DNA of 64,000 bases from a virus (lineage: Duplodnaviria > Heunggongvirae > Uroviricota > Caudoviricetes). This document shows, piece after piece, positions 1 to 64,000 of this stretch. The translations under genes were made by a program, and so were the position numbers. The stretch is taken from IMG/VR virus record IMGVR_UViG_2713896905_000004, positions 31,599 to 95,598 of that record. One strand, given 5' to 3'. Within the stretch, counting starts at the first letter, position 1. Each line of letters starts with the position of its first letter. A model generated the notes under the pieces. The model did no database searches. It saw only the letters and a program-made list of their open reading frames with translations, and had not been told where the DNA came from.

Positions 1-3000
1 TTCTTGGTACTGATGGCACTCCAGTTATGCGCGATGCTCTTAAGCTGGCAGATGAAGCCACTATCACGGCGCGGATGAACGCGATCCCGCACTCAAATTA
101 CCGTGCAGTCGTGTTTACCAAAGAACAATACGCCCGCATTCCGCTACGTGATGACACCGTAGATGAGCATGCACAGGATATGCTTTATGACTTCGTTGCC
201 GCCGGACGCGTAGCCAGCGCAATGGACTCCGACTCCCACCGCAAAGAGGCCGCGCGTCGCCGGGTATTGTCGGAGTATTCAGATACCGGCACCGAAAAAG
301 CAGAGAAGTATCCGTACTTTGAGGATATGGGCTTCGATAGTGTGATCGCTGACGAAGGTCACAACTACCGCAATAGCTATAAAAATGGTCGCGAAGCGTC
401 ACAACTGGCCTATCTGCCCACCAGCGCGGTGGCGCAATCGGCGCGAGATATGGCAATTAAAAACGCGTACCTGATGAAAAAGAATGGTGGGCGCGGGCCG
501 GTTCTCCTGACTGCAACGCCAGTCGTTAACACCCCGATCGATGCATACAACATGCTTTCTCATGTTCTGCCGAAGGAATACTGGCAGAACATGGGGATCT
601 ACGGTCCTGATGACTTCGTTAAATTCTTCGGCAAGACCAGGCTGGAAACGGTACAGAAAATTAGCGGTGAAGTTGAAGAAAAAATGGCGCTGGTGGGCTT
701 TGAAAACCTTGATGCGCTGCGCGGTATATTCCATCGCTGGGTAACGCTTAAAACGGCGGAAGACGTTAAGGATACCGTGGAGATCCCGGAGCTGGACGAA
801 CACCAGCAGGATGCACCACTTACTGAAGAACAACTGGCGGCGTATGAAGAATTGCGTCAGCAGGCGGAAGCGGCGGCCAAAGCCAACAATGGCGTAACGA
901 CCTCGGTCAATGAAGACGGCGTGATTGAGCACGAGAAAGCCCGTCCGATCTTCTCAATAATCAGGGATATGGACCGCGTATGTACTGACATGGACCTGTA
1001 CTATCGCCGGATCACCTATCGTTTCCTGCCGGAGTACGCCGATGCGGTGCAGCAGCTGGCGGACAGTTTGCCTAAACAAGCCACCAGCGAAGACGACGAC
1101 AGTGATGATTCAATCACGCAGCAATCGCAATACTCCCTGATAGATAAGGGCGAGTTTATTCAGTTGCAGGTTCCGGAAGCGTTCGAGCAGGAAGTGAATA
1201 AGCGCCTGGCCAGGTTTGGCATTGACGAACAGACCGTAACTCACCCCGTTACGCCCAAATACGCGAAGCTGATCGCCACGCTGAAGGAGTTTTTCCCGGA
1301 AGGTAAGCAAATCATCTTCACCGATGAAAAAACGCAGCACCAGAAGCTCAAGCGCATTATCTGCAATGCTCTTAACCTTGAACCTTCAAAGGTGGGGATC
1401 CTGAATGCTCAGACGGTTGCCGAGGCAGGTAAAACCGGTCAGAAACTGAAAGCTGTTAAACCGCCGAAAGAGCTACCGGATGAACCAACAGATGCGCAGA
1501 TAGCGAAATACAACGAGCAAATGGCTCTGTATGACGCCTATATCGCGCAGCAAAATGAAATGTCGCTGGGCGGGCTGGAAAAGATTGCTGCCGACTTCCA
1601 GGAGGGCCGGACTCCGATCATCATCTGCAACAAAAAGGCAGAGGTGGGTATCAACCTGCATCGAGGAACGACTGACATCCATCATCTGACGTTGCCATGG
1701 ACACCAGCCAGTATCGCACAGCGTAACGGTCGCGGTGCCCGAGTTGGCTCCAACCGTGCAAGCGTTCGCGTTCACTACTACTGCGGCAAGGGTTCTTTCG
1801 ATGAATACCGACTGAAGACGCTGAAGCGTAAAGCAGGCTGGATATCCGATATCCTCCGTTCAGATAAGTCAGAAATGGAGAACGCCGACGCCAACGATAT
1901 GATCGAAATGCAGATGTATACCGCTAAGGATGATGGCGAACGTCTGGCAATGATGCAGGTTCAAATGGATAAGGCGAAAGCCGCGCAACGCGCTCGCCAG
2001 AAAGAACAGGCTACTATCGACCTTCAGAACTACATCAAGGCGCAGCACGCAGCTGGCGAGGATGTGGAGGTACTTACCGCTGAATTAGAGCGAAGCAAAG
2101 CGGAACTTGAAAAGACCACCGCCGACGTCGCCAAATTCAAACAGGCGGCAATGGCCAAGGCAGCGGATAACGCAGACTGGAAGGCACGATGGGGGAGTGT
2201 CCATAACGCTGACCGTATGTTGTTAGCTCAGTATCGTGCATCGTTGAAAAGTGCCATTCAACGTAAGACTGATATCTCTCAAGCCATCTCCCGCTATGAG
2301 AAATTATTGAACCGTACCCAGAAGGCCGCGACGGATATCAAACGCCTGCGCCCGCTGGTGGAGGATGCAATAAATAAAGGAATTCTGGATGTTGATCCTG
2401 ACCTGGTTAACCATGCGAGTGAGTTTCTTGTTATCGGCGATCGCTCATGGCGTGTAGGCCAATACTACGATTGTGCCGGTGATATCGTTCGCATTAAGTC
2501 GCTGGACTTCGACAGCCAGCGCGCAGACGTGGAGATCATCTTTACCTTAAAAGGCACCAAATCGGGTAACTGGGATGTGAAGACGCTGGATAAACAGGTT
2601 GATGTAACTCCCGATGAAGATGCAGTTATGCAGAAAATCAGTGGCGGCGTCTCCATCGCCGGGATTAATGACATCATTTCCTGTGACGATTTCTACCGTT
2701 TCCAGCAGCGCGGCATGATCAAAATCACTGACTCGTACGGCGTCCAGACTACAGAGTCAGGCTACAGCATTGATTTTGTTGGTACCTATACTGATCCACT
2801 GAAGCATGCTGTTTATCCTGATCGCCGTGACGGCGCGCTGAAGTCGTCAATTGCAAAATGGGTGCTTGGTATGATGTCGGAAGGGAATAACCACCAGGTC
2901 CGTTTGGCCGAAGTGTTCCTGACGGAACTGTTTGGCTCCAATTATGGCGATGTAATCGCGTCATACGGAGATACGCTATCCCCTGAAGCAATTCAGGAGA

Positions 3001-3965
3001 AAATAGCGGATGCGATCGCCAGAATGCCGGAAAAAACAAGCCAGGGGGCTACTCGTAACGGGGATTCTGAACTTGAGGTCACCAATGCCATTTTCGGTAC
3101 CAATGAGTTCCGGGCGTCAGATTATGAGATCACCACAACACAGTTTGGCACCATTGGCATTTACAGCAATAAAGACGAGATCAAGCAGGCAATGGACGCT
3201 GCAAGCGCGCGCATTGCAGCAGAACGGAAAGCTAATCTGAATCATGCAGTCGCCACGCTGACTCAATCGTGGGTAACAGCAATCAGGGAGGCCGCCACCA
3301 CAGGGAAAATCACACCAGCAATTGCGGATGTCGTAAACGACGGCTCTAAATTTATGGATGCCTATAAAATGGATGCGGTGCAGTTGCCATCAGCCTATGG
3401 ACAACTCAGCCATCGCATGACCTACAACCTGGTATCAATGTTTTCCGATCTTGCCATCCTTGGGCTGGTGGACCTTAACGAGGTTACGCCGGAATTGCTC
3501 AGCATTCGTAATAATCATGTGGAGATATTGCACAGAATTAACACGGTACTTGCCGGGCGCACCGATGAAGAGAAACAGGCAGACGCTGATCGGATAAACC
3601 TGGCCCTTGGTAACATCACGGAGGAGGAAATTGCCGCCAGAAACGAGAAACAAGAAGAGTTATCATCAATACAGGGGGATGCCACCAGCATAGCTCAGTC
3701 TCTTGGTCTGAATTATCGCGTATCCACTGCCGACCTGAAGATGATGTACGCACCAAAATTCGCCTCTGGCGAGGTATTTGGGCTTCAGGAGGCGTCCGGC
3801 ATGAAAGGTGTCCTTTTCCGTGCTAAAGACGCAATCAAGGTGAAATTCGGCGCTCGCTGGCTGCCTGCGAAGGCGAAGAACAGCGATTTCCCGGGTAACT
3901 GGTGGATTATCGAGACAAAACACAACGTGGCGGACGTTCTGGCCGTCATCCAACAATACGCATAA
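1..3965 (+). CDS. darB: C-terminal part of a very large helicase-domain protein (DarB-like); 5' end lies outside the window
   Basis: ORF is open to the window edge; SF2 helicase motifs DEGHNYRN and LLTATPVVNTP plus a C-terminal helicase motif; position next to ulx/lxc-like genes as in P1. Confidence 0.65.
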   Translation, partial: LGTDGTPVMRDALKLADEATITARMNAIPHSNYRAVVFTKEQYARIPLRDDTVDEHAQDMLYDFVAAGRVASAMDSDSHRKEAARRRVLSEYSDTGTEKAEKYPYFEDMGFDSVIADEGHNYRNSYKNGREASQLAYLPTSAVAQSARDMAIKNAYLMKKNGGRGPVLLTATPVVNTPIDAYNMLSHVLPKEYWQNMGIYGPDDFVKFFGKTRLETVQKISGEVEEKMALVGFENLDALRGIFHRWVTLKTAEDVKDTVEIPELDEHQQDAPLTEEQLAAYEELRQQAEAAAKANNGVTTSVNEDGVIEHEKARPIFSIIRDMDRVCTDMDLYYRRITYRFLPEYADAVQQLADSLPKQATSEDDDSDDSITQQSQYSLIDKGEFIQLQVPEAFEQEVNKRLARFGIDEQTVTHPVTPKYAKLIATLKEFFPEGKQIIFTDEKTQHQKLKRIICNALNLEPSKVGILNAQTVAEAGKTGQKLKAVKPPKELPDEPTDAQIAKYNEQMALYDAYIAQQNEMSLGGLEKIAADFQEGRTPIIICNKKAEVGINLHRGTTDIHHLTLPWTPASIAQRNGRGARVGSNRASVRVHYYCGKGSFDEYRLKTLKRKAGWISDILRSDKSEMENADANDMIEMQMYTAKDDGERLAMMQVQMDKAKAAQRARQKEQATIDLQNYIKAQHAAGEDVEVLTAELERSKAELEKTTADVAKFKQAAMAKAADNADWKARWGSVHNADRMLLAQYRASLKSAIQRKTDISQAISRYEKLLNRTQKAATDIKRLRPLVEDAINKGILDVDPDLVNHASEFLVIGDRSWRVGQYYDCAGDIVRIKSLDFDSQRADVEIIFTLKGTKSGNWDVKTLDKQVDVTPDEDAVMQKISGGVSIAGINDIISCDDFYRFQQRGMIKITDSYGVQTTESGYSIDFVGTYTDPLKHAVYPDRRDGALKSSIAKWVLGMMSEGNNHQVRLAEVFLTELFGSNYGDVIASYGDTLSPEAIQEKIADAIARMPEKTSQGATRNGDSELEVTNAIFGTNEFRASDYEITTTQFGTIGIYSNKDEIKQAMDAASARIAAERKANLNHAVATLTQSWVTAIREAATTGKITPAIADVVNDGSKFMDAYKMDAVQLPSAYGQLSHRMTYNLVSMFSDLAILGLVDLNEVTPELLSIRNNHVEILHRINTVLAGRTDEEKQADADRINLALGNITEEEIAARNEKQEELSSIQGDATSIAQSLGLNYRVSTADLKMMYAPKFASGEVFGLQEASGMKGVLFRAKDAIKVKFGARWLPAKAKNSDFPGNWWIIETKHNVADVLAVIQQYA

Positions 3966-3998
3966 CAGGAGCGCCCGGTTCGCCGGGCGTCGCATAAT

Positions 3999-4439
3999 AT
4001 GACCACACTATCTGATACAATAAAACCGAATAAAACATATCTTGAGGCGGTACTCCGTACAGCGTTGTTAGGAAAGACAGAAGACGAATACGTTGATTTC
4101 TTCCTGTCAGGGCTACGCGGGAGATTACTGAAAAATCCCCGCCTGTACCGCAGCTATGGCCCATACTGGCCGGAAATTAAAAAATTATTACTGGAGCGCG
4201 GTTATGGTAATTTCGGTCGTCTCGTTGACCGTGACGTTCGCAAAATTTACCGTTATGACCGCCCGGCGCTAACACTCATAGCCGCGACGCTCTACAGCCA
4301 GGAGCGTTTTGATAATGGTCAGATATACTCAGCCTGGCATTTACTGCCAGTGCCTGAAGAAGTTGACGACCAGGACTATGAGTTTGAGTCTTACGATTTG
4401 GAAGTTGAAGCCTTGGCACAGGCTGGAGAGAAAACTTGA
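3999..4439 (+). CDS. hypothetical protein (ulx position)
   Basis: 146-aa ORF directly after the darB-like gene, overlapping the next ORF start. Confidence 0.5.
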   Translation: MTTLSDTIKPNKTYLEAVLRTALLGKTEDEYVDFFLSGLRGRLLKNPRLYRSYGPYWPEIKKLLLERGYGNFGRLVDRDVRKIYRYDRPALTLIAATLYSQERFDNGQIYSAWHLLPVPEEVDDQDYEFESYDLEVEALAQAGEKT

Positions 4440-4684
4440 AAAAGCGATACTACACAGTAAAGCATGGGACGCTACGAGCATTACAAGAGTTTGCTGACAA
4501 GCATAACGTTGAGGTGCGCAGGGAAGGGGGAAGTAAAGCTCTGCGCATGTACCGTCCTGACGGAAAATGGCGGACGGTCGTCGATTTCAAAACTAACAGC
4601 GTTCCCCAAGGCGTCCGCGACCGGGCATTCGAAGAATGGGAGCAGATCATCATAGATAACGCATTGCTCCTGAATGCTGATTAA
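4436..4684 (+). CDS. lxc: 82-aa Lxc/Bof-like C1 co-repressor
   Basis: 82-aa ORF at the lxc position; identification from memory of P1 gene order and size. Confidence 0.5.
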   Translation: MKKRYYTVKHGTLRALQEFADKHNVEVRREGGSKALRMYRPDGKWRTVVDFKTNSVPQGVRDRAFEEWEQIIIDNALLLNAD

Positions 4685-4699
4685 ACTTCCCGAGTTTAT

Positions 4700-4730
4700 G
4701 CCCGGCACTCGACCGGGCTGAAAAGTTTTA
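4700..4730 (+). terminator. hairpin after the lxc-like gene
   Basis: gcccggcactcgaccgggc stem-loop followed by an A/T-rich tract. Confidence 0.3.
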
Positions 4731-4803
4731 TGCAGAAGTAATCATGTTTAACATTTGGAGATTAAACCATTTGTGATCTTTTCAGCATTTTGGAGCTGTA
4801 GGA

Positions 4804-5409
4804 TTATTTTTTTGCCGATACCATAGCTTGTATAATGGTATCAATATCGCGATTATTTAACATGAAGATGGGGATACCATTAATCTTGCCCGTTTTATTG
4901 GTACTCATCACGCAAAGCCCCTCATACATCCCTCGGGTTTTTGTGAAATTAGCGACTGGTGGAGTAGTGTAATTCCCTTTAAAGTGCATCCCCGCTGATT
5001 CATAAAAAGGAACTAAAGCAGACTGGCAAATCAATCCGACTTCATTTGGAAATGCAAGTATTTCTGCCAGTATCTTACTTCCAATCCCATTACCACGATA
5101 TTGCTCATATACATAAATTTTATGGCAGTACAATGGTAAGTTTCCTGATGGATGTCCAAAAATTAAGGCGTACCCGAACAACTGTCCTTCATTAGTAAAG
5201 CCCATAATGCGTAAATGTCCGGCTCGGTAACACTCTTCAAATACGTCTATTATGTGGCTTCGTGCCGCTTTCAGTTCCTCTTCTGTCGCAAACATCATCA
5301 TCCCCATCAGCGATGGGGTACAGGCCAGATCCTGAATAATCCCATTAGCTTCATTTTCGAAGATTAATGGTAGGTGTGGTACAATTTCGTTTGTCGAAGT
5401 GTCAGGCAT
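4804..5409 (-). CDS. GNAT-family N-acetyltransferase
   Basis: Acetyl-CoA binding motif YRGNGIGSKIL and C-terminal LVPFYESAGMHF; AGGAG ribosome-binding site 7 nt upstream; AT-rich relative to flanks. Confidence 0.8.
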   Translation of the reverse strand: MPDTSTNEIVPHLPLIFENEANGIIQDLACTPSLMGMMMFATEEELKAARSHIIDVFEECYRAGHLRIMGFTNEGQLFGYALIFGHPSGNLPLYCHKIYVYEQYRGNGIGSKILAEILAFPNEVGLICQSALVPFYESAGMHFKGNYTTPPVANFTKTRGMYEGLCVMSTNKTGKINGIPIFMLNNRDIDTIIQAMVSAKK

Positions 5410-5556
5410 AGAAAAACTCCTTCGTTTTTTGAGCTGATGTTATCAGCGATAGTGATGAAGGAGAAACAATTTTGACTCTCTTAAAGAGGTTGCCCTTCTT
5501 GATAGAAAACGGAAAAATGGTAAACAACGATCTCCGTTATTTAAACAAATAGTCGG

Positions 5557-6198
5557 TTAAAAGAAATTTCCTTTTCCTGTTAACAATCCTTGCGGAACTT
5601 GCTTTTGCGTCAGCGCATGGGTACCGCGAATTATGTTAATCAGAGGGCTTAGTAACGATGGTTCCTGGCGTGCCTCAACTTCTCCAGCCATTGCCCTGAT
5701 GTAGTCGGCGCTGGCAACGTTGTTGTATTCCGTTGCGAAACAGCATAACAATGTCAGAACATGCTCTGTTGTTATTTCGCTCCAGTTGATGTTGAAAAAT
5801 TCATCGCCTTTTTTATCGTGTTCTGAATCGAAGATGCTTTGGTGAAGGATGTATTTGCCGGATTCCTTGCGCGGTAACTTGATCGCTTTCTGGCGTTCCA
5901 GCTCCTTGTAAATCTGCATTGCTTCAATCAGTACCGGCCTGCCGTTCGTGAAGGGATCGCGCAACCTTACACGCTGGCCAACTCGACCGGTAATAAAGCT
6001 GTTTTCCTCTTCCACCAGCACGATAAAACCCTTTTCCTCTTTTTCTCGCAATTCGCGCAGCAGCTGGAGTTCCATGTCACGGCGGCGTTCAGGGTAGCTG
6101 GTCCGATCAGCCATTATCAGCTCGTTGTTGATCCATGCAGCAGTCATTGACGCCGGTTTGCCGACGTTCATCGAAACAACGCATATTTTCTTATCCAT
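5557..6198 (-). CDS. hypothetical protein (position of P1 mat)
   Basis: Internal ATG at 6198 preceded by AGGGGG ribosome-binding site; the longer ORF to 6345 has none. Confidence 0.5.
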   Translation of the reverse strand: MDKKICVVSMNVGKPASMTAAWINNELIMADRTSYPERRRDMELQLLRELREKEEKGFIVLVEEENSFITGRVGQRVRLRDPFTNGRPVLIEAMQIYKELERQKAIKLPRKESGKYILHQSIFDSEHDKKGDEFFNINWSEITTEHVLTLLCCFATEYNNVASADYIRAMAGEVEARQEPSLLSPLINIIRGTHALTQKQVPQGLLTGKGNFF

Positions 6199-6387
6199 AG
6201 CGCCCCCTACAAAAAAGAAAAGCCACCAGCGGCGGCTTAGCAATACAACTGAAGGTAGCGCCCGGTACTCAGACTGTGCCGTCCATGGAATATTTGAAAA
6301 GGGATCCATCCGTACCGGGCGTGTGATGATTCTGACTGAAGTCACTTGTCAGTTGTCAATCATTTATTATTAAAAATAATATATTTA

Positions 6388-6948
6388 TTAGTGCATGACG
6401 TTTGCCATCTCGTAAGCATCAGCCAGCAACTCCATCTCTGACTTGTTCAGCAAGGTGAATTCTTTCTTGCCTCCAACCACACCATCGGCATGAACAGGGA
6501 CCAGCCAGGGGTATTTTGCTCTTACTTCAGCCGGTGCTGCATGCTGGTGGTGCCATCTACAAAGTGGCAATTGCTTTTTATGACAACCCGGCGCGGTACG
6601 ACCGGCGATATGGTGCAGAGACACCTCATTAGATATTACTCCATGCATATAGCAGGCAATGCAGGGGAGAGCGCCAAGAGCATTGGCGATGCGCCGTTCC
6701 TCCGCCGTTGGTGTTCTCCCCTTCAAGCCACGAGATTTTATTTTTACCGCGCTTTTCCGCGTTTTGCTGGCTGGTGGGCGTTCTTTCTGTTTAGCGATAC
6801 GGCGGTCGATAGTATCCCGCATTTTCTGATATTGAGATTCTCGCCAGACCGGATCAGCCAACTTCTCCCGTTGCCGAGCGATCGCTCGTTCTCTGGCAGC
6901 CTTCTGCCACTTACGGTGCTGTTCAATTTTTTGTTCGATTGTTTTCAT
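6388..6948 (-). CDS. ref: Ref-like recombination enhancement protein (HNH-type)
   Basis: 186 aa with Cys/His cluster CIACYMHG...HHIAGR...CHKKQLPLCRWHH; downstream of cre/cra as in P1. Confidence 0.75.
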   Translation of the reverse strand: MKTIEQKIEQHRKWQKAARERAIARQREKLADPVWRESQYQKMRDTIDRRIAKQKERPPASKTRKSAVKIKSRGLKGRTPTAEERRIANALGALPCIACYMHGVISNEVSLHHIAGRTAPGCHKKQLPLCRWHHQHAAPAEVRAKYPWLVPVHADGVVGGKKEFTLLNKSEMELLADAYEMANVMH

Positions 6949-6952
6949 AAGG

Positions 6953-6979
6953 TAAAAAAAAGGCGGCCTTTAGGCCGCC
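6953..6979 (-). terminator. stem-loop plus T-run on the minus strand just upstream of the ref start
   Basis: ggcggcctttaggccgcc hairpin followed on the minus strand by eight T. Confidence 0.4.
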
Positions 6980-7046
6980 AATGATTTCAAAGGAGTAGGT
7001 AATGGCCATGTGTTCGTAGTTGACTCACGCCACCTCTAAATTATAA

Positions 7047-7063
7047 CAATTAATTAGAGCAAT
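7047..7063 (-). promoter_or_regulatory. C1 operator overlapping a -10-like tataat (ref promoter)
   Basis: Minus-strand reading attgctctaattaattg followed by tataat. Confidence 0.55.
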
Positions 7064-7194
7064 GGTATCTATTTTATTTATCGCGAATCACATTCTTTCA
7101 CTTTGGCACCTATGTGCTATACTCGTTCTTGATTGATTGGATGCGGAATACAAACCCGCTTTTTTGTGCAGCCTGGCTCCTTGCCAGGCTTTTT

Positions 7195-7506
7195 TTATTT
7201 CATCATGGAAGCTGTTAACGCTTTGGACCTTGCTGAACTGATTGAGAGGGCTTTGTCAACGTGCCCCAAAAATTCTCCAAACTCAGACATCACTTTGGCA
7301 AAACCGCGCCGTGCTTCTTCCTCGGTGGCATTCATCACGAAATGTTCAGCACTACGCATACTTTTGACAGGGAACGCAACGGATATTGAGTCAATATCAG
7401 GCATTCTATCGCTCAACTTTACAGTGACAATGACGGCTGGCGACTGAATATTAGTGCTTACAGACAGCAGTACATATTTTCCGTCGATGTTGAAATCCTT
7501 TCTCAT
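7195..7506 (-). CDS. hypothetical protein (cra position)
   Basis: 103-aa ORF immediately downstream of cre on the same strand. Confidence 0.45.
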   Translation of the reverse strand: MRKDFNIDGKYVLLSVSTNIQSPAVIVTVKLSDRMPDIDSISVAFPVKSMRSAEHFVMNATEEEARRGFAKVMSEFGEFLGHVDKALSISSARSKALTASMMK

Positions 7507-7522
7507 ATGTCACCATAAATGT

Positions 7523-7539
7523 AAAATAATTAGAGCAAT
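7523..7539 (-). promoter_or_regulatory. C1 operator-like site between cre and the cra-like gene
   Basis: aataattagagcaat matches the operator core. Confidence 0.45.
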
Positions 7540-7556
7540 TTCTTATGAATTGACGG

Positions 7557-8588
7557 CTAATCACCATCTTCCAGTAGGCGCACCATTGCCCCCGTTTCAC
7601 TATCCAGATTACGGATATAGTTCATGACAATATTTACGTTGGTCCAGCCACCAGCTTGCATGATCTCCGGTATTGAAACTCCGGCGCGGGCCATATCTCG
7701 CGCGGCTCCGACACGGGCACTGTGTCCAGACCAGGCCAGGTACCTCTGGCCAGAGTCATCCTTAGCCCCGTAAATCAATCGGTGAGTTGCTTCAAAAATC
7801 CCTTCCAGGGCACGAGTTGATAGCTGGCTGGTGGATGATGGCGCGGCGACACCATTTTTTCTGACCCGGCAAAACAGGTAGTTATTCGGATCATCAGCGA
7901 CACCAGAGACAGAAATCCATCGCTCGACCAGTTTAGTTACCCCCAGGCTAAGTGCCTTCTCTACACCTGCGGTGCTAACCAGCGTTTTCGTTCTGCCGAT
8001 ATGGATTAACATTCTCCCACCGTCAGTACGTGAGATATCTTTAACCCTGATCCTGGCAATTTCGGCTATACGTAACAAGGTGTTATAAGCAATCCCCAGA
8101 AATGCCAGATTACGTATATCCTGGCAGCGATCGCTATTTTCCATGAGTGAACGAACCTGGTCGAAATCAGTGCGTTCGAACGCCAATGCCTGTTTTGCAC
8201 GTTCACCGGCATCAACGTTTTCTTTTCGGATCCGCCGCATGACCAGTGAAACAGCATTGCTGTCACTTGGTCGTGGCAGCCCGGACCGACGATGAAGCAT
8301 GTTTAGCTGGCCCAAATGTTGCTGGATAGTTTTTACTGCCAGACCGCGCGCCTGAAGATATAGAAGATAATCGCGAACATCTTCAGGTTCTGCGGGAAAC
8401 CATTTCCGGTTATTCAACTTGCACCATGCCGCCCACGACCGGCAAACGGACAGAAGCATTTTCCAGGTATGCTCAGAAAACGCTTGGCGATCCCTGAACA
8501 TGTCCATCAGGTTCTTGCGAACCTCATCACTCGTTGCATCGACCGGCAATGCAGGCAAATTTTGGTGAACGGTTAACGAATTAGTCAT
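7557..8588 (-). CDS. cre: Cre site-specific tyrosine recombinase
   Basis: 343-aa protein matching P1 Cre essentially end to end, adjacent to loxP. Confidence 0.97.
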   Translation of the reverse strand: MTNSLTVHQNLPALPVDATSDEVRKNLMDMFRDRQAFSEHTWKMLLSVCRSWAAWCKLNNRKWFPAEPEDVRDYLLYLQARGLAVKTIQQHLGQLNMLHRRSGLPRPSDSNAVSLVMRRIRKENVDAGERAKQALAFERTDFDQVRSLMENSDRCQDIRNLAFLGIAYNTLLRIAEIARIRVKDISRTDGGRMLIHIGRTKTLVSTAGVEKALSLGVTKLVERWISVSGVADDPNNYLFCRVRKNGVAAPSSTSQLSTRALEGIFEATHRLIYGAKDDSGQRYLAWSGHSARVGAARDMARAGVSIPEIMQAGGWTNVNIVMNYIRNLDSETGAMVRLLEDGD

Positions 8589-8980
8589 TTATTATGCGTA
8601 ATTTTAACAGTTAAGCCTTGTTCATGAAGTATCTCATCAATAATTCGAATCACATCCCCTGGTAGATCATCGTTCTCGAAATATCTGTGATCGGGGATTT
8701 CTACAGTGATTGGGGTTGCTGCTTTATGCAAAATCCGAACAATCTTTTTTTCTTTTTTGCATGTTGCATATTCAGCCTCTTCGATATCTATCCAGCTCGC
8801 TCCATCAAATTGCTGGTAAACCCGAGTGTATAGTAAGCGGTTTCGCTTTACTTCTTCTGCTAACTCCCAAATTGCAACAGCCATAGCACGTTCATTCTCA
8901 CTCGTTCCAGGGTTAGCTGCTTTTTGTTTTGCGTCCTTAAGTAAGGCGTTTACCTTGGCATCTGTCAGGCTATTAAACAT
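8585..8980 (-). CDS. hypothetical 131-aa protein translationally coupled to cre
   Basis: GAGGTG ribosome-binding site; stop TGA overlaps the cre ATG (ATGA). Confidence 0.6.
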   Translation of the reverse strand: MFNSLTDAKVNALLKDAKQKAANPGTSENERAMAVAIWELAEEVKRNRLLYTRVYQQFDGASWIDIEEAEYATCKKEKKIVRILHKAATPITVEIPDHRYFENDDLPGDVIRIIDEILHEQGLTVKITHNK

Positions 8981-8999
8981 GCATCACCTCATGATCAAG

Positions 9000-9221
9000 T
9001 TAAATTATTGTTTTCAGCAGAGTGTACAGGATTGCCTCTGCCTTTACCTGGTTATGGTTCTCGTCATAGAAACGCCAGCGACCGCGCGTGCGTTCTATTT
9101 TCTCTTCACCGCGAGATAATGACAGTTGGTAACTATCACGCTCAAAGCCTTTTGCCCGCCAGTAACCACGGTTTTTCTCAAGCTCAAGATGAGTGGACAC
9201 TTTAGCAGCTGAATATCCCAT
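9000..9221 (-). CDS. hypothetical 73-aa protein
   Basis: GAGGTG ribosome-binding site 5 nt before ATG; same strand, 20-bp gap to the next gene. Confidence 0.4.
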   Translation of the reverse strand: MGYSAAKVSTHLELEKNRGYWRAKGFERDSYQLSLSRGEEKIERTRGRWRFYDENHNQVKAEAILYTLLKTII

Positions 9222-9410
9222 TTTTCACCTCTGATTGATTGGTGGTGCTAAGCGCGCTACGCGAAATCTGGAGCACTAACTCTGCCAACTTTTCTCAGAT
9301 TTTACGTAGCGCAATCTTGATCAAATGATCAAGTGATCACTATTTAACCTGACAAGGTATTGAACTGTATGGATTTACAGGTAAATTGATCATGTTCAAT
9401 AACCCTTAAA

Positions 9411-9444
9411 ATAACTTCGTATAATGTATGCTATACGAAGTTAT
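9411..9444. other. loxP recombination site
   Basis: Exact ataacttcgtata-atgtatgc-tatacgaagttat (13-bp inverted repeats, 8-bp spacer). Confidence 0.97.
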
Positions 9445-9487
9445 CAGGTCCGAAGAGGAGTTTACGTCCAGCTGTGCACAAAAATCA

Positions 9488-9504
9488 ATAATTATTAGAG
9501 CAAT
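9488..9504. promoter_or_regulatory. C1 operator
   Basis: aattattagagcaataaattt. Confidence 0.55.
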
Positions 9505-9570
9505 AAATTTAGAGAGAAAAATCCCACTCCACCAGCTAAAAACTGGATTGTTTTTCATAGTTGTTTGACA

Positions 9571-9587
9571 ATTGCTCTAATAAATTA
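9571..9587 (+). promoter_or_regulatory. C1 operator directly after a ttgaca -35 element, upstream of coi/c1
   Basis: ttgaca followed by attgctctaataaatta. Confidence 0.65.
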
Positions 9588-9825
9588 TAGTTTTGCCGAC
9601 GTTACGTAATACGACTTTGGATTCACTATTTAATGTGTCTTCAGCGTTGTAGAGCGGCTCAGAAGGAAATGAGCAAACAGGGAAACCTTATACAACGGCA
9701 TTACAGCTATGCATTGCTCATCTTACACACAGCGCAATGTTGTTAGATTACCCCAGCATGGATCATGGGTGAAACAGTAGGTCAGAGCTTCAGGCTCTGT
9801 GTTGTCAATACAGTGAGGCATAATT

Positions 9826-10035
9826 ATGGCTTTCATTCAACCAACCATCGACGACGTTAGACATTGCTCTAACGCTTTATCTGTAGACCCTGCCGAAACC
9901 GACGCTGCCCGCGCCATTGCTGAACACTACTCAAAGATATCCAATCAGGAGTACCGCATCACCCAAGACGACCTGGATGACCTCACTGACACAATCGAAT
10001 ATCTCATGGCAACTAACCAGTTGGACTCACAATAA
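9826..10035 (+). CDS. coi: Coi-like C1 inactivator
   Basis: 69-aa ORF immediately upstream of c1. Confidence 0.65.
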   Translation: MAFIQPTIDDVRHCSNALSVDPAETDAARAIAEHYSKISNQEYRITQDDLDDLTDTIEYLMATNQLDSQ

Positions 10036-10145
10036 ATGCACTAATAAATCTATTATTTTTGTTTGATCCCTCTATAATATAGGTCAGTAATGACCGGTTT
10101 TCTCAGCCGGGCGTTATTGACCATGTCAATTCTGGAGGAGGATCA

Positions 10146-10997
10146 ATGATAAATTATGTCTACGGCGAACAACTGTACCAGGAGTTCGTCAGCTTCAGGG
10201 ATCTCTTTCTAAAAAAAGCTGTTGCACGCGCCCAACACGTTGATACAGCCAGCGACGGTCGTCCTGTACGCCCGGTTGTCGTTCTACCGTTCAAAGAAAC
10301 TGACAGCATTCAGGCTGAAATTGATAAATGGACTTTAATGGCGCGGGAACTGGAACAGTACCCAGACCTCAATATCCCAAAGACTATTTTATATCCAGTG
10401 CCTAACATCCTTCGCGGTGTGCGTAAGGTTACAACTTATCAGACAGAGGCTGTGAACAGCGTCAACATGACCGCTGGCCGCATTATTCATCTGATTGATA
10501 AGGACATTCGCATCCAAAAAAGCGCGGGGATCAATGAGCACAGTGCGAAATACATAGAGAACCTGGAAGCAACAAAAGAGCTAATGAAGCAGTACCCGGA
10601 GGATGAAAAATTCCGTATGCGCGTACACGGCTTTAGCGAAACAATGCTGCGCGTCCACTACATTTCCAGTAGCCCTAACTACAATGATGGTAAATCAGTT
10701 AGTTACCATGTGCCACTGTGTGGCGTGTTTATCTGCGATGAAACTCTCCGTGATGGAATTATCATCAACGGTGAATTCGAAAAAGCAAAATTTAGCCTTT
10801 ATGACTCCATAGAACCGATCATCTGCGACCGCTGGCCGCAAGCAAAAATATATCGCCTGGCAGATATTGAAAATGTAAAAAAACAAATTGCCATCACTCG
10901 CGAAGAGAAAAAGGTTAAGTCAGCCGCATCAGTTACGCGCAGCCGTAAAACCAAGAAGGGGCAGCCAGTAAACGACAACCCCGAAAGCGCGCAATAA
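10146..10997 (+). CDS. c1: C1 repressor of lysis
   Basis: 283-aa protein recognised as P1 C1; its operator is found throughout the window. Confidence 0.85.
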   Translation: MINYVYGEQLYQEFVSFRDLFLKKAVARAQHVDTASDGRPVRPVVVLPFKETDSIQAEIDKWTLMARELEQYPDLNIPKTILYPVPNILRGVRKVTTYQTEAVNSVNMTAGRIIHLIDKDIRIQKSAGINEHSAKYIENLEATKELMKQYPEDEKFRMRVHGFSETMLRVHYISSSPNYNDGKSVSYHVPLCGVFICDETLRDGIIINGEFEKAKFSLYDSIEPIICDRWPQAKIYRLADIENVKKQIAITREEKKVKSAASVTRSRKTKKGQPVNDNPESAQ

Positions 10998-11000
10998 ATT

Positions 11001-11022
11001 ATGCCCGGCATCAACCGGGCAT
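11001..11022. terminator. hairpin between convergent c1 and ant-like genes
   Basis: atgcccggcatcaaccgggcat. Confidence 0.35.
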
Positions 11023-11029
11023 TCTTCCA

Positions 11030-12148
11030 TTATTCAGCCGCCACCGGTTTTAACAAGCCAGCATCGAGCAGTTTACGCGTCAACCACTGCTGGCCTTTAC
11101 CCGTTAATTGAGGCGTCAACCGTATCTGGTAGCCATCTTCATCATCCAGCACCACTTCTTTCACCGTGAAATACCCCGCGTTGATGTACTGCTGGAACGG
11201 CACATTTTTACGTCCACCGGACGCTATCAGGATGCCGTTCTCCCGTAACCAGACAAACAGCGCGTTTTGCTTAAGTCCAACAACCTTTGCAAAATTCCCA
11301 ATCAGGATCCCTTTAGCTACTGATACCCGGTCGGCAAAATCGACCTTAGGAGCGGCGGCCACCAGCTGCTGATTTAGCTGGTGGGCTTTCTGTTCCAGAA
11401 GCTGCTTTTGTTCAGCCAGTTCGGCAGCCAGGCGTAGGGCTTCTGGTAATGTTTGGGGGATTGCAACCGGTTGCTGTTCTTTTTGCCGGAAGTAGCTGTC
11501 TTCCAGTTTTTCAAAGAATGCCCATGCCTGATCGGTTTCGAGCATTTTAGCGTGGCGGGCTGCGCCGCGTTCTGTCCAGAGGGTGAGTGAGCGAACATTG
11601 CGAGCAATTTTTACAGAGTAGTTTAAAGCTACTCTGTGCTTCAACTCGCGCAATGATTCTCCTTCAACTTTGAAAAAGTGCTTCCCTTCAACAAAGCGTA
11701 CTTTGTTCTCATGATGATTTTGGCGAATACGGATTGTTTCTGTCCCATACCCTCTAGCAAGAGTCTCGGTTGTCACTACACGCACTCCCTGCCATTCCAG
11801 AACGGGAATTTCATCAGACTGATTCTGAACAACCACCAGCTCCGATTCCTGAACTGAAGGTGCATGAATTTTTTCTGATTTAACGTTAGTTGCTTTCATT
11901 CTGTGTGCCTCCTTGCGTGCTTCGGCTGCGACGGTTGCGTAATTCAGATGACCCTGTTCGAGCAGGTATTCGCGGATATCAGACAACAGGATACGGTGAA
12001 CCGCGTTCTTGTCCTTTCTCCGGTAAAGTTGTTTGGTGATCATGAAGTAGTTGGCAATAACGCCTGGTATATCCCTGGTACTGATACAGGCAGTGTGCTG
12101 TTCAATTGCCTCGATCATCTCTTCACGGGTAACTAACGATGTTCTCAT
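11030..12148 (-). CDS. Ant-like antirepressor paralog
   Basis: C-terminal ~190 aa nearly identical to the 469-aa Ant at 60843-62252 and to the KilA C-terminus; N-terminus about 60-75 percent identical to Ant. Confidence 0.75.
   Translation of the reverse strand: MRTSLVTREEMIEAIEQHTACISTRDIPGVIANYFMITKQLYRRKDKNAVHRILLSDIREYLLEQGHLNYATVAAEARKEAHRMKATNVKSEKIHAPSVQESELVVVQNQSDEIPVLEWQGVRVVTTETLARGYGTETIRIRQNHHENKVRFVEGKHFFKVEGESLRELKHRVALNYSVKIARNVRSLTLWTERGAARHAKMLETDQAWAFFEKLEDSYFRQKEQQPVAIPQTLPEALRLAAELAEQKQLLEQKAHQLNQQLVAAAPKVDFADRVSVAKGILIGNFAKVVGLKQNALFVWLRENGILIASGGRKNVPFQQYINAGYFTVKEVVLDDEDGYQIRLTPQLTGKGQQWLTRKLLDAGLLKPVAAE
11040..11600. repeat. long dispersed repeat, copy 1 (roughly 90 percent identical to 60855-61400)
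   Basis: By-eye alignment of the 3' portions of the two ant-like genes. Confidence 0.7.
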
Positions 12149-12366
12149 AGTCCCTCCTGAGCAGAAGCGTTAACAGGGAGGCACCAGTAACTGAGAGAAT
12201 TGCGTGAATCAGTGGAAAAACGGGCAGAGAAAATACATGGGGCGTCAGGAAGCTGAGAGCGGGCCTCATCTTCTGTTGGTGCAATAACGAAGTGATAGTG
12301 ACGTTTTTGGCAGGAGTAAAAGCGCCAGATAAATTCAGGATGAGTTGGGGTAGGGATAGTAGCCAT
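12145..12366 (-). CDS. Icd-like small protein, paralog of 62249-62470
   Basis: 73 aa MATIPTPTHPEFIWRFYSCQKRHYHFVIAPTEDEARSQLPD...; AAGGAGG ribosome-binding site; stop overlaps the ant-like start. Confidence 0.65.
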   Translation of the reverse strand: MATIPTPTHPEFIWRFYSCQKRHYHFVIAPTEDEARSQLPDAPCIFSARFSTDSRNSLSYWCLPVNASAQEGL

Positions 12367-12685
12367 ATTGGCAGCCTCCTTAGACGTTGGTATGTAACCA
12401 CCGCAGAAGAGACCAATCTTGCTGGCGGTGGACTGTACGGAGTTGGCCTTACTGGCGTCCAAGGTAACCAGCCTACCCGAAGGTAGCCCCATACAGCCCA
12501 CCATTGTAGAGGTGTGCGTGTACGCCGATACAAAAAAAGACGCGAGCGGCGTCTGTATCGCCTTAGACTTAAGCGGGAGGCCAATCCCGGCACCCGTTTT
12601 AATGAGGTGCCTGATAAGCATAAACCGAAAATGCCTCAAGGCGCAAGAGGTCAGGTTCAATGTAACATCGGTAGTTAAAAAACAC

Positions 12686-12702
12686 AATTCATTAGAGCAA
12701 AT
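12686..12702 (-). promoter_or_regulatory. C1 operator-like site upstream of the second icd/ant module
   Basis: Minus-strand atttgctctaatgaatt, about 13 of 17 matches to consensus. Confidence 0.4.
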
Positions 12703-12704
12703 GT

Positions 12705-14189
12705 TCATTCATTAAGCCATGCCAGAGCTTCATCAACCTGCGCTTCGTCTTCGACGCTAAGCACTTCATCCTGGGGAACATAATCCGCCAGCATAGCGAA
12801 ACAATATGTATCCCAATGGTCTGGTGAGTGCAGGTTGAGTTTTTTCTTCATATCCTCCTTACTCATCACCTTCCATTGACCTGCGGAGTTAATCCCTACA
12901 GGGATTTTCGACGCTTCCTCAATAGTTTCATTACCCTTATCCAGTCTCATACGACCAGATTTTACGGCCTCTGCGGCTTGAACATTGGCATAAGCACGTT
13001 TATCAAAGTACAGGCTCTTATCTTCACGGCTATGCATCTTTTTACCCCAGCGTATACGCTGTACGGTAATACCATAATACTCGTACATCAGATCCGCCGT
13101 TGCTTTACCCAGGCCATCGCCGTCTATCGCTATGGTGATATTGGGGAATCGCTCAGGATTACATTCTGCGAAAATTTTGGCGGCAAGCTGCGTTTCTGTA
13201 ACGTCTGTGTATTCCAGCATTCGATAGTTGATTACACGGCGTTTATTTCGCTGGCCGGACACCATCATGATATTGATAACGGACTTATCCCGTCCTGTAC
13301 CACCAGCAACGTCCACACATGCAAGCCAGCCCCATCCTTTGGCAATCTTGACTTTCCGCCGCGTCGCACGTTCAACCTCATCACGTCCAAGAAGGAAGCC
13401 ATCCTGTGATTTAGGGAATAGTCCGCGTACCTTAATCATGTACATAGGGTTATCACGCCCGCCGTACTCCGCCAGCTTCATTTTGATAAATGCTGGAGTT
13501 ACCAGCGGTGATTCCTCACTGTTAAGCGTGATCGCCGTATAAACGCCATCAGGGTTACCAGGACGCTTGGCCAGTTTATGGTGAGTATCGTAGAAATAGC
13601 CGCTTGGGCGTGTAGGCTGTGACAGTAATAAGATGCGGTTATCCTGTCCGGTAAGAGCACCGGTGATGATACCGAAAGCTCTATCACTGACACCGGAGGC
13701 TTCATCGATAATATACAGAAGATGATCTGCGTGTTCACCGGCGAGAGCTTCTTCACTTCCCAGACGAAAGCCCTTCGGTACTACAGTCCATACACCTTTA
13801 CCAGTAACCTCATAGAAAGCGGTTTCTGTCAGAACAAAATAATCAGCAAGCCATGGAAAACGGCTGGTGGCAGTAGCCCAGTTTATCTTGATGTACTTGA
13901 ATATACCGGTCATTACCTGCTGAATTTTGTTCGCAACGATAATGGCGCGGGCACCGGGATACATGATTATGAACAACATGATCATGATAGAAGTCATGTC
14001 TGATTTCCCGGTACCGTGACCAGACGAAACAGATGTCTTGCTACCCTGTTCCTGCACAGACTCAATAATCAGATCCTGCTGCCAGGTAGGTGTTTTGCCG
14101 AACAAAACATCAGCGGCAGCAATCCAGTCATAACGATATAGCGCCACCAGCTCGCGCCAACGTGGATCCGTTACGCAACTTCTGGCCAT
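12705..14189 (-). CDS. pacB: terminase large subunit PacB
   Basis: 494 aa; ATPase-like motifs; follows pacA. Confidence 0.8.
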
Positions 14190-15382
14190 TAATCATCATC
14201 CCCGTATAGCTTGCGGGTAACTTCTTCATCTTCCTCCTCGTCTTCGTCCAGGTCTTGTTCCAGCCATGGGTCGTTTGATACACCTTCAGTATCAACATCT
14301 CCATAACCGCCTGTATCAACGATATCGGCGATTTCTTCCCTACGCTGCTCAATCCACAATGCGGCATCGGCGCGGCGGTTGGCGGCCCGTTCTCGCGCAA
14401 CTTTGTCCAGATCTTCAAGAGAAGGGCCACCGACGGCTGTTTGCCTTTCCTCATCATCGGTATTGGTCTTAGGAGCACGCAGATCGGCTTTGATTTGCTC
14501 CAGCATCAGGGGCGGCACTTTTCCGCCATGCGCCTCGATGAATTCAGCTGCTTCCAGCACTGACCAGTTATTTTCACGCTTTCGTTCGTATGCCAGCTTA
14601 ACAATGCCAGCTTGCCCCATAGATAAAGCGTGCTTTTCCGCCTCCCGGCTTTCTTTTCGATAGTTATTCCGGATGCTGTAAATGGTGTTGATCAGGCTGC
14701 TTATCTGCGCGGAACAGCTGTTTAGCATGCTCGCGATACGATATTCAGGCGGAGTCCCTTCATCATCGTCTTTTTGCTGATCGCGCATTTCCTGCACCAG
14801 ACGAATACACGTATCCCTGGCGTTCTCCAGCATAAGGAGATGAGAAAGAGACTTTTCCAGAAGAGTGGTTTCCAGAACATCGGCCCCGGACCGACGCAAC
14901 ATAGCGCGCGCGGCCTTCCGCGCTTCAACGTTATCTATCAGGTAATCGCCAGCTTCGAATTCAAAGCGTTCACCATCATCATCCAGGGTGTCGCGTTCCA
15001 GGCGATCACGTAAGGTCCGGTGGGCGCGGGTGATCACGTCATGATCATCAGAACGATCATTTATGCGCTTATTCTGGCGCTTCGCGTTCTCGACTGCGGC
15101 ACTGACAACAGCATTAACTCTTTGTTTTTCAGCCATTTCAGCCACAATGTGATCACCTGCACGTTGATCATTAGCGTGATCAATGATCATGCTTTTTAGT
15201 GGTTTTCTGACAGGCTTATTTGGCTTACGGCTGTCCGCTGTTCCGGTGTCTTCTTTGAATGCACGGAGATAACGACGTGCGGTGTTTGGGTTGAGATTAA
15301 ACTCGGCGGCATATTGTGCGATGGTGTAACCACCATCTCGCGCCAGGCGAGCAAAATTCTTCTTGTGATCGTCCCAGGTCAC
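14189..15382 (-). CDS. pacA: terminase small subunit PacA (contains pac site)
   Basis: 397 aa; N-terminal helix-turn-helix; embedded GATC-hexamer pac site. Confidence 0.8.
15030..15192. other. pac packaging site
   Basis: Two clusters of TGATCA/G hexamers (3 + 4 GATC) about 100 bp apart inside pacA. Confidence 0.7.
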
Positions 15383-15468
15383 TTATGCTTCCTTTCGTAT
15401 AAAACTCTTTTTGACGCGAGGGTAACGAAAGTCACATGTCAAAAGGCCCGGAACGGGCAAGCAATCAA

Positions 15469-15921
15469 TCAGATACGTGCGGATGTGGCATTACCGTAAT
15501 GACGGTGCTGACGGACCACCTTATTGAAAAGTTGACGCGCCATCACCCAAGGCTGGTGCTCCCGGCGTTCCTTTTCGTCCTGCGTCATATAGAGTTCGTT
15601 CTGGAGTTTTTCATCAAACCGGCGCGGAGCGCGGCTGCGGCGAAAGAATTCAGGATTCAGAGAGTGGATCTGAAATCTACGTGGGCGTGTACTGTCATCA
15701 ATCAAAACAGACGAATACTTAGACACAGCGATAGCCTTTAAGCGCAGATAAACATCGCGCTTATCGACATCCAGATGCGGGTATTCCTTTTCAAGAATTG
15801 CTGCGAGTTCTTTCGCTGATAGAAGAGATTTAGTGCGGATCATGTAATCCGCAATCTCGTACGATGTTATTCGTGAGTGATTTATTTCCATGAAGTGGCG
15901 TCCCTGCCAGTTAAGTAACAT
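15469..15921 (-). CDS. lpa: late promoter activator Lpa-like
   Basis: 150-aa protein at the lpa position with a C1 operator upstream. Confidence 0.65.
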   Translation of the reverse strand: MLLNWQGRHFMEINHSRITSYEIADYMIRTKSLLSAKELAAILEKEYPHLDVDKRDVYLRLKAIAVSKYSSVLIDDSTRPRRFQIHSLNPEFFRRSRAPRRFDEKLQNELYMTQDEKERREHQPWVMARQLFNKVVRQHRHYGNATSARI

Positions 15922-15991
15922 CCTGTCACCTACTGATTAGCCCATGTCAACTAATCAACGTCGAATATAATACCCTCGATTAAAGAAATAG

Positions 15992-16008
15992 CAATACATT
16001 AGAGCAAT
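15992..16008 (-). promoter_or_regulatory. C1 operator upstream of the lpa-like gene
   Basis: caatacattagagcaat. Confidence 0.5.
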
Positions 16009-16009
16009 T

Positions 16010-17053
16010 TTATCTAACGCTCGACGAGTGACTTGTGATAGCGCCGACTCCAAGCGCGTAATCAAAGAACAATCGTTGATGCATCGCCAGCCTACCGTGC
16101 GTCTTCTCCCAATTATCGCGGTCACGCTCAATATCACGCTGGCATGACTGGCACAGAGGAATAGCATAAATGTCATGCGCGCATAATCGACTATGACGAA
16201 CGATATAAGGCGTAATGTGAGCGCCAGCTCCCGCAGCTCCACAGCCACAGCATGGACGGGAAGCCACAAAGTCCATGTACTCGGGCAATTTTAGCGATTG
16301 AAGTTTTGGTATTTTGAAATGCGCCATACCTGGGTCGGAGTCAACATCCACAGGGCATACTTTTGCACGCATCGGCGCGGCGCGTTCTTCCATCATCTGA
16401 ACATATGCTGTAGCGCGATCGTCATACGGGCGAATATCCGCCTCTTTCAGAGGTCCGCTATCCTGCGGAGTAGCCTTCATCTTATTTATTGATATGCGGC
16501 AGACTTCTTCCGGCATCAGGTGCATCATGTTGCGCATGAAAGCCCACCAGCACAGCTCCTGAATACTTAAATCATGGCTATTTGAAAGGCCCATTTCCTG
16601 ACGGGCGACATCCAGTATCCAGTTAACGCGATTATTGTGCAGCGTTTCTTTCAGCTCATTAAAACCACGCATCCGGTAATGGTTATCGTGATGCCAGCAC
16701 AACAACACCGCGCTATTGTCTCGTTCTGCGTGGACAATATGGTTGTCACACCAGCTACGATCTGCGGCCTGGCATTGCCCCTCTTTCCTGCGCAACCACG
16801 CCACCAGCGCGTCAATTCCACCAATACGGCGAAACAGTTCATCGCTGTTAAAAAACGGCTGCAACGCCTCATTTGTTGCCATAGTTTGCTCGGAAACAAC
16901 GAGGCCGTCGTCCATGTGCTCGATTAACTCACGCGGCACCGGCTCCATAATAAATTTACGGCCAGCCTCCACCAGCTTTCTGACTTCCTGATCCACTTTG
17001 AATGTGGCGACGCCAAGCTCTTTTTGTACAAAGGGAGTAATTACGGCTTTCAC
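16010..17053 (-). CDS. hypothetical Cys-rich protein (pdcB position)
   Basis: 347 aa with C-terminal CxxC clusters; downstream of doc. Confidence 0.5.
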
Positions 17054-17080
17054 ATCACACCTTTCATCACTGATTGGGCT

Positions 17081-17260
17081 TTATCTGCTGCCCGGCATTC
17101 TCTGTTTAAGCACAACCATTTCCTGACGGCATAACACAGCAATAGCGGTCCTGGCACCAATTTGCTTACCAACCAGGTATTGCTTTACCTCGCGGCGACT
17201 CACGCCATCAAGAAGCATCTTTAACGCTTCACGGGACAACTTGTTGTATTTGCGTGCCAT
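17081..17260 (-). CDS. small hypothetical protein (pdcA position)
   Basis: GGAG ribosome-binding site 7 nt upstream of the ATG at 17260. Confidence 0.4.
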   Translation of the reverse strand: MARKYNKLSREALKMLLDGVSRREVKQYLVGKQIGARTAIAVLCRQEMVVLKQRMPGSR

Positions 17261-17264
17261 TAAT

Positions 17265-17645
17265 CTACTCCGCAGAACCATACAATCTACGTAACGTGTC
17301 GGCGACAGAAGATACAGATATCTCGCCAGTCGCAGCGCCTACGGTAAGGTCTGCCAGTTCAGGTGAATCAAATACCTGCACCCCGTTACGGCGTAGAAAT
17401 AGCAGCGCACTGTTTAGCGCGGTACGCTTATTGGCATCATTGAATATATGCCCTCTCGCTGTAGCCACCAGGTAGGTGGCGGAGACTTCGAAAAGGTCGG
17501 TGATCTCTTCGTAGGCAACTCTGGCCTGAACTCTCCCGATAATGGCCTCTGCCCTACCCGGATCAGACATTCCCGGCAGGCCGCCGTAGCGGCTTATATT
17601 CGCATCATGAAGCGCAATAAGTTCTTCCGGTGATATATGCCTCAT
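17265..17645 (-). CDS. doc: Doc toxin (Fic-fold kinase)
   Basis: 126-aa protein recognised as P1 Doc. Confidence 0.92.
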
Positions 17646-17866
17646 TATCGGTTAACCAGTTCCTTGTTGGTGGAGTCCAGGGTGTCAAATAGGGATGCAA
17701 ATTCAGCATCCAGCGCCGCTTTTTTGTAGGCTTCGAAAGTAGCCTTGCTGACAATTACTGCTGGCTCACGGCCTCTGCGGGTGATTTCAACCTCTTCCCC
17801 GGCTTCAACATTGTTGAGCACTTCAGAAAGGTTGCCGCGCGCGGTACGGAAGTTAATGGATTGCAT
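17645..17866 (-). CDS. phd: Phd antitoxin
   Basis: 73 aa [39 protein letters not shown]...; overlaps the doc start. Confidence 0.9.
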
Positions 17867-17938
17867 AAACACCTCGTGTACTCGTTATGTGTACACAATT
17901 ATAAACTTCACAGGCATAAAGCACCAGCACTTTGCAGC

Positions 17939-18328
17939 TTAAATGACCGGACAATCATCAAACTCCCCACTCCGGGCATCATTGATGACATGAGTGATCA
18001 CACCAAAAACAGCATTACTACCTGTGTAACCATCGTCATCTACTGGTAACGCCTCTTTCTTCCCGGTGCTTAAATCCTCCAGGTGCTGGCGCGGATACTT
18101 TCGGTATCTCTTTATGCGATATTCACCCTCCATAGCGCACACAAGCAGAGAACCATCAACCGGAGTAAGCGAGGAATCAACCACCAGCAAAGCACCCTGC
18201 AATATTCCCTCACGGTGATGGCTATCAGCTGCCCGCATGAAGTAGGTTGCTGATGGATGCCTGATTAGTTGCTGATCAAGAGAAATTCGGCTTTCAACAT
18301 AATCCGCCGCAGGAGAAGGGAAGCCCAT
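17939..18328 (-). CDS. humD: UmuD-like protein HumD
   Basis: 129-aa peptidase S24 / UmuD'-like C-terminal domain. Confidence 0.8.
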   Translation of the reverse strand: MGFPSPAADYVESRISLDQQLIRHPSATYFMRAADSHHREGILQGALLVVDSSLTPVDGSLLVCAMEGEYRIKRYRKYPRQHLEDLSTGKKEALPVDDDGYTGSNAVFGVITHVINDARSGEFDDCPVI

Positions 18329-18347
18329 AGCGTTTTCACCTCAATAA

Positions 18348-18367
18348 TACTGTTCATTTATACAGTA
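18348..18367. promoter_or_regulatory. LexA (SOS) box
   Basis: tactgttcatttatacagta = CTGT-N8-ACAG palindrome between divergent humD and the 18503 gene. Confidence 0.65.
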
Positions 18368-18502
18368 TACATTAAAGAGACACCTTTGGCGCAAACGCGT
18401 TACGTACATCAACCACCGCTGATGATTTTGTGCTCTTTGCTACTATTCATCACCAACGGATCAGCGTAACCTCGTTGCCAATCAGTTAATAAGGAATTAG
18501 CT

Positions 18503-19087
18503 ATGCCTAATCGCATTCCTCTCGATCCTGTATTGCCCAAAAATTTTGACTGCACTCCTAACGAGAAACGCTCTAAAGCTCAGCTGGACGCCTGGTGGGA
18601 CCATCCCTATGGGGTTACAGAACATGACGGGAAAATTGTTGTTTATTGTCTGAATGGTGGCGCGTGGGACCGCCCATCCGTGCTTGGTTTGGCAAATAAC
18701 TATGATGAAGCCTGTGAACTTGCCGAAAGACAGCAGGCTAGATGGGTGAAAACACGGTCACAGCCGACATTCATGTTTTCAAAAGAACCGCCATTTATAC
18801 TGGCGAGGATGCCGCAGCGACCGGATCATCAACAAGAAATTGTTGCTGAATTTTCCTCAAGGGATGAGATGAATCTCTTCTCATTAAAGCAGGAAGAAAG
18901 GGAGCGCGTCGAAGTGTCTCCAACTCTCGACCACAACCGGATGAACCTGGCCCAACTCGCCTGGTACAGCAAAGAATTAGAGATGTCTATTGCCCGACTT
19001 GAAAACGAAAAAGCCGCTATCCAAGCCCAGCATGAAGTAGTTCTGAACCGGATTAGAGAAATGCAAAACGATAACAGGGGATTTTGA
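18503..19087 (+). CDS. hypothetical protein, likely SOS-regulated (lxr position)
   Basis: 194 aa with coiled-coil C-terminus; LexA box about 135 bp upstream. Confidence 0.55.
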   Translation: MPNRIPLDPVLPKNFDCTPNEKRSKAQLDAWWDHPYGVTEHDGKIVVYCLNGGAWDRPSVLGLANNYDEACELAERQQARWVKTRSQPTFMFSKEPPFILARMPQRPDHQQEIVAEFSSRDEMNLFSLKQEERERVEVSPTLDHNRMNLAQLAWYSKELEMSIARLENEKAAIQAQHEVVLNRIREMQNDNRGF

Positions 19088-19450
19088 ATGGCTAAAATCG
19101 AGTACCATCGCGATCGCGGTAATTACCTGGAAATATACGATCATGAATCTCTTAACGATATCAACGATGCGTTATATGAATACTGTGAAAAAACGAGCAT
19201 CACAGATGCACCTGATGCATTTGTCGAGCTACCGGTATATCTCCGCGACATCTATGCAATACGAACACCGCCCGTATCGGTGATCCACATTGGCTATGTC
19301 CGCCTGTCCATCGAAGAAGATGAAGATCGATATATCGTGCGCCACTATACATTGGACAGAAAAGAGCTTCCCAATGAATGGAACATGAGTAATTTCTACA
19401 ACGGTGAATATGGCTTAAAACCCGCTAAGAATGGCGCGGGCATTGCGTAA
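19088..19450 (+). CDS. hypothetical protein, coupled to the preceding gene
   Basis: Start ATG immediately follows the upstream TGA. Confidence 0.55.
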   Translation: MAKIEYHRDRGNYLEIYDHESLNDINDALYEYCEKTSITDAPDAFVELPVYLRDIYAIRTPPVSVIHIGYVRLSIEEDEDRYIVRHYTLDRKELPNEWNMSNFYNGEYGLKPAKNGAGIA

Positions 19451-19461
19451 TAGCCTAACAA

Positions 19462-19701
19462 CTATTCTGTTTTCTGATATGCCGGATCGTTCCCTTTTGG
19501 CAACTGGAGGCTTAACTGCCGATAGTGCCGTAACCGTTCCATGAAATAGGTGCGCAGATTCTCTGGTTGCTCGCGGGCTACCTGTTCAGCTATGACAGGT
19601 ATGTTCAATCGCTCTTTGTACGCCACACCGCTGGCAGCCAGATCAACGTTAACCTTATCCCGTTCTTCCTGACTTTTAGCTGCAATATTCCAGTCGCTCA
19701 T
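19462..19701 (-). CDS. hot: DNA polymerase III theta subunit homolog (Hot)
   Basis: 79 aa with [33 protein letters not shown] resembling E. coli HolE. Confidence 0.8.
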
Positions 19702-19703
19702 AT

Positions 19704-19976
19704 TTAAGGCTCACATTTCCAGATGGTATTCTGAACACCCGAACCGGGCGCAAGATTAGGGTTAGCGTTCGCGCTATGCTGATATACTGCTTTAGACTTC
19801 CCATATTGCTGACAGGCTTTATCTGCGGTTTTTTGCAGGCTATCCAGGCCATACCAACCATCTGACTGTATGCTTACCTTTTCACCGTCGTTGTATTGCA
19901 CCATTGCACACCCAGATATAGCCAGTATCGCGCCGACAATAACGCTTTTCCATAAAACTCTATGCAACATATACAA
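19704..19976 (-). CDS. small lipoprotein
   Basis: Signal peptide with lipobox ILAISGC. Confidence 0.5.
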
Positions 19977-20015
19977 AAATCCCCTCTGTGAATTGAGGGG
20001 ATTTTAGCATGGTGA

Positions 20016-20789
20016 TCAGATATCGGCCTTATTCGGAATTTTATCAGCCACCAGCGGCAATAAAGCCTTCGCCATTTCATGAACCAACATGGCATCAATG
20101 ACGCCTAGCGTATGGCCCGGCTTAATCTTTAATGCGGCCTCAAGATAGCCTCTTTCCAGAGTGGTTTTTACGCTTTTCTTGGGCGATTGTTGGGAACTAT
20201 CCGGAAAATCCGGATGGTTGCCAGCCACATAAGCTACCCGCAACCAGTGCATGAATGTTTCCGCAGACACACAACCGCAGTCCACATCGATTTTCCCGCG
20301 TTGCTGTTCCAGCCATTGCTCAAAATCTAACTTGTAAGCCTTACTTTCAGGTTCATCACCATTGAACTCGACTTTCTGCGACGCTATGAGAGCAGCTTCG
20401 TATTGTTCGCGAGTGACAACTGACTGGTATTCATCGCTATCAAGGTCACCGATTGGAAGCTCAATCTCACAACAAAAATTGCGCCCAAAGAAAGTGTCTT
20501 TTTTGTGGTCCGAGCCAAAAGCAAAAGTCGCGCATGGCGCCATTAAATTGGCACTGAGCAGGCGACAATCGATCATACCATCAGGCCACCCGCCGCACTT
20601 GGGCAGCTCCTTCACTAACAAGTCGATAAGCTTCATTTTTTTATCATCTTTGCAAGCCGCCAAAGCCATTTGGGCAAGTGCCAATACTTCATCTGCCGTA
20701 TATCCAGCACCGTGACCATACATTTCGATACGGGAAATAATCTCTGATATACGCTCTTCAGTGATTCTGGTCATTTCTTTTTGCGCCAT
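20016..20789 (-). CDS. hypothetical protein
   Basis: 257-aa ORF. Confidence 0.5.
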   Translation of the reverse strand: MAQKEMTRITEERISEIISRIEMYGHGAGYTADEVLALAQMALAACKDDKKMKLIDLLVKELPKCGGWPDGMIDCRLLSANLMAPCATFAFGSDHKKDTFFGRNFCCEIELPIGDLDSDEYQSVVTREQYEAALIASQKVEFNGDEPESKAYKLDFEQWLEQQRGKIDVDCGCVSAETFMHWLRVAYVAGNHPDFPDSSQQSPKKSVKTTLERGYLEAALKIKPGHTLGVIDAMLVHEMAKALLPLVADKIPNKADI

Positions 20790-21145
20790 TTCTTTTCACA
20801 TTCCTTAGTCCATTTTTCAATGTTCATTTTGGCAATATCAGTCATTCCATCACCTAAGAAATACTTTTTCCGGTATGTCTTGCACTTAAACCACACTACA
20901 ACAGCCACCAGCCAGAAAATAAAAGGCCATACAGCAATACCAACGACAGCCGCGATAAAGCCCAATAGCCATAAATGAAGCTCTCCAACTTCTGTTTCCG
21001 GCAATATTCTTAAAGAATTAAACAGCAGGCTGAACGAATGGTCGTATGCATTGGCAGTATAAGACATGCAATCCATATAATTAAAGTCATAGCCTGCGGC
21101 TGCCGCCCATAATGGGCGGTCAAGAAAATGTTTTAGTGTCATCAT
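20771..21145 (-). CDS. hypothetical membrane protein
   Basis: Hydrophobic stretch LWLLGFIAAVVGIAVWPFIFWLVAVVVWF, basic C-terminus; AT-rich. Confidence 0.5.
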   Translation of the reverse strand: MMTLKHFLDRPLWAAAAGYDFNYMDCMSYTANAYDHSFSLLFNSLRILPETEVGELHLWLLGFIAAVVGIAVWPFIFWLVAVVVWFKCKTYRKKYFLGDGMTDIAKMNIEKWTKECEKKWRKKK

Positions 21146-21151
21146 ATAAAT

Positions 21152-21445
21152 TCAAGGTTCAGACCAGTTATCTTCAATAGCAATGCTTAATCTTTGTAGC
21201 CATTCTGCTAATTTCAGCATTGCTTCTCTTTCGCTTAAACCACGAGGAAAATCATCAAGTGAAATTGTTGGCTTGAATCCCCCGTAATTATCCATTTCAA
21301 CTGTCAGATTTTGTTCCAGCACGGTATTTCTTACGCGACTATTGTGCCGGAGCAAATATACTGAGCGTGATTTATTGGTTTTGTGGTCTAGCTTATATTC
21401 GGTAAGTATCATCTGGCTTTTGCCATGATTATTACCTCTCCACAT
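21152..21445 (-). CDS. hypothetical protein
   Basis: Start chosen at the internal ATG with GAGGT ribosome-binding site; AT-rich. Confidence 0.45.
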   Translation of the reverse strand: MWRGNNHGKSQMILTEYKLDHKTNKSRSVYLLRHNSRVRNTVLEQNLTVEMDNYGGFKPTISLDDFPRGLSEREAMLKLAEWLQRLSIAIEDNWSEP

Positions 21446-21452
21446 ACTTACC

Positions 21453-21575
21453 TCACTTAATAAAACAACTCCATGCGTAGTTGATGATTTTTCCCCACGT
21501 AATATAAATCTGCACTCCGGCAGTAAAACCAAAGCCAACAATTGCTGAAAAAATCAAAACATTTACTTTTGACAT
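21453..21575 (-). CDS. putative 40-aa transmembrane peptide
   Basis: MSKVNVLIFSAIVGFGFTAGVQIYITWGKIINYAWSCFIK; stop abuts the next gene's ribosome-binding site. Confidence 0.3.
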   Translation of the reverse strand: MSKVNVLIFSAIVGFGFTAGVQIYITWGKIINYAWSCFIK

Positions 21576-21623
21576 TATAAATTTTCTCTCGGTGTCGTAG
21601 GTTATAGCACCATAATTGATAAT

Positions 21624-21857
21624 TTAGTGAGTTAGCAGTTCCATTTTTTGGATGATTTCCGCATGAGCATCATCGTTGTCAACACTTAACTCGTTTAATG
21701 CCTCTCGCACTACATCAACTTCTTCTGGTTGGAAGAAGTCATCTCGGTAGTCACCAAATAGAACCGAAACAAGCCTTCCACCAGCAACATCAAGATTGGC
21801 GCTAACAGGTGGCTCTTTACCATCCTCAAATTCGATTACAAAAGTTAATTTCCCCAT
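21624..21857 (-). CDS. small acidic hypothetical protein
   Basis: Start chosen at the Met with GGTGGT ribosome-binding site. Confidence 0.4.
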   Translation of the reverse strand: MGKLTFVIEFEDGKEPPVSANLDVAGGRLVSVLFGDYRDDFFQPEEVDVVREALNELSVDNDDAHAEIIQKMELLTH

Positions 21858-21939
21858 CGTTACCACCAGCGACAAATTGAATACAAACCCAGTGCTGCCG
21901 CCATCACAATTCCTACCGTTGCGAATGCTTCAGGCCAGC

Positions 21940-23163
21940 TCATTGACCTGCCTCCTGGGGAGGTTCTGGTAGCAGCATCCAGAACAAGGCGTTCCCTAAC
22001 CAGGATAAAGTGCCGTCGCTCAACTCCACGTATTCCCCTTGCACCTGTCCTGCCATATACTCACCGTGCTTTGAATAAATTAAAATCCAATCATCTTGAG
22101 CGGGCATTCGCTCACTACAGCTTATCCAACCATCCGGAGTTACCTGAGAATTGCCATTTACCAAGTCAGCTCGAACATATAGCGTGTCATCATGGTGCTG
22201 ATTGTGGCTGCACCACGTTAATTCGCTTAACTCGCCATCTTCTGGCCATACTCCAGCTGTTTGCAGCCAGATATGGGCTGGCGCATCCTGGCAAGGTGTA
22301 TTAACTGGAAACTTGTAAGTTTGGCTTACAGGTTGGCTACCCTGAAGCATGGCAGCGTGGCAGGCATACTCAACGCCCTTAACTGCATCTGCGCAGTAGT
22401 TATAGCGATTGCATTCCACTAATTTCCGTTTGAGTTTTTCAATTGCCTGCGCGACATCAGCCTGTATTACAGGAACTGGCGGAACGGCTGTTTGCTCTCG
22501 AACGTCATTAGTCGCTATCGGTTCTGCTGCCAACTGACTGGCATATTTGTTAATGGTAACGATAAGCTCTTGCTCAGCCTCATCCAGACAATCACCGATA
22601 CCTCGCCTGTCACCGTCAAAATCATCGAAATCGGCACGAATCTTGGCAACCTTCAGGATTGCGGACAACACTTCACTAGGAATTACCGGATAGTTGGTTG
22701 ACGTTTCCGCGATTTCCCGAAAATTATTGGTTGACGAATTCTTATTTTCCCGAAAGTTTCCGGACTGAAGCATGGCGGCGCGGCAGGCGTTCCAGCCTCT
22801 AGCCTCTGCGATTGCCGCAACCGCATCAATCGCGAACATGTTCGAAGCTTTGGGCATCGGTTTTTCCTCCGGCACTATCGGCGCTGGCGGGGCGGTGTAA
22901 AGTGGAATAGCTTCTGTCTTGCACCCATCCCCCTTGCCGGGTGATAGTGGCGCAAGACACACCCGCCACGGGCCAATCTGCACACCGTCAAAAAGACTAG
23001 TAAGCCGCCATTTCCACGCTACAGGCTCCGCTTCGATCGATGCCAGTGCAATCCGTGCCAGTTCTTCCGCTTCTTCTGCTGGCAGTACAACGTTGCTACC
23101 CGGTCCGTATGTTTCGCGCCACTGCTTGATTGTCAGCAGTCGCTCTTTGGTTATAGTGGTCAT
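21940..23163 (-). CDS. hypothetical protein with DUF551-like C-terminus
   Basis: C-terminal WISCSERMPAQDDWILIYSKHGEYMAGQ... resembles a common prophage domain. Confidence 0.55.
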   Translation of the reverse strand: MTTITKERLLTIKQWRETYGPGSNVVLPAEEAEELARIALASIEAEPVAWKWRLTSLFDGVQIGPWRVCLAPLSPGKGDGCKTEAIPLYTAPPAPIVPEEKPMPKASNMFAIDAVAAIAEARGWNACRAAMLQSGNFRENKNSSTNNFREIAETSTNYPVIPSEVLSAILKVAKIRADFDDFDGDRRGIGDCLDEAEQELIVTINKYASQLAAEPIATNDVREQTAVPPVPVIQADVAQAIEKLKRKLVECNRYNYCADAVKGVEYACHAAMLQGSQPVSQTYKFPVNTPCQDAPAHIWLQTAGVWPEDGELSELTWCSHNQHHDDTLYVRADLVNGNSQVTPDGWISCSERMPAQDDWILIYSKHGEYMAGQVQGEYVELSDGTLSWLGNALFWMLLPEPPQEAGQ

Positions 23164-23441
23164 TTGTTAATCCTCAAAACTTTATGCCCGGGCGCAAAAG
23201 CACGCGTTTTGTCTTTGCTTATTCGCCAGCCATCCTTGCGCGCCTCTTTTGCACAGCCAGCCCATGACGTACCTATATACTCACCGAAGTCTGGCGACTT
23301 ATATTTGCCATCTGTACACTGGAGGCAATCACAATAGAGATGCATGGTGTAACTTGCAGCGATAGCCATATCACTCTCCTTTAGTGCGCAAGTGGTTTTT
23401 CCAGCGGTTTTGCGCCGCGCTGGGCTTTTTGCAAAAACCAC
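23160..23441 (-). CDS. small Cys-rich hypothetical protein
   Basis: ORF with GTG start; CDCLQC motif. Confidence 0.35.
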   Translation of the reverse strand: MVFAKSPARRKTAGKTTCALKESDMAIAASYTMHLYCDCLQCTDGKYKSPDFGEYIGTSWAGCAKEARKDGWRISKDKTRAFAPGHKVLRINK

Positions 23442-23558
23442 AATCCATCATCCCGTAATATTTCATCAACCCCATCCGTCGGTTGCTGAGTCTCACCCAC
23501 TGCCAGACGCCAGGAGCGTTTCTACGAACTAACAGAATCTTTGCTTTACGGTTTTTCA
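23370..23558 (-). CDS. small basic protein (MKNRKAK... paralog 1)
   Basis: Shares start motif atgaaaaaccgtaaRgcaaa with 23562-23732; my count places this ORF 1 nt left of the supplied track. Confidence 0.3.
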
Positions 23559-23561
23559 TCT

Positions 23562-23732
23562 TACAGCGTACCCTTTCTTCCGCCTGTTCTGTGACGCAGT
23601 AGGCTTACGCTTTGCGGCAAAAGCCACCTGACCAAATGGATGGAGTACCGCTATCTTATGGTTGCTAATAACCAGCTCCACCACACGCACAGGTCGCTGT
23701 AAAAAAAGTCGTTTTGCCTTACGGTTTTTCAT
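23562..23732 (-). CDS. small basic protein (MKNRKAK... paralog 2)
   Basis: 56-aa ORF; start overlaps the stop of the upstream small ORF. Confidence 0.3.
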
Positions 23733-23905
23733 CGCTTTGCTCTCCTGCGTCTCTTTGCTGCTCGTCGTGCCGCTGCAATACCGGTATGGCGGCGCTTTGG
23801 TGCCGGGATGATGTTGTCAGCCATCAGGACATACGGCTTTGCAATTAGCGCAGAAGCCCAAAAACGAGTCGGGTACGGTAACAAGCCGATACATGCCACA
23901 CGCAT
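23729..23905 (-). CDS. small basic protein
   Basis: AGGAGGTGA ribosome-binding site; start overlaps the stop of the 252-aa gene. Confidence 0.3.
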   Translation of the reverse strand: MRVACIGLLPYPTRFWASALIAKPYVLMADNIIPAPKRRHTGIAAARRAAKRRRRAKR

Positions 23906-24663
23906 TACTCACCTCCTTTGATGCGAATGCCTGCGGCGCGGATTGCATCGATGACTTCAGAAACTTTGTATGCCATTACCGTTTGGTAATCATCGTGAAA
24001 ATCTGTTCGATGAAGCATGCTGCTACGTTCCGGGAGCGATATTTCCCGAGCATCCAGTTCCTTAACGCGTTCCTCCAGTTCGTAGACCCTGCATTGTTCT
24101 CTATCATCAATCAGATATAACCCAAGACATTCGCTTTCTACCCAACCGCCAAAATCATGATCGTAACGCTCACATGAAAACTCACCGTCACCGTCCTTTG
24201 TTGGAATGGTGTAACTATCTAATGGGCCACCATATGTCGGCACATTTCCCAATGTTGGATGCTCAATCCACATGAAAAATGCACGTCCGGTTATTGGGCA
24301 AATATCTGGCCGCCATTGGTTACGAACAGCCTTGGTTTCGGATAATTCTTCAGCGTGTTGTTTTACTTCCTCAAGCTCAACTCTCAGCTTCCCTACCGTT
24401 AGCGCAATATCCTCGTTCTCCTGGTCGCGGCATTTTATGTATTGCTGGTTTCTTTCCCGTTCATCCAGTAGTGCCAGCACGGTTTCTGGTCCGGTCAGAA
24501 ATTTGAAGGCGTTGAGCGCATCAATATCCACACCGTAATCCTTAAGTTCCTGTTCAGTTAACAAATCATCATCAACTGGCAACATTAACAGGTGTTCCAT
24601 TGCCGGAATTGCACGCTCTGCCGCCTCACGCAGTGCCTGATAGTCAATTGTCATTCTCGCCAT
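23905..24663 (-). CDS. hypothetical protein
   Basis: 252-aa ORF. Confidence 0.5.
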   Translation of the reverse strand: MARMTIDYQALREAAERAIPAMEHLLMLPVDDDLLTEQELKDYGVDIDALNAFKFLTGPETVLALLDERERNQQYIKCRDQENEDIALTVGKLRVELEEVKQHAEELSETKAVRNQWRPDICPITGRAFFMWIEHPTLGNVPTYGGPLDSYTIPTKDGDGEFSCERYDHDFGGWVESECLGLYLIDDREQCRVYELEERVKELDAREISLPERSSMLHRTDFHDDYQTVMAYKVSEVIDAIRAAGIRIKGGE

Positions 24664-25295
24664 CCTTCACAGTTGTAATCACTACAGCCTTCAAAATCAT
24701 ATGGGCTGTACTGCCAGGTTATTTTTCCGCAATGCGGACAATTCCAACGCACCTTCCCGCTTCGCGACTTCTTTCTTCTGTTCTGCTCTTTCAACCAGTC
24801 AGGCATGACCAAACCTGCGCCCTGAACCATTGTTCTGCGGTTAAAGTTATTGATATTGAACGTCCGACGCTTTGCTGCATCAGCAATGGAAAATGGCAAC
24901 CAAACTATTCCTGGTTCGTTTTTGTTGGCGACGCTAAAGATGGTCGCTTTACTGAAGTCATCTGTTGGCAATCCACCGTGTTGAAGCCAGTAAACATCGT
25001 TGCCGTTCCAGCTACCTTTTTTGTAGGCCACATACGCAGTGCAATCTGACTCAATCAGGCTTTCTGTGGGGATGTACTGGCAATCAACGTGCCACACAGC
25101 CATTGCATCCACGCTATCAGCGCAAACAGGCTGATCGATATCTCGTCCACAATTCCAGGCTTTTTGGGCTTCTTCCAGCGTGTAAACATGAGCGCGATCG
25201 ATATCAGAACTGTAACCATTGCCGTTATGGCAATGGAATGAGGCGTTATTACCCACAGTTTCACGCAAGCACATCATGTAAAAGCGGTTATTCAC
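24651..25295 (-). CDS. hypothetical Cys-rich protein
   Basis: 214-aa ORF. Confidence 0.5.
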   Translation of the reverse strand: MNNRFYMMCLRETVGNNASFHCHNGNGYSSDIDRAHVYTLEEAQKAWNCGRDIDQPVCADSVDAMAVWHVDCQYIPTESLIESDCTAYVAYKKGSWNGNDVYWLQHGGLPTDDFSKATIFSVANKNEPGIVWLPFSIADAAKRRTFNINNFNRRTMVQGAGLVMPDWLKEQNRRKKSRSGKVRWNCPHCGKITWQYSPYDFEGCSDYNCEGWRE

Positions 25296-25572
25296 TGGTT
25301 GCCTCCGCTTCCCACGTTTTCAGACTTTCACCACAGAACGGGCAAAATGAAACTCGAATAGGCGATTTAGAAAATTCACCAGACCGCAGCATGATCAGGT
25401 CTTGTGAATGAATTAATTCATGGTTATAGATTTTGTATTTCAGCAGACCTTTTCGCGTCGTGTATTCAGCGTCATGCTCCAGGGATTGTGCCAACGCCGC
25501 GCACGGTTCTATCTTGTTGCCATTAATTTGGCATTTTGACTCACTCACTGGTTGCCCCCTGAATACGCTCAA
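25288..25572 (-). CDS. small hypothetical protein with zinc-ribbon-like CPFCG
   Basis: 94-aa ORF. Confidence 0.4.
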   Translation of the reverse strand: MSVFRGQPVSESKCQINGNKIEPCAALAQSLEHDAEYTTRKGLLKYKIYNHELIHSQDLIMLRSGEFSKSPIRVSFCPFCGESLKTWEAEATSE

Positions 25573-26122
25573 ACTCTATTACCCACACCCAAGGATTAGC
25601 GTTCCAACTATCTTCGCCATAAATTGATTTCCATAGGCTACGGAAACCTGGGTAATGCTTATCGCCAATGAGGGGCGATTCTGTTGGTGCGCCCTCAGCC
25701 CTTGCATCGCATTCGCTGATATCGTTCAACCGCTCAACGCGCACGTTGGTAATTTCCAGAAGAATGCGCGATGCCCAGCGCGGCATGTGAATTGATGGCG
25801 TCCACTTTTCTGATACTGGTTTATTACAAACCTCGACCGGAACCCGGTGCGTTTGTTCTGTCCAGGAGTTACGCACGCTTGCGCGATAAACCAGCGTTGC
25901 GACGTCCGTCGCTTTGCCATGTACCCGGTAGGTTTCGCGAACCCAAATACGATCGCCCGGTTGACCATATGGACAATGCTTGGCAAGCAACTCTGCGGCC
26001 ACTGCCCGTCCATAGAATTTTTCTTCAACAATCCTGCGAGTCTGTTTTTTATTCCCGCCAAGAATTGCCCGGACCATCTCATCGTTAAAAATCATGCCGC
26101 GCTCTTTCACTTCGCCTTTCAT
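25541..26122 (-). CDS. hypothetical protein
   Basis: 193-aa ORF. Confidence 0.5.
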   Translation of the reverse strand: MKGEVKERGMIFNDEMVRAILGGNKKQTRRIVEEKFYGRAVAAELLAKHCPYGQPGDRIWVRETYRVHGKATDVATLVYRASVRNSWTEQTHRVPVEVCNKPVSEKWTPSIHMPRWASRILLEITNVRVERLNDISECDARAEGAPTESPLIGDKHYPGFRSLWKSIYGEDSWNANPWVWVIEFERIQGATSE

Positions 26123-26300
26123 GCATCCCCCTTACCCATGTGCGACGATGCCGCCAAAAGTGATAGAGAACAGCCAGAAATAGATCGCGGCCATAATGAT
26201 TTTGAATGCCGTGTTCATATTTTCAGCTCCTGTGATTGATTGGATACATGCCGCGCCTTGCGGCATGTTTTTATTTTCACTTTCTCTGTTTTAAAAATCA

Positions 26301-26317
26301 ATATTTATTAGAGCAAT
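26301..26317. promoter_or_regulatory. C1 operator
   Basis: atatttattagagcaat. Confidence 0.55.
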
Positions 26318-26823
26318 TATTGCTGATGGAGAAGCGCGTTTTCATACTCCCTGACCATTAACGTAAGCACGCCGTGCCTCCTGAAAACACGCGCCACTTC
26401 AATCTTATCTTCCAGCGCGAACGCGATTTTACTTAGACCAATTTTCTTAAGGAGATCAATCTTTGCTGGGCCGTCATTTCTGTCATCGGTGGCAGGACGC
26501 ATAGATAGCAAAGGCTCAGCCCCGTTTGTTACGTACTTCCGCAGCCAGGCTAGTGTTTTATCCCTTGCGATCTCACAGCGCCCGGTTACAAACCAGACCG
26601 TGTAAACGTTAAATAACTGGCGCACCATATCAATAACTGGAGTGATGGGAGTATCGGTGTCACAGGCGAGATTAAACTCGTTCCAGTCCTTTGTTAATGC
26701 ACCTTTACCTGGTGGCGGAAGCAAATGCAGTCTGTCTTCAGTTGCCTCTGATATTGTTCCATCAATATCAACTATGACGATATACGGACGTTCCTGGTGT
26801 GCGTGTTTATTGAAAATACTCAA
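26317..26823 (-). CDS. HAD-superfamily phosphatase-like protein
   Basis: Motif IVIVDIDGT (DxDGT) near the N-terminus. Confidence 0.55.
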   Translation of the reverse strand: MSIFNKHAHQERPYIVIVDIDGTISEATEDRLHLLPPPGKGALTKDWNEFNLACDTDTPITPVIDMVRQLFNVYTVWFVTGRCEIARDKTLAWLRKYVTNGAEPLLSMRPATDDRNDGPAKIDLLKKIGLSKIAFALEDKIEVARVFRRHGVLTLMVREYENALLHQQ

Positions 26824-26841
26824 ATGCCCTCCTCATTGGAC

Positions 26842-26877
26842 GAAAAAAATGCTGGTGGGCGCACTCCACCAGCATTA
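26842..26877 (-). terminator. rho-independent terminator after the 420-aa gene
   Basis: Minus strand aatgctggtggagtgcgcccaccagcatt followed by seven T. Confidence 0.6.
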
Positions 26878-26895
26878 AAAGTGACACTGTAACTG

Positions 26896-28158
26896 TCAGC
26901 GAACGTAAATAGTGCCGCCGTTCTCTTTTTCCCATGCATCGCTACGTGCATAGCAAACATCGAGAAGTCTTCTTGCCGCTGTTTCCTCTAAACCCAATTC
27001 GACAACCAACTGCTCATGACGGCGGGTAACCACATCAAACAGGGTATGCAGCCCTTTAGCTGCCAGATCATCAATAAATTCCGGTTCGAACGGCAGCTCT
27101 GCATCTGCCAACATAACCTCTTGCGCCCACTCGACACGGCGGACCAGTTCCGGGCGGCGGCTTTCCATCTCTTTACAGATCAATTCATGGAAGAACTCTA
27201 CCCAACCTTCCGGCTGGAACTCGCGGAAAATGGCCAGCGGCTGGAAGTTTGGCATCAACCATTCGTTGATTCGGATATCAATGGCATAGCCCATGTCGCA
27301 GCAGAACTGATAAGCAAAGTCCAGCTTAGAAACGATATAAGGACGCTCGTTATTGAACTCTTTAGGCGATGAGATCCCATAAGCCAGGAGGCGCGGGAAG
27401 AAGGAGATTTGCCCTAACGTCGGATGAAGTTTGCTTGCAGGGAAACGGCGCTCAGTAATGCCATACATTTCCTTCTTGAGCGTCGCAAATTTGGCATTCT
27501 CATTAACCAGCGCGGTAACCTCTGCTTTTTTATTAGCAAATGCCACGCGCGCTTCGCTTGCATCTTTAATAGTTTTTTTGAGCTGTTGGTTAAGGTCGGC
27601 GACCTGCTTACGCAGTTCCTGTCGCTCGCTTTTAGCTTTGTTATAGCGTTTCTCAAGGTTAAAAGGATCAAGTTTCATGATCTCTTTATATTGAGATTTT
27701 AGCGTTGAAATCTGTGAGTTCCGCAGTTCAACCATCGCGGTCATTTCATTGAGTTTTGTTTCCAGCTCAATGCTTATACGTTCGGCATTATCAGCACGCT
27801 GGTTGGCGTCATGCGTCGCATCGTCGATCGCGTCCTGTTGCTGGCGTTTCAAATGTTCAATTTGTAGCTGAAGCTCTTCAATTTCTTTACCCTTCAGACC
27901 GAGATCCAACTGCATATTTTCAGCTGCATCTACCAGGGAGTTATGGCTATCAGCTTCTGCGTTATAAACATCAATAAGCTGTGCGTGAAGCATCTCCGCT
28001 GACTGAACCGCATTATCAAAAAAACGCGCTGTGAGGTCATCACAACTAACGCGGCGTTGCGCGGCCCGGATGTTCTGGATAATGGCCGGGATACCAGCAT
28101 TCAGGACGTCAGGGATAGATACATTTTCGATTGATTGGTTTTGTGCTGAAGTGCTCAT
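26896..28158 (-). CDS. coiled-coil hypothetical protein
   Basis: 420 aa; long N-terminal heptad-like region. Confidence 0.55.
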   Translation of the reverse strand: MSTSAQNQSIENVSIPDVLNAGIPAIIQNIRAAQRRVSCDDLTARFFDNAVQSAEMLHAQLIDVYNAEADSHNSLVDAAENMQLDLGLKGKEIEELQLQIEHLKRQQQDAIDDATHDANQRADNAERISIELETKLNEMTAMVELRNSQISTLKSQYKEIMKLDPFNLEKRYNKAKSERQELRKQVADLNQQLKKTIKDASEARVAFANKKAEVTALVNENAKFATLKKEMYGITERRFPASKLHPTLGQISFFPRLLAYGISSPKEFNNERPYIVSKLDFAYQFCCDMGYAIDIRINEWLMPNFQPLAIFREFQPEGWVEFFHELICKEMESRRPELVRRVEWAQEVMLADAELPFEPEFIDDLAAKGLHTLFDVVTRRHEQLVVELGLEETAARRLLDVCYARSDAWEKENGGTIYVR

Positions 28159-28392
28159 TTCAAAGTTCCGTATTAGCTTGTGCTTCGGTCATTTTTCCTA
28201 AGTATGAAGGAGGAAGGACTACGCAATTTGTATCCAGTCCCTCACCTATGGCAGCCTGTAAAATTCTGGCTAAGGTGAGTCTCTTGTTGCGATACCTGGT
28301 GATGACATGCCTGATACCGCCGGTCGGCGTAACAAAGGCGATCAGCCAGTAGTGATATTTCCGTCGGAATGGCCACATAGTGCACCTTGTAG

Positions 28393-28409
28393 ATTGCTCT
28401 AATAAAAAA
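28393..28409 (+). promoter_or_regulatory. C1 operator
   Basis: attgctctaataaaaaa. Confidence 0.55.
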
Positions 28410-28441
28410 CGTGATGAGTGTACATCACGTTTTAAAAATAT

Positions 28442-28458
28442 GGAATTATTAGAGCAAT
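28442..28458 (-). promoter_or_regulatory. C1 operator (second of a divergent pair)
   Basis: aattattagagcaat. Confidence 0.5.
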
Positions 28459-28459
28459 C

Positions 28460-29161
28460 TTATTCTGATTCTCGCTCAAAAAATGAGCTGATAAGGGGAA
28501 GCCAATCCTCTGACACTTCGCGAGGTCGCGGTTTGCCGTGGAAAAAGATTATTCGGCAGTCTTTTGGTAATGCCCCATTCCCCCTGGAGTAACGCGCGCT
28601 CGCATATTTTGAACCAGGTTCCACAACATCGGCCTTGTAACTTACAAACCATCCTGGATACAGATCCTGAAATGCTGGTGTATCATCGCCCATAACCTTT
28701 CGTAAGAACCCCTGGTCACCCCAGCACTCAGTAGTGACACAACGAGAAATCCAACCTTCCGGATCTTGCCAGAATGAACTCCAGATATGCGCTTTAACAC
28801 TATTTGGTATCCACAGGGCACCGCTGCCACGATATTGTGGATGGTAAAAATCCCTAAGCATGGTGAAGCTGGTTGGTGGATGCTCTAGGATTGGGCGTAT
28901 ATCACCGGCAATAACCGTGTCCAAATCCAGATAGAACAGATCATCGGTTATATCCGGTCGGAACAACTCGATTTTCGCCCACCAGCCACGGCACTTTTGC
29001 CACTGGTTGATCAATGGGACAACTTTGACGCCAGGTACATGTAAACGCTTCAGGTCTGTCAGGCAAATAATTTCATAGCCTTTTGGCAGTTGATTAACCA
29101 GCCACTGCACATCGGAAGCGTTATAGTCACCACCAGAGCGAAAAACTAAAGCAATCTTCAT
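28460..29161 (-). CDS. hypothetical protein
   Basis: 233-aa ORF overlapping the next gene. Confidence 0.5.
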
Positions 29162-29850
29162 GCTGCACCATCACCTTTCACTTTCATCAATGTCAGGTTT
29201 CCGCAAAATACGGCACCAGTGTCGATATACTGCTGATTCCAGAATGTCTTCGGGCTTTTCACCGGAGTGTGACCAAAGATAAAACGATCTGCGCCCGAAA
29301 TTTCGCCACCAATATCATCCATCGAATCACTGATACGCTCGCGCGCCCAGACAACGTTGAAAAGCGGCACCTCCTTACCGAATTGGTATTCATTATCCGG
29401 ATAGTCGGCATGGGCTATAACGATAGTTTCTTGCCCCGTGTTCAACTCAATGATATAGGGCAGACGCTTTACCAGCTCCACCAGCGCCCAGGCTAATATT
29501 TCCTGATCAGTGTCCAGCATGAAGAACCATTGTCCGCCATTCATTAGCCAGTTATTCACGTTGCCATCTGGACTTAACGCATCAATCATCAGCCGCTCAT
29601 GGTTCCCCATCACTGCCCTGAACCAGGGCATCTGCAATAGTTCCAGACATTCGACATTTTCAGTACCGCGATCGATAAGGTCGCCGACCGATATCAGTAA
29701 ATCCTGCGCCGGGTCAAAATCCACACGATGGAGTTCGGACATCAGTCTGGTGTAGCAACCATGCAGATCACCAACAACCCAGACATTCCTGTATTTGGTA
29801 CCGTCGATACGGTGATAAATTGTGGGTGCCATCATGTATTCTTCAGCCAT
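29158..29850 (-). CDS. ppp: Ser/Thr protein phosphatase (lambda PPase-like)
   Basis: Metallophosphoesterase motifs GDLHG, GDLIDRG, GNHE. Confidence 0.8.
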
Positions 29851-30458
29851 TCTTTAAGAGTCATCTGCGGAATACCTCCCATTTTCCCGCATGAAACAAC
29901 GTCAATCTGTTCACGCGCAGACTGGAATAACAAAGGCAGGTGACTTAGATTTTTTGGCGTGCCGCCGGAGTGAACGCGTAGTTCTTGCGTAGCGTCAACG
30001 CCCACCAGAGCTACATGTTTGAATCCGATATGGAAAGCCAGGTTCAGAGCACCATATGCACTATTGCCGCTGGCAATTTCATTCTCATCTTCGCAAAGGC
30101 CGAAATGTGCGGACCAGCGCCACGCCCACCACTCGGGAGAATTCGTATTTTTTGGCTCCATGCCGCGTTCAGCCACACGACGGAAGCACAGAACGCCATC
30201 TCTGACTTCACGTTCTTTAACATCGGGTAGTGCCATGCAATAACAAACACCACGGCGACGGCGGCCACGACCAACGCGCCGCATATTGTCTGGCGATGGA
30301 TCAAGTGTGAAAAAATAAGAAGCGCGGTTCAGCCAGTCGATGGCCCCATTGACCGCTATAATCGGCACTCCGCGCGGCGCAACAAAGTTTGCGGCGCTTG
30401 GGCCACTGCCGACGATAATAACGCGATCACTGCCTCTAAATTTATTCTTGGGAAACAT
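29832..30458 (-). CDS. hypothetical Rossmann-like protein (GSGPS motif)
   Basis: VIIVGSGPS...[10 protein letters not shown]...[26 protein letters not shown]; paralog of the next gene. Confidence 0.5.
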
Positions 30459-54203: not shown

Positions 54204-55793
54204 ATGTCTCAATATTCAATTCAACAGTCATTAGGTAATGCATCCGGCGTCGCGGTTAGCCCGATCAATGCCGATGCGACGTTATCTACCGGTGTTGCAT
54301 TAAATAGCAGCTTGTGGGCTGGTATTGGCGTATTTGCGCGTGGCAAGCCGTTTACTGTTCTTGCGGTTACTGAGTCCAATTACGAAGATGTTCTCGGCGA
54401 ACCGCTGAAGCCGTCTTCCGGCTCACAGTTCGAACCAATTCGCCATGTATACGAAGCTATTCAGCAAACGTCTGGTTATGTTGTTCGCGCTGTTCCGGAT
54501 GATGCGAAGTTCCCGATTATTATGTTCGATGAATCAGGCGAACCGGCTTACAGTGCGTTGCCATACGGTTCTGAAATTGAACTTGATAGTGGCGAAGCCT
54601 TTGCTATCTACGTTGATGATGGTGATCCGTGTATTTCACCTACCCGTGAGTTAACCATCGAAACGGCAACAGCGGACAGCGCGGGTAATGAACGCTTCCT
54701 CTTAAAACTGACCCAGACGACTTCGCTCGGCGTGGTAACGACCCTGGAGACACACACTGTGTCTTTGGCGGAAGAAGCGAAAGATGACATGGGCCGCTTG
54801 TGTTATCTGCCTACGGCTCTGGAAGCCCGTTCTAAATATCTGCGCGCGGTTGTTAATGAAGAGCTGATTTCGACAGCGAAAGTAACAAACAAAAAATCGT
54901 TGGCGTTCACTGGCGGTACCAACGGCGATCAGTCGAAAATCTCAACCGCTGCGTACCTGCGTGCGGTGAAAGTGCTGAACAATGCGCCGTACATGTACAC
55001 CGCTGTTCTCGGCCTGGGGTGCTATGACAATGCGGCGATCACTGCGTTAGGTAATATCTGTTCTGATCGCCTGATTGATGGCTTCTTTGATGTCAAACCG
55101 ACATTGACGTACACGGAAGCGATCTCTGCTGTTGAAGATACCGGTTTACTTGGTACCGATTATGTAAGCTGTGCTGTCTATCATTTCCCGTTCTCCTGCA
55201 AAGACAAATGGACCCAATCCCGCGTGGTCTTCGGTCTGTCTGGCGCGGCGTATGCGGCGAAAGCTCGTGGCGTCAAGAAAAACTCCGATGTCGGCGGTTG
55301 GCATTACTCACCGGCTGGTGAAGAACGTGCCGTCATAGCTCGTGCATCACTTCAGCCGCTGTATCCTGAAGACACCCCGGACGAAGAAGCTATGGTCAAG
55401 GGCCGACTCAATAAAGTATCTGTAGGTACTTCGGGCCAGATGATCATCGATGATGCTTTAACTTGCTGCACGCAGGACAACTATCTGCATTTCCAGCACG
55501 TCCCATCCCTGATGAACGCAATCAGCCGTTTCTTTGTCCAGTTAGCCCGACAGATGAAGCATAACCCGGACGGCATTACTGAGTCTGGCCTGACTAAAGG
55601 GATGACCAAACTTTTGGATCGCTTTGTCGCCTCCGGCGCTCTGGTGGCTCCTCGTGATCCTGATGCTGACGGTACAGAACCGTATGTGCTGAAAGTTACG
55701 CAGGCGGAATTCGATAAATGGGAAGTAGTCTGGGCCTGCTGCCCGACTGGCGTAGCCCGTCGTATCCAGGGCGTACCGCTGCTTATTAAGTAA
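54204..55793 (+). CDS. putative tail sheath protein (gene 22 position)
   Basis: 529-aa ORF by position and size. Confidence 0.5.
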   Translation: MSQYSIQQSLGNASGVAVSPINADATLSTGVALNSSLWAGIGVFARGKPFTVLAVTESNYEDVLGEPLKPSSGSQFEPIRHVYEAIQQTSGYVVRAVPDDAKFPIIMFDESGEPAYSALPYGSEIELDSGEAFAIYVDDGDPCISPTRELTIETATADSAGNERFLLKLTQTTSLGVVTTLETHTVSLAEEAKDDMGRLCYLPTALEARSKYLRAVVNEELISTAKVTNKKSLAFTGGTNGDQSKISTAAYLRAVKVLNNAPYMYTAVLGLGCYDNAAITALGNICSDRLIDGFFDVKPTLTYTEAISAVEDTGLLGTDYVSCAVYHFPFSCKDKWTQSRVVFGLSGAAYAAKARGVKKNSDVGGWHYSPAGEERAVIARASLQPLYPEDTPDEEAMVKGRLNKVSVGTSGQMIIDDALTCCTQDNYLHFQHVPSLMNAISRFFVQLARQMKHNPDGITESGLTKGMTKLLDRFVASGALVAPRDPDADGTEPYVLKVTQAEFDKWEVVWACCPTGVARRIQGVPLLIK

Positions 55794-55802
55794 GGAAATA
55801 CA

Positions 55803-56618
55803 ATGAGCAAAAACTTTTTTCAATCCGGGGCATTTTTGGGGAATGGACTGTCTCGTTTCGCTTTGAACTCTGATCCTGTGCAGTTGATGGAGTCTGCCCG
55901 AGCAAGCGCCGAACCGACAACAGATCCGGTTATTAATAATAATCCGGAACCGGAGGCACAGACTAACGATAACGTTCCATCTGCCACGGCTCCTGAGCAA
56001 ATCCTGGAAGGGAAAGACGGTAAAGAATGGACCGTCGAACAGGCGCACCAGATGATTCTGGAAGCTGCAAATCGAAGTGCTATGCAGAATGCGTTGAGTG
56101 ATGCGGCCGACGCCGTTTTCGCCTGGGCTGATAGCGGTGATCTGACTTTCGACTCCCTTGATGGTTTCGTTCAGGCTATCGCTGGTATCTCTGATGACGA
56201 CGACTCCGAAGTTACAGAAGAACAGGACGATGCCTATAACGAAGCATGGGCAAATGTTGCTGACTTCCTCGCAGCATGCGGTGTAGATGATGACCTGATC
56301 GAAGCACTGGCTGACGATGAAGACGACGACGCAGCTGCTGATGTTGGTGCCTCTATCGCTGGTTTAGATAGCGACGACCGTGACGAACTGGAAGCGGCGT
56401 TTGTTGTTGCTGGCACTTCTGATGAAATGCTGACTGAAGCATTTAAGAAGGTTGTTCGTAACGGTGAGATCAAACTCATCCGTAAACGCCTGCGTAAAAA
56501 ACGTCTGACTGCGGCTCAAAAATCGGCGCTGAAAAAAGCGCGTCGAAAAGCCCAGACCGGCGCGGCAAAACTTGCCCGCAAAAAGTCAATGAAACTGCGC
56601 CGTAAGCGCCTTGGCTAA
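55803..56618 (+). CDS. acidic protein with basic C-terminal tail
   Basis: 271-aa ORF with ribosome-binding site. Confidence 0.45.
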   Translation: MSKNFFQSGAFLGNGLSRFALNSDPVQLMESARASAEPTTDPVINNNPEPEAQTNDNVPSATAPEQILEGKDGKEWTVEQAHQMILEAANRSAMQNALSDAADAVFAWADSGDLTFDSLDGFVQAIAGISDDDDSEVTEEQDDAYNEAWANVADFLAACGVDDDLIEALADDEDDDAAADVGASIAGLDSDDRDELEAAFVVAGTSDEMLTEAFKKVVRNGEIKLIRKRLRKKRLTAAQKSALKKARRKAQTGAAKLARKKSMKLRRKRLG

Positions 56619-56653
56619 AGGAGGAGGCCGGAGAACTCCGGCCTTTAACTTGA

Positions 56654-57235
56654 ATGGCACCTATACCTTATGGGGTTTACAGCCAGGCTGACGGTGTATC
56701 GCCATTTCTGAAAGTTACTTTAACGAACTCTCAGTACCAGGTTACCGGATATATCAGCCAGGGAGCGGCAATGAACATGGCCCAGAATTGGGAAGCGCCG
56801 TTTACCGGTATGTCCATGGGATCTGTTTCTGGTGCTCTGGGTGGTTTTGTGCAAGTAGGTACTGAAACAACGTCGGTTGCCCGTTGGAATAGCTTAATGG
56901 TTTGGGAAGGGGGGACTCCGCCGACGTTCACGCTGCCTGTAACTTTCATTGCTTTGAACAATCCATTCATTGAAGTTTCAGGCGCTATCGCCGCGTTGAC
57001 AGCCATGATTAGCCCGGAACTAAAAGCGGCCAATGTTGGTGGTCGAATCCCGGAGCGCGTGACGCTAAACATTGGTCGCCGGATCAACATCACCGATGTC
57101 GCCATCCAGGACTTAAGTTTTGATCTCGATGCGCCAAGGGACAGTAATGGATATTTCCTGAAAAACACCGTCAACCTCCAGTTGACCGGTTCTTCGATAT
57201 ATAACAGCTCCGATATTGTTCGGGCGTTCCAGTAA
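56654..57235 (+). CDS. putative structural protein
   Basis: 193-aa ORF. Confidence 0.4.
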   Translation: MAPIPYGVYSQADGVSPFLKVTLTNSQYQVTGYISQGAAMNMAQNWEAPFTGMSMGSVSGALGGFVQVGTETTSVARWNSLMVWEGGTPPTFTLPVTFIALNNPFIEVSGAIAALTAMISPELKAANVGGRIPERVTLNIGRRINITDVAIQDLSFDLDAPRDSNGYFLKNTVNLQLTGSSIYNSSDIVRAFQ

Positions 57236-57246
57236 AAGGATTTTAT

Positions 57247-57756
57247 ATGGGGCACAATAACACTAAGGGAAACCGTAAATTTATTAAGGGCCGCTATACT
57301 GCCAACGCGGCCAAAGGCGAACGACTGGTATCTTCTGAATTCCAGCTCACTTTTGCAGGCCATGAAGATATCAGCGTACTGGTTCGCACGTCGCAAATCC
57401 CTGAAATGACACGCGAGGATGTGGAGGACTATGGTCCGAATGGTGTGAAGTTCAACCAGCACGGACCAATTCGAAACTCTGGGGAAATCCAGGTCCAGTG
57501 CGTGGAGACTATCGAAGGCGATATTCTTCAGTTCATCAAGGATCGCATTGCGGCGAAGGACTATGTTGATATCACGATGGCTGCTACCCCTGAATCCAAA
57601 TCTTCCGGGGTTAACGCTGTGACAAAAGCTGCTACAACAATTGAAATGTTGGACTGCAAAATCTACAGTGATGCAATCGACTTTAGTACCGAAGATGTGA
57701 CTGCCGCTGTGCGCCCGTCACTTCGTATCGTCTACAACTGGATTGAGTGGGATTAA
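57247..57756 (+). CDS. putative structural protein
   Basis: 169-aa ORF. Confidence 0.4.
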   Translation: MGHNNTKGNRKFIKGRYTANAAKGERLVSSEFQLTFAGHEDISVLVRTSQIPEMTREDVEDYGPNGVKFNQHGPIRNSGEIQVQCVETIEGDILQFIKDRIAAKDYVDITMAATPESKSSGVNAVTKAATTIEMLDCKIYSDAIDFSTEDVTAAVRPSLRIVYNWIEWD

Positions 57757-57891
57757 GAGTCATCCCTTGTATTTTAAAGCTCCTTCGGGAGCTTTTTTTA
57801 TAACTATTTTATATAAGAATGCATCGATAACATTGTCTTGAGTTTTATGTTAGATTATTAATGTTCTAATAAACTACAATTATTGAGGTAG

Positions 57892-58524
57892 ATGTTTGTG
57901 CCTGTACTGTTAAAGGGGGACTCTAAAATGGCTGTGATTCCAATGTCGTACTCCCCGGGTACTGTCGCTCGTCGATTTTCGATCCTGGACGGAGTTACCA
58001 TCCAGGGTGTGCTTTACCAGGTTATATGGGATTCCAAAACCCCATTTGCAGCTGTAATAGAGGCTGCGCCTTCTGTTATCGATGGTGATATGCGCCATAA
58101 GGTTGTCGCTACTCTTGAACTTCAACGTCGCCCGCAGCTTGAAGGCGTACTGGTAAGGAAGTTCTGGGAGGATAGCGATGTTGCCCAGATTGAAGGTATC
58201 GTGGTTGATGGAACCGTCCGGGATGTCGGTTTAGCTACTTTTGTTTACGAAACCGTAGCCTCAAAAGCTGGTGTTGTTTTGCTCAGTGATAATGAGCAAT
58301 ACGAAGGTGGAAAAGCTCTTTGGCAACACATCGCCCGTCGCTCTTCCGAGCTAAAAGTGTTTATCCTCGACACCGATGCCGCTCAGTATTACCCGTTTGA
58401 CGGCGAACGTGTTTGCTATGACGGGGTAAGTATTCCTGAATCCGAGATATGGAGTGAACACCCAGATCGAAGTAAGCATGGGGTTGTTCTGGTCGCTGAA
58501 TCCATAATTGGAAAGGCGGCATAG
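57892..58524 (+). CDS. hypothetical protein behind an AT-rich leader
   Basis: 210-aa ORF (possible internal start at MAVIPMSY). Confidence 0.45.
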   Translation: MFVPVLLKGDSKMAVIPMSYSPGTVARRFSILDGVTIQGVLYQVIWDSKTPFAAVIEAAPSVIDGDMRHKVVATLELQRRPQLEGVLVRKFWEDSDVAQIEGIVVDGTVRDVGLATFVYETVASKAGVVLLSDNEQYEGGKALWQHIARRSSELKVFILDTDAAQYYPFDGERVCYDGVSIPESEIWSEHPDRSKHGVVLVAESIIGKAA

Positions 58525-58706
58525 CAGTAAAAAATTCCTTGCTCCTAAAAAGGGGAGAGGGCTAATCTACGTATGCTAAGCATAGATATGGCCTCAGATT
58601 AATGTTAAGCGTCTTGCAGGACGCGTAATGTTATCTGGGGCTTTCTTCTATCTGCTTGTCGGGTAATGCCTGAAGCAGATAGCCTCAAGCACCCGCAGCG
58701 ATTGTA

Positions 58707-59033
58707 TCAATGTCTGGCTTTTTTTCTATAGAAATCACCTGGAAGGGTGAATATCCACATCAGAAGAAATGTTGCAGCAAACATGATCCCTAATGGCCAG
58801 ACCGCGCCAAAGAAAATCCATACTAAGATCTCCTCTGCTCGTTCTTTGCGGTCGATATCGACAAGCATTTTTCGGCTGATCATGTATACACAGAAGCCAA
58901 TACAAACATATCCTGCAAAAGCGATCGCTAACTGTAAAAAATCAGATTGCATCTCCGACCTCAAACTGAAAACGCCAGGTGACTCCAGATTAGAGCAATC
59001 TATCACCCTCTGAATCCTGCCGGTATACCCCAT
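58707..59033 (-). CDS. small membrane protein downstream of repL
   Basis: Two hydrophobic helices. Confidence 0.4.
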   Translation of the reverse strand: MGYTGRIQRVIDCSNLESPGVFSLRSEMQSDFLQLAIAFAGYVCIGFCVYMISRKMLVDIDRKERAEEILVWIFFGAVWPLGIMFAATFLLMWIFTLPGDFYRKKARH

Positions 59034-59848
59034 TTTTCGTTATCTTTATTTTTGGCTAAAACCGCATTAAGAGCTTCGTTTACCGTCATGCAATGCGGCA
59101 AATTATCGAAGTTTGATACCCCGCCAATATCAGGAGAACGCTTGTTCTTCAGGTAAGCATATTTCCGCGCTGCCGCCTCTACCTTCTGCTTGAACTCATG
59201 TTTTTGAGCGCGTTTTTTGGATAACCGCAGATTGTCAGCCTTTGCTTTTGCCTCAGCGATCCATGAAGTCAATTTTTTGAGTCTGGTCGTTCCGGCACCG
59301 CCGGAAACTGATCTTTTTGTTTTTTTAACTTGTGACTTCTTATTCTTTATTGCCACGTCATCCTGACAGGGGGAGGGGGTATCATTTTGACATGGGGGTG
59401 TGGATAAAAAATTAAATAAAGCCAATGTCTTAGCGAGAACAGCTTTAACCTTGGTTGCCGCTGAAGAGATCTTTAATTTGCTTTCAATCAGCGCATTTTT
59501 GGCTTGTTGTGCGAAGGCCAAAAAGGATGGTGTAAACCGGTACAGGTTAGCGCGACGTTCACGGTGATCGCCGATAACAATCTCTACAGACAGAATTCCT
59601 TTGTTTACAGCTTCACGGAATGCACGAACGACGGTTGATTGGCTATAACCAGTTTCTGCCGCGATCAGGCGGTGAGGCTTGTGAATGAAGTATTCACTGG
59701 TTGTTGCCGCGAGATTTGCACATTGCGACAGGATATGCCCGGCGCTACGGGATAGACCGGAGTGTGTTACAAAGCAGGCCAATTCATAGCCAGAAAAAGT
59801 AAAATCGCTCATCGTTATACAGCTCAGGAAAGTGACTTTAGCCAGCAT
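59003..59848 (-). CDS. repL: lytic replication initiator RepL
   Basis: 281-aa protein downstream of kilA under a C1 operator. Confidence 0.7.
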   Translation of the reverse strand: MLAKVTFLSCITMSDFTFSGYELACFVTHSGLSRSAGHILSQCANLAATTSEYFIHKPHRLIAAETGYSQSTVVRAFREAVNKGILSVEIVIGDHRERRANLYRFTPSFLAFAQQAKNALIESKLKISSAATKVKAVLAKTLALFNFLSTPPCQNDTPSPCQDDVAIKNKKSQVKKTKRSVSGGAGTTRLKKLTSWIAEAKAKADNLRLSKKRAQKHEFKQKVEAAARKYAYLKNKRSPDIGGVSNFDNLPHCMTVNEALNAVLAKNKDNEKWGIPAGFRG

Positions 59849-59877
59849 TACAATGCTGGTGGTTCTTACTACGTCTG

Positions 59878-60678
59878 TTAGCGCGTTGCCGCGACAGGTA
59901 CCAGCACACCAGCATCAAGCAATCGCTTCATCAGCCACTGCTGACCTTTGCCGGTTATACGAGTCGTGAAAGAAATCCTGCTTCCATTGCTTGTATCGAT
60001 CACGGTTTCTTTAAGGGTGAAATACCCACGGGATATGTATTCTTGTTTGGGGACGTTCCTGCGTTCACCGGTTGCGATCAGAATTCCGTTATCACGCAAC
60101 CAGGTGAAGAGATAGTTTTGGCCCAGGCCGAGCACTTTGGCATAGTTGCCGATTAGAACCCCGCTGGCGGTAGCAACGCGTTCGGCGAATTCGACTTTAG
60201 GTGCATCCATCAGCATTTTTTGCTCCAGCCGTTGCTTTTGCTCTGCCAGGTCAGCAGCCAAACGGAGAGCTTCTGGGAGGCTCTTCGGAATAGCAGGTTG
60301 TAATCTTCCAGCTCGATAGTCGATAAATGTCTGGTTTACCTTCAGCCGAAACGCGGGAGAAATCCAACCAGCGTACTCCACTGCGAGCAATTCATGGGCA
60401 AAAGTGCCGCCGCCACGGCCTTCGAACGAAACTATGCAATTCTGCATAGTTTCTTTTTCAAGCTCTTCGATGAGCTGTTTGGCTGACAGCGTTCTTAGCC
60501 ATTGAGCTGGCGCTTTATGGGCACCGAGTCCGCTCGCTCTGTGTAGAGCATTAAGGTTATAACGGCCAGCGCGGTCGGTCGTAATTTCAACACCACAAAT
60601 AACAGGCAGGGTGGTTGAAGGATCGACATTTTGATGAAGGTTTGATATATTCATATCCGCATTGAATGTTTGTTGCAT
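59878..60678 (-). CDS. kilA: KilA (KilA-N plus KilA-C domains)
   Basis: 266 aa; C-terminal domain shared with the two Ant-like proteins. Confidence 0.75.
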   Translation of the reverse strand: MQQTFNADMNISNLHQNVDPSTTLPVICGVEITTDRAGRYNLNALHRASGLGAHKAPAQWLRTLSAKQLIEELEKETMQNCIVSFEGRGGGTFAHELLAVEYAGWISPAFRLKVNQTFIDYRAGRLQPAIPKSLPEALRLAADLAEQKQRLEQKMLMDAPKVEFAERVATASGVLIGNYAKVLGLGQNYLFTWLRDNGILIATGERRNVPKQEYISRGYFTLKETVIDTSNGSRISFTTRITGKGQQWLMKRLLDAGVLVPVAATR

Positions 60679-60747
60679 TTTTTCTCCAAACTTGCATCAA
60701 CCTTCAATCACCAGCTCGAAATGGTGATTCTTTGCACTTAGAAAACG

Positions 60748-60765
60748 AAATTTATTAGAGCAAAT
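60748..60765 (-). promoter_or_regulatory. C1 operator for the kilA-repL operon
   Basis: aaatttattagagcaaat. Confidence 0.6.
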
Positions 60766-60842
60766 TTTTCTAACTCGATCCAGATCGGGTTGGTCGATCT
60801 GCTCAGAAACCTGCCAGTTTGCTGGCAGGTTTTTTTCTTTTG

Positions 60843-62252
60843 TTAACCTATTGCTACTGGTTTTAACAAACCAGCATCAAGTAGCTTGCGAGTTAACCAC
60901 TGCTGGCCTTTACCCGTTAATTGGGGCGTCAGCCGTATCTGGTAGCCATTTTCATCATCCAGCACCACTTCTTTCACCGTGAAATACCCGGCGTTAATGT
61001 ACTGCTGGCGCGGTACGTTTTTGCGCGCACCAAAAGCCATGAGAATGCCGTTCTGGCGCAACCATGAGAAAAGGGCGTTTTGCTTAAGTCCAACGACCTT
61101 TGCAAAGTTCCCGATCAGGATTCCATTAGCCGCTGATACCCGGTCGGCAAAATCGACTTTAGGGGCTGCGGCCACCAGCTGCTGATTTAGCTGGTGGGTT
61201 TTCTGTTCCAGTAGCTGCTTTTGTTCAGCCAGCTCGGCAGCCAGGCGCAGAGCTTCGGGAAGCGTCTGGGGGATTGCGACCGGTTGCTGTTCTTTTTGCC
61301 GGAAGTAGCTGTCTTCCAGTTTTTCAAAGAATGCCCACGCTTGCTCTGTGTCTACGATCTTAGACATGCGTGCCGCTCCGCGTTCGGTCCAGAGTATTAA
61401 GGATCTGGTCTTGGGGGAAATTTGCAACTCGCTAAAAGATAGTCGCAAACTTTTTATCTCATCTCCTTTGATTTTAAAGAAGTGTTTACCCTCTACAAAT
61501 CGTTCTTCATTGCGATTGTAGTTCTGCTGAATACGAGTAGGTGTAGTGCCATACCCTCTAGCAAGAGTCTCGGTTGTCACGACGCGTACTCCCTGCCATT
61601 CCAGAACGGGAATTTCATCAGGATGATTTTCAACATTTATAGGTTCCAATGCCTGAATCATGGTATGTAGCGAACGGCGGACCGCTTTTGACTCGCGCGC
61701 GGCAACGCGCAGGGCTTGTTTGTAGGTCATGGTTATGACAACCATAGGCGTACCGCCACCTGGCGGCACGGTTGCACTTTTTGTGTAACCGTCCTCACCT
61801 TCTAATTCGTCGAGTATTTTTTCGATGAATTTGTTGTTCCGAACGTCTGGTTCCCCACATAACTTACGCGCTTCATTGACCATCTTTAACAGTGTCTGGC
61901 TGTCGATTGTGTCTCCGGTGTTGGGGATGATATTCACGGCTGGTGCTGGCGTAGCTGAAGCAACAGGTGCTGGTTTTTCAACATTTAAATTATTACCGGT
62001 CATTCTATGTGCCTCCTTTCTCATTTCTGCTGCCACTGTTGCGTAACGTAGACGTCCTTGTTCAATCAAATAATCCCTGATCTCGGCTATCAGTAGCTTG
62101 TTGATCACAGCCTTATCTGTTCGGGTATAAAAACGTCTGGTTATCATGAAATAGTTGGCAATTGCGCCGGGGATCTCCCGTGTCGGCATACAGGCAGTAT
62201 GCAGGGCGATCGCTTCGGCTATGTCATTACGGGTGACGAGAGGTTTTTTCAT
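60843..62252 (-). CDS. ant1: antirepressor Ant
   Basis: 469 aa; preceded by the icd-like ORF and a C1 operator. Confidence 0.8.
   Translation of the reverse strand: MKKPLVTRNDIAEAIALHTACMPTREIPGAIANYFMITRRFYTRTDKAVINKLLIAEIRDYLIEQGRLRYATVAAEMRKEAHRMTGNNLNVEKPAPVASATPAPAVNIIPNTGDTIDSQTLLKMVNEARKLCGEPDVRNNKFIEKILDELEGEDGYTKSATVPPGGGTPMVVITMTYKQALRVAARESKAVRRSLHTMIQALEPINVENHPDEIPVLEWQGVRVVTTETLARGYGTTPTRIQQNYNRNEERFVEGKHFFKIKGDEIKSLRLSFSELQISPKTRSLILWTERGAARMSKIVDTEQAWAFFEKLEDSYFRQKEQQPVAIPQTLPEALRLAAELAEQKQLLEQKTHQLNQQLVAAAPKVDFADRVSAANGILIGNFAKVVGLKQNALFSWLRQNGILMAFGARKNVPRQQYINAGYFTVKEVVLDDENGYQIRLTPQLTGKGQQWLTRKLLDAGLLKPVAIG
60855..61400. repeat. long dispersed repeat, copy 2 (pairs with 11040-11600)
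   Basis: By-eye alignment, roughly 90 percent identity. Confidence 0.7.
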
Positions 62253-62470
62253 AAACCCCCCTGAACGTCGGCAGAGAAGGGGAGGCTCCAGTAACTAAGT
62301 GAATTGCGCGAGTTAGTTGAAAAACGGGCAGTAAAAATGCAGGGGCCATCAGGCAATTGAGAGCGTGCTTCGTCTTCTGTTGCTGCGATAACGAAGTGAT
62401 AGTGGTGTTTTTTACAGGAATAGAAACGCCAGATGAATTCTTGGCGTGCGCAAGGATTGGCATTAACCAT
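62249..62470 (-). CDS. icd: Icd (interference with cell division)
   Basis: 73 aa MVNANPCARQEFIWRFYSCKKHHYHFVIAATEDEARSQLPDGPCIF...; overlaps the ant start. Confidence 0.7.
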   Translation of the reverse strand: MVNANPCARQEFIWRFYSCKKHHYHFVIAATEDEARSQLPDGPCIFTARFSTNSRNSLSYWSLPFSADVQGGL

Positions 62471-62479
62471 AGTTACGGC

Positions 62480-62760
62480 CTCGTAAGTTGATAAACAACC
62501 TGCGACCCGCTGCTAAACAGGTGGCAGGACGTGACGGGGTTAGCAGACTGGCACTTACGAAACCAGCAGGCCGAAGCCTCCCCATCACGCCCCACCATAA
62601 TTCGGGCGTAACGTGGTTTACGGACACAAAAATACCGCAATATCGGAAATCTGCGGTTGTCCGCGTAAGTATTCAGGCTGCTAAACCCGGTCGCAGAATT
62701 TGCTACGACGGCGGAACTATAAGCCTGAACGATTAAAAGGTCAATATGATGTGAAAAGAT
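62480..62760 (-). ncRNA. region expected to encode the c4-type antisense RNA and its target sites
   Basis: Non-coding leader between operator and icd; repeated ctgctaaac motifs; exact ends not determined. Confidence 0.3.
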
Positions 62761-62782
62761 AGCATTCGCGACTTAAAAATAC

Positions 62783-62800
62783 AAATTTATTAGAGCATTG
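62783..62800 (-). promoter_or_regulatory. C1 operator for the immunity operon
   Basis: aaatttattagagcattg. Confidence 0.55.
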
Positions 62801-62895
62801 CATGCTTAATAAATACACAATTGGATCTAATAACCTCTTTTTTTTAAAGGCGAAAATATGTACCCTAAATGAGTTATAAGGCAGGTGAGGTTATA

Positions 62896-63543
62896 ATGAG
62901 AAAACTATTACTACCGTTATTATTTATGGCTGGGACTGTTAATGCAGCATCAAGCGTAAAGGAGATTTGTACCGATTATACGAAATACCTTGGGCACGTT
63001 TACGGCTTTGCTGTCAGTCAAGACGAATCCATGCGCAAGAAGTTACTGTCAGATATGAAACGCCTTAAACTTTCTGAAGCGATGGTGCAGCAAGAACTGT
63101 ATAAAGTCGCAACCAACGAAAATGCTAAATATCAATATTCTCGCCTGTTAAATCCCGACGCAAACGAGATCAATCGAAGCTCTTTCGATTATATGGTAAA
63201 GGCATGTGAAACCGCTCCTGATTTTGCTATTCCTAGCTGGGGTGTGCTGGTGGCGAGCAATGCCGTTAATAAAGAAGACGTTGGAAGAAATGGCATTGAC
63301 TCAATCAGAAATGCCCCAGGAATGCGCCATCAAAACGTGCAGGGTACGCTTGAAGAGCGGGCCAGGGGGCCGGGTACAAACTCCCCAATGGGAAACCTCT
63401 CACCAGAGGAATTGCAAGAGTATAACCAACGGATGGAGCAGTATGAGAAAGCGGCACGCGAACAAATGGAACAACAAAAGAACGGTTCACTTAATACCTT
63501 CCAGCAAGGTTTAAAAGCGCTTAATTTACCCTATGAATGGTAA
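62896..63543 (+). CDS. secreted hypothetical protein
   Basis: Signal peptide MRKLLLPLLFMAGTVNA; ribosome-binding site AGGTGAGG. Confidence 0.5.
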   Translation: MRKLLLPLLFMAGTVNAASSVKEICTDYTKYLGHVYGFAVSQDESMRKKLLSDMKRLKLSEAMVQQELYKVATNENAKYQYSRLLNPDANEINRSSFDYMVKACETAPDFAIPSWGVLVASNAVNKEDVGRNGIDSIRNAPGMRHQNVQGTLEERARGPGTNSPMGNLSPEELQEYNQRMEQYEKAAREQMEQQKNGSLNTFQQGLKALNLPYEW

Positions 63544-63604
63544 ATATATTATGGATAACCAATTAAAATATTGATAATCGTTAATATCCAAAGGAGATAA
63601 ATTA

Positions 63605-64000
63605 ATGCGCATCAAACGATTTTTTCTAATTCTTGCTTTGCTTACTCCATTTTCATCAATGGCAAATGTAAGCAAATGGTCAACCGGCGAGACTCATGGT
63701 GTTCGTTCTTATGCTGTTTCCAGCAAAGATAATTATACGCTTACATTTGAGTGCGATGTTGGATTTAATAATACGGATCCCAATCAAGTAGGAACACGAC
63801 TACTCACTCTCATGAAAACAGAACCTGGCGGTGAGTCATTTGATGCTAAAAAAGAACAAATAACGCTGAAAGTTGGTGATGATGAATATCCTATCAGTTC
63901 TATCGGTTCCTCTGTGGGTGATAGTTACTGGTATGGTTTTTGGTCAGATACCCCTGATATGGAAGTTAAAACATTCGATGCATACGTAGACGGAAAAAAA
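63605..64000 (+). CDS. secreted hypothetical protein, 3' end outside window
   Basis: AAAGGAG ribosome-binding site; signal peptide MRIKRFFLILALLTPFSSMA; open to the window edge. Confidence 0.45.
   Translation, partial: MRIKRFFLILALLTPFSSMANVSKWSTGETHGVRSYAVSSKDNYTLTFECDVGFNNTDPNQVGTRLLTLMKTEPGGESFDAKKEQITLKVGDDEYPISSIGSSVGDSYWYGFWSDTPDMEVKTFDAYVDGKK

Follow-up and report, generated by a model that had tools for sequence, protein, structure and literature searches.

An orphan gene, probably coupled to cre and apparently exchanged between lineages, in the cra–cre slot of a P1-like phage-plasmid

Introduction

Few recombination tools are used as heavily as Cre–lox, which is considered to work without any helper protein. 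A small accessory gene, for a recombination directionality factor, lies upstream of and overlaps the tyrosine-recombinase gene in the lambda xis–int arrangement, and morons typically bring a promoter and a terminator of their own and occur in several contexts. In P1, cra and cre are annotated at 207..428 and 436..1467 of AF234172; the literature describes cra as no more than an ORF lying between loxP and cre (PMC2409434), and a proposal that involves PepA/ArgR, on how Cre in P1 resolves dimers without also making them, has been tested and rejected (PMC2409434).

We analysed a window of 64,000 nucleotides (positions 31,599 to 95,598 of IMG/VR virus record IMGVR_UViG_2713896905_000004), which is a P1-like (Punavirus-type) plasmid-prophage. 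A sequence-only reading of this window had described two small, unrecognisable genes between loxP and cre, both coupled to cre and possibly forming a toxin-antitoxin-like or defence pair. What is known at this locus is the P1 cra–cre operon; what is new is one inserted gene, ORF131. Our best explanation, which we hold with slightly better than even confidence, is that a P1 cra–cre operon has acquired a horizontally exchanged ORF131 cassette, coupled to cre, that is most likely a dispensable passenger.

Locus layout and the identity of cra

On the minus strand and reading away from loxP, a 73-aa ORF (9000..9221) is followed by the 131-aa ORF131 (8585..8980), the stop of which overlaps the start of cre (7557..8588; 343 aa, 99% protein identity to P1 Cre). 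The canonical 34-bp loxP (9411..9444; 26/26 arm matches) is identical to P1 lox and to the lox of a divergent Salmonella lineage, and coi (9826..10035) and c1 (10146..10997) lie on its other side. From lox through the end of the 73-aa ORF the window aligns to P1 without indels, with the start of the ORF at P1 position 207; this ORF is therefore P1 cra (AF234172 207..428; ORF1 of X03453), in the identical position. Its product shares ~93% identity with P1 Cra AAQ13977 (from AF234172; 73 aa vs 73 aa) and matches phrog_804 (E = 1.8e-33), and in megablast against phage records the interval matches P1, P7, SJ46, RCS47 and others in two pieces, Cra and Cre. Cra homologs come from P1-like elements alone (in Escherichia, Salmonella, Klebsiella and Cronobacter), and no Pfam, NCBIfam or PADLOC model matches Cra. 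The 73-aa ORF is ordinary P1 cra, with no novelty, and the impression of cra as a novel gene is corrected here.

The difference from P1 lies between cra and cre, where alignment to P1 shows that a 411-nt insert (8589..8999, minus strand) replaces the 7-nt P1 spacer, a net gain of 404 bp. The cre ATG is 839 bp from the lox centre here vs 435 bp in P1, and 823 bp vs 419 bp from the near edge of loxP, so that the distances given in the sequence-only reading (~430 bp in P1 and ~820 bp here) were about right, as was the insertion relative to P1 that it placed between loxP and cre. That reading had assigned both small ORFs to the extra sequence and found neither product recognisable, a description to be refuted if P1 had the same two ORFs; it stands for the 131-aa ORF, which lies in the insert and matches PHROG 20152 only, but of the two ORFs P1 has one, the 73-aa cra, without ORF131. 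The GAGGTG motif it gave for both ORFs is present on the minus strand at 9226..9231 (cra) and 8985..8990 (ORF131), each with six nt from GAGG to ATG; pairing of these Shine–Dalgarno (SD) sequences with the anti-SD is predicted at −7.1 kcal/mol for cra and −6.9 kcal/mol for ORF131, both close to the 5th percentile for random 20-mers drawn from the stretch.

The three annotated cre promoters of P1, its three Dam sites and its LexA box are essentially unchanged in the window. All three promoter equivalents were mapped from AF234172 to the minus strand. The P3cre equivalent (9299..9324) has the same hexamers as P1 (−35 TTGATC, which contains a Dam site, and −10 TAAAAT) and, by analogy, would function as it does there. 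The P2cre equivalent (9116..9145), within cra, has TTGAGC at −35 vs TTGATC in P1 and the same −10 (CATTAT). The P1cre equivalent (9004..9028, from AF234172 400..424; −35 TGTACA, −10 ATAAT) lies in the 3′ end of cra; in P1 this promoter is ~12 nt ahead of the cre ATG, and here it is predicted to lead into the SD and start of ORF131, not those of cre. A crude consensus scan of the minus strand over 8585..8999 returned no sigma-70-like promoter and no terminator, a weak negative because the weak cre promoters annotated in P1 escape the scan as well.

ORF131, a conserved orphan gene

ORF131 encodes a hydrophilic protein of 15.0 kDa with a pI of 5.8. Among the carrier loci that are read on the same strand, which span two lineages, the gene is intact in 13/13, and its ATG, GAGGTG and ATGA overlap with cre are also kept. 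The dN/dS ratio of ORF131 is 0.16–0.35 at dS up to 0.44 (Nei–Gojobori), and between the two lineages it is 0.16–0.18 at dS 0.41, with 87% amino-acid identity. The intact frame, the conserved signals and this pattern of substitution mark ORF131 as a genuine gene under purifying selection. Antisense ORFs (8826..9119 on the plus strand, and others) were rejected as candidates, the 97-aa one being interrupted by a stop codon in the Salmonella lineage.

The protein is an orphan. Its only family match is PHROG 20152 (E = 9.7e-90, residues 1–131 on profile positions 1–131 of 131), for which no function is annotated, and comparison with Pfam, NCBIfam, PADLOC and PDB sequences returned only noise; in PADLOC-DB 2.0 there is no defence family at E<=1 for either Cra or ORF131. 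A word-indexed search recovered six near-identical clusters, and HMMER, run exhaustively over 1.84 billion representatives, recovered one real 50%-identity ORF131 cluster and a fragment. Three long HMMER matches (E 1e-8 to 3e-5) were rejected as homologs; in these tandem-repeat proteins (cadherin/Ig-like, Olduvai), repeated matches to one ~20-aa motif, YQ.FDG.SW.DI, add up to the score. Neither the DNA of the 411-nt insert nor the ORF131 protein has a match in 50,697 phage records. In RefSeq the protein is WP_000481733.1, annotated as hypothetical, and in the literature we found no mention of WP_000481733 or of an additional gene between cra and cre. An AlphaFold2 model from a 7-sequence alignment reached a pLDDT of 51, with only two N-terminal helices (7–22 and 28–57) moderately confident, and the best Foldseek match to the PDB (E = 1.3) is meaningless.

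The N-terminus of ORF131 (MFNSLT) resembles that of the Cre encoded beside it (MTNSLT), a likeness with P ~6e-5 that is unique among 86 ORFs. It is not mirrored in the DNA (9/18 nt), and there is no similarity between the two proteins past residue 6. Descent of ORF131 from a decayed Cre N-terminal domain, or kinship with Cra, was considered and rejected (nothing by BLASTP; hhalign probabilities of 0.4% and 0.2%).

Translational coupling of ORF131 and cre

The cre start and ORF131 stop share an ATGA (8585..8588, minus strand) that is conserved in 13/13 carriers, as the sequence-only reading had correctly seen for this locus. The insertion has displaced the native initiation region of cre, and the 20-mer upstream of cre pairs with the anti-SD at +1.5 kcal/mol here and −1.4 kcal/mol in a Salmonella carrier, which amounts to no SD in either, vs −2.5 kcal/mol (a weak SD) in P1. 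With a stop–start overlap and no independent downstream SD, ORF131 and cre have the appearance of a coupled pair, and since cre lacks an SD in carriers, Cre translation is probably coupled to that of ORF131. The coupling to cre that had been proposed for both small genes is thereby retained for ORF131 but not for cra, which is separated from ORF131 by 19 nt with no overlap; at that distance the two would be co-transcribed but not necessarily coupled.

Under the proposed mechanism, ORF131 would share a transcript with cra and cre, initiated at the conserved cre promoters, of which P1cre lies directly upstream of ORF131, and would be translated from its own strong SD; ribosomes would then terminate at the ORF131 TGA and restart at the overlapping cre ATG. 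If Cre is made by such termination–reinitiation at the ATGA, its synthesis would depend on ORF131 translation.

Distribution of ORF131

The ORF131 insert is present in 14/705 P1-like plasmids of PLSDB (~2%), in 32/5426 complete E. coli genomes, chiefly on O111/STEC plasmids, and in a few Salmonella contigs that represent phage-plasmids of the divergent lineage. Plasmid pO111_2 (NC_013370) of E. coli O111:H- 11128 is one of the carriers. Every occurrence is flanked by a cra and a cre, and each of the 14 PLSDB and 33 E. coli complete-genome matches is a single full-length place in a P1-like record. By contrast, cra occurs without ORF131 in 691/705 of the PLSDB P1-like plasmids (~98%). In the divergent Salmonella/Klebsiella lineage the normal order is a 356-aa gene, cra, 7 nt and cre, with the slot empty as in P1, and 14/14 empty-slot loci hold cra alone. 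In the Salmonella lineage this 356-aa gene matches only phrog_7674, which has no annotated function, and has no Pfam, NCBIfam, PADLOC or PDB match.

Across 88 Cre loci tabulated, a set that over-represents carriers (the ~2% in PLSDB is the better estimate of frequency), the slot is either empty or holds ORF131, with no other cargo. The 74 empty-slot P1-type loci have a lox centre-to-cre distance of 427–436 bp and a Cre that starts MSNL(L/M)T, as does P1 Cre itself (MSNLLT). The P1-type carriers, this stretch included, have a Cre that starts MTNSLT (11/11), and the distance is 839 bp in the ten that have lox in the locus; in the three Salmonella-lineage carriers among the 88 it is 1909 bp. The ORF131 cassette is confined to the cra–cre slot and to few members of two P1-like lineages.

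Exchange and origin of the cassette

Border mapping and sliding identity place the exchanged cassette at 8562..9024 on the minus strand (~0.46 kb, borders approximate), where it runs from ~25 nt before the end of cra, through a 19-nt spacer that contains the SD and through ORF131, to about nt 27 of cre. Sequence on both sides of it is P1-type (44/45 nt on the cra side and 62/63 nt on the cre side). Within it, the 5′ end of cre matches the Salmonella-type empty locus at 25/27 nt vs P1 at 20/27, and the last 25 nt of cra match the Salmonella carrier at 22/25 vs P1 at 18/25; the cassette therefore entered a P1-type backbone by recombination within these non-P1 ends of cra and cre, which came with it from a donor that was not P1-type. 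The sliding identity to Salmonella carriers forms a block of 75–97% from ~9040 to 8561, with flanks of 50–75%.

Between the stretch and the Salmonella carriers, dS is 0.41 for ORF131 (87% amino-acid identity), vs 1.40 for cra (59%) and a saturated value for cre (pS 0.81; 81%). The GC content of ORF131 is 40%, vs 46–51% in the flanking genes (cra 46%, cre 51%) and 48% in the stretch. Because the dS of ORF131 is far below those of cra and cre, and its GC content is low, the cassette is one that has been exchanged horizontally, passing between the two lineages by recombination through the flanking genes. Cre of the divergent lineage natively starts MTNSLT, and for this reason that start is fully linked to ORF131 in E. 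coli.

Over the final 25 nt of cra, the Salmonella carrier itself matches its empty sibling at only 17/25, so that the original donor was probably a third, unsampled lineage; the cra 3′ end expected of the donor lineage is CACTCTGCTGAAAACAATAAT. Cre-mediated insertion of the cassette was considered and rejected, the best lox-like sequence at the borders scoring 14/26 vs a random maximum of 16/26 across the stretch.

Role of ORF131

A passenger is favoured because ~98% of relatives lack ORF131, its composition is foreign, and it has been exchanged horizontally; Cre–lox works without it in those ~98%. As a passenger, ORF131 would use an operon that is active in the lysogen and immediately after infection, in a role dispensable to Cre itself, e.g., lysogenic conversion or the countering of host or phage interference. 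Against this, ORF131 is without its own promoter or terminator and is never away from cre, and a Cre-linked role fits these facts at least equally well; the Cre-like hexapeptide is also left unaccounted for by the passenger model.

Such a Cre-linked role would make ORF131 a dedicated Cre–lox accessory that binds Cre or the lox region and tunes the reaction (e.g., Cre dosage, resolution bias or the timing of cyclisation), with coupling giving a fixed ratio to Cre; we regard this as unlikely, while giving it real weight. ORF131 occurs only directly upstream of cre, in two lineages in which Cre is 81% identical, and has no homolog in another context among 1.84e9 representatives, but movement by flanking homology would equally give a fixed slot. 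Its N-terminal hexapeptide is Cre-like, but the similarity ends at residue 6. The ATGA overlap kept in 13/13 carriers and the lack of an SD of its own for carrier cre also argue for an accessory, whereas ORF131 is missing from ~98% of P1-like elements, including P1, in which Cre–lox is fully functional, and the protein is not basic (pI 5.8) and matches no DNA-binding family. The fully specified form, in which ORF131 is a naturally occurring partner dedicated to Cre, kept at a fixed ratio by the ATGA, that binds Cre or lox and alters dosage, timing or resolution bias, is a shade more doubtful again. If true, ORF131 would be the first accessory factor known for Cre–lox, which is otherwise considered self-sufficient.

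It is improbable that ORF131 serves only as a long leader, its translation setting that of Cre by coupling and its protein product having no function. The ATGA overlap, the missing cre SD and the displaced native initiation region of cre would all suit such a leader, but P1 manages with a 7-nt spacer, and the constraint on the protein (dN/dS 0.16–0.18 at dS 0.41, 87% amino-acid identity) goes beyond what a spacer ORF needs.

The toxin-antitoxin-like or two-gene defence pair of the sequence-only reading would consist of cra and ORF131, which are small, lie side by side in the same orientation, have strong SDs and encode products of opposite character (pI 9.6, basic, for Cra vs 5.8, mildly acidic, for ORF131). 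It is now very improbable, and an obligate pair is excluded, because cra is found without ORF131 in ~98% of P1-like plasmids (691/705) and in 14/14 empty-slot loci of the divergent lineage; in addition, neither protein has a PADLOC, Pfam or NCBIfam match, the two genes do not overlap, and their histories differ (dS 1.40 for cra vs 0.41 for ORF131). That ORF131 is a chance or decaying ORF in inserted junk DNA, as its orphan status, low GC and poor structure prediction might suggest, is scarcely credible in view of the purifying selection, the lack of any frameshift or stop in 13 carriers of two lineages, and the conserved SD and stop–start overlap.

Returning to the passenger, which we favour, the cra–cre junction would then be a recombination-accessible cargo slot in P1-like phage-plasmids, which are widespread in pathogenic E. 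coli and Salmonella. This natural variant, in which cre translation is probably tied to a conserved, cre-exclusive orphan protein, is a cheap and well-defined experimental handle; ORF131 is one small gene with clean presence/absence relatives.

Comparison with known systems

As in type II toxin-antitoxin systems, cra and ORF131 are small, adjacent and of opposite charge; unlike such systems, they do not co-occur as a unit, have no family matches and have different histories. ORF131 resembles morons in its patchy occurrence among close relatives, lower GC, orphan status and horizontal exchange between lineages, but it is without its own promoter or terminator (by a crude scan), is embedded in an operon, is seemingly fused translationally to the next gene, and was never found in another context. 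Like the accessory gene of lambda xis–int, ORF131 is small and lies directly upstream of a recombinase gene in the same operon, with a stop–start overlap. However, it is not basic (pI 5.8) and matches no Xis/RDF or HTH model, its fold search was empty, and Cre needs no accessory in P1, so that the resemblance is positional only.

The closest likeness is to the P1 cra–cre operon (X03453; AF234172), with which this locus shares loxP, the LexA box, the Dam sites, P3cre, P2cre and P1cre, a cra with a GAGGTG ribosome-binding site, a cre 99% identical at the protein level, and the neighbours coi and c1 at one end, with c8 and ref at the other. It departs from P1 in having 411 nt with ORF131 in place of the 7-nt spacer, a Cre that begins MTNSLT, a cre that has lost its weak SD, and a P1cre that faces ORF131.

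The cre Operon

ORF131, the 131-aa orphan gene between cra (the P1 'cre-associated' gene) and cre, and Cre itself begin almost alike: MFNSLT (ORF131; window 8963..8980, minus strand) and MTNSLT (Cre; 8571..8588, minus strand) are identical at five of six residues (P ~6e-5), with codons that differ at 9 of 18 nucleotides, and the same likeness recurs in the Salmonella carriers of the ORF131 cassette. Past residue 6, no similarity between ORF131 and Cre was detected. Escherichia coli strain 06-00048 has the cassette on a plasmid (CP012497) and again in its chromosome record (NZ_CP015229.1, ~1878341..1878751); integration of a P1-like element, or else an artefact of the assembly, would account for the latter copy.

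In the divergent Salmonella/Klebsiella lineage of P1-like elements, which has a loxP identical to that of P1, a 356-aa gene (phrog_7674) is situated between loxP and cra (L003:3699-4769, also in loci L090-L103). Its product has no match in Pfam, NCBIfam, PADLOC or PDB. The stop of this gene overlaps the cra start, and on this arrangement the cre operon of the divergent lineage is predicted to comprise three or four coupled genes.

Many NCBI records give P1 Cra, whose gene lies at 9000..9221 (minus strand) in the window, the name 'creatininase', and a single cluster bearing this name has 633 member sequences. The gene symbol cra evidently led to this misannotation; the 73-aa protein is unrelated to creatininase. 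The predicted Cra structure (m31e7c6509c52) is alpha-beta3-alpha (pLDDT 71). It shows a weak likeness to uncharacterised small proteins from other phages of enterobacteria, Hafnia phage Enc34 and Klebsiella phage KPN U2874 among them (E 8e-3 to 6e-2, with up to 31% identity). These matches are probably members of the related phrog_8116, and thus the occurrence of Cra-like proteins may extend beyond P1-like elements.

Variable Gene Content

The spot beyond cre-c8-ref is variable: in the window it holds a 201-aa GNAT acetyltransferase ORF (4804..5409, minus strand), and in relatives a SIR2 protein (AP038984), a PIN_12 protein (locus L006) or type III restriction-modification genes (P1). A giant methylase gene lies alongside (1312-aa ORF, 27..3965; its counterpart in relatives is annotated as N-6 DNA methylase), and the spot looks like a defence or cargo hotspot. 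Elsewhere, Rfam matches identify a cluster of four tRNA genes (39605..41357, minus strand).

Putative Addiction and Immunity Modules

A sok antitoxin RNA (58520..58694, minus strand; Rfam RF01794, 89.7 bits) marks a putative addiction module of the hok/sok type, which would come on top of the phd/doc system that relatives have. Two C4 antisense RNA genes and associated RNA features are also encoded on the minus strand (12421..12508, 12533..12610, 62517..62602 and 62670..62722). One of these genes, with an isrK-like RNA, adjoins a KilAC antirepressor ORF (11030..12148) beside c1, and a1/b1 target sites are present at the other. The pair suggests that the window contains two immI-like immunity modules; P1 has one such module, with pacB directly adjoining c1.

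Follow-up and report, generated by a model that had tools for sequence, protein, structure and literature searches.

A second immunity I-type cassette with its own antisense RNA in the pacB-c1 interval of a P1-like phage-plasmid

Organization of the pacB-c1 cassette

Combined sequence, Rfam and open reading frame analysis of a 64-kb stretch of a P1-like phage-plasmid (hereinafter the window) locates a 1.7-kb cassette in the interval between pacB and c1, which is a 24-bp gap in P1. The cassette lies on the minus strand, as do all features described below unless stated otherwise, and comprises a C1-operator-like site, an IsrK-type leader with its terminator, a C4 antisense RNA, an icd-like gene, an ant-like gene with an internal ant2 start, and a terminator common to c1. 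The assignment of the cassette as a complete second P1 “immunity I” unit (antisense RNA, icd and antirepressor) between c1 and pacB is well supported. A sequence-only reading of the same DNA had proposed a second icd/ant module here, and all of its parts were recovered in place on the minus strand.

The C1-operator-like site TTTGCTCTAATGAATTG (12685-12701) is located directly 3′ of the pacB stop codon and shares 14 of its 17 bases with the C1 operator consensus (3 mismatches); an operator-like site had already been attributed to the module. The consensus scan finds 16 sites with three or fewer mismatches in the 64-kb window, compared with 0.3 expected by chance. The site aligns with P1 Oc4 and with the T-rich stretch downstream of Oc4, and we regard it as a candidate C1 operator and, by its placement and surroundings, as the homologue of P1 Oc4/Op51. 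A possible weak promoter overlapping the operator (TTGTGT-N17-TACATT, 12654-12687) is suggested by homology to the P1 annotation, where P2c4/P51a occupies this position. A putative leader promoter (12617-12646) consists of a –35 element TTGCGC (12641-12646), an 18-nt spacer and a –10 element TATGCT (12617-12622), and aligns with TTGCGC/TTGACT-N18-TATATT of phage D6 and Stx2 phage F039. Its predicted start lies near 12610, the position at which the Rfam isrK model also begins. Both promoters are weak elements proposed from positional homology, and a consensus promoter scan called neither of them.

The leader RNA (12533-12610) matches the isrK family along the entire model (RF01394, 60.8 bits versus a gathering score of 50, model positions 1-77 of 77). 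It folds into two hairpins followed by an intrinsic terminator (AGACGC..GCGUCU and U7, 12532-12554), which the terminator scan places at 12554-12538 with T7 behind it. Two target sequences in the leader, a1 (UUGGCCU, 12578-12584) in the loop of hairpin 2 and b1 (GUCUAAGG, 12561-12568), pair and co-vary with the C4 loops. The c4-a1b1 leader motif of Rfam (RF03163) matched only the canonical module of the window, the second module having the isrK match instead. Downstream of the leader lies a C4-family antisense RNA (12421-12508, core 12427-12502; RF01695, 75.9 bits versus a gathering score of 45, full length 1-87), with a predicted folding energy of –41.6 kcal/mol and a z-score of –3.75. In an alignment of related leaders, compensatory changes support the C4 architecture of a long closing stem around two hairpins, with the internal helices 4-6 100% paired and 11 pairs altered on both sides. 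The C4 RNA carries the single-stranded segment a′ (AGGCCAA, 12443-12449) and the loop b′ (CCUUGGACG, 12456-12464). The corresponding targets a2 (UUGGUCU, 12410-12416) and b2 (CGUCUAAGG, 12378-12386) follow downstream, and b2 covers the icd Shine-Dalgarno sequence AAGGAGG (12375-12381). The second C4 RNA and the isrK-type leader had both been missed in the sequence-only reading and were found by Rfam.

The icd-like gene (12145-12366, 73 aa) has its Shine-Dalgarno sequence AAGGAGG 8 nt upstream of the open reading frame, and its product shares 74% identity with P1 Icd. Pfam has no Icd model, so the family was assigned via NCBIfam (NF033153, 49.8 bits versus a cut-off of 25). The icd stop codon overlaps the start of the ant1-like gene (11030-12148, 372 aa) in an ATGA, which bears out the earlier description of a 73-aa frame with a strong ribosome-binding site overlapping a 372-aa Ant-like gene. 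When aligned with P1 and P7 Ant1, the Ant-like protein is built, from N to C terminus, of the P1 Ant N-terminal region, an ORF6N domain (PF10543) and a KilAC domain (PF03374, E 4e-31). The N-terminal 93 residues are 61% identical to P1 Ant1, and the C-terminal 135 residues are 86% identical to P1 Ant1 and 91% identical to the canonical copy of the window. Given that the ORF6N middle is absent from P1 and P7 Ant1 and that N-terminal identity is about 60%, the target of this Ant could differ from C1. An in-frame internal ant2-like start, read from the sequence, is present at Met84 (ATG 11897-11899, frame 11030-11899) and is preceded by AAGGAGG; it is conserved in the alignment and corresponds to the start of ant2 at codon 84 of ant1 in the P1 annotation.

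Both icd and ant of the cassette are under purifying selection. The icd-like gene has a dN/dS of 0.02 against the copy in phage RCS47 and 0.115 against the canonical copy, and all icd and ant comparisons fall between 0.02 and 0.18 except ant versus RCS47 (0.45). Two reservations attached to the sequence-only reading, that the icd-like frame might lack conserved Icd residues and that the leader might be unable to form a c4-like structure, are answered by the NF033153 match and the low dN/dS against RCS47 and by the RF01695 match and fold z-score, respectively. At the distal end, a G+C-rich hairpin (11001-11022, no strand assigned; 9-bp stem, 6 of its pairs G-C, and a T-rich tail) sits between the convergent ant (stop 11030) and c1 (stop 10997) genes and is probably a shared terminator. 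The C1 protein encoded in the window and P1 C1 share 99.3% identity.

Divergence and pairing specificity of the two modules

The canonical immI module in the same genome (60843-62799) comprises an operator identified in the C1 operator scan (62783-62799), the RF03163 c4-a1b1 motif (62670-62722), an Rfam-matched C4 RNA (62517-62602) with loops UCGUAAGU and CUGCUAA, icd (62249-62470) and a 469-aa ant (60843-62252). Typing of its c4 as either P1 or P7 was rejected, since the a′ loop is of the P7 type and the b′ loop of neither. The two modules share 81% identity over 793 bp (11040-11831 versus 60853-61635). The best stretches of the ant 3′ repeat reach 85.6% over 550 bp and 88.7% over 450 bp, indicating that the initial estimate of roughly 90% over about 550 bp was slightly high. 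The icd gene and the 5′ part of ant are 71% identical over 441 bp and the leaders give no blastn alignment, in agreement with the divergence noted earlier for these parts.

Energies of whole c4-leader duplexes are uninformative because such duplexes unfold the c4 stem, and loop-only pairing was used instead. The second-module loops CCUUGGACG and AGGCCAA form 7-9 contiguous base pairs with their own a1, b1, a2 and b2 sites, including 7 for a′-a2 and 9 for b′-b2, the latter lying over the icd ribosome-binding site. Set against the sites of the other module, the loops never form an uninterrupted stretch of more than 6 bp, and their strongest match is the 4-bp GGCC; the reciprocal test gives the same result. 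Each paired target motif is confined to its own module within the 64-kb window. The second-module loops are wholly unlike the canonical c4 loops, suggesting that the two modules are regulated independently, and the proposal that they differ in specificity is supported.

Across 20 distinct related leaders, changes in the loops are matched at each of the four target sites and pairing stays at 100%, with 9 compensatory pairs per target set (a′-a2 5/7, b′-b2 4/8, a1-a′ 5/7, b1-b′ 4/8). When the partner was slid by 1-3 columns as a control, 30-47% of cells paired across the whole structure tested. The co-variation argues for a working regulator with diversifying specificity. In the RCS47 copy of the insert, a1, a′, a2, b1, b′ and b2 are all altered in a compensatory manner, and 79 IMG/VR loci fall into 11 loop types, each with exactly complementary a1, b1, a2 and b2 sites. 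The recognition-loop combinations number at least five of the IsrK type and seven of the P1 type, counting P1 itself. Among the IMG/VR contigs, the loop type of the second module occurs only in P1-like ones. One related contig carries two tandem cassettes with an identical loop type; the notion that co-resident cassettes always differ in type was discarded on this ground, and extra cassettes are thus not always of new specificity.

Distribution and closest known systems

In PLSDB, 62 plasmids contain the 1771-bp region at 99-100% identity and 269 cover at least 80% of it; the region is also present in phages vB_EcoM-673R5, JL22 and RCS47. Of the 703 PLSDB records that match the pacB-c1 junction, 389 do so only in part or as split segments, consistent with an insert at this site in about half of them. 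Cassettes are found at immI, at pacB-c1 and, in related contigs, at two further sites. This kind of cassette is not new: the insert is common among P1-like plasmids and has already been noted in print, Venturini et al. 2019 (PMC6906374) having reported an ant gene inserted between pacB and c1 in pTZ20_1P and RCS47. The insert and its site are the same as in the window, with RCS47 (GenBank FO818745) covering 92% of the region at 92.6% identity. The paper and the records mention no more than “two short hypothetical orfs and ant” (PMC6906374), and neither icd nor an RNA is annotated at the RCS47 insert (FO818745). The RCS47 copy further differs in its loop type (CCUUUGAC / GUCUCAA) and in a spacer that is 21 nt longer. 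Our literature search for a second c4 in P1-like plasmids found only this brief note and a remark on D6-like elements.

The immI region of P1 and P7 (Oc4/Op51, a1-b1 leader, c4, a2-b2, icd, ant1/ant2) has the same order of parts as the cassette. The two also have in common a C4-family RNA with two exposed segments, target pairs duplicated upstream of it and over the icd ribosome-binding site, the overlap of icd stop and ant start, an ant2 start at codon 84, a C-terminal KilAC domain and an operator-like site at the head. They differ in location, as immI adjoins kilA-repL, and in the leader, which is of the c4-a1b1 type (RF03163) in immI and of the IsrK type (RF01394) in the cassette. The loops of the cassette bear no relation to the P1 and P7 loops, its c4 stems have diverged, the middle of its Ant is an ORF6N domain in place of the P1-specific segment, and the Icd proteins have diverged to the 74% identity given above.

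The IsrK-type leader is shared with the isrK-orf45/STnc1160-anrP locus of Salmonella prophage Gifsy-1 (Hershko-Shalev et al. 2016, PMC4825925), which likewise has a terminated IsrK leader, a processed complementary RNA and a short ORF coupled to an antirepressor. However, the short ORF of Gifsy-1, 45 codons long, overlaps the RNA, the mechanism published for it is one of activation by trans-acting IsrK, and the antirepressor acts in a lambdoid prophage (PMC4825925). Hfq binding by isrK and trans-activation of the downstream ORF are known only for Gifsy-1 (PMC4825925). In P4 immunity (seqA-CI RNA-seqC), a processed small RNA also pairs with two complementary sites, one upstream and one downstream of itself, and relatives of CI and seqA are picked up by the Rfam models for C4 and isrK (PMC10111431), but CI causes transcription termination of replication genes and no icd or ant is involved. 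D6-like plasmid prophages resemble the window in carrying more than one antisense-RNA/icd unit on one element of the P1 supercluster, as exemplified by the second c4/icd region of pYU39_89 (PMC6799933), and the D6 orf83-orf82 locus contains an IsrK-type leader, a C4 RNA, icd and an antirepressor. The genome backbone and insertion sites of these prophages are different, and in D6 so are the loop type (CCUUUUGC / GUCUCAA) and the antirepressor, which is Rha/Roi-like.

Proposed regulation and alternative explanations

In the heteroimmunity of P1 and P7, c4, icd and ant have an established function (Citron and Schuster 1990; Biere et al. 1992; P1 annotation). The cassette would most likely act as a second lock-and-key for heteroimmunity, and it is probable that the region constitutes a complete, functional immI-type operon, inserted between pacB and c1, whose RNA control is directed at its own targets. 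Transcription would start near 12610, although it may also begin further upstream under control of the C1 operator or continue into the cassette from pacB. Many transcripts would stop at the leader terminator and give a short IsrK-like RNA; those that read through would carry the C4-family RNA, presumably excised as in P1. Its two exposed segments would then bind a2 and b2 on transcripts of this same type and mask the icd ribosome-binding site, and the block in icd translation would leave the translationally coupled ant1/ant2 unexpressed as well. In P1, silencing of ant upon an icd block occurs via Rho-dependent polarity. Where the antisense RNA is absent or mismatched, Icd and Ant would be made and Ant would then inactivate the C1 repressor. 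A prophage carrying both modules is thereby predicted to silence incoming antirepressor genes of either specificity, and the infecting phage to escape residents that lack either antisense RNA.

In Gifsy-1, the short IsrK RNA activates, rather than represses, translation of the downstream antirepressor (PMC4825925), and with a leader of the IsrK type the regulatory logic of the cassette may thus be richer than that of P1. The cassette might even be mainly an induction switch of the Gifsy-1 kind, a signal-responsive second route to lysis instead of a superinfection device, in which a conditionally accumulating leader RNA base-pairs with the C4-like RNA or restructures the long transcript, turns on icd and ant and induces the prophage. 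The isrK match at 60.8 bits, the intrinsic terminator and the exactly co-varying decoys that a1 and b1 offer to the C4 loops all fit such a switch, as do the activation of anrP translation by trans-acting IsrK, the requirement of IsrK for stationary-phase induction of Gifsy-1 and the location of the processed complementary RNA downstream of IsrK (PMC4825925). We nevertheless consider it unlikely: a1/b1 and, after them, a terminator-like hairpin are present in P1 immI as well, so a decoy leader fails to separate the two models, and hypervariable loops of many types within one phage lineage fit self/non-self discrimination better than a physiological sensor. The induction switch and the P1-type model are, moreover, not mutually exclusive.

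The cassette could further be a hitch-hiking passenger, acquired from lambdoid or D6-like phages, whose Ant acts on non-P1 prophage repressors or on nothing, with no part in P1 immunity. The leader, the C4 RNA and the first icd codons share ~79% identity with a region found in many Stx-converting lambdoid phages, where it precedes a Rha-type regulator or an antirepressor; the ORF6N domain is missing from P1 and P7 Ant1; and one loop type found at pacB-c1 in other P1-like contigs is that of phage D6. Against these stand the C1-operator-like site heading the cassette, the P1-Ant-like N-terminal region and KilAC domain, the conserved ant2 start, the purifying selection on icd and ant, the 389 of 703 junction records consistent with occupancy in about half, and the confinement of the window's loop type to P1-like contigs in IMG/VR, all of which make a mere passenger improbable. 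Far less probable still, to the point of being negligible, is an assembly artefact from a collapsed or duplicated repeat, the refutation that the sequence-only reading had put forward. Its sole support is the partial repeat ~49 kb away, and the modules are only 71-86% identical with leaders that do not align. The pacB stop-operator and ant stop-c1 stop junctions recur in independent closed plasmids by the hundred as well as in sequenced phages, among them the 62 near-identical plasmids and three phages listed above.

Returning to the lock-and-key reading, we tentatively suggest, with rather less than even confidence, that P1-like phage-plasmids run a multi-locus combinatorial RNA system in which interchangeable c4-icd-ant cassettes occupy several hot spots and loops are reshuffled among alleles. 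If so, the RNA of a cassette would be a shield that silences matching incoming ant genes and its ant a sword that escapes residents without that RNA; an element with two different cassettes would be protected from a wider set of relatives and could overcome the immunity of a wider set as well, and the IsrK-like leader might add a decoy layer tuning induction. No new mechanism is implied; the classical P1/P7 c4 paradigm would be extended to multiple cassettes and multiple alleles. In E. coli and Salmonella, resistance genes are frequently carried by P1-like phage-plasmids, whose mutual coexistence, exclusion and induction depend on immunity specificity. A second, independently specified cassette, at a site apparently occupied in roughly half of the PLSDB P1-like plasmids, would alter the predicted outcomes of superinfection and induction, and the co-varying loops and targets offer a simple sequence-based scheme for typing specificity.

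The two modules also form partial repeats ~49 kb apart. As both lie on the minus strand, the repeats are direct, and of the rearrangements suggested in the sequence-only reading, recombination in the form of deletion or gene conversion is possible, whereas inversion between the copies is not expected.

A second immunity unit between pacB and c1

The window is a P1-like phage-plasmid whose C1 protein shares 99.3% identity with P1 C1, with c1 at 10146-10997 (+), pacB at 12705-14189 (-), pacA at 14189-15382 (-) and the canonical immI-kilA-repL block at about 59.0-62.8 kb (-). The pacB and c1 stop codons, 24 bp apart in P1, are 1.7 kb apart in the window, and the gap holds a minus-strand unit (hereafter the cassette) with all the ORFs, ribosome-binding site, overlap and operator-like site that the sequence-only reading had placed there. 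An icd-like ORF of 73 aa (12145-12366, -) follows AAGGAGG by 8 nt, and its stop codon overlaps the start (ATGA) of an Ant-like ORF of 372 aa (11030-12148, -). The 73-aa protein scores 49.8 bits against the NCBIfam Icd-like model NF033153 (cut-off 25) and is 74% identical to P1 Icd. The 372-aa protein contains ORF6N and KilAC antirepressor domains and aligns with P1/P7 Ant1 in its N-terminal 93 and C-terminal ~135 residues; an in-frame ant2 start at codon 84, preceded by its own AAGGAGG, is likewise aligned with P1/P7 Ant1. At 12685-12701 lies the operator-like site TTTGCTCTAATGAATTG, which agrees with the C1 operator consensus in 14 of its 17 positions; the window contains 16 sites with at most three mismatches to this consensus versus 0.3 expected. 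A single hairpin (11001-11022) lies between the stop codons of the convergent cassette ant and c1; read-through out of ant would be antisense to c1.

Rfam identifies two full-length RNAs upstream of icd. One is a C4 antisense RNA (12421-12508; 75.9 bits against a gathering score of 45) with a P1-like predicted fold (z-score -3.75); the other, just upstream of it, is an isrK-type RNA (12533-12610; 60.8 bits against a gathering score of 50) closed by an intrinsic terminator, AGACGC..GCGTCT and then T7. The cassette therefore has the full set of parts that NC_005856 annotates for P1 immI: an operator-like site, a1/b1 leader, c4, a2/b2, icd and ant1/ant2. Both genes are under purifying selection, with dN/dS values of 0.02 and 0.115 for icd and 0.45 and 0.18 for ant against the copies in phage RCS47 and in the canonical module, respectively. 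The 1771-bp region recurs at ≥99% identity in 62 PLSDB plasmids and is ≥80% covered in 269; it is also present in phages vB_EcoM-673R5, JL22 and RCS47, and is thus neither an assembly artefact nor rare.

Pairing specificity of the two C4 RNAs

The cassette C4 RNA exposes a hairpin loop, b' (CCUUGGACG), and a single-stranded segment, a' (AGGCCAA). In the leader, b' pairs with b1 (GUCUAAGG) and a' with a1 (UUGGCCU), which lies in a hairpin loop; downstream, a' pairs with a2 (UUGGUCU) and b' with b2 (CGUCUAAGG), the latter covering the icd Shine-Dalgarno sequence. The canonical module encodes its own C4 RNA (62517-62602, -; Rfam), c4-a1b1 motif (62670-62722; Rfam) and c4 targets (62482-62516 and 62664-62684), where a1, b1, a2 and b2 match a' CUGCUAA and b' UCGUAAGU. 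The strongest cross-module match is only 4 bp (GGCC), with no continuous run longer than 6 bp, and across the whole window the motif of an a-site, 5-35 nt and a b-site occurs for each type only in its own module (chance expectation ≤0.02). The proposed difference in specificity is thus supported.

Relatives preserve this pairing while changing its sequence. In the RCS47 copy of the insert a1, a', a2, b1, b' and b2 all differ, always with a compensatory change in the partner. Searching IMG/VR with the Icd protein gave 79 loci, most with the pacB-cassette-c1 arrangement, among which we found 11 loop combinations, each with all four target sites exactly complementary. When 28 IsrK-type leaders (20 distinct), including those of phage D6 and an Stx2 phage, are aligned, all four helices are 100% paired, with both sides changed at 5/7 pairs of a'-a2 and a1-a' and at 4/8 pairs of b'-b2 and b1-b'. 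Across the entire structure, 30-47% of cells remain paired when the partner is slid by 1-3 columns, and the observed score exceeds that of every shuffle. The cassette is real and intact and very probably functional.

The most likely mechanism of the cassette follows P1 and P7, where C4 RNA reportedly stops icd translation and hence ant expression (Citron and Schuster 1990; Biere et al. 1992; also the P1 annotation). By analogy, the cassette C4-like RNA would block icd translation and thereby ant expression, and Ant, once produced, would inactivate C1. The two c4 RNAs of the genome are orthogonal, and the element would for this reason have two locks that work independently: a prophage would silence ant genes of both types when they enter the cell, and an infecting phage would escape residents that lack either RNA. 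The IsrK-type leader, which bears exact decoys of both C4 loops, allows a second reading, activation of the antirepressor as in Gifsy-1, where short IsrK switches on a downstream antirepressor and is required for induction (PMC4825925). The lock reading and the activation reading are compatible. Overall, the sequence-only observation of a second module is confirmed and its interpretation supported.

Divergence and exchange between the modules

The icd and 5' part of ant are 71% identical between cassette and canonical module and the leaders give no blastn alignment, in line with the reported divergence. The 3' parts of ant are more similar, with 81% identity across 793 bp; the best 550-bp stretch reaches 85.6%, a little below the roughly 90% claimed. 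Inversion between these repeats does not hold up: both copies lie on the same strand about 49 kb apart, and crossing-over between such direct repeats would split the genome rather than flip part of it. More relevant is gene conversion or the exchange of cassettes, for which some signs exist. The canonical Ant (469 aa, 60843-62252, -) joins a P1-type N-terminus and middle segment to an ORF6N segment that is absent from P1/P7 Ant1 and covered by no phage record; no phage record covers >76% of the module, and of 481 PLSDB plasmids with a match, only 19 have the ant junction (61480-61840) intact. The canonical ant looks like a rare chimeric allele arising by exchange with a pacB-c1-type ant. At the canonical site, two IMG/VR loci (L031 and L041) carry a leader of the IsrK type. 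Typing the canonical c4 as P1 or P7 fails, as its a' is that of P7 and its b' is unlike either (P1 UCACUAAC; P7 UCACAAUC), with b1 and b2 altered to match; P1-type c4 genes in IMG/VR loci combine at least five b' alleles with two a' alleles.

Distribution and origin of the cassette

The P1 pacB-c1 junction is uninterrupted in 314 of 703 matching PLSDB records and split or partly matched in 389, the latter consistent with an insert at this site. From the leader start to about icd codon 10 the cassette shares about 79% identity with a region present in many Stx-converting lambdoid phages; in some of their records isrK and C4 are annotated at this place, followed by a different regulator. The operator region, remaining icd and ant are P1-like, which makes the cassette a mosaic. 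Loop sequences differ in the versions of the Stx2 phage and D6. Within IMG/VR the cassette's own loop type occurs in P1-like contigs only. The kind of element is known and the insert's presence is already in print, noted by Venturini et al. with RCS47 named (PMC6906374), and PGAP already names both proteins in plasmid records. We found no description in the literature of the insert as a complete immI-type unit that encodes a separate C4 RNA of distinct specificity, or of loop-type polymorphism at this locus.

Further c4-icd-ant cassettes in P1-like contigs have flanks matching window positions ~6396 and ~6956 (L073, L074) or ~36960 and ~36902 (L082, L083); both sites are empty in the window, and some related contigs hold three cassettes. 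Two tandem cassettes, both with the window cassette's c4 loop type, lie between pacB and c1 in IMGVR_UViG_2698536372_000019 (L012/L095). One locus (L084), in which a cassette connects the 36.9-kb site flank with the ant-c1 flank, reflects either recombination between cassettes or misassembly; in another (L055), a deletion that begins within pacB and ends shortly before icd has taken out the leader and c4 and left icd and ant in place. Elsewhere in the window, a sok antitoxin RNA (Rfam RF01794, 89.7 bits, 58520-58694, -) adjoins repL, which suggests a hok/sok-type addiction module, and a tRNA cluster (39605-41357, -) comprises four matches, one of them weak (41.9 bits, 41192-41275).

Follow-up and report, generated by a model that had tools for sequence, protein, structure and literature searches.

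Divergent genes that share one LexA box exist, as in the uvrA-ssb pair of E. coli, whose promoters have been mapped. Two further SOS operators that are of interest for the locus described here belong to mucAB (TACTGTATAAATAAACAGTT) and umuDC (TACTGTATATAAAAACAGTA). The closest described relatives of the locus itself are found in the phages P1 and P7. The P1 record (NC_005856) lists humD (gp103), a LexA site at 87545-87564, lxr (gp102) and hot (gp101); it describes the site as 'LexA binding site in the regulatory region of lxr and humD' and annotates gp102 as lxr, 'LexA regulated function'. In the P7 record (AF503408) humD, the LexA site, upf94.2 and upf93.6 are annotated. As far as the possible roles of the gene products are concerned, the leading-region or establishment genes of conjugative plasmids, namely ardA/B/C, psiB and ssb (PMC11541004), are also a useful reference.

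The humD-lxr region in the window and in P1 and P7

The stretch of DNA that was analysed, 64 kb long and called the window below, is a P1-like phage-plasmid, and the locus under study is its humD-lxr region, which is of the P1/P7 type. The megablast comparison gave 97.7% DNA identity to P7 across humD, the box and both ORFs, and 99% identity to P1, split in two pieces. On the minus strand, humD (17939-18328) encodes a UmuD'-like protein of 129 aa, which is 99-100% identical to the HumD proteins of P1 and P7, matches Pfam Peptidase_S24 (5.7e-09) and belongs to PHROG 811, UmuD-like. The phd-doc addiction module (17265-17872) is located directly downstream of humD on the same strand, with doc at 17265-17645 and phd ending at 17872, both as in the P1 and P7 annotation. 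A divergent intergenic region of 174 bp (18329-18502) separates humD from ORF1 (18503-19087, 194 aa) and ORF2 (19088-19450, 120 aa), which are both on the plus strand. The minus-strand gene hot (19462-19701), a homologue of the DNA polymerase III theta subunit (Pfam DNA_pol3_theta, 3.4e-34), is convergent with ORF2 across a gap of 11 nt, and the terminator scan found no terminator-like site between the two.

The product of ORF1 is 98% identical to P1 Lxr over 189 aa, the N-terminal 132 residues being 100% identical, and falls into PHROG 6164 (2.6e-134); the gene has the same neighbours as in P1, between humD and hot, and corresponds to upf94.2 in P7. The product of ORF2 is 97% identical to P7 Upf93.6 over 115 aa, belongs to PHROG 5797 (1e-76) and is encoded at the same position directly after the lxr stop. 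P1 has the same genes in the same order and orientation, with the same 20-bp box at the same distance, but it is without ORF2: positions 19038-19470 of the window correspond to 65 nt in P1, and through this 65-nt replacement the last ~16 codons of P1 lxr differ, which gives a protein of 190 aa compared to 194 aa here. P7 has the same stop-start junction between the two genes; however, IS903 is found after upf93.6 and hot is missing there, whereas in the window hot comes 11 nt after ORF2.

Both ORFs are real genes, as indicated by the dN/dS of 0.08-0.2 for Lxr, the dN of 0.31 for ORF2 (with dS saturated) and the conserved homologues of both. The first-pass annotation had described them as coupled genes of 194 and 120 aa divergent from humD, and this agrees well with the junction: the ORF1 stop and the ORF2 start abut as TGAATG, and AGGGGA (19076-19081) lies 6 nt upstream of the ATG. 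ORF2 is thus probably translationally coupled to lxr. The same annotation had taken the two for a pair of unknown genes. This stands as far as function is concerned, since the searchable literature documents no function for either lxr or upf93.6. It does not stand for the genes themselves, because comparison with P1 places ORF1 at the known lxr locus and ORF2 is already P7 upf93.6. The GenBank records of P1 and P7 have for years contained the box, both genes and the idea of shared regulation, none of which is new; as a genome feature, the locus adds nothing to the existing P1/P7 annotation.

The LexA box and its association with humD

The box TACTGTTCATTTATACAGTA (18348-18367), which is annotated as a LexA protein_bind feature in both P1 and P7, lies at a distance of 20 bp from the start codon of humD and 135 bp from that of ORF1, with the humD SD, GAGGTG, between the humD ATG and the box. 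Of its 20 positions, 17 agree with the consensus TACTGTATATATATACAGTA and the three mismatches all fall in the variable centre, while both half-sites are perfect (CTGT-N8-ACAG within TACTGT(AT)4ACAGTA), as in the operator palindrome of gammaproteobacterial LexA. The box is the sole match to TACTGT-N8-ACAGTA with at most one mismatch in the 64 kb, where 0.06 would be expected by chance, and CTGT-N8-ACAG itself occurs at 3 sites only. With an approximate heterology index of ~4.2 on the humD strand, the box ranks first among the sites of the window and scores about as well as the operators of recA, sulA and lexA; the index is home-made, its matrix having been rebuilt from 19 E. coli operators and not from the published table. 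The near-consensus SOS box that had been noticed between humD and the coupled pair is thus well confirmed and is unique in the 64 kb. We regard it as a strong predicted LexA operator next to humD. The searchable literature yielded no experiment on LexA binding or damage induction at the box. Read on the humD strand (TACTGTATAAATGAACAGTA), the box is close to the mucAB and umuDC operators, and each of these is immediately upstream of a UmuD-type gene. In contrast to umuDC and mucAB, humD lacks a umuC partner, and its product is a UmuD' that is truncated from the outset.

The association of the box with its two neighbours was examined in 74 lxr loci gathered from IMG/VR, from phage and plasmid collections and from metagenome assemblies. 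The box is present in all 57 loci with humD as the divergent neighbour, and the spacing between the box and the lxr ATG in them is always 152-154 nt. It was found in none of the 17 lxr loci without an adjacent humD, among which are one contig too short to show the box and one with humD elsewhere. The phages D6 and RCS47, which have humD and no lxr, both retain the box. Over the 59 humD loci (the 57 lxr loci together with D6 and RCS47) the half-sites CTGT-N8-ACAG are invariant, while 7 variants of the central 8 nt are found; half-sites that are kept while the centre drifts across relatives are what a LexA operator should display. We also scanned 500 nt upstream of 53 distant loci with the N-terminal domain of Lxr (Lxr-N) on plasmids, ICEs and other phage-plasmids for the gamma-type box and the alpha-type box (GAAC-N7-GAAC), and no LexA box was found at any of them. 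A CTGT-N8-ACAG sequence in locus L020 was dismissed as an lxr box, for it lies inside a coding region. E. albertii, Salmonella and Enterobacter have P1 relatives without humD, and in these the DNA upstream of lxr is unrelated to that of the window.

The presence of the box in 57 of 57 loci with humD and in 0 of 17 without it implies that the operator travels with humD. The box is evolutionarily locked to humD, and by the same comparison its adjacency to lxr appears as a property of the P1/P7 lineage only. Across lxr homologues the box is not a conserved upstream feature (0/17 and 0/53), and this weakens the earlier claim that it is 'driving' the two-gene operon. What follows is a correction of emphasis: the operator is humD's, and the lxr name 'LexA-regulated function' rests on adjacency alone.

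As a predicted operator the box would serve humD in the first place; it sits over the likely promoter of this gene, 20 bp from the start codon. Two humD promoter candidates overlap the box, namely TTGCGC (18394-18389) and TATACT (18369-18364) with a spacer of 19, and TGTATA (18371-18366) and TATTAT (18349-18344) with a spacer of 16. For lxr, one candidate consists of ATAATA (18344) and TACATT (18368-18373) with a spacer of 18; its -10 abuts the box, so LexA would block it. The best plus-strand candidate is the extended -10 TGcTACTAT (18438-18446), which would not be blocked by LexA because it is located 75 nt downstream of the box. The strict scan found no sigma-70 promoter on the plus strand of the 174 bp, and the relaxed scan of this strand was no better than the shuffled controls (70% of the shuffles scored as well). 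Lpa-dependent transcription of lxr from a late promoter would also be conceivable. The P1 record predicts PhumD ~480 bp upstream, within lxr, in which case the box would be a roadblock and not a promoter-overlapping operator; PhumD as placed in that record was not recovered by our promoter scan. The 135-nt lxr leader has no Rfam match to a known RNA and no unusual fold (fold z-score of -1.3). In one relative the intergenic identity is high although Lxr is 79% identical, and this is due to a mosaic breakpoint within lxr rather than to selection on the leader.

The explanation that we favour, and hold to be moderately probable on the strength of these comparisons, is that the predicted LexA operator is owned by humD, that lxr-upf93.6 is dispensable cargo, and that the products of the two genes are likely binding proteins of mobile elements. 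The box resembles the operators of mucAB and umuDC, from which a gene of the UmuD' type would have acquired it. As long as the lysogen is undamaged, humD would be kept off by LexA, and the RecA-stimulated cleavage of LexA would turn humD on, possibly with read-through into phd-doc. The genes lxr and upf93.6 would be expressed as one translationally coupled unit, the promoter of which would have to fall within the shared 174 bp. We infer the binding of LexA, the positions of the promoters and the co-transcription of the two genes.

One would argue that a single LexA box represses both divergent promoters and that lxr-upf93.6 is an SOS-induced operon, as in uvrA-ssb, where likewise one box is found between divergent genes. 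This is quite conceivable, if somewhat doubtful. Upstream of lxr, non-coding DNA is limited to the 174 bp that this gene has in common with humD, the sole A+T-rich stretch of this region (18340-18380) surrounds the box, and the weak -10-like TACATT abuts it. Additionally, the spacing between the box and the lxr ATG is constant over the 57 loci, and the P1 record assigns the site to both lxr and humD. However, recent common descent is enough to account for the constant spacing, the identity among the relatives being 93-100% over humD, the intergenic region and the lxr 5' end. No plus-strand promoter rises above the shuffles and the best one is out of LexA's reach, while lxr homologues elsewhere never have a LexA box. 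The comparison with uvrA-ssb also has its limits, for the box here is 135 nt from lxr and the plus-strand promoters are only candidates. It is nevertheless possible that lxr is LexA-controlled as well within the P1/P7 lineage, since the strict co-occurrence of the box with humD is compatible with it. The suggestion of the first-pass annotation that one box co-regulates both transcripts therefore retains the backing of the P1 record, but it is weakened by the tracking of the box with humD and by the want of a plus-strand promoter above chance.

Lxr, Upf93.6 and the dispensability of the gene pair

The AlphaFold2 model of Lxr has a pLDDT of 88.9 over the full length and of 92.0 over the N-domain (residues 1-132). 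The predicted order of elements in Lxr-N (residues 1-131) is a helix, three strands, a helix, three strands and a helix. Residues 149-191 are modeled as one long helix, so that the 'coiled coil' noticed earlier in the 194-aa protein survives as a single long helix, and this helix could dimerise the protein. Lxr is acidic, with a pI of 5.6 for the full length and 5.4 for the N-domain, and the 120-aa product of ORF2 is acidic as well, with a pI of 4.8 and a net charge of -9. Neither Lxr nor ORF2 has a match in Pfam, NCBIfam or PADLOC; the domain libraries returned for both only PHROGs of unknown function and sub-threshold coiled-coil noise, and profile searches of PDB sequences gave nothing for either. 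Lxr-N has no structural relative among the solved structures. No invariant catalytic-type residue was found in Lxr-N. A near-invariant Cys is replaced in some Lxr-N members, and this speaks against its being catalytic. The name that PGAP (NCBI) gives to the Lxr family is 'DNA-binding protein', and the acidity of the protein sits badly with it.

The first search with Lxr-N gave 119 clusters with 50-67% identity, reaching from Klebsiella and Pseudomonas to Bradyrhizobium and Burkholderia, and the number of cluster representatives matching at E<1e-3 is 475. The identity between the enterobacterial and the alphaproteobacterial members is 50-60%. The domain is found on 904 PLSDB plasmids, 564 of which are conjugative, and the exact Lxr protein of the window on 248 contigs. 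An N-terminal helical extension of ~55 aa that resembles PF20066 is present in 7 of 28 multidomain relatives, and some relatives have an uncharacterised C-terminal extension; no known domain was found fused to Lxr-N apart from this short PF20066-like motif and the C-terminal extension.

The genomic neighbourhoods of Lxr-N are those of mobile elements. At the P. aeruginosa loci on plasmids of ~47 kb a 66-aa ORF is followed by Lxr-N and then by a serine resolvase, and proteins near-identical to this Lxr-N are found in E. coli, Salmonella, Brucella and Burkholderia. The homologue in Pseudomonas broad-host-range plasmids overlaps the start of the serine resolvase gene, and in Pseudomonas plasmids Lxr-N adjoins an ArdC-N protein. 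Other contexts are a replication and recombination module in Klebsiella phage-plasmids, IncFIB/HI1B plasmids and a Trb-type ICE. In the ICEs and plasmids of alphaproteobacteria the domain is accompanied by TraG, ArdC, WGR and PAPS-reductase-like genes.

The homologues of ORF2 are limited to mobile elements of Enterobacterales. The exact protein of the window was found on at least 1000 contigs. In the P1-like elements of Salmonella ORF2 again follows lxr. In other Salmonella plasmids it follows unrelated ORFs of 81 and 320 aa near ccdAB, and in IncN plasmids a 38%-identical homologue is located after ssb and korA in the leading region, in both cases with no lxr. ORF2 is present at 38 of the 74 lxr loci and missing from the other 36. 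Since lxr without ORF2 and ORF2 without lxr both occur, the two are not obligate partners.

P1-like elements are known to vary in the hot-lxr region, where they carry cargo (PMC9603915). Some natural relatives have an lxr that breaks off after 28 codons or contains an IS, which fits dispensable cargo in such a region. In the P1 genome-wide CRISPRi screen both lxr and humD were non-essential (PMC10695390). These comparisons mark lxr-upf93.6 as a dispensable cargo cassette. The role in induction, mutagenesis or host takeover that the first-pass annotation had considered finds no support here: lxr is non-essential in that screen (PMC10695390) and is deleted or IS-disrupted in relatives.

Possible roles of Lxr and Upf93.6

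The most likely role of Lxr and Upf93.6 is that of non-enzymatic binding proteins carried by mobile elements. The conserved N-domain of Lxr would consist of two three-strand-plus-helix units and would be followed by the possible dimerisation helix. Any biochemical role is something that we infer, and our best guess, made with low confidence, is that both proteins bind a conserved host factor of DNA metabolism or defence rather than DNA. The guess follows from the cross-phylum conservation of the domain, the acidity of both proteins, the possible dimerising helix and the mobile-element neighbours. If the PGAP name 'DNA-binding protein' has a basis, it contradicts this guess.

A different and rather tentative reading is that Lxr and Upf93.6 are establishment or anti-defence proteins, which would act against host restriction, defence or SOS, in a role like that of Ard, Psi or Ssb proteins, upon entry of the element into a cell or upon its induction. 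Homologues of Lxr-N and ORF2 occupy leading-region-type neighbourhoods on plasmids and ICEs, and they are small and acidic like the products of such genes. In the ICEs and plasmids of alphaproteobacteria the neighbours of Lxr-N include ArdC, WGR and TraG genes, in Pseudomonas plasmids an ArdC-N protein is encoded next to it, and the IncN homologue of ORF2 comes after ssb-korA in the leading region. The very high cross-phylum conservation would be expected for a protein with a conserved host target, and the placement in the variable hot-lxr cargo region of P1-like elements (PMC9603915) points the same way. All of this is, however, guilt by association: Lxr-N and ORF2 share neither sequence nor fold similarity with ardA/B/C, psiB and ssb, and no PADLOC, Pfam or NCBIfam model of the known systems was matched. 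Moreover, P1 does not enter the cell as single-stranded DNA, unlike conjugative plasmids, and the CRISPRi screen, done in one host, gave no phenotype (PMC10695390).

The PGAP name itself suggests another role, in which Lxr would bind DNA as a dimer and serve as a plasmid-type accessory factor in recombination, partition or transcription; DNA would be touched by the two three-strand-plus-helix units, and the long helix would dimerise the protein. The overlap of the homologue with the start of the serine resolvase gene in Pseudomonas broad-host-range plasmids would agree with this, and so would the PF20066-like N-terminal helical extension found in many relatives. We nevertheless consider it unlikely, because the protein is acidic (the N-domain has a pI of 5.4), no HTH or other recognised DNA-binding motif is found in it, and the link to the resolvase comes from a single plasmid family.

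It is similarly improbable that Lxr-N binds a conserved host replication, repair or SOS protein and forms, together with Upf93.6, a damage-induced module that retunes DNA metabolism from the shared operator, although the 50-60% identity of Lxr-N from enterobacteria to rhizobia would fit a binder of an equally conserved host protein. The candidate targets would be RecA, the Pol III or Pol V machinery and SSB. In the P1/P7 lineage Lxr-N is encoded between hot, the theta homologue, and humD, the UmuD' homologue.

A two-gene toxin-antitoxin, abortive-infection or defence module beside phd-doc, which the small size and the translational coupling of the two genes, together with an addiction module nearby on a plasmid prophage, might suggest, is very improbable and was rejected as a toxin-antitoxin-type pair, since lxr and ORF2 occur independently (P1 and 36 of the 74 loci have lxr but no ORF2, IncN and Salmonella plasmids have ORF2 but no lxr), lxr is naturally disrupted where ORF2 is also missing, and neither PADLOC nor Pfam nor NCBIfam gave a match to a type II toxin-antitoxin or defence system.

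Whatever the products of this cargo cassette may do, Lxr-N represents a large family of strongly conserved and wholly uncharacterised proteins, which is spread over conjugative plasmids, ICEs and phage-plasmids. Its carriers include many clinical plasmids of Klebsiella, E. coli and Salmonella. P1 is easily handled and is therefore a convenient model for finding the function of the Lxr-N family.

Alleles and rearrangements of the lxr region

The comparison with P1 reveals a clean allelic replacement: 433 nt of the window (19038-19470), which span the end of lxr and the whole of ORF2, correspond to only 65 nt in the P1 GenBank record (L002 3639-3703). Both alleles are common, ORF2 being present in 38 of the 74 lxr loci and absent from the remaining 36.

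Disrupted copies of lxr, next to an intact humD and LexA box, were found in the IMG/VR P1-like contigs L138-L143 and L131. The deletion in L138, which was read directly, cuts lxr after 28 codons and extends to the next conserved gene, the truncation in L139-L143 is taken from a match to Lxr residues 1-28 only, and in L131 an IS3-type transposase interrupts the gene after about 72 codons. The lxr region is a rearrangement hot spot.

The predicted PhumD and a second LexA-like site

The P1 GenBank record contains a predicted PhumD that lies within lxr, some 480 bp upstream from humD (L002 3407-3433, equivalent to window 18806-18832 on the minus strand), which has a poor -10 element, CATCCT. This site inside lxr was not recovered by our promoter scans. 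The humD promoter candidates that overlap the LexA box (18348-18367) look more plausible than the PhumD of the P1 record.

The LexA-like site that ranks second in the window, AACTGTATGGATTTACAGGT (9363-9382), has an approximate heterology index of 8.9, the index being rebuilt from 19 E. coli operators, and lies about 30 bp from loxP (9411-9444). Its P1 counterpart is an annotated LexA site (nt 46-65) overlapping the promoter P2coi, and this LexA site is cited as connecting SOS with Coi-mediated induction (PMC4713147).

The hot side of the region

The lxr-ORF2 pair and hot are convergent, with stop codons only 11 nt apart (window 19450-19462), and no terminator-like hairpin was found between the ORF2 and hot stop codons. 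Transcripts of lxr-ORF2 or hot would run antisense into the opposite gene, in either direction. Directly upstream of hot lies a 90-aa ORF (19704-19976, minus strand; PHROG 7757, unknown function), whereas P1 carries upfO, upfN and upfM at this place. The signal-peptide-like N-terminus and the lipobox-like motif LAISGC of this ORF suggest that it may encode a small lipoprotein, possibly co-transcribed with hot.

Lxr homologues and cargo in other elements

A frameshifted Lxr homologue is found in the K. pneumoniae IncFIB/IncHI1B plasmid NZ_CP083048 (L019 6001-6571): its N-domain ORF stops at 6411, the coiled-coil part lies in another frame (6401-6571), and conserved residues are changed too (GGARDR versus the usual GGAWDR). 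Since an unbroken homologue of 199 aa is present elsewhere (P0038), the C-terminal helix of Lxr is not limited to P1-like elements.

The Pseudomonas aeruginosa plasmids of about 47 kb (L003-L006 7790-9040) harbor a tight unit of a 66-aa ORF, a 135-aa homologue of the N-terminal domain Lxr-N and a serine resolvase, the latter two genes overlapping by 4 nt. Divergent from this unit is a VbhA-Fic pair, which echoes the phd/doc-lxr neighbourhood of P1, Doc being a Fic family member. E. coli, Salmonella, Brucella, Burkholderia and Sphingobium also have proteins that are nearly identical.

Just past doc, a P1-like metagenome contig (L023 68-745) carries a dUTPase gene and a Tad2-like gene (PF11195, anti-Thoeris family), the latter an example of anti-defence cargo in this P1-like genome region.

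Follow-up and report, generated by a model that had tools for sequence, protein, structure and literature searches.

Within the 64-kb window, by which we mean the whole stretch of DNA that was analysed, positions 20771-21875 hold four tightly packed minus-strand genes for proteins of 124, 97, 40 and 77 amino acids, here called A124, B97, C40 and D77 (A to D for short), together with a fifth candidate gene for a 27-aa peptide, E27. The GC content of this stretch is 39.3%, compared with 47.9% for the whole window; among windows of the same length (mean 0.479, sd 0.027; minimum in the window 0.389), it ranks in the lowest 0.2%. Practically no other 1.1 kb of the 64 kb is as AT-rich, and the shift in composition reported by the initial annotation was thereby borne out. 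Low GC might have been intrinsic to these gene families; we rejected this idea because their homologues elsewhere span 41% to 51% GC. Repeats in the cluster region are short only and chance-like in appearance. The intergenic gaps between A124, B97, C40 and D77 measure 6, 7 and 48 nt, and throughout the operon start and stop codons overlap or sit a few bases apart. The 48-nt gap, which lies upstream of C40, contains the extended -10-like sequence TGcTATAAc, a candidate internal promoter.

The gene list of the initial annotation needed some adjustment. Its four minus-strand genes are present, as are their tight packing on one strand, the acidic D77, the single-span C40 and the basic tail of A124; B97, counted there as 98 aa, is instead 97 aa long from its ATG, and the candidate E27 at 21860-21943 had been overlooked. 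The description of the cluster as encoding membrane peptides holds for only part of it: hydropathy predicts one membrane span each in A124 and C40, and also in E27, whereas such a span is absent from B97 and D77 (KD19 peaks at 0.21 and 0.98, respectively), which are soluble.

A124 (20771-21145, minus strand) is, from its open reading frame and hydropathy, a predicted single-pass inner-membrane protein of 124 aa with a pI of 9.1, a single hydrophobic span that runs without interruption from about residue 56 to 86, and a tail carrying 14 lysine or arginine residues. The protein can be divided into a conserved acidic N-terminal helical domain, the span and an amphipathic, basic helix at the C-terminus. 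Among the 22 family members, most have a basic flank on the C-terminal side of the span and an acidic one on the N-terminal side; because of this charge distribution, the positive-inside rule suggests an N-out/C-in topology, in which the N-terminal domain would be periplasmic and the basic tail cytoplasmic. The AF2 model (pLDDT 92) is all-helical, with one long helix of 45 residues (53-97) running through the hydrophobic stretch. Foldseek found no fold match for this model in the PDB (E>2) and a single relative in BFVD, an unnamed member of the same family. Furthermore, when 1.84 billion representatives of 50%-identity clusters were scanned exhaustively with HMMER, only 26 relatives emerged at E<=0.001.

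B97 (21152-21445, minus strand) starts at an ATG preceded by a GAGG Shine-Dalgarno sequence; a longer reading frame opening at a TTG was considered and judged the unlikely start. Its AF2 model is a soluble fold of four antiparallel strands forming a sheet, plus a C-terminal helix, and a motif near the C-terminus, DFPxGLSxRExMLKLADWLxRL..IEDNWS, is strongly conserved. D77 (21624-21857, minus strand) encodes an acidic soluble protein of 77 aa with a pI of 4.2 and a net charge of -12, of which the alignment shows the N-terminal 42 residues to be conserved and the acidic C-terminal helix to be variable. A124, B97 and D77 are under purifying selection, with dN/dS values of ~0.27, 0.15 and ~0.04, respectively.

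The two shortest reading frames required closer scrutiny, as E27 and possibly also C40 might be chance ORFs in AT-rich spacer DNA. C40 (21453-21575, minus strand) encodes a 40-aa peptide with a single hydrophobic span, and its dN/dS of 0.6-1.0 (about 1 as pN/pS), calculated from few sites, is what such a chance ORF would display. However, C40 shares the motif GFGxxAGxxxYITW with homologues in Uetakevirus-like phages that are 47-50% identical at the protein level, and it belongs to a PHROG family; because these homologues with their conserved motif occur in unrelated phages, C40 is, on this comparative evidence, a real gene. E27 (21860-21943, minus strand), a candidate hydrophobic peptide of 27 aa, is the more exposed of the two. 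It has no PHROG match or other family, its match to the Pfam family DUF7512 stays below threshold, its variation comprises only five unique sequences with four variant codons, and of the 63 IMG/VR loci whose flanks were long enough, it was seen in 44 and undetected in 19. On the other hand, an AGGAGG Shine-Dalgarno sequence stands 7 nt upstream of its start, and this start overlaps the stop codon of the upstream 407-aa gene as ATGA, an arrangement typical of coupled translation. On balance, we regard a chance origin as the lesser possibility, albeit one with some weight.

On both sides the cluster is continued by larger genes on the same strand. The upstream neighbour (407 aa, 21940-23163, minus strand) is a mosaic that matches several PHROG pieces and ends in a C-terminal DUF551 domain (Pfam PF04448, E 6e-9). 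The downstream neighbour (252 aa, 20016-20774, minus strand; 257 aa if read from an upstream ATG) most likely starts with an ATGA overlap with the A124 stop codon and is similar to the P1 PmgU region at its C-terminus. An Ead/Ea22-like gene and the DUF551 gene lie in the same operon as the cluster.

By its sequence similarity, the window derives from a P1-like phage-plasmid of the SJ46 type. Megablast aligned it at ~97% to the P1-like phages SJ46 and vB_EcoM-813R1 and also matched 310 plasmids, mostly non-mobilizable and ~90-100 kb in size, from E. coli, Salmonella, Shigella and Klebsiella. Genes A to E are placed between pap and hot/humD, conserved parts of the P1-type backbone, and the flanking products match the P1 proteins at 98% (pap), 95% (hot) and 98-100% (humD, phd, doc, pdcA and pdcB, with 99-100% for the first three). 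[quoted passage not shown] The AT-rich stretch is an ordinary patch of an already known low-GC variable slot. In P1 itself, every gene of this slot that was tested in a CRISPRi screen proved non-essential, with upfM lying outside the screen (PMC10695390).

Comparison with canonical P1 confirmed that the genes are additions to this backbone. In its pap-lpa region none of A to E has a homologue, and the genes of the upfM-upfO run, with which the initial annotation had proposed a comparison, are unrelated to them; thus neither the presence of the same genes in P1 nor a GC content equal to the average, either of which would have spoken against a foreign origin, was found. The likeness between the two slots is one of position and setting, as both lie between pap and hot/humD behind the same upstream C1 operator and promoter, both vary among relatives and both are low in GC (37-42% in P1 upfM-upfO). 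Their gene content, in contrast, is entirely unlike, and UpfM, UpfN and UpfO are not predicted to be membrane peptides. By analogy with the P1 slot, and given that many P1-like plasmids lack A-E, these genes would be dispensable for phage growth.

How the genes travel was seen by comparing relatives. Among the 63 IMG/VR loci that were retrieved with A124 and have enough flank, 41 carry the full gene order, 13 keep B and A with E, D and C replaced by other genes (one of which is annotated as a putative RNA-binding protein in RCS47), and the others vary upstream. Aligning the window by blastn to individual loci (L025, L007, L014 and L080) located a mosaic breakpoint at 21451-21452, which separates a B-A block (21451-20770) from an E-D-C block (21949-21452), and further breakpoints at ~20770 and ~21949; between P1-like relatives, these breakpoints fall at gene boundaries. 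In the PLSDB collection, pap occurs in 654 plasmids, the B-A block in 309 and the E-D-C block in 225. C40 and D77 co-occur in every locus whose sequence spans both positions. Outside P1-like elements, however, the families of A, B, C and D each occur without the others alongside. Relatives of A124 reside in early regions of Yersinia, Klebsiella, Proteus and Morganella phages, those of B97 in the nin region of mEp235 (between ninF and rusA), in N15 as gp44, in phiKO2 and in P22-like phages, all of which lack A. D77 homologues belong to the early-left (PL) operons of lambdoid prophages, downstream of the recombination genes (erf/ssb, recT) and near int, whereas homologues of C40 adjoin ea22/Eaa genes. 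Proteins encoded downstream of the C40 homologues in EC.W1-9 and phiv142-3 were tested as possible kin of B97 and turned out to be unrelated. The horizontal acquisition proposed from composition is therefore supported, by the absence of the genes from canonical P1, their presence in only 309 (B-A) and 225 (E-D-C) of the 654 pap-carrying plasmids, breakpoints at gene boundaries and distant relatives scattered among unrelated temperate phages.

We consider it probable that the cluster is a mosaic of early accessory genes, individually exchanged into a known variable slot of a P1-like phage-plasmid, and this is the best explanation of the data. Five small accessory genes of the lambdoid ea/nin type would have been swapped singly into the low-GC slot between pap and hot, and they would not constitute a four-gene machine, nor would the phage need them. 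The likeness to the nin, ea and early-left regions of lambdoid phages is that of early, non-essential genes of small size, densely packed, with start codons that overlap stop codons, and exchanged one by one; it extends to the Ead/Ea22-like and DUF551 genes that share the operon with the cluster here. There are also differences: C1 controls the present element, a myovirus phage-plasmid of the P1 type, whereas lambdoid phages use N/Q antitermination, and no named nin or ea Pfam family matches A to D.

The constancy of one gene pair speaks for a larger unit. In the 80 P1-like IMG/VR loci retrieved with A, B always precedes A, directly in 78 of them and with a 52-aa ORF in between in the other two. 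The gap between the genes is 6 nt, A124 has no Shine-Dalgarno sequence of its own, most comparisons show the 682-bp B-A block travelling intact, and both genes are under purifying selection. B97 and A124 might thus form a translationally coupled two-gene unit consisting of a soluble and a membrane partner, with C40, D77 and E27 as a separate cassette. We think this unlikely as a description of the cluster, since the two families are never adjacent outside P1-like elements: in N15, phiKO2, mEp235 and P22-like phages B97 relatives stand without A, in Yersinia P840 the A124 relative has no B alongside, and in Proteus phages the two genes are ~6 kb apart. Furthermore, in the two exceptional loci (L077 and L080) the 52-aa ORF, which is hydrophobic, and a hairpin lie between B and A, and the two genes diverge differently there (91% vs 78%). 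Still, A and B could work together, because they are neighbours in the 80 loci and A lacks a Shine-Dalgarno sequence of its own; their constant adjacency, as well as the co-occurrence of C40 and D77, weighs against the part of the mosaic explanation in which every protein acts singly.

Database searches assigned the proteins to families of hypothetical genes. All four of the longer ones strongly match PHROG families of unknown function (for instance, phrog_2638 at E 2e-63 for A124, phrog_5525 at E 4e-23 for C40 and phrog_3876 at E 1.5e-52 for D77), and the source names of exactly identical proteins are almost all "hypothetical protein", with C40 bearing in addition a generic membrane-protein label. 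The exact sequences of A124 and B97 occur on at least 1000 contigs each, and the proteins are found in E. coli, Salmonella and Shigella. When the five ORFs and both neighbours were compared with Pfam and NCBIfam, A to E received no meaningful match, only unrelated ones at chance level; PADLOC gave zero matches at E<=1 for the same seven proteins. PDB sequences yielded nothing meaningful, either in single-sequence searches with A, B and D or in profile searches with the A and B alignments, and precomputed Pfam domains on the homologues were absent except in two homologues that resemble fusions. Rfam contained nothing for the region. One candidate was the membrane toxin CptA/YgfX (PF07254), whose profile weakly matches the hydrophobic span of A124; it was rejected because its score of 13.5 bits (E 0.08) falls short of the gathering score, 27.3. 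This match is confined to the membrane segment, and no SdhE/CptB-like partner was identified.

To place the cluster in the transcription programme, we took operator and promoter positions from the P1 GenBank annotation, in which the C1 operator OpmgT (Op88) lies directly behind pap, over the predicted pmgT promoters. The corresponding operator is found in the window at 26301-26317 on the minus strand, where it overlaps the PpmgT promoters, as predicted; it departs from the consensus at one position, the promoter region is nearly identical to that of P1, and the operator would mark the start of the operon. The window contains 16 C1 operator matches compared with 0.3 expected, and none other lies between 26301 and 16008. 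At the opposite end, directly after the 252-aa gene, an inverted repeat with an 11 bp stem and a T-rich tail forms a terminator-like hairpin (19976-20005, minus strand). The cluster is thus probably the distal part of a minus-strand operon of ~6.3 kb that extends from PpmgT (~26300) to the hairpin at 20005-19976. Because it is located downstream of the conserved C1 operator and promoter, we infer from the P1 annotation and from sequence conservation that this operon is probably expressed early in the lytic cycle and kept repressed in lysogens. The two annotated -22 motifs of P1 late promoters have no convincing minus-strand counterpart in the cluster or just upstream of it. Likewise, sigma-70-like matches on the minus strand between 18500 and 27500 are no commoner than expected by chance, and none falls inside the cluster. 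Against this timing, an internal promoter in the AT-rich DNA is possible, for which TGcTATAAc would be the candidate.

The initial annotation had described small membrane proteins of this kind as typical of superinfection-exclusion, holin-like or abortive-infection functions. Known small single-pass phage membrane effectors include T4 Imm and Sp, P22 SieA, HK97 gp15, and holins and antiholins, and the outline of A124, with one span, a very basic C-terminal tail and a conserved, extracytoplasmic-looking N-terminal domain, does resemble these. C40 and E27 are single-span peptides as well, all three proteins are below 130 aa with charged tails, variant loci insert another hydrophobic peptide gene at the same place, and the slot is accessory and non-essential in P1 (PMC10695390). 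However, neither sequence nor fold links A124, C40 or E27 to these effectors, the unnamed BFVD family member being the only fold relative in BFVD and PDB. In Pfam and NCBIfam no holin family matched A124, C40 or E27 at E<=1, and no exclusion family (Imm, Sp, SieA/SieB or Sim) and no Abi family was matched in Pfam, NCBIfam or PADLOC. Among the neighbouring genes (those for the DUF551, PmgU-like and Ead/Ea22-like proteins), no endolysin or other lysis gene was identified. Moreover, two of the four originally listed proteins are soluble, and the C1-controlled promoter upstream speaks against the genes being expressed in lysogens, the setting in which a prophage classically excludes other phages; exclusion during lytic growth is conceivable. 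The proposal is left without positive support: the cluster is not a demonstrable exclusion, holin or abortive-infection module, and we consider such a function rather improbable.

Least of all do we believe that C40 is a type I toxin controlled by antisense RNA and modulated by D77 or a neighbouring transcript: its size and hydrophobicity (40 aa, one span) would fit, as would the untranslated 48-nt gap upstream with its extended -10-like sequence and a sigma-70-like match on the opposite strand (21420-21448) that points across C40, but the region 19800-22200 has no Rfam antitoxin or sRNA match even at E<=1, that opposite-strand match belongs to the B block and is still there in loci devoid of C40, shuffled sequence yields promoter matches at least as often (10 found vs 13 expected), an antisense RNA would lack a predicted terminator, and the homologues of C40 sit inside tightly packed early operons with ATGA-type overlaps.

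Returning to the mosaic of individually exchanged accessory genes, we propose that the cluster would be silent in the lysogen and its products made early after induction or infection. A124, C40 and probably E27 would then insert into the inner membrane as single-pass peptides. As a default reading, each protein would act alone on a target in the host envelope or cytoplasm during lytic development, and it may serve to take over the host or to compete with other phages.

Residual interest attaches only to A124, perhaps together with its constant neighbour of the P1 lineage, B97, as it combines a small orphan family with a confidently modelled but unmatched fold. One could imagine that A124 founds an uncharacterised family of inner-membrane effectors, whose conserved periplasmic N-terminal domain shuts off a host envelope function or keeps competitor phages from entering early in lytic growth, possibly with the aid of B97; this is a doubtful extrapolation, and the findings point no more to an exclusion or host-takeover activity than to other roles. 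If one of the proteins, most plausibly A124, did have such an activity, it would offer a cheap and widespread target for study. The significance of our analysis is mainly one of annotation, in that five hypothetical genes are now assigned to a slot of P1-like phage-plasmids already known to be variable and low in GC. It replaces the idea of a membrane-peptide module with that of a slot which would exchange its content gene by gene with early regions of the lambdoid type.

Small hydrophobic peptide genes accumulate repeatedly in the variable interval between pap and hot/humD that holds the cluster. Two P1-like relatives from IMG/VR (L077 and L080) have an insertion between the homologues of B97 and A124, two of the cluster's genes: an ORF of 52 aa whose product has two hydrophobic stretches (about 5760-5918 in L080), followed by a GC-rich hairpin. 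At the hot end of the window's own interval, directly past the operon's terminator-like hairpin and directly ahead of hot, we observed an 88-aa minus-strand ORF (19704-19970). It carries a lipoprotein-type signal (…GAILAISGC…) and has no Pfam match; its product could be a lipoprotein of the outer membrane or of the exclusion type, expressed separately.

Between PpmgT, the predicted promoter overlapped by the C1 operator OpmgT, and the pmgT homologue lies a 28-aa hydrophobic minus-strand ORF (26132-26218; MNTAFKIIMAAIYFWLFSITFGGIVAHG) with an AGGAG Shine-Dalgarno sequence, which canonical P1 keeps at 97% (AF234172, 84392-84478) and which carries no annotation in that record. Directly downstream of the promoter, a perfect 10-bp hairpin (26246-26268), also kept in P1, is terminator-like on the plus strand, where a T-run is found, and not in the operon direction, and possibly stops transcripts that are antisense or convergent to the operon.

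Three consecutive, overlapping small minus-strand ORFs (23371-23905; 62, 58, and 58 aa) encode very basic products, none of the three with a Pfam match. Two share the start MKNRKAK, and this sequence likeness suggests tandem paralogues.

Rfam models placed four tRNA genes at 39605-41357 and a sok antitoxin RNA of a hok/sok-type addiction module at 58520-58694, all on the minus strand. The C4 antisense immunity RNA was found on the same strand in two separate copies (12421-12610 and 62517-62722), one adjoined by an isrK-like sRNA and the other by a c4-a1b1 target element. Because P1 has a single immI c4 and the window two, the second copy may point to a second antirepressor/immunity module.
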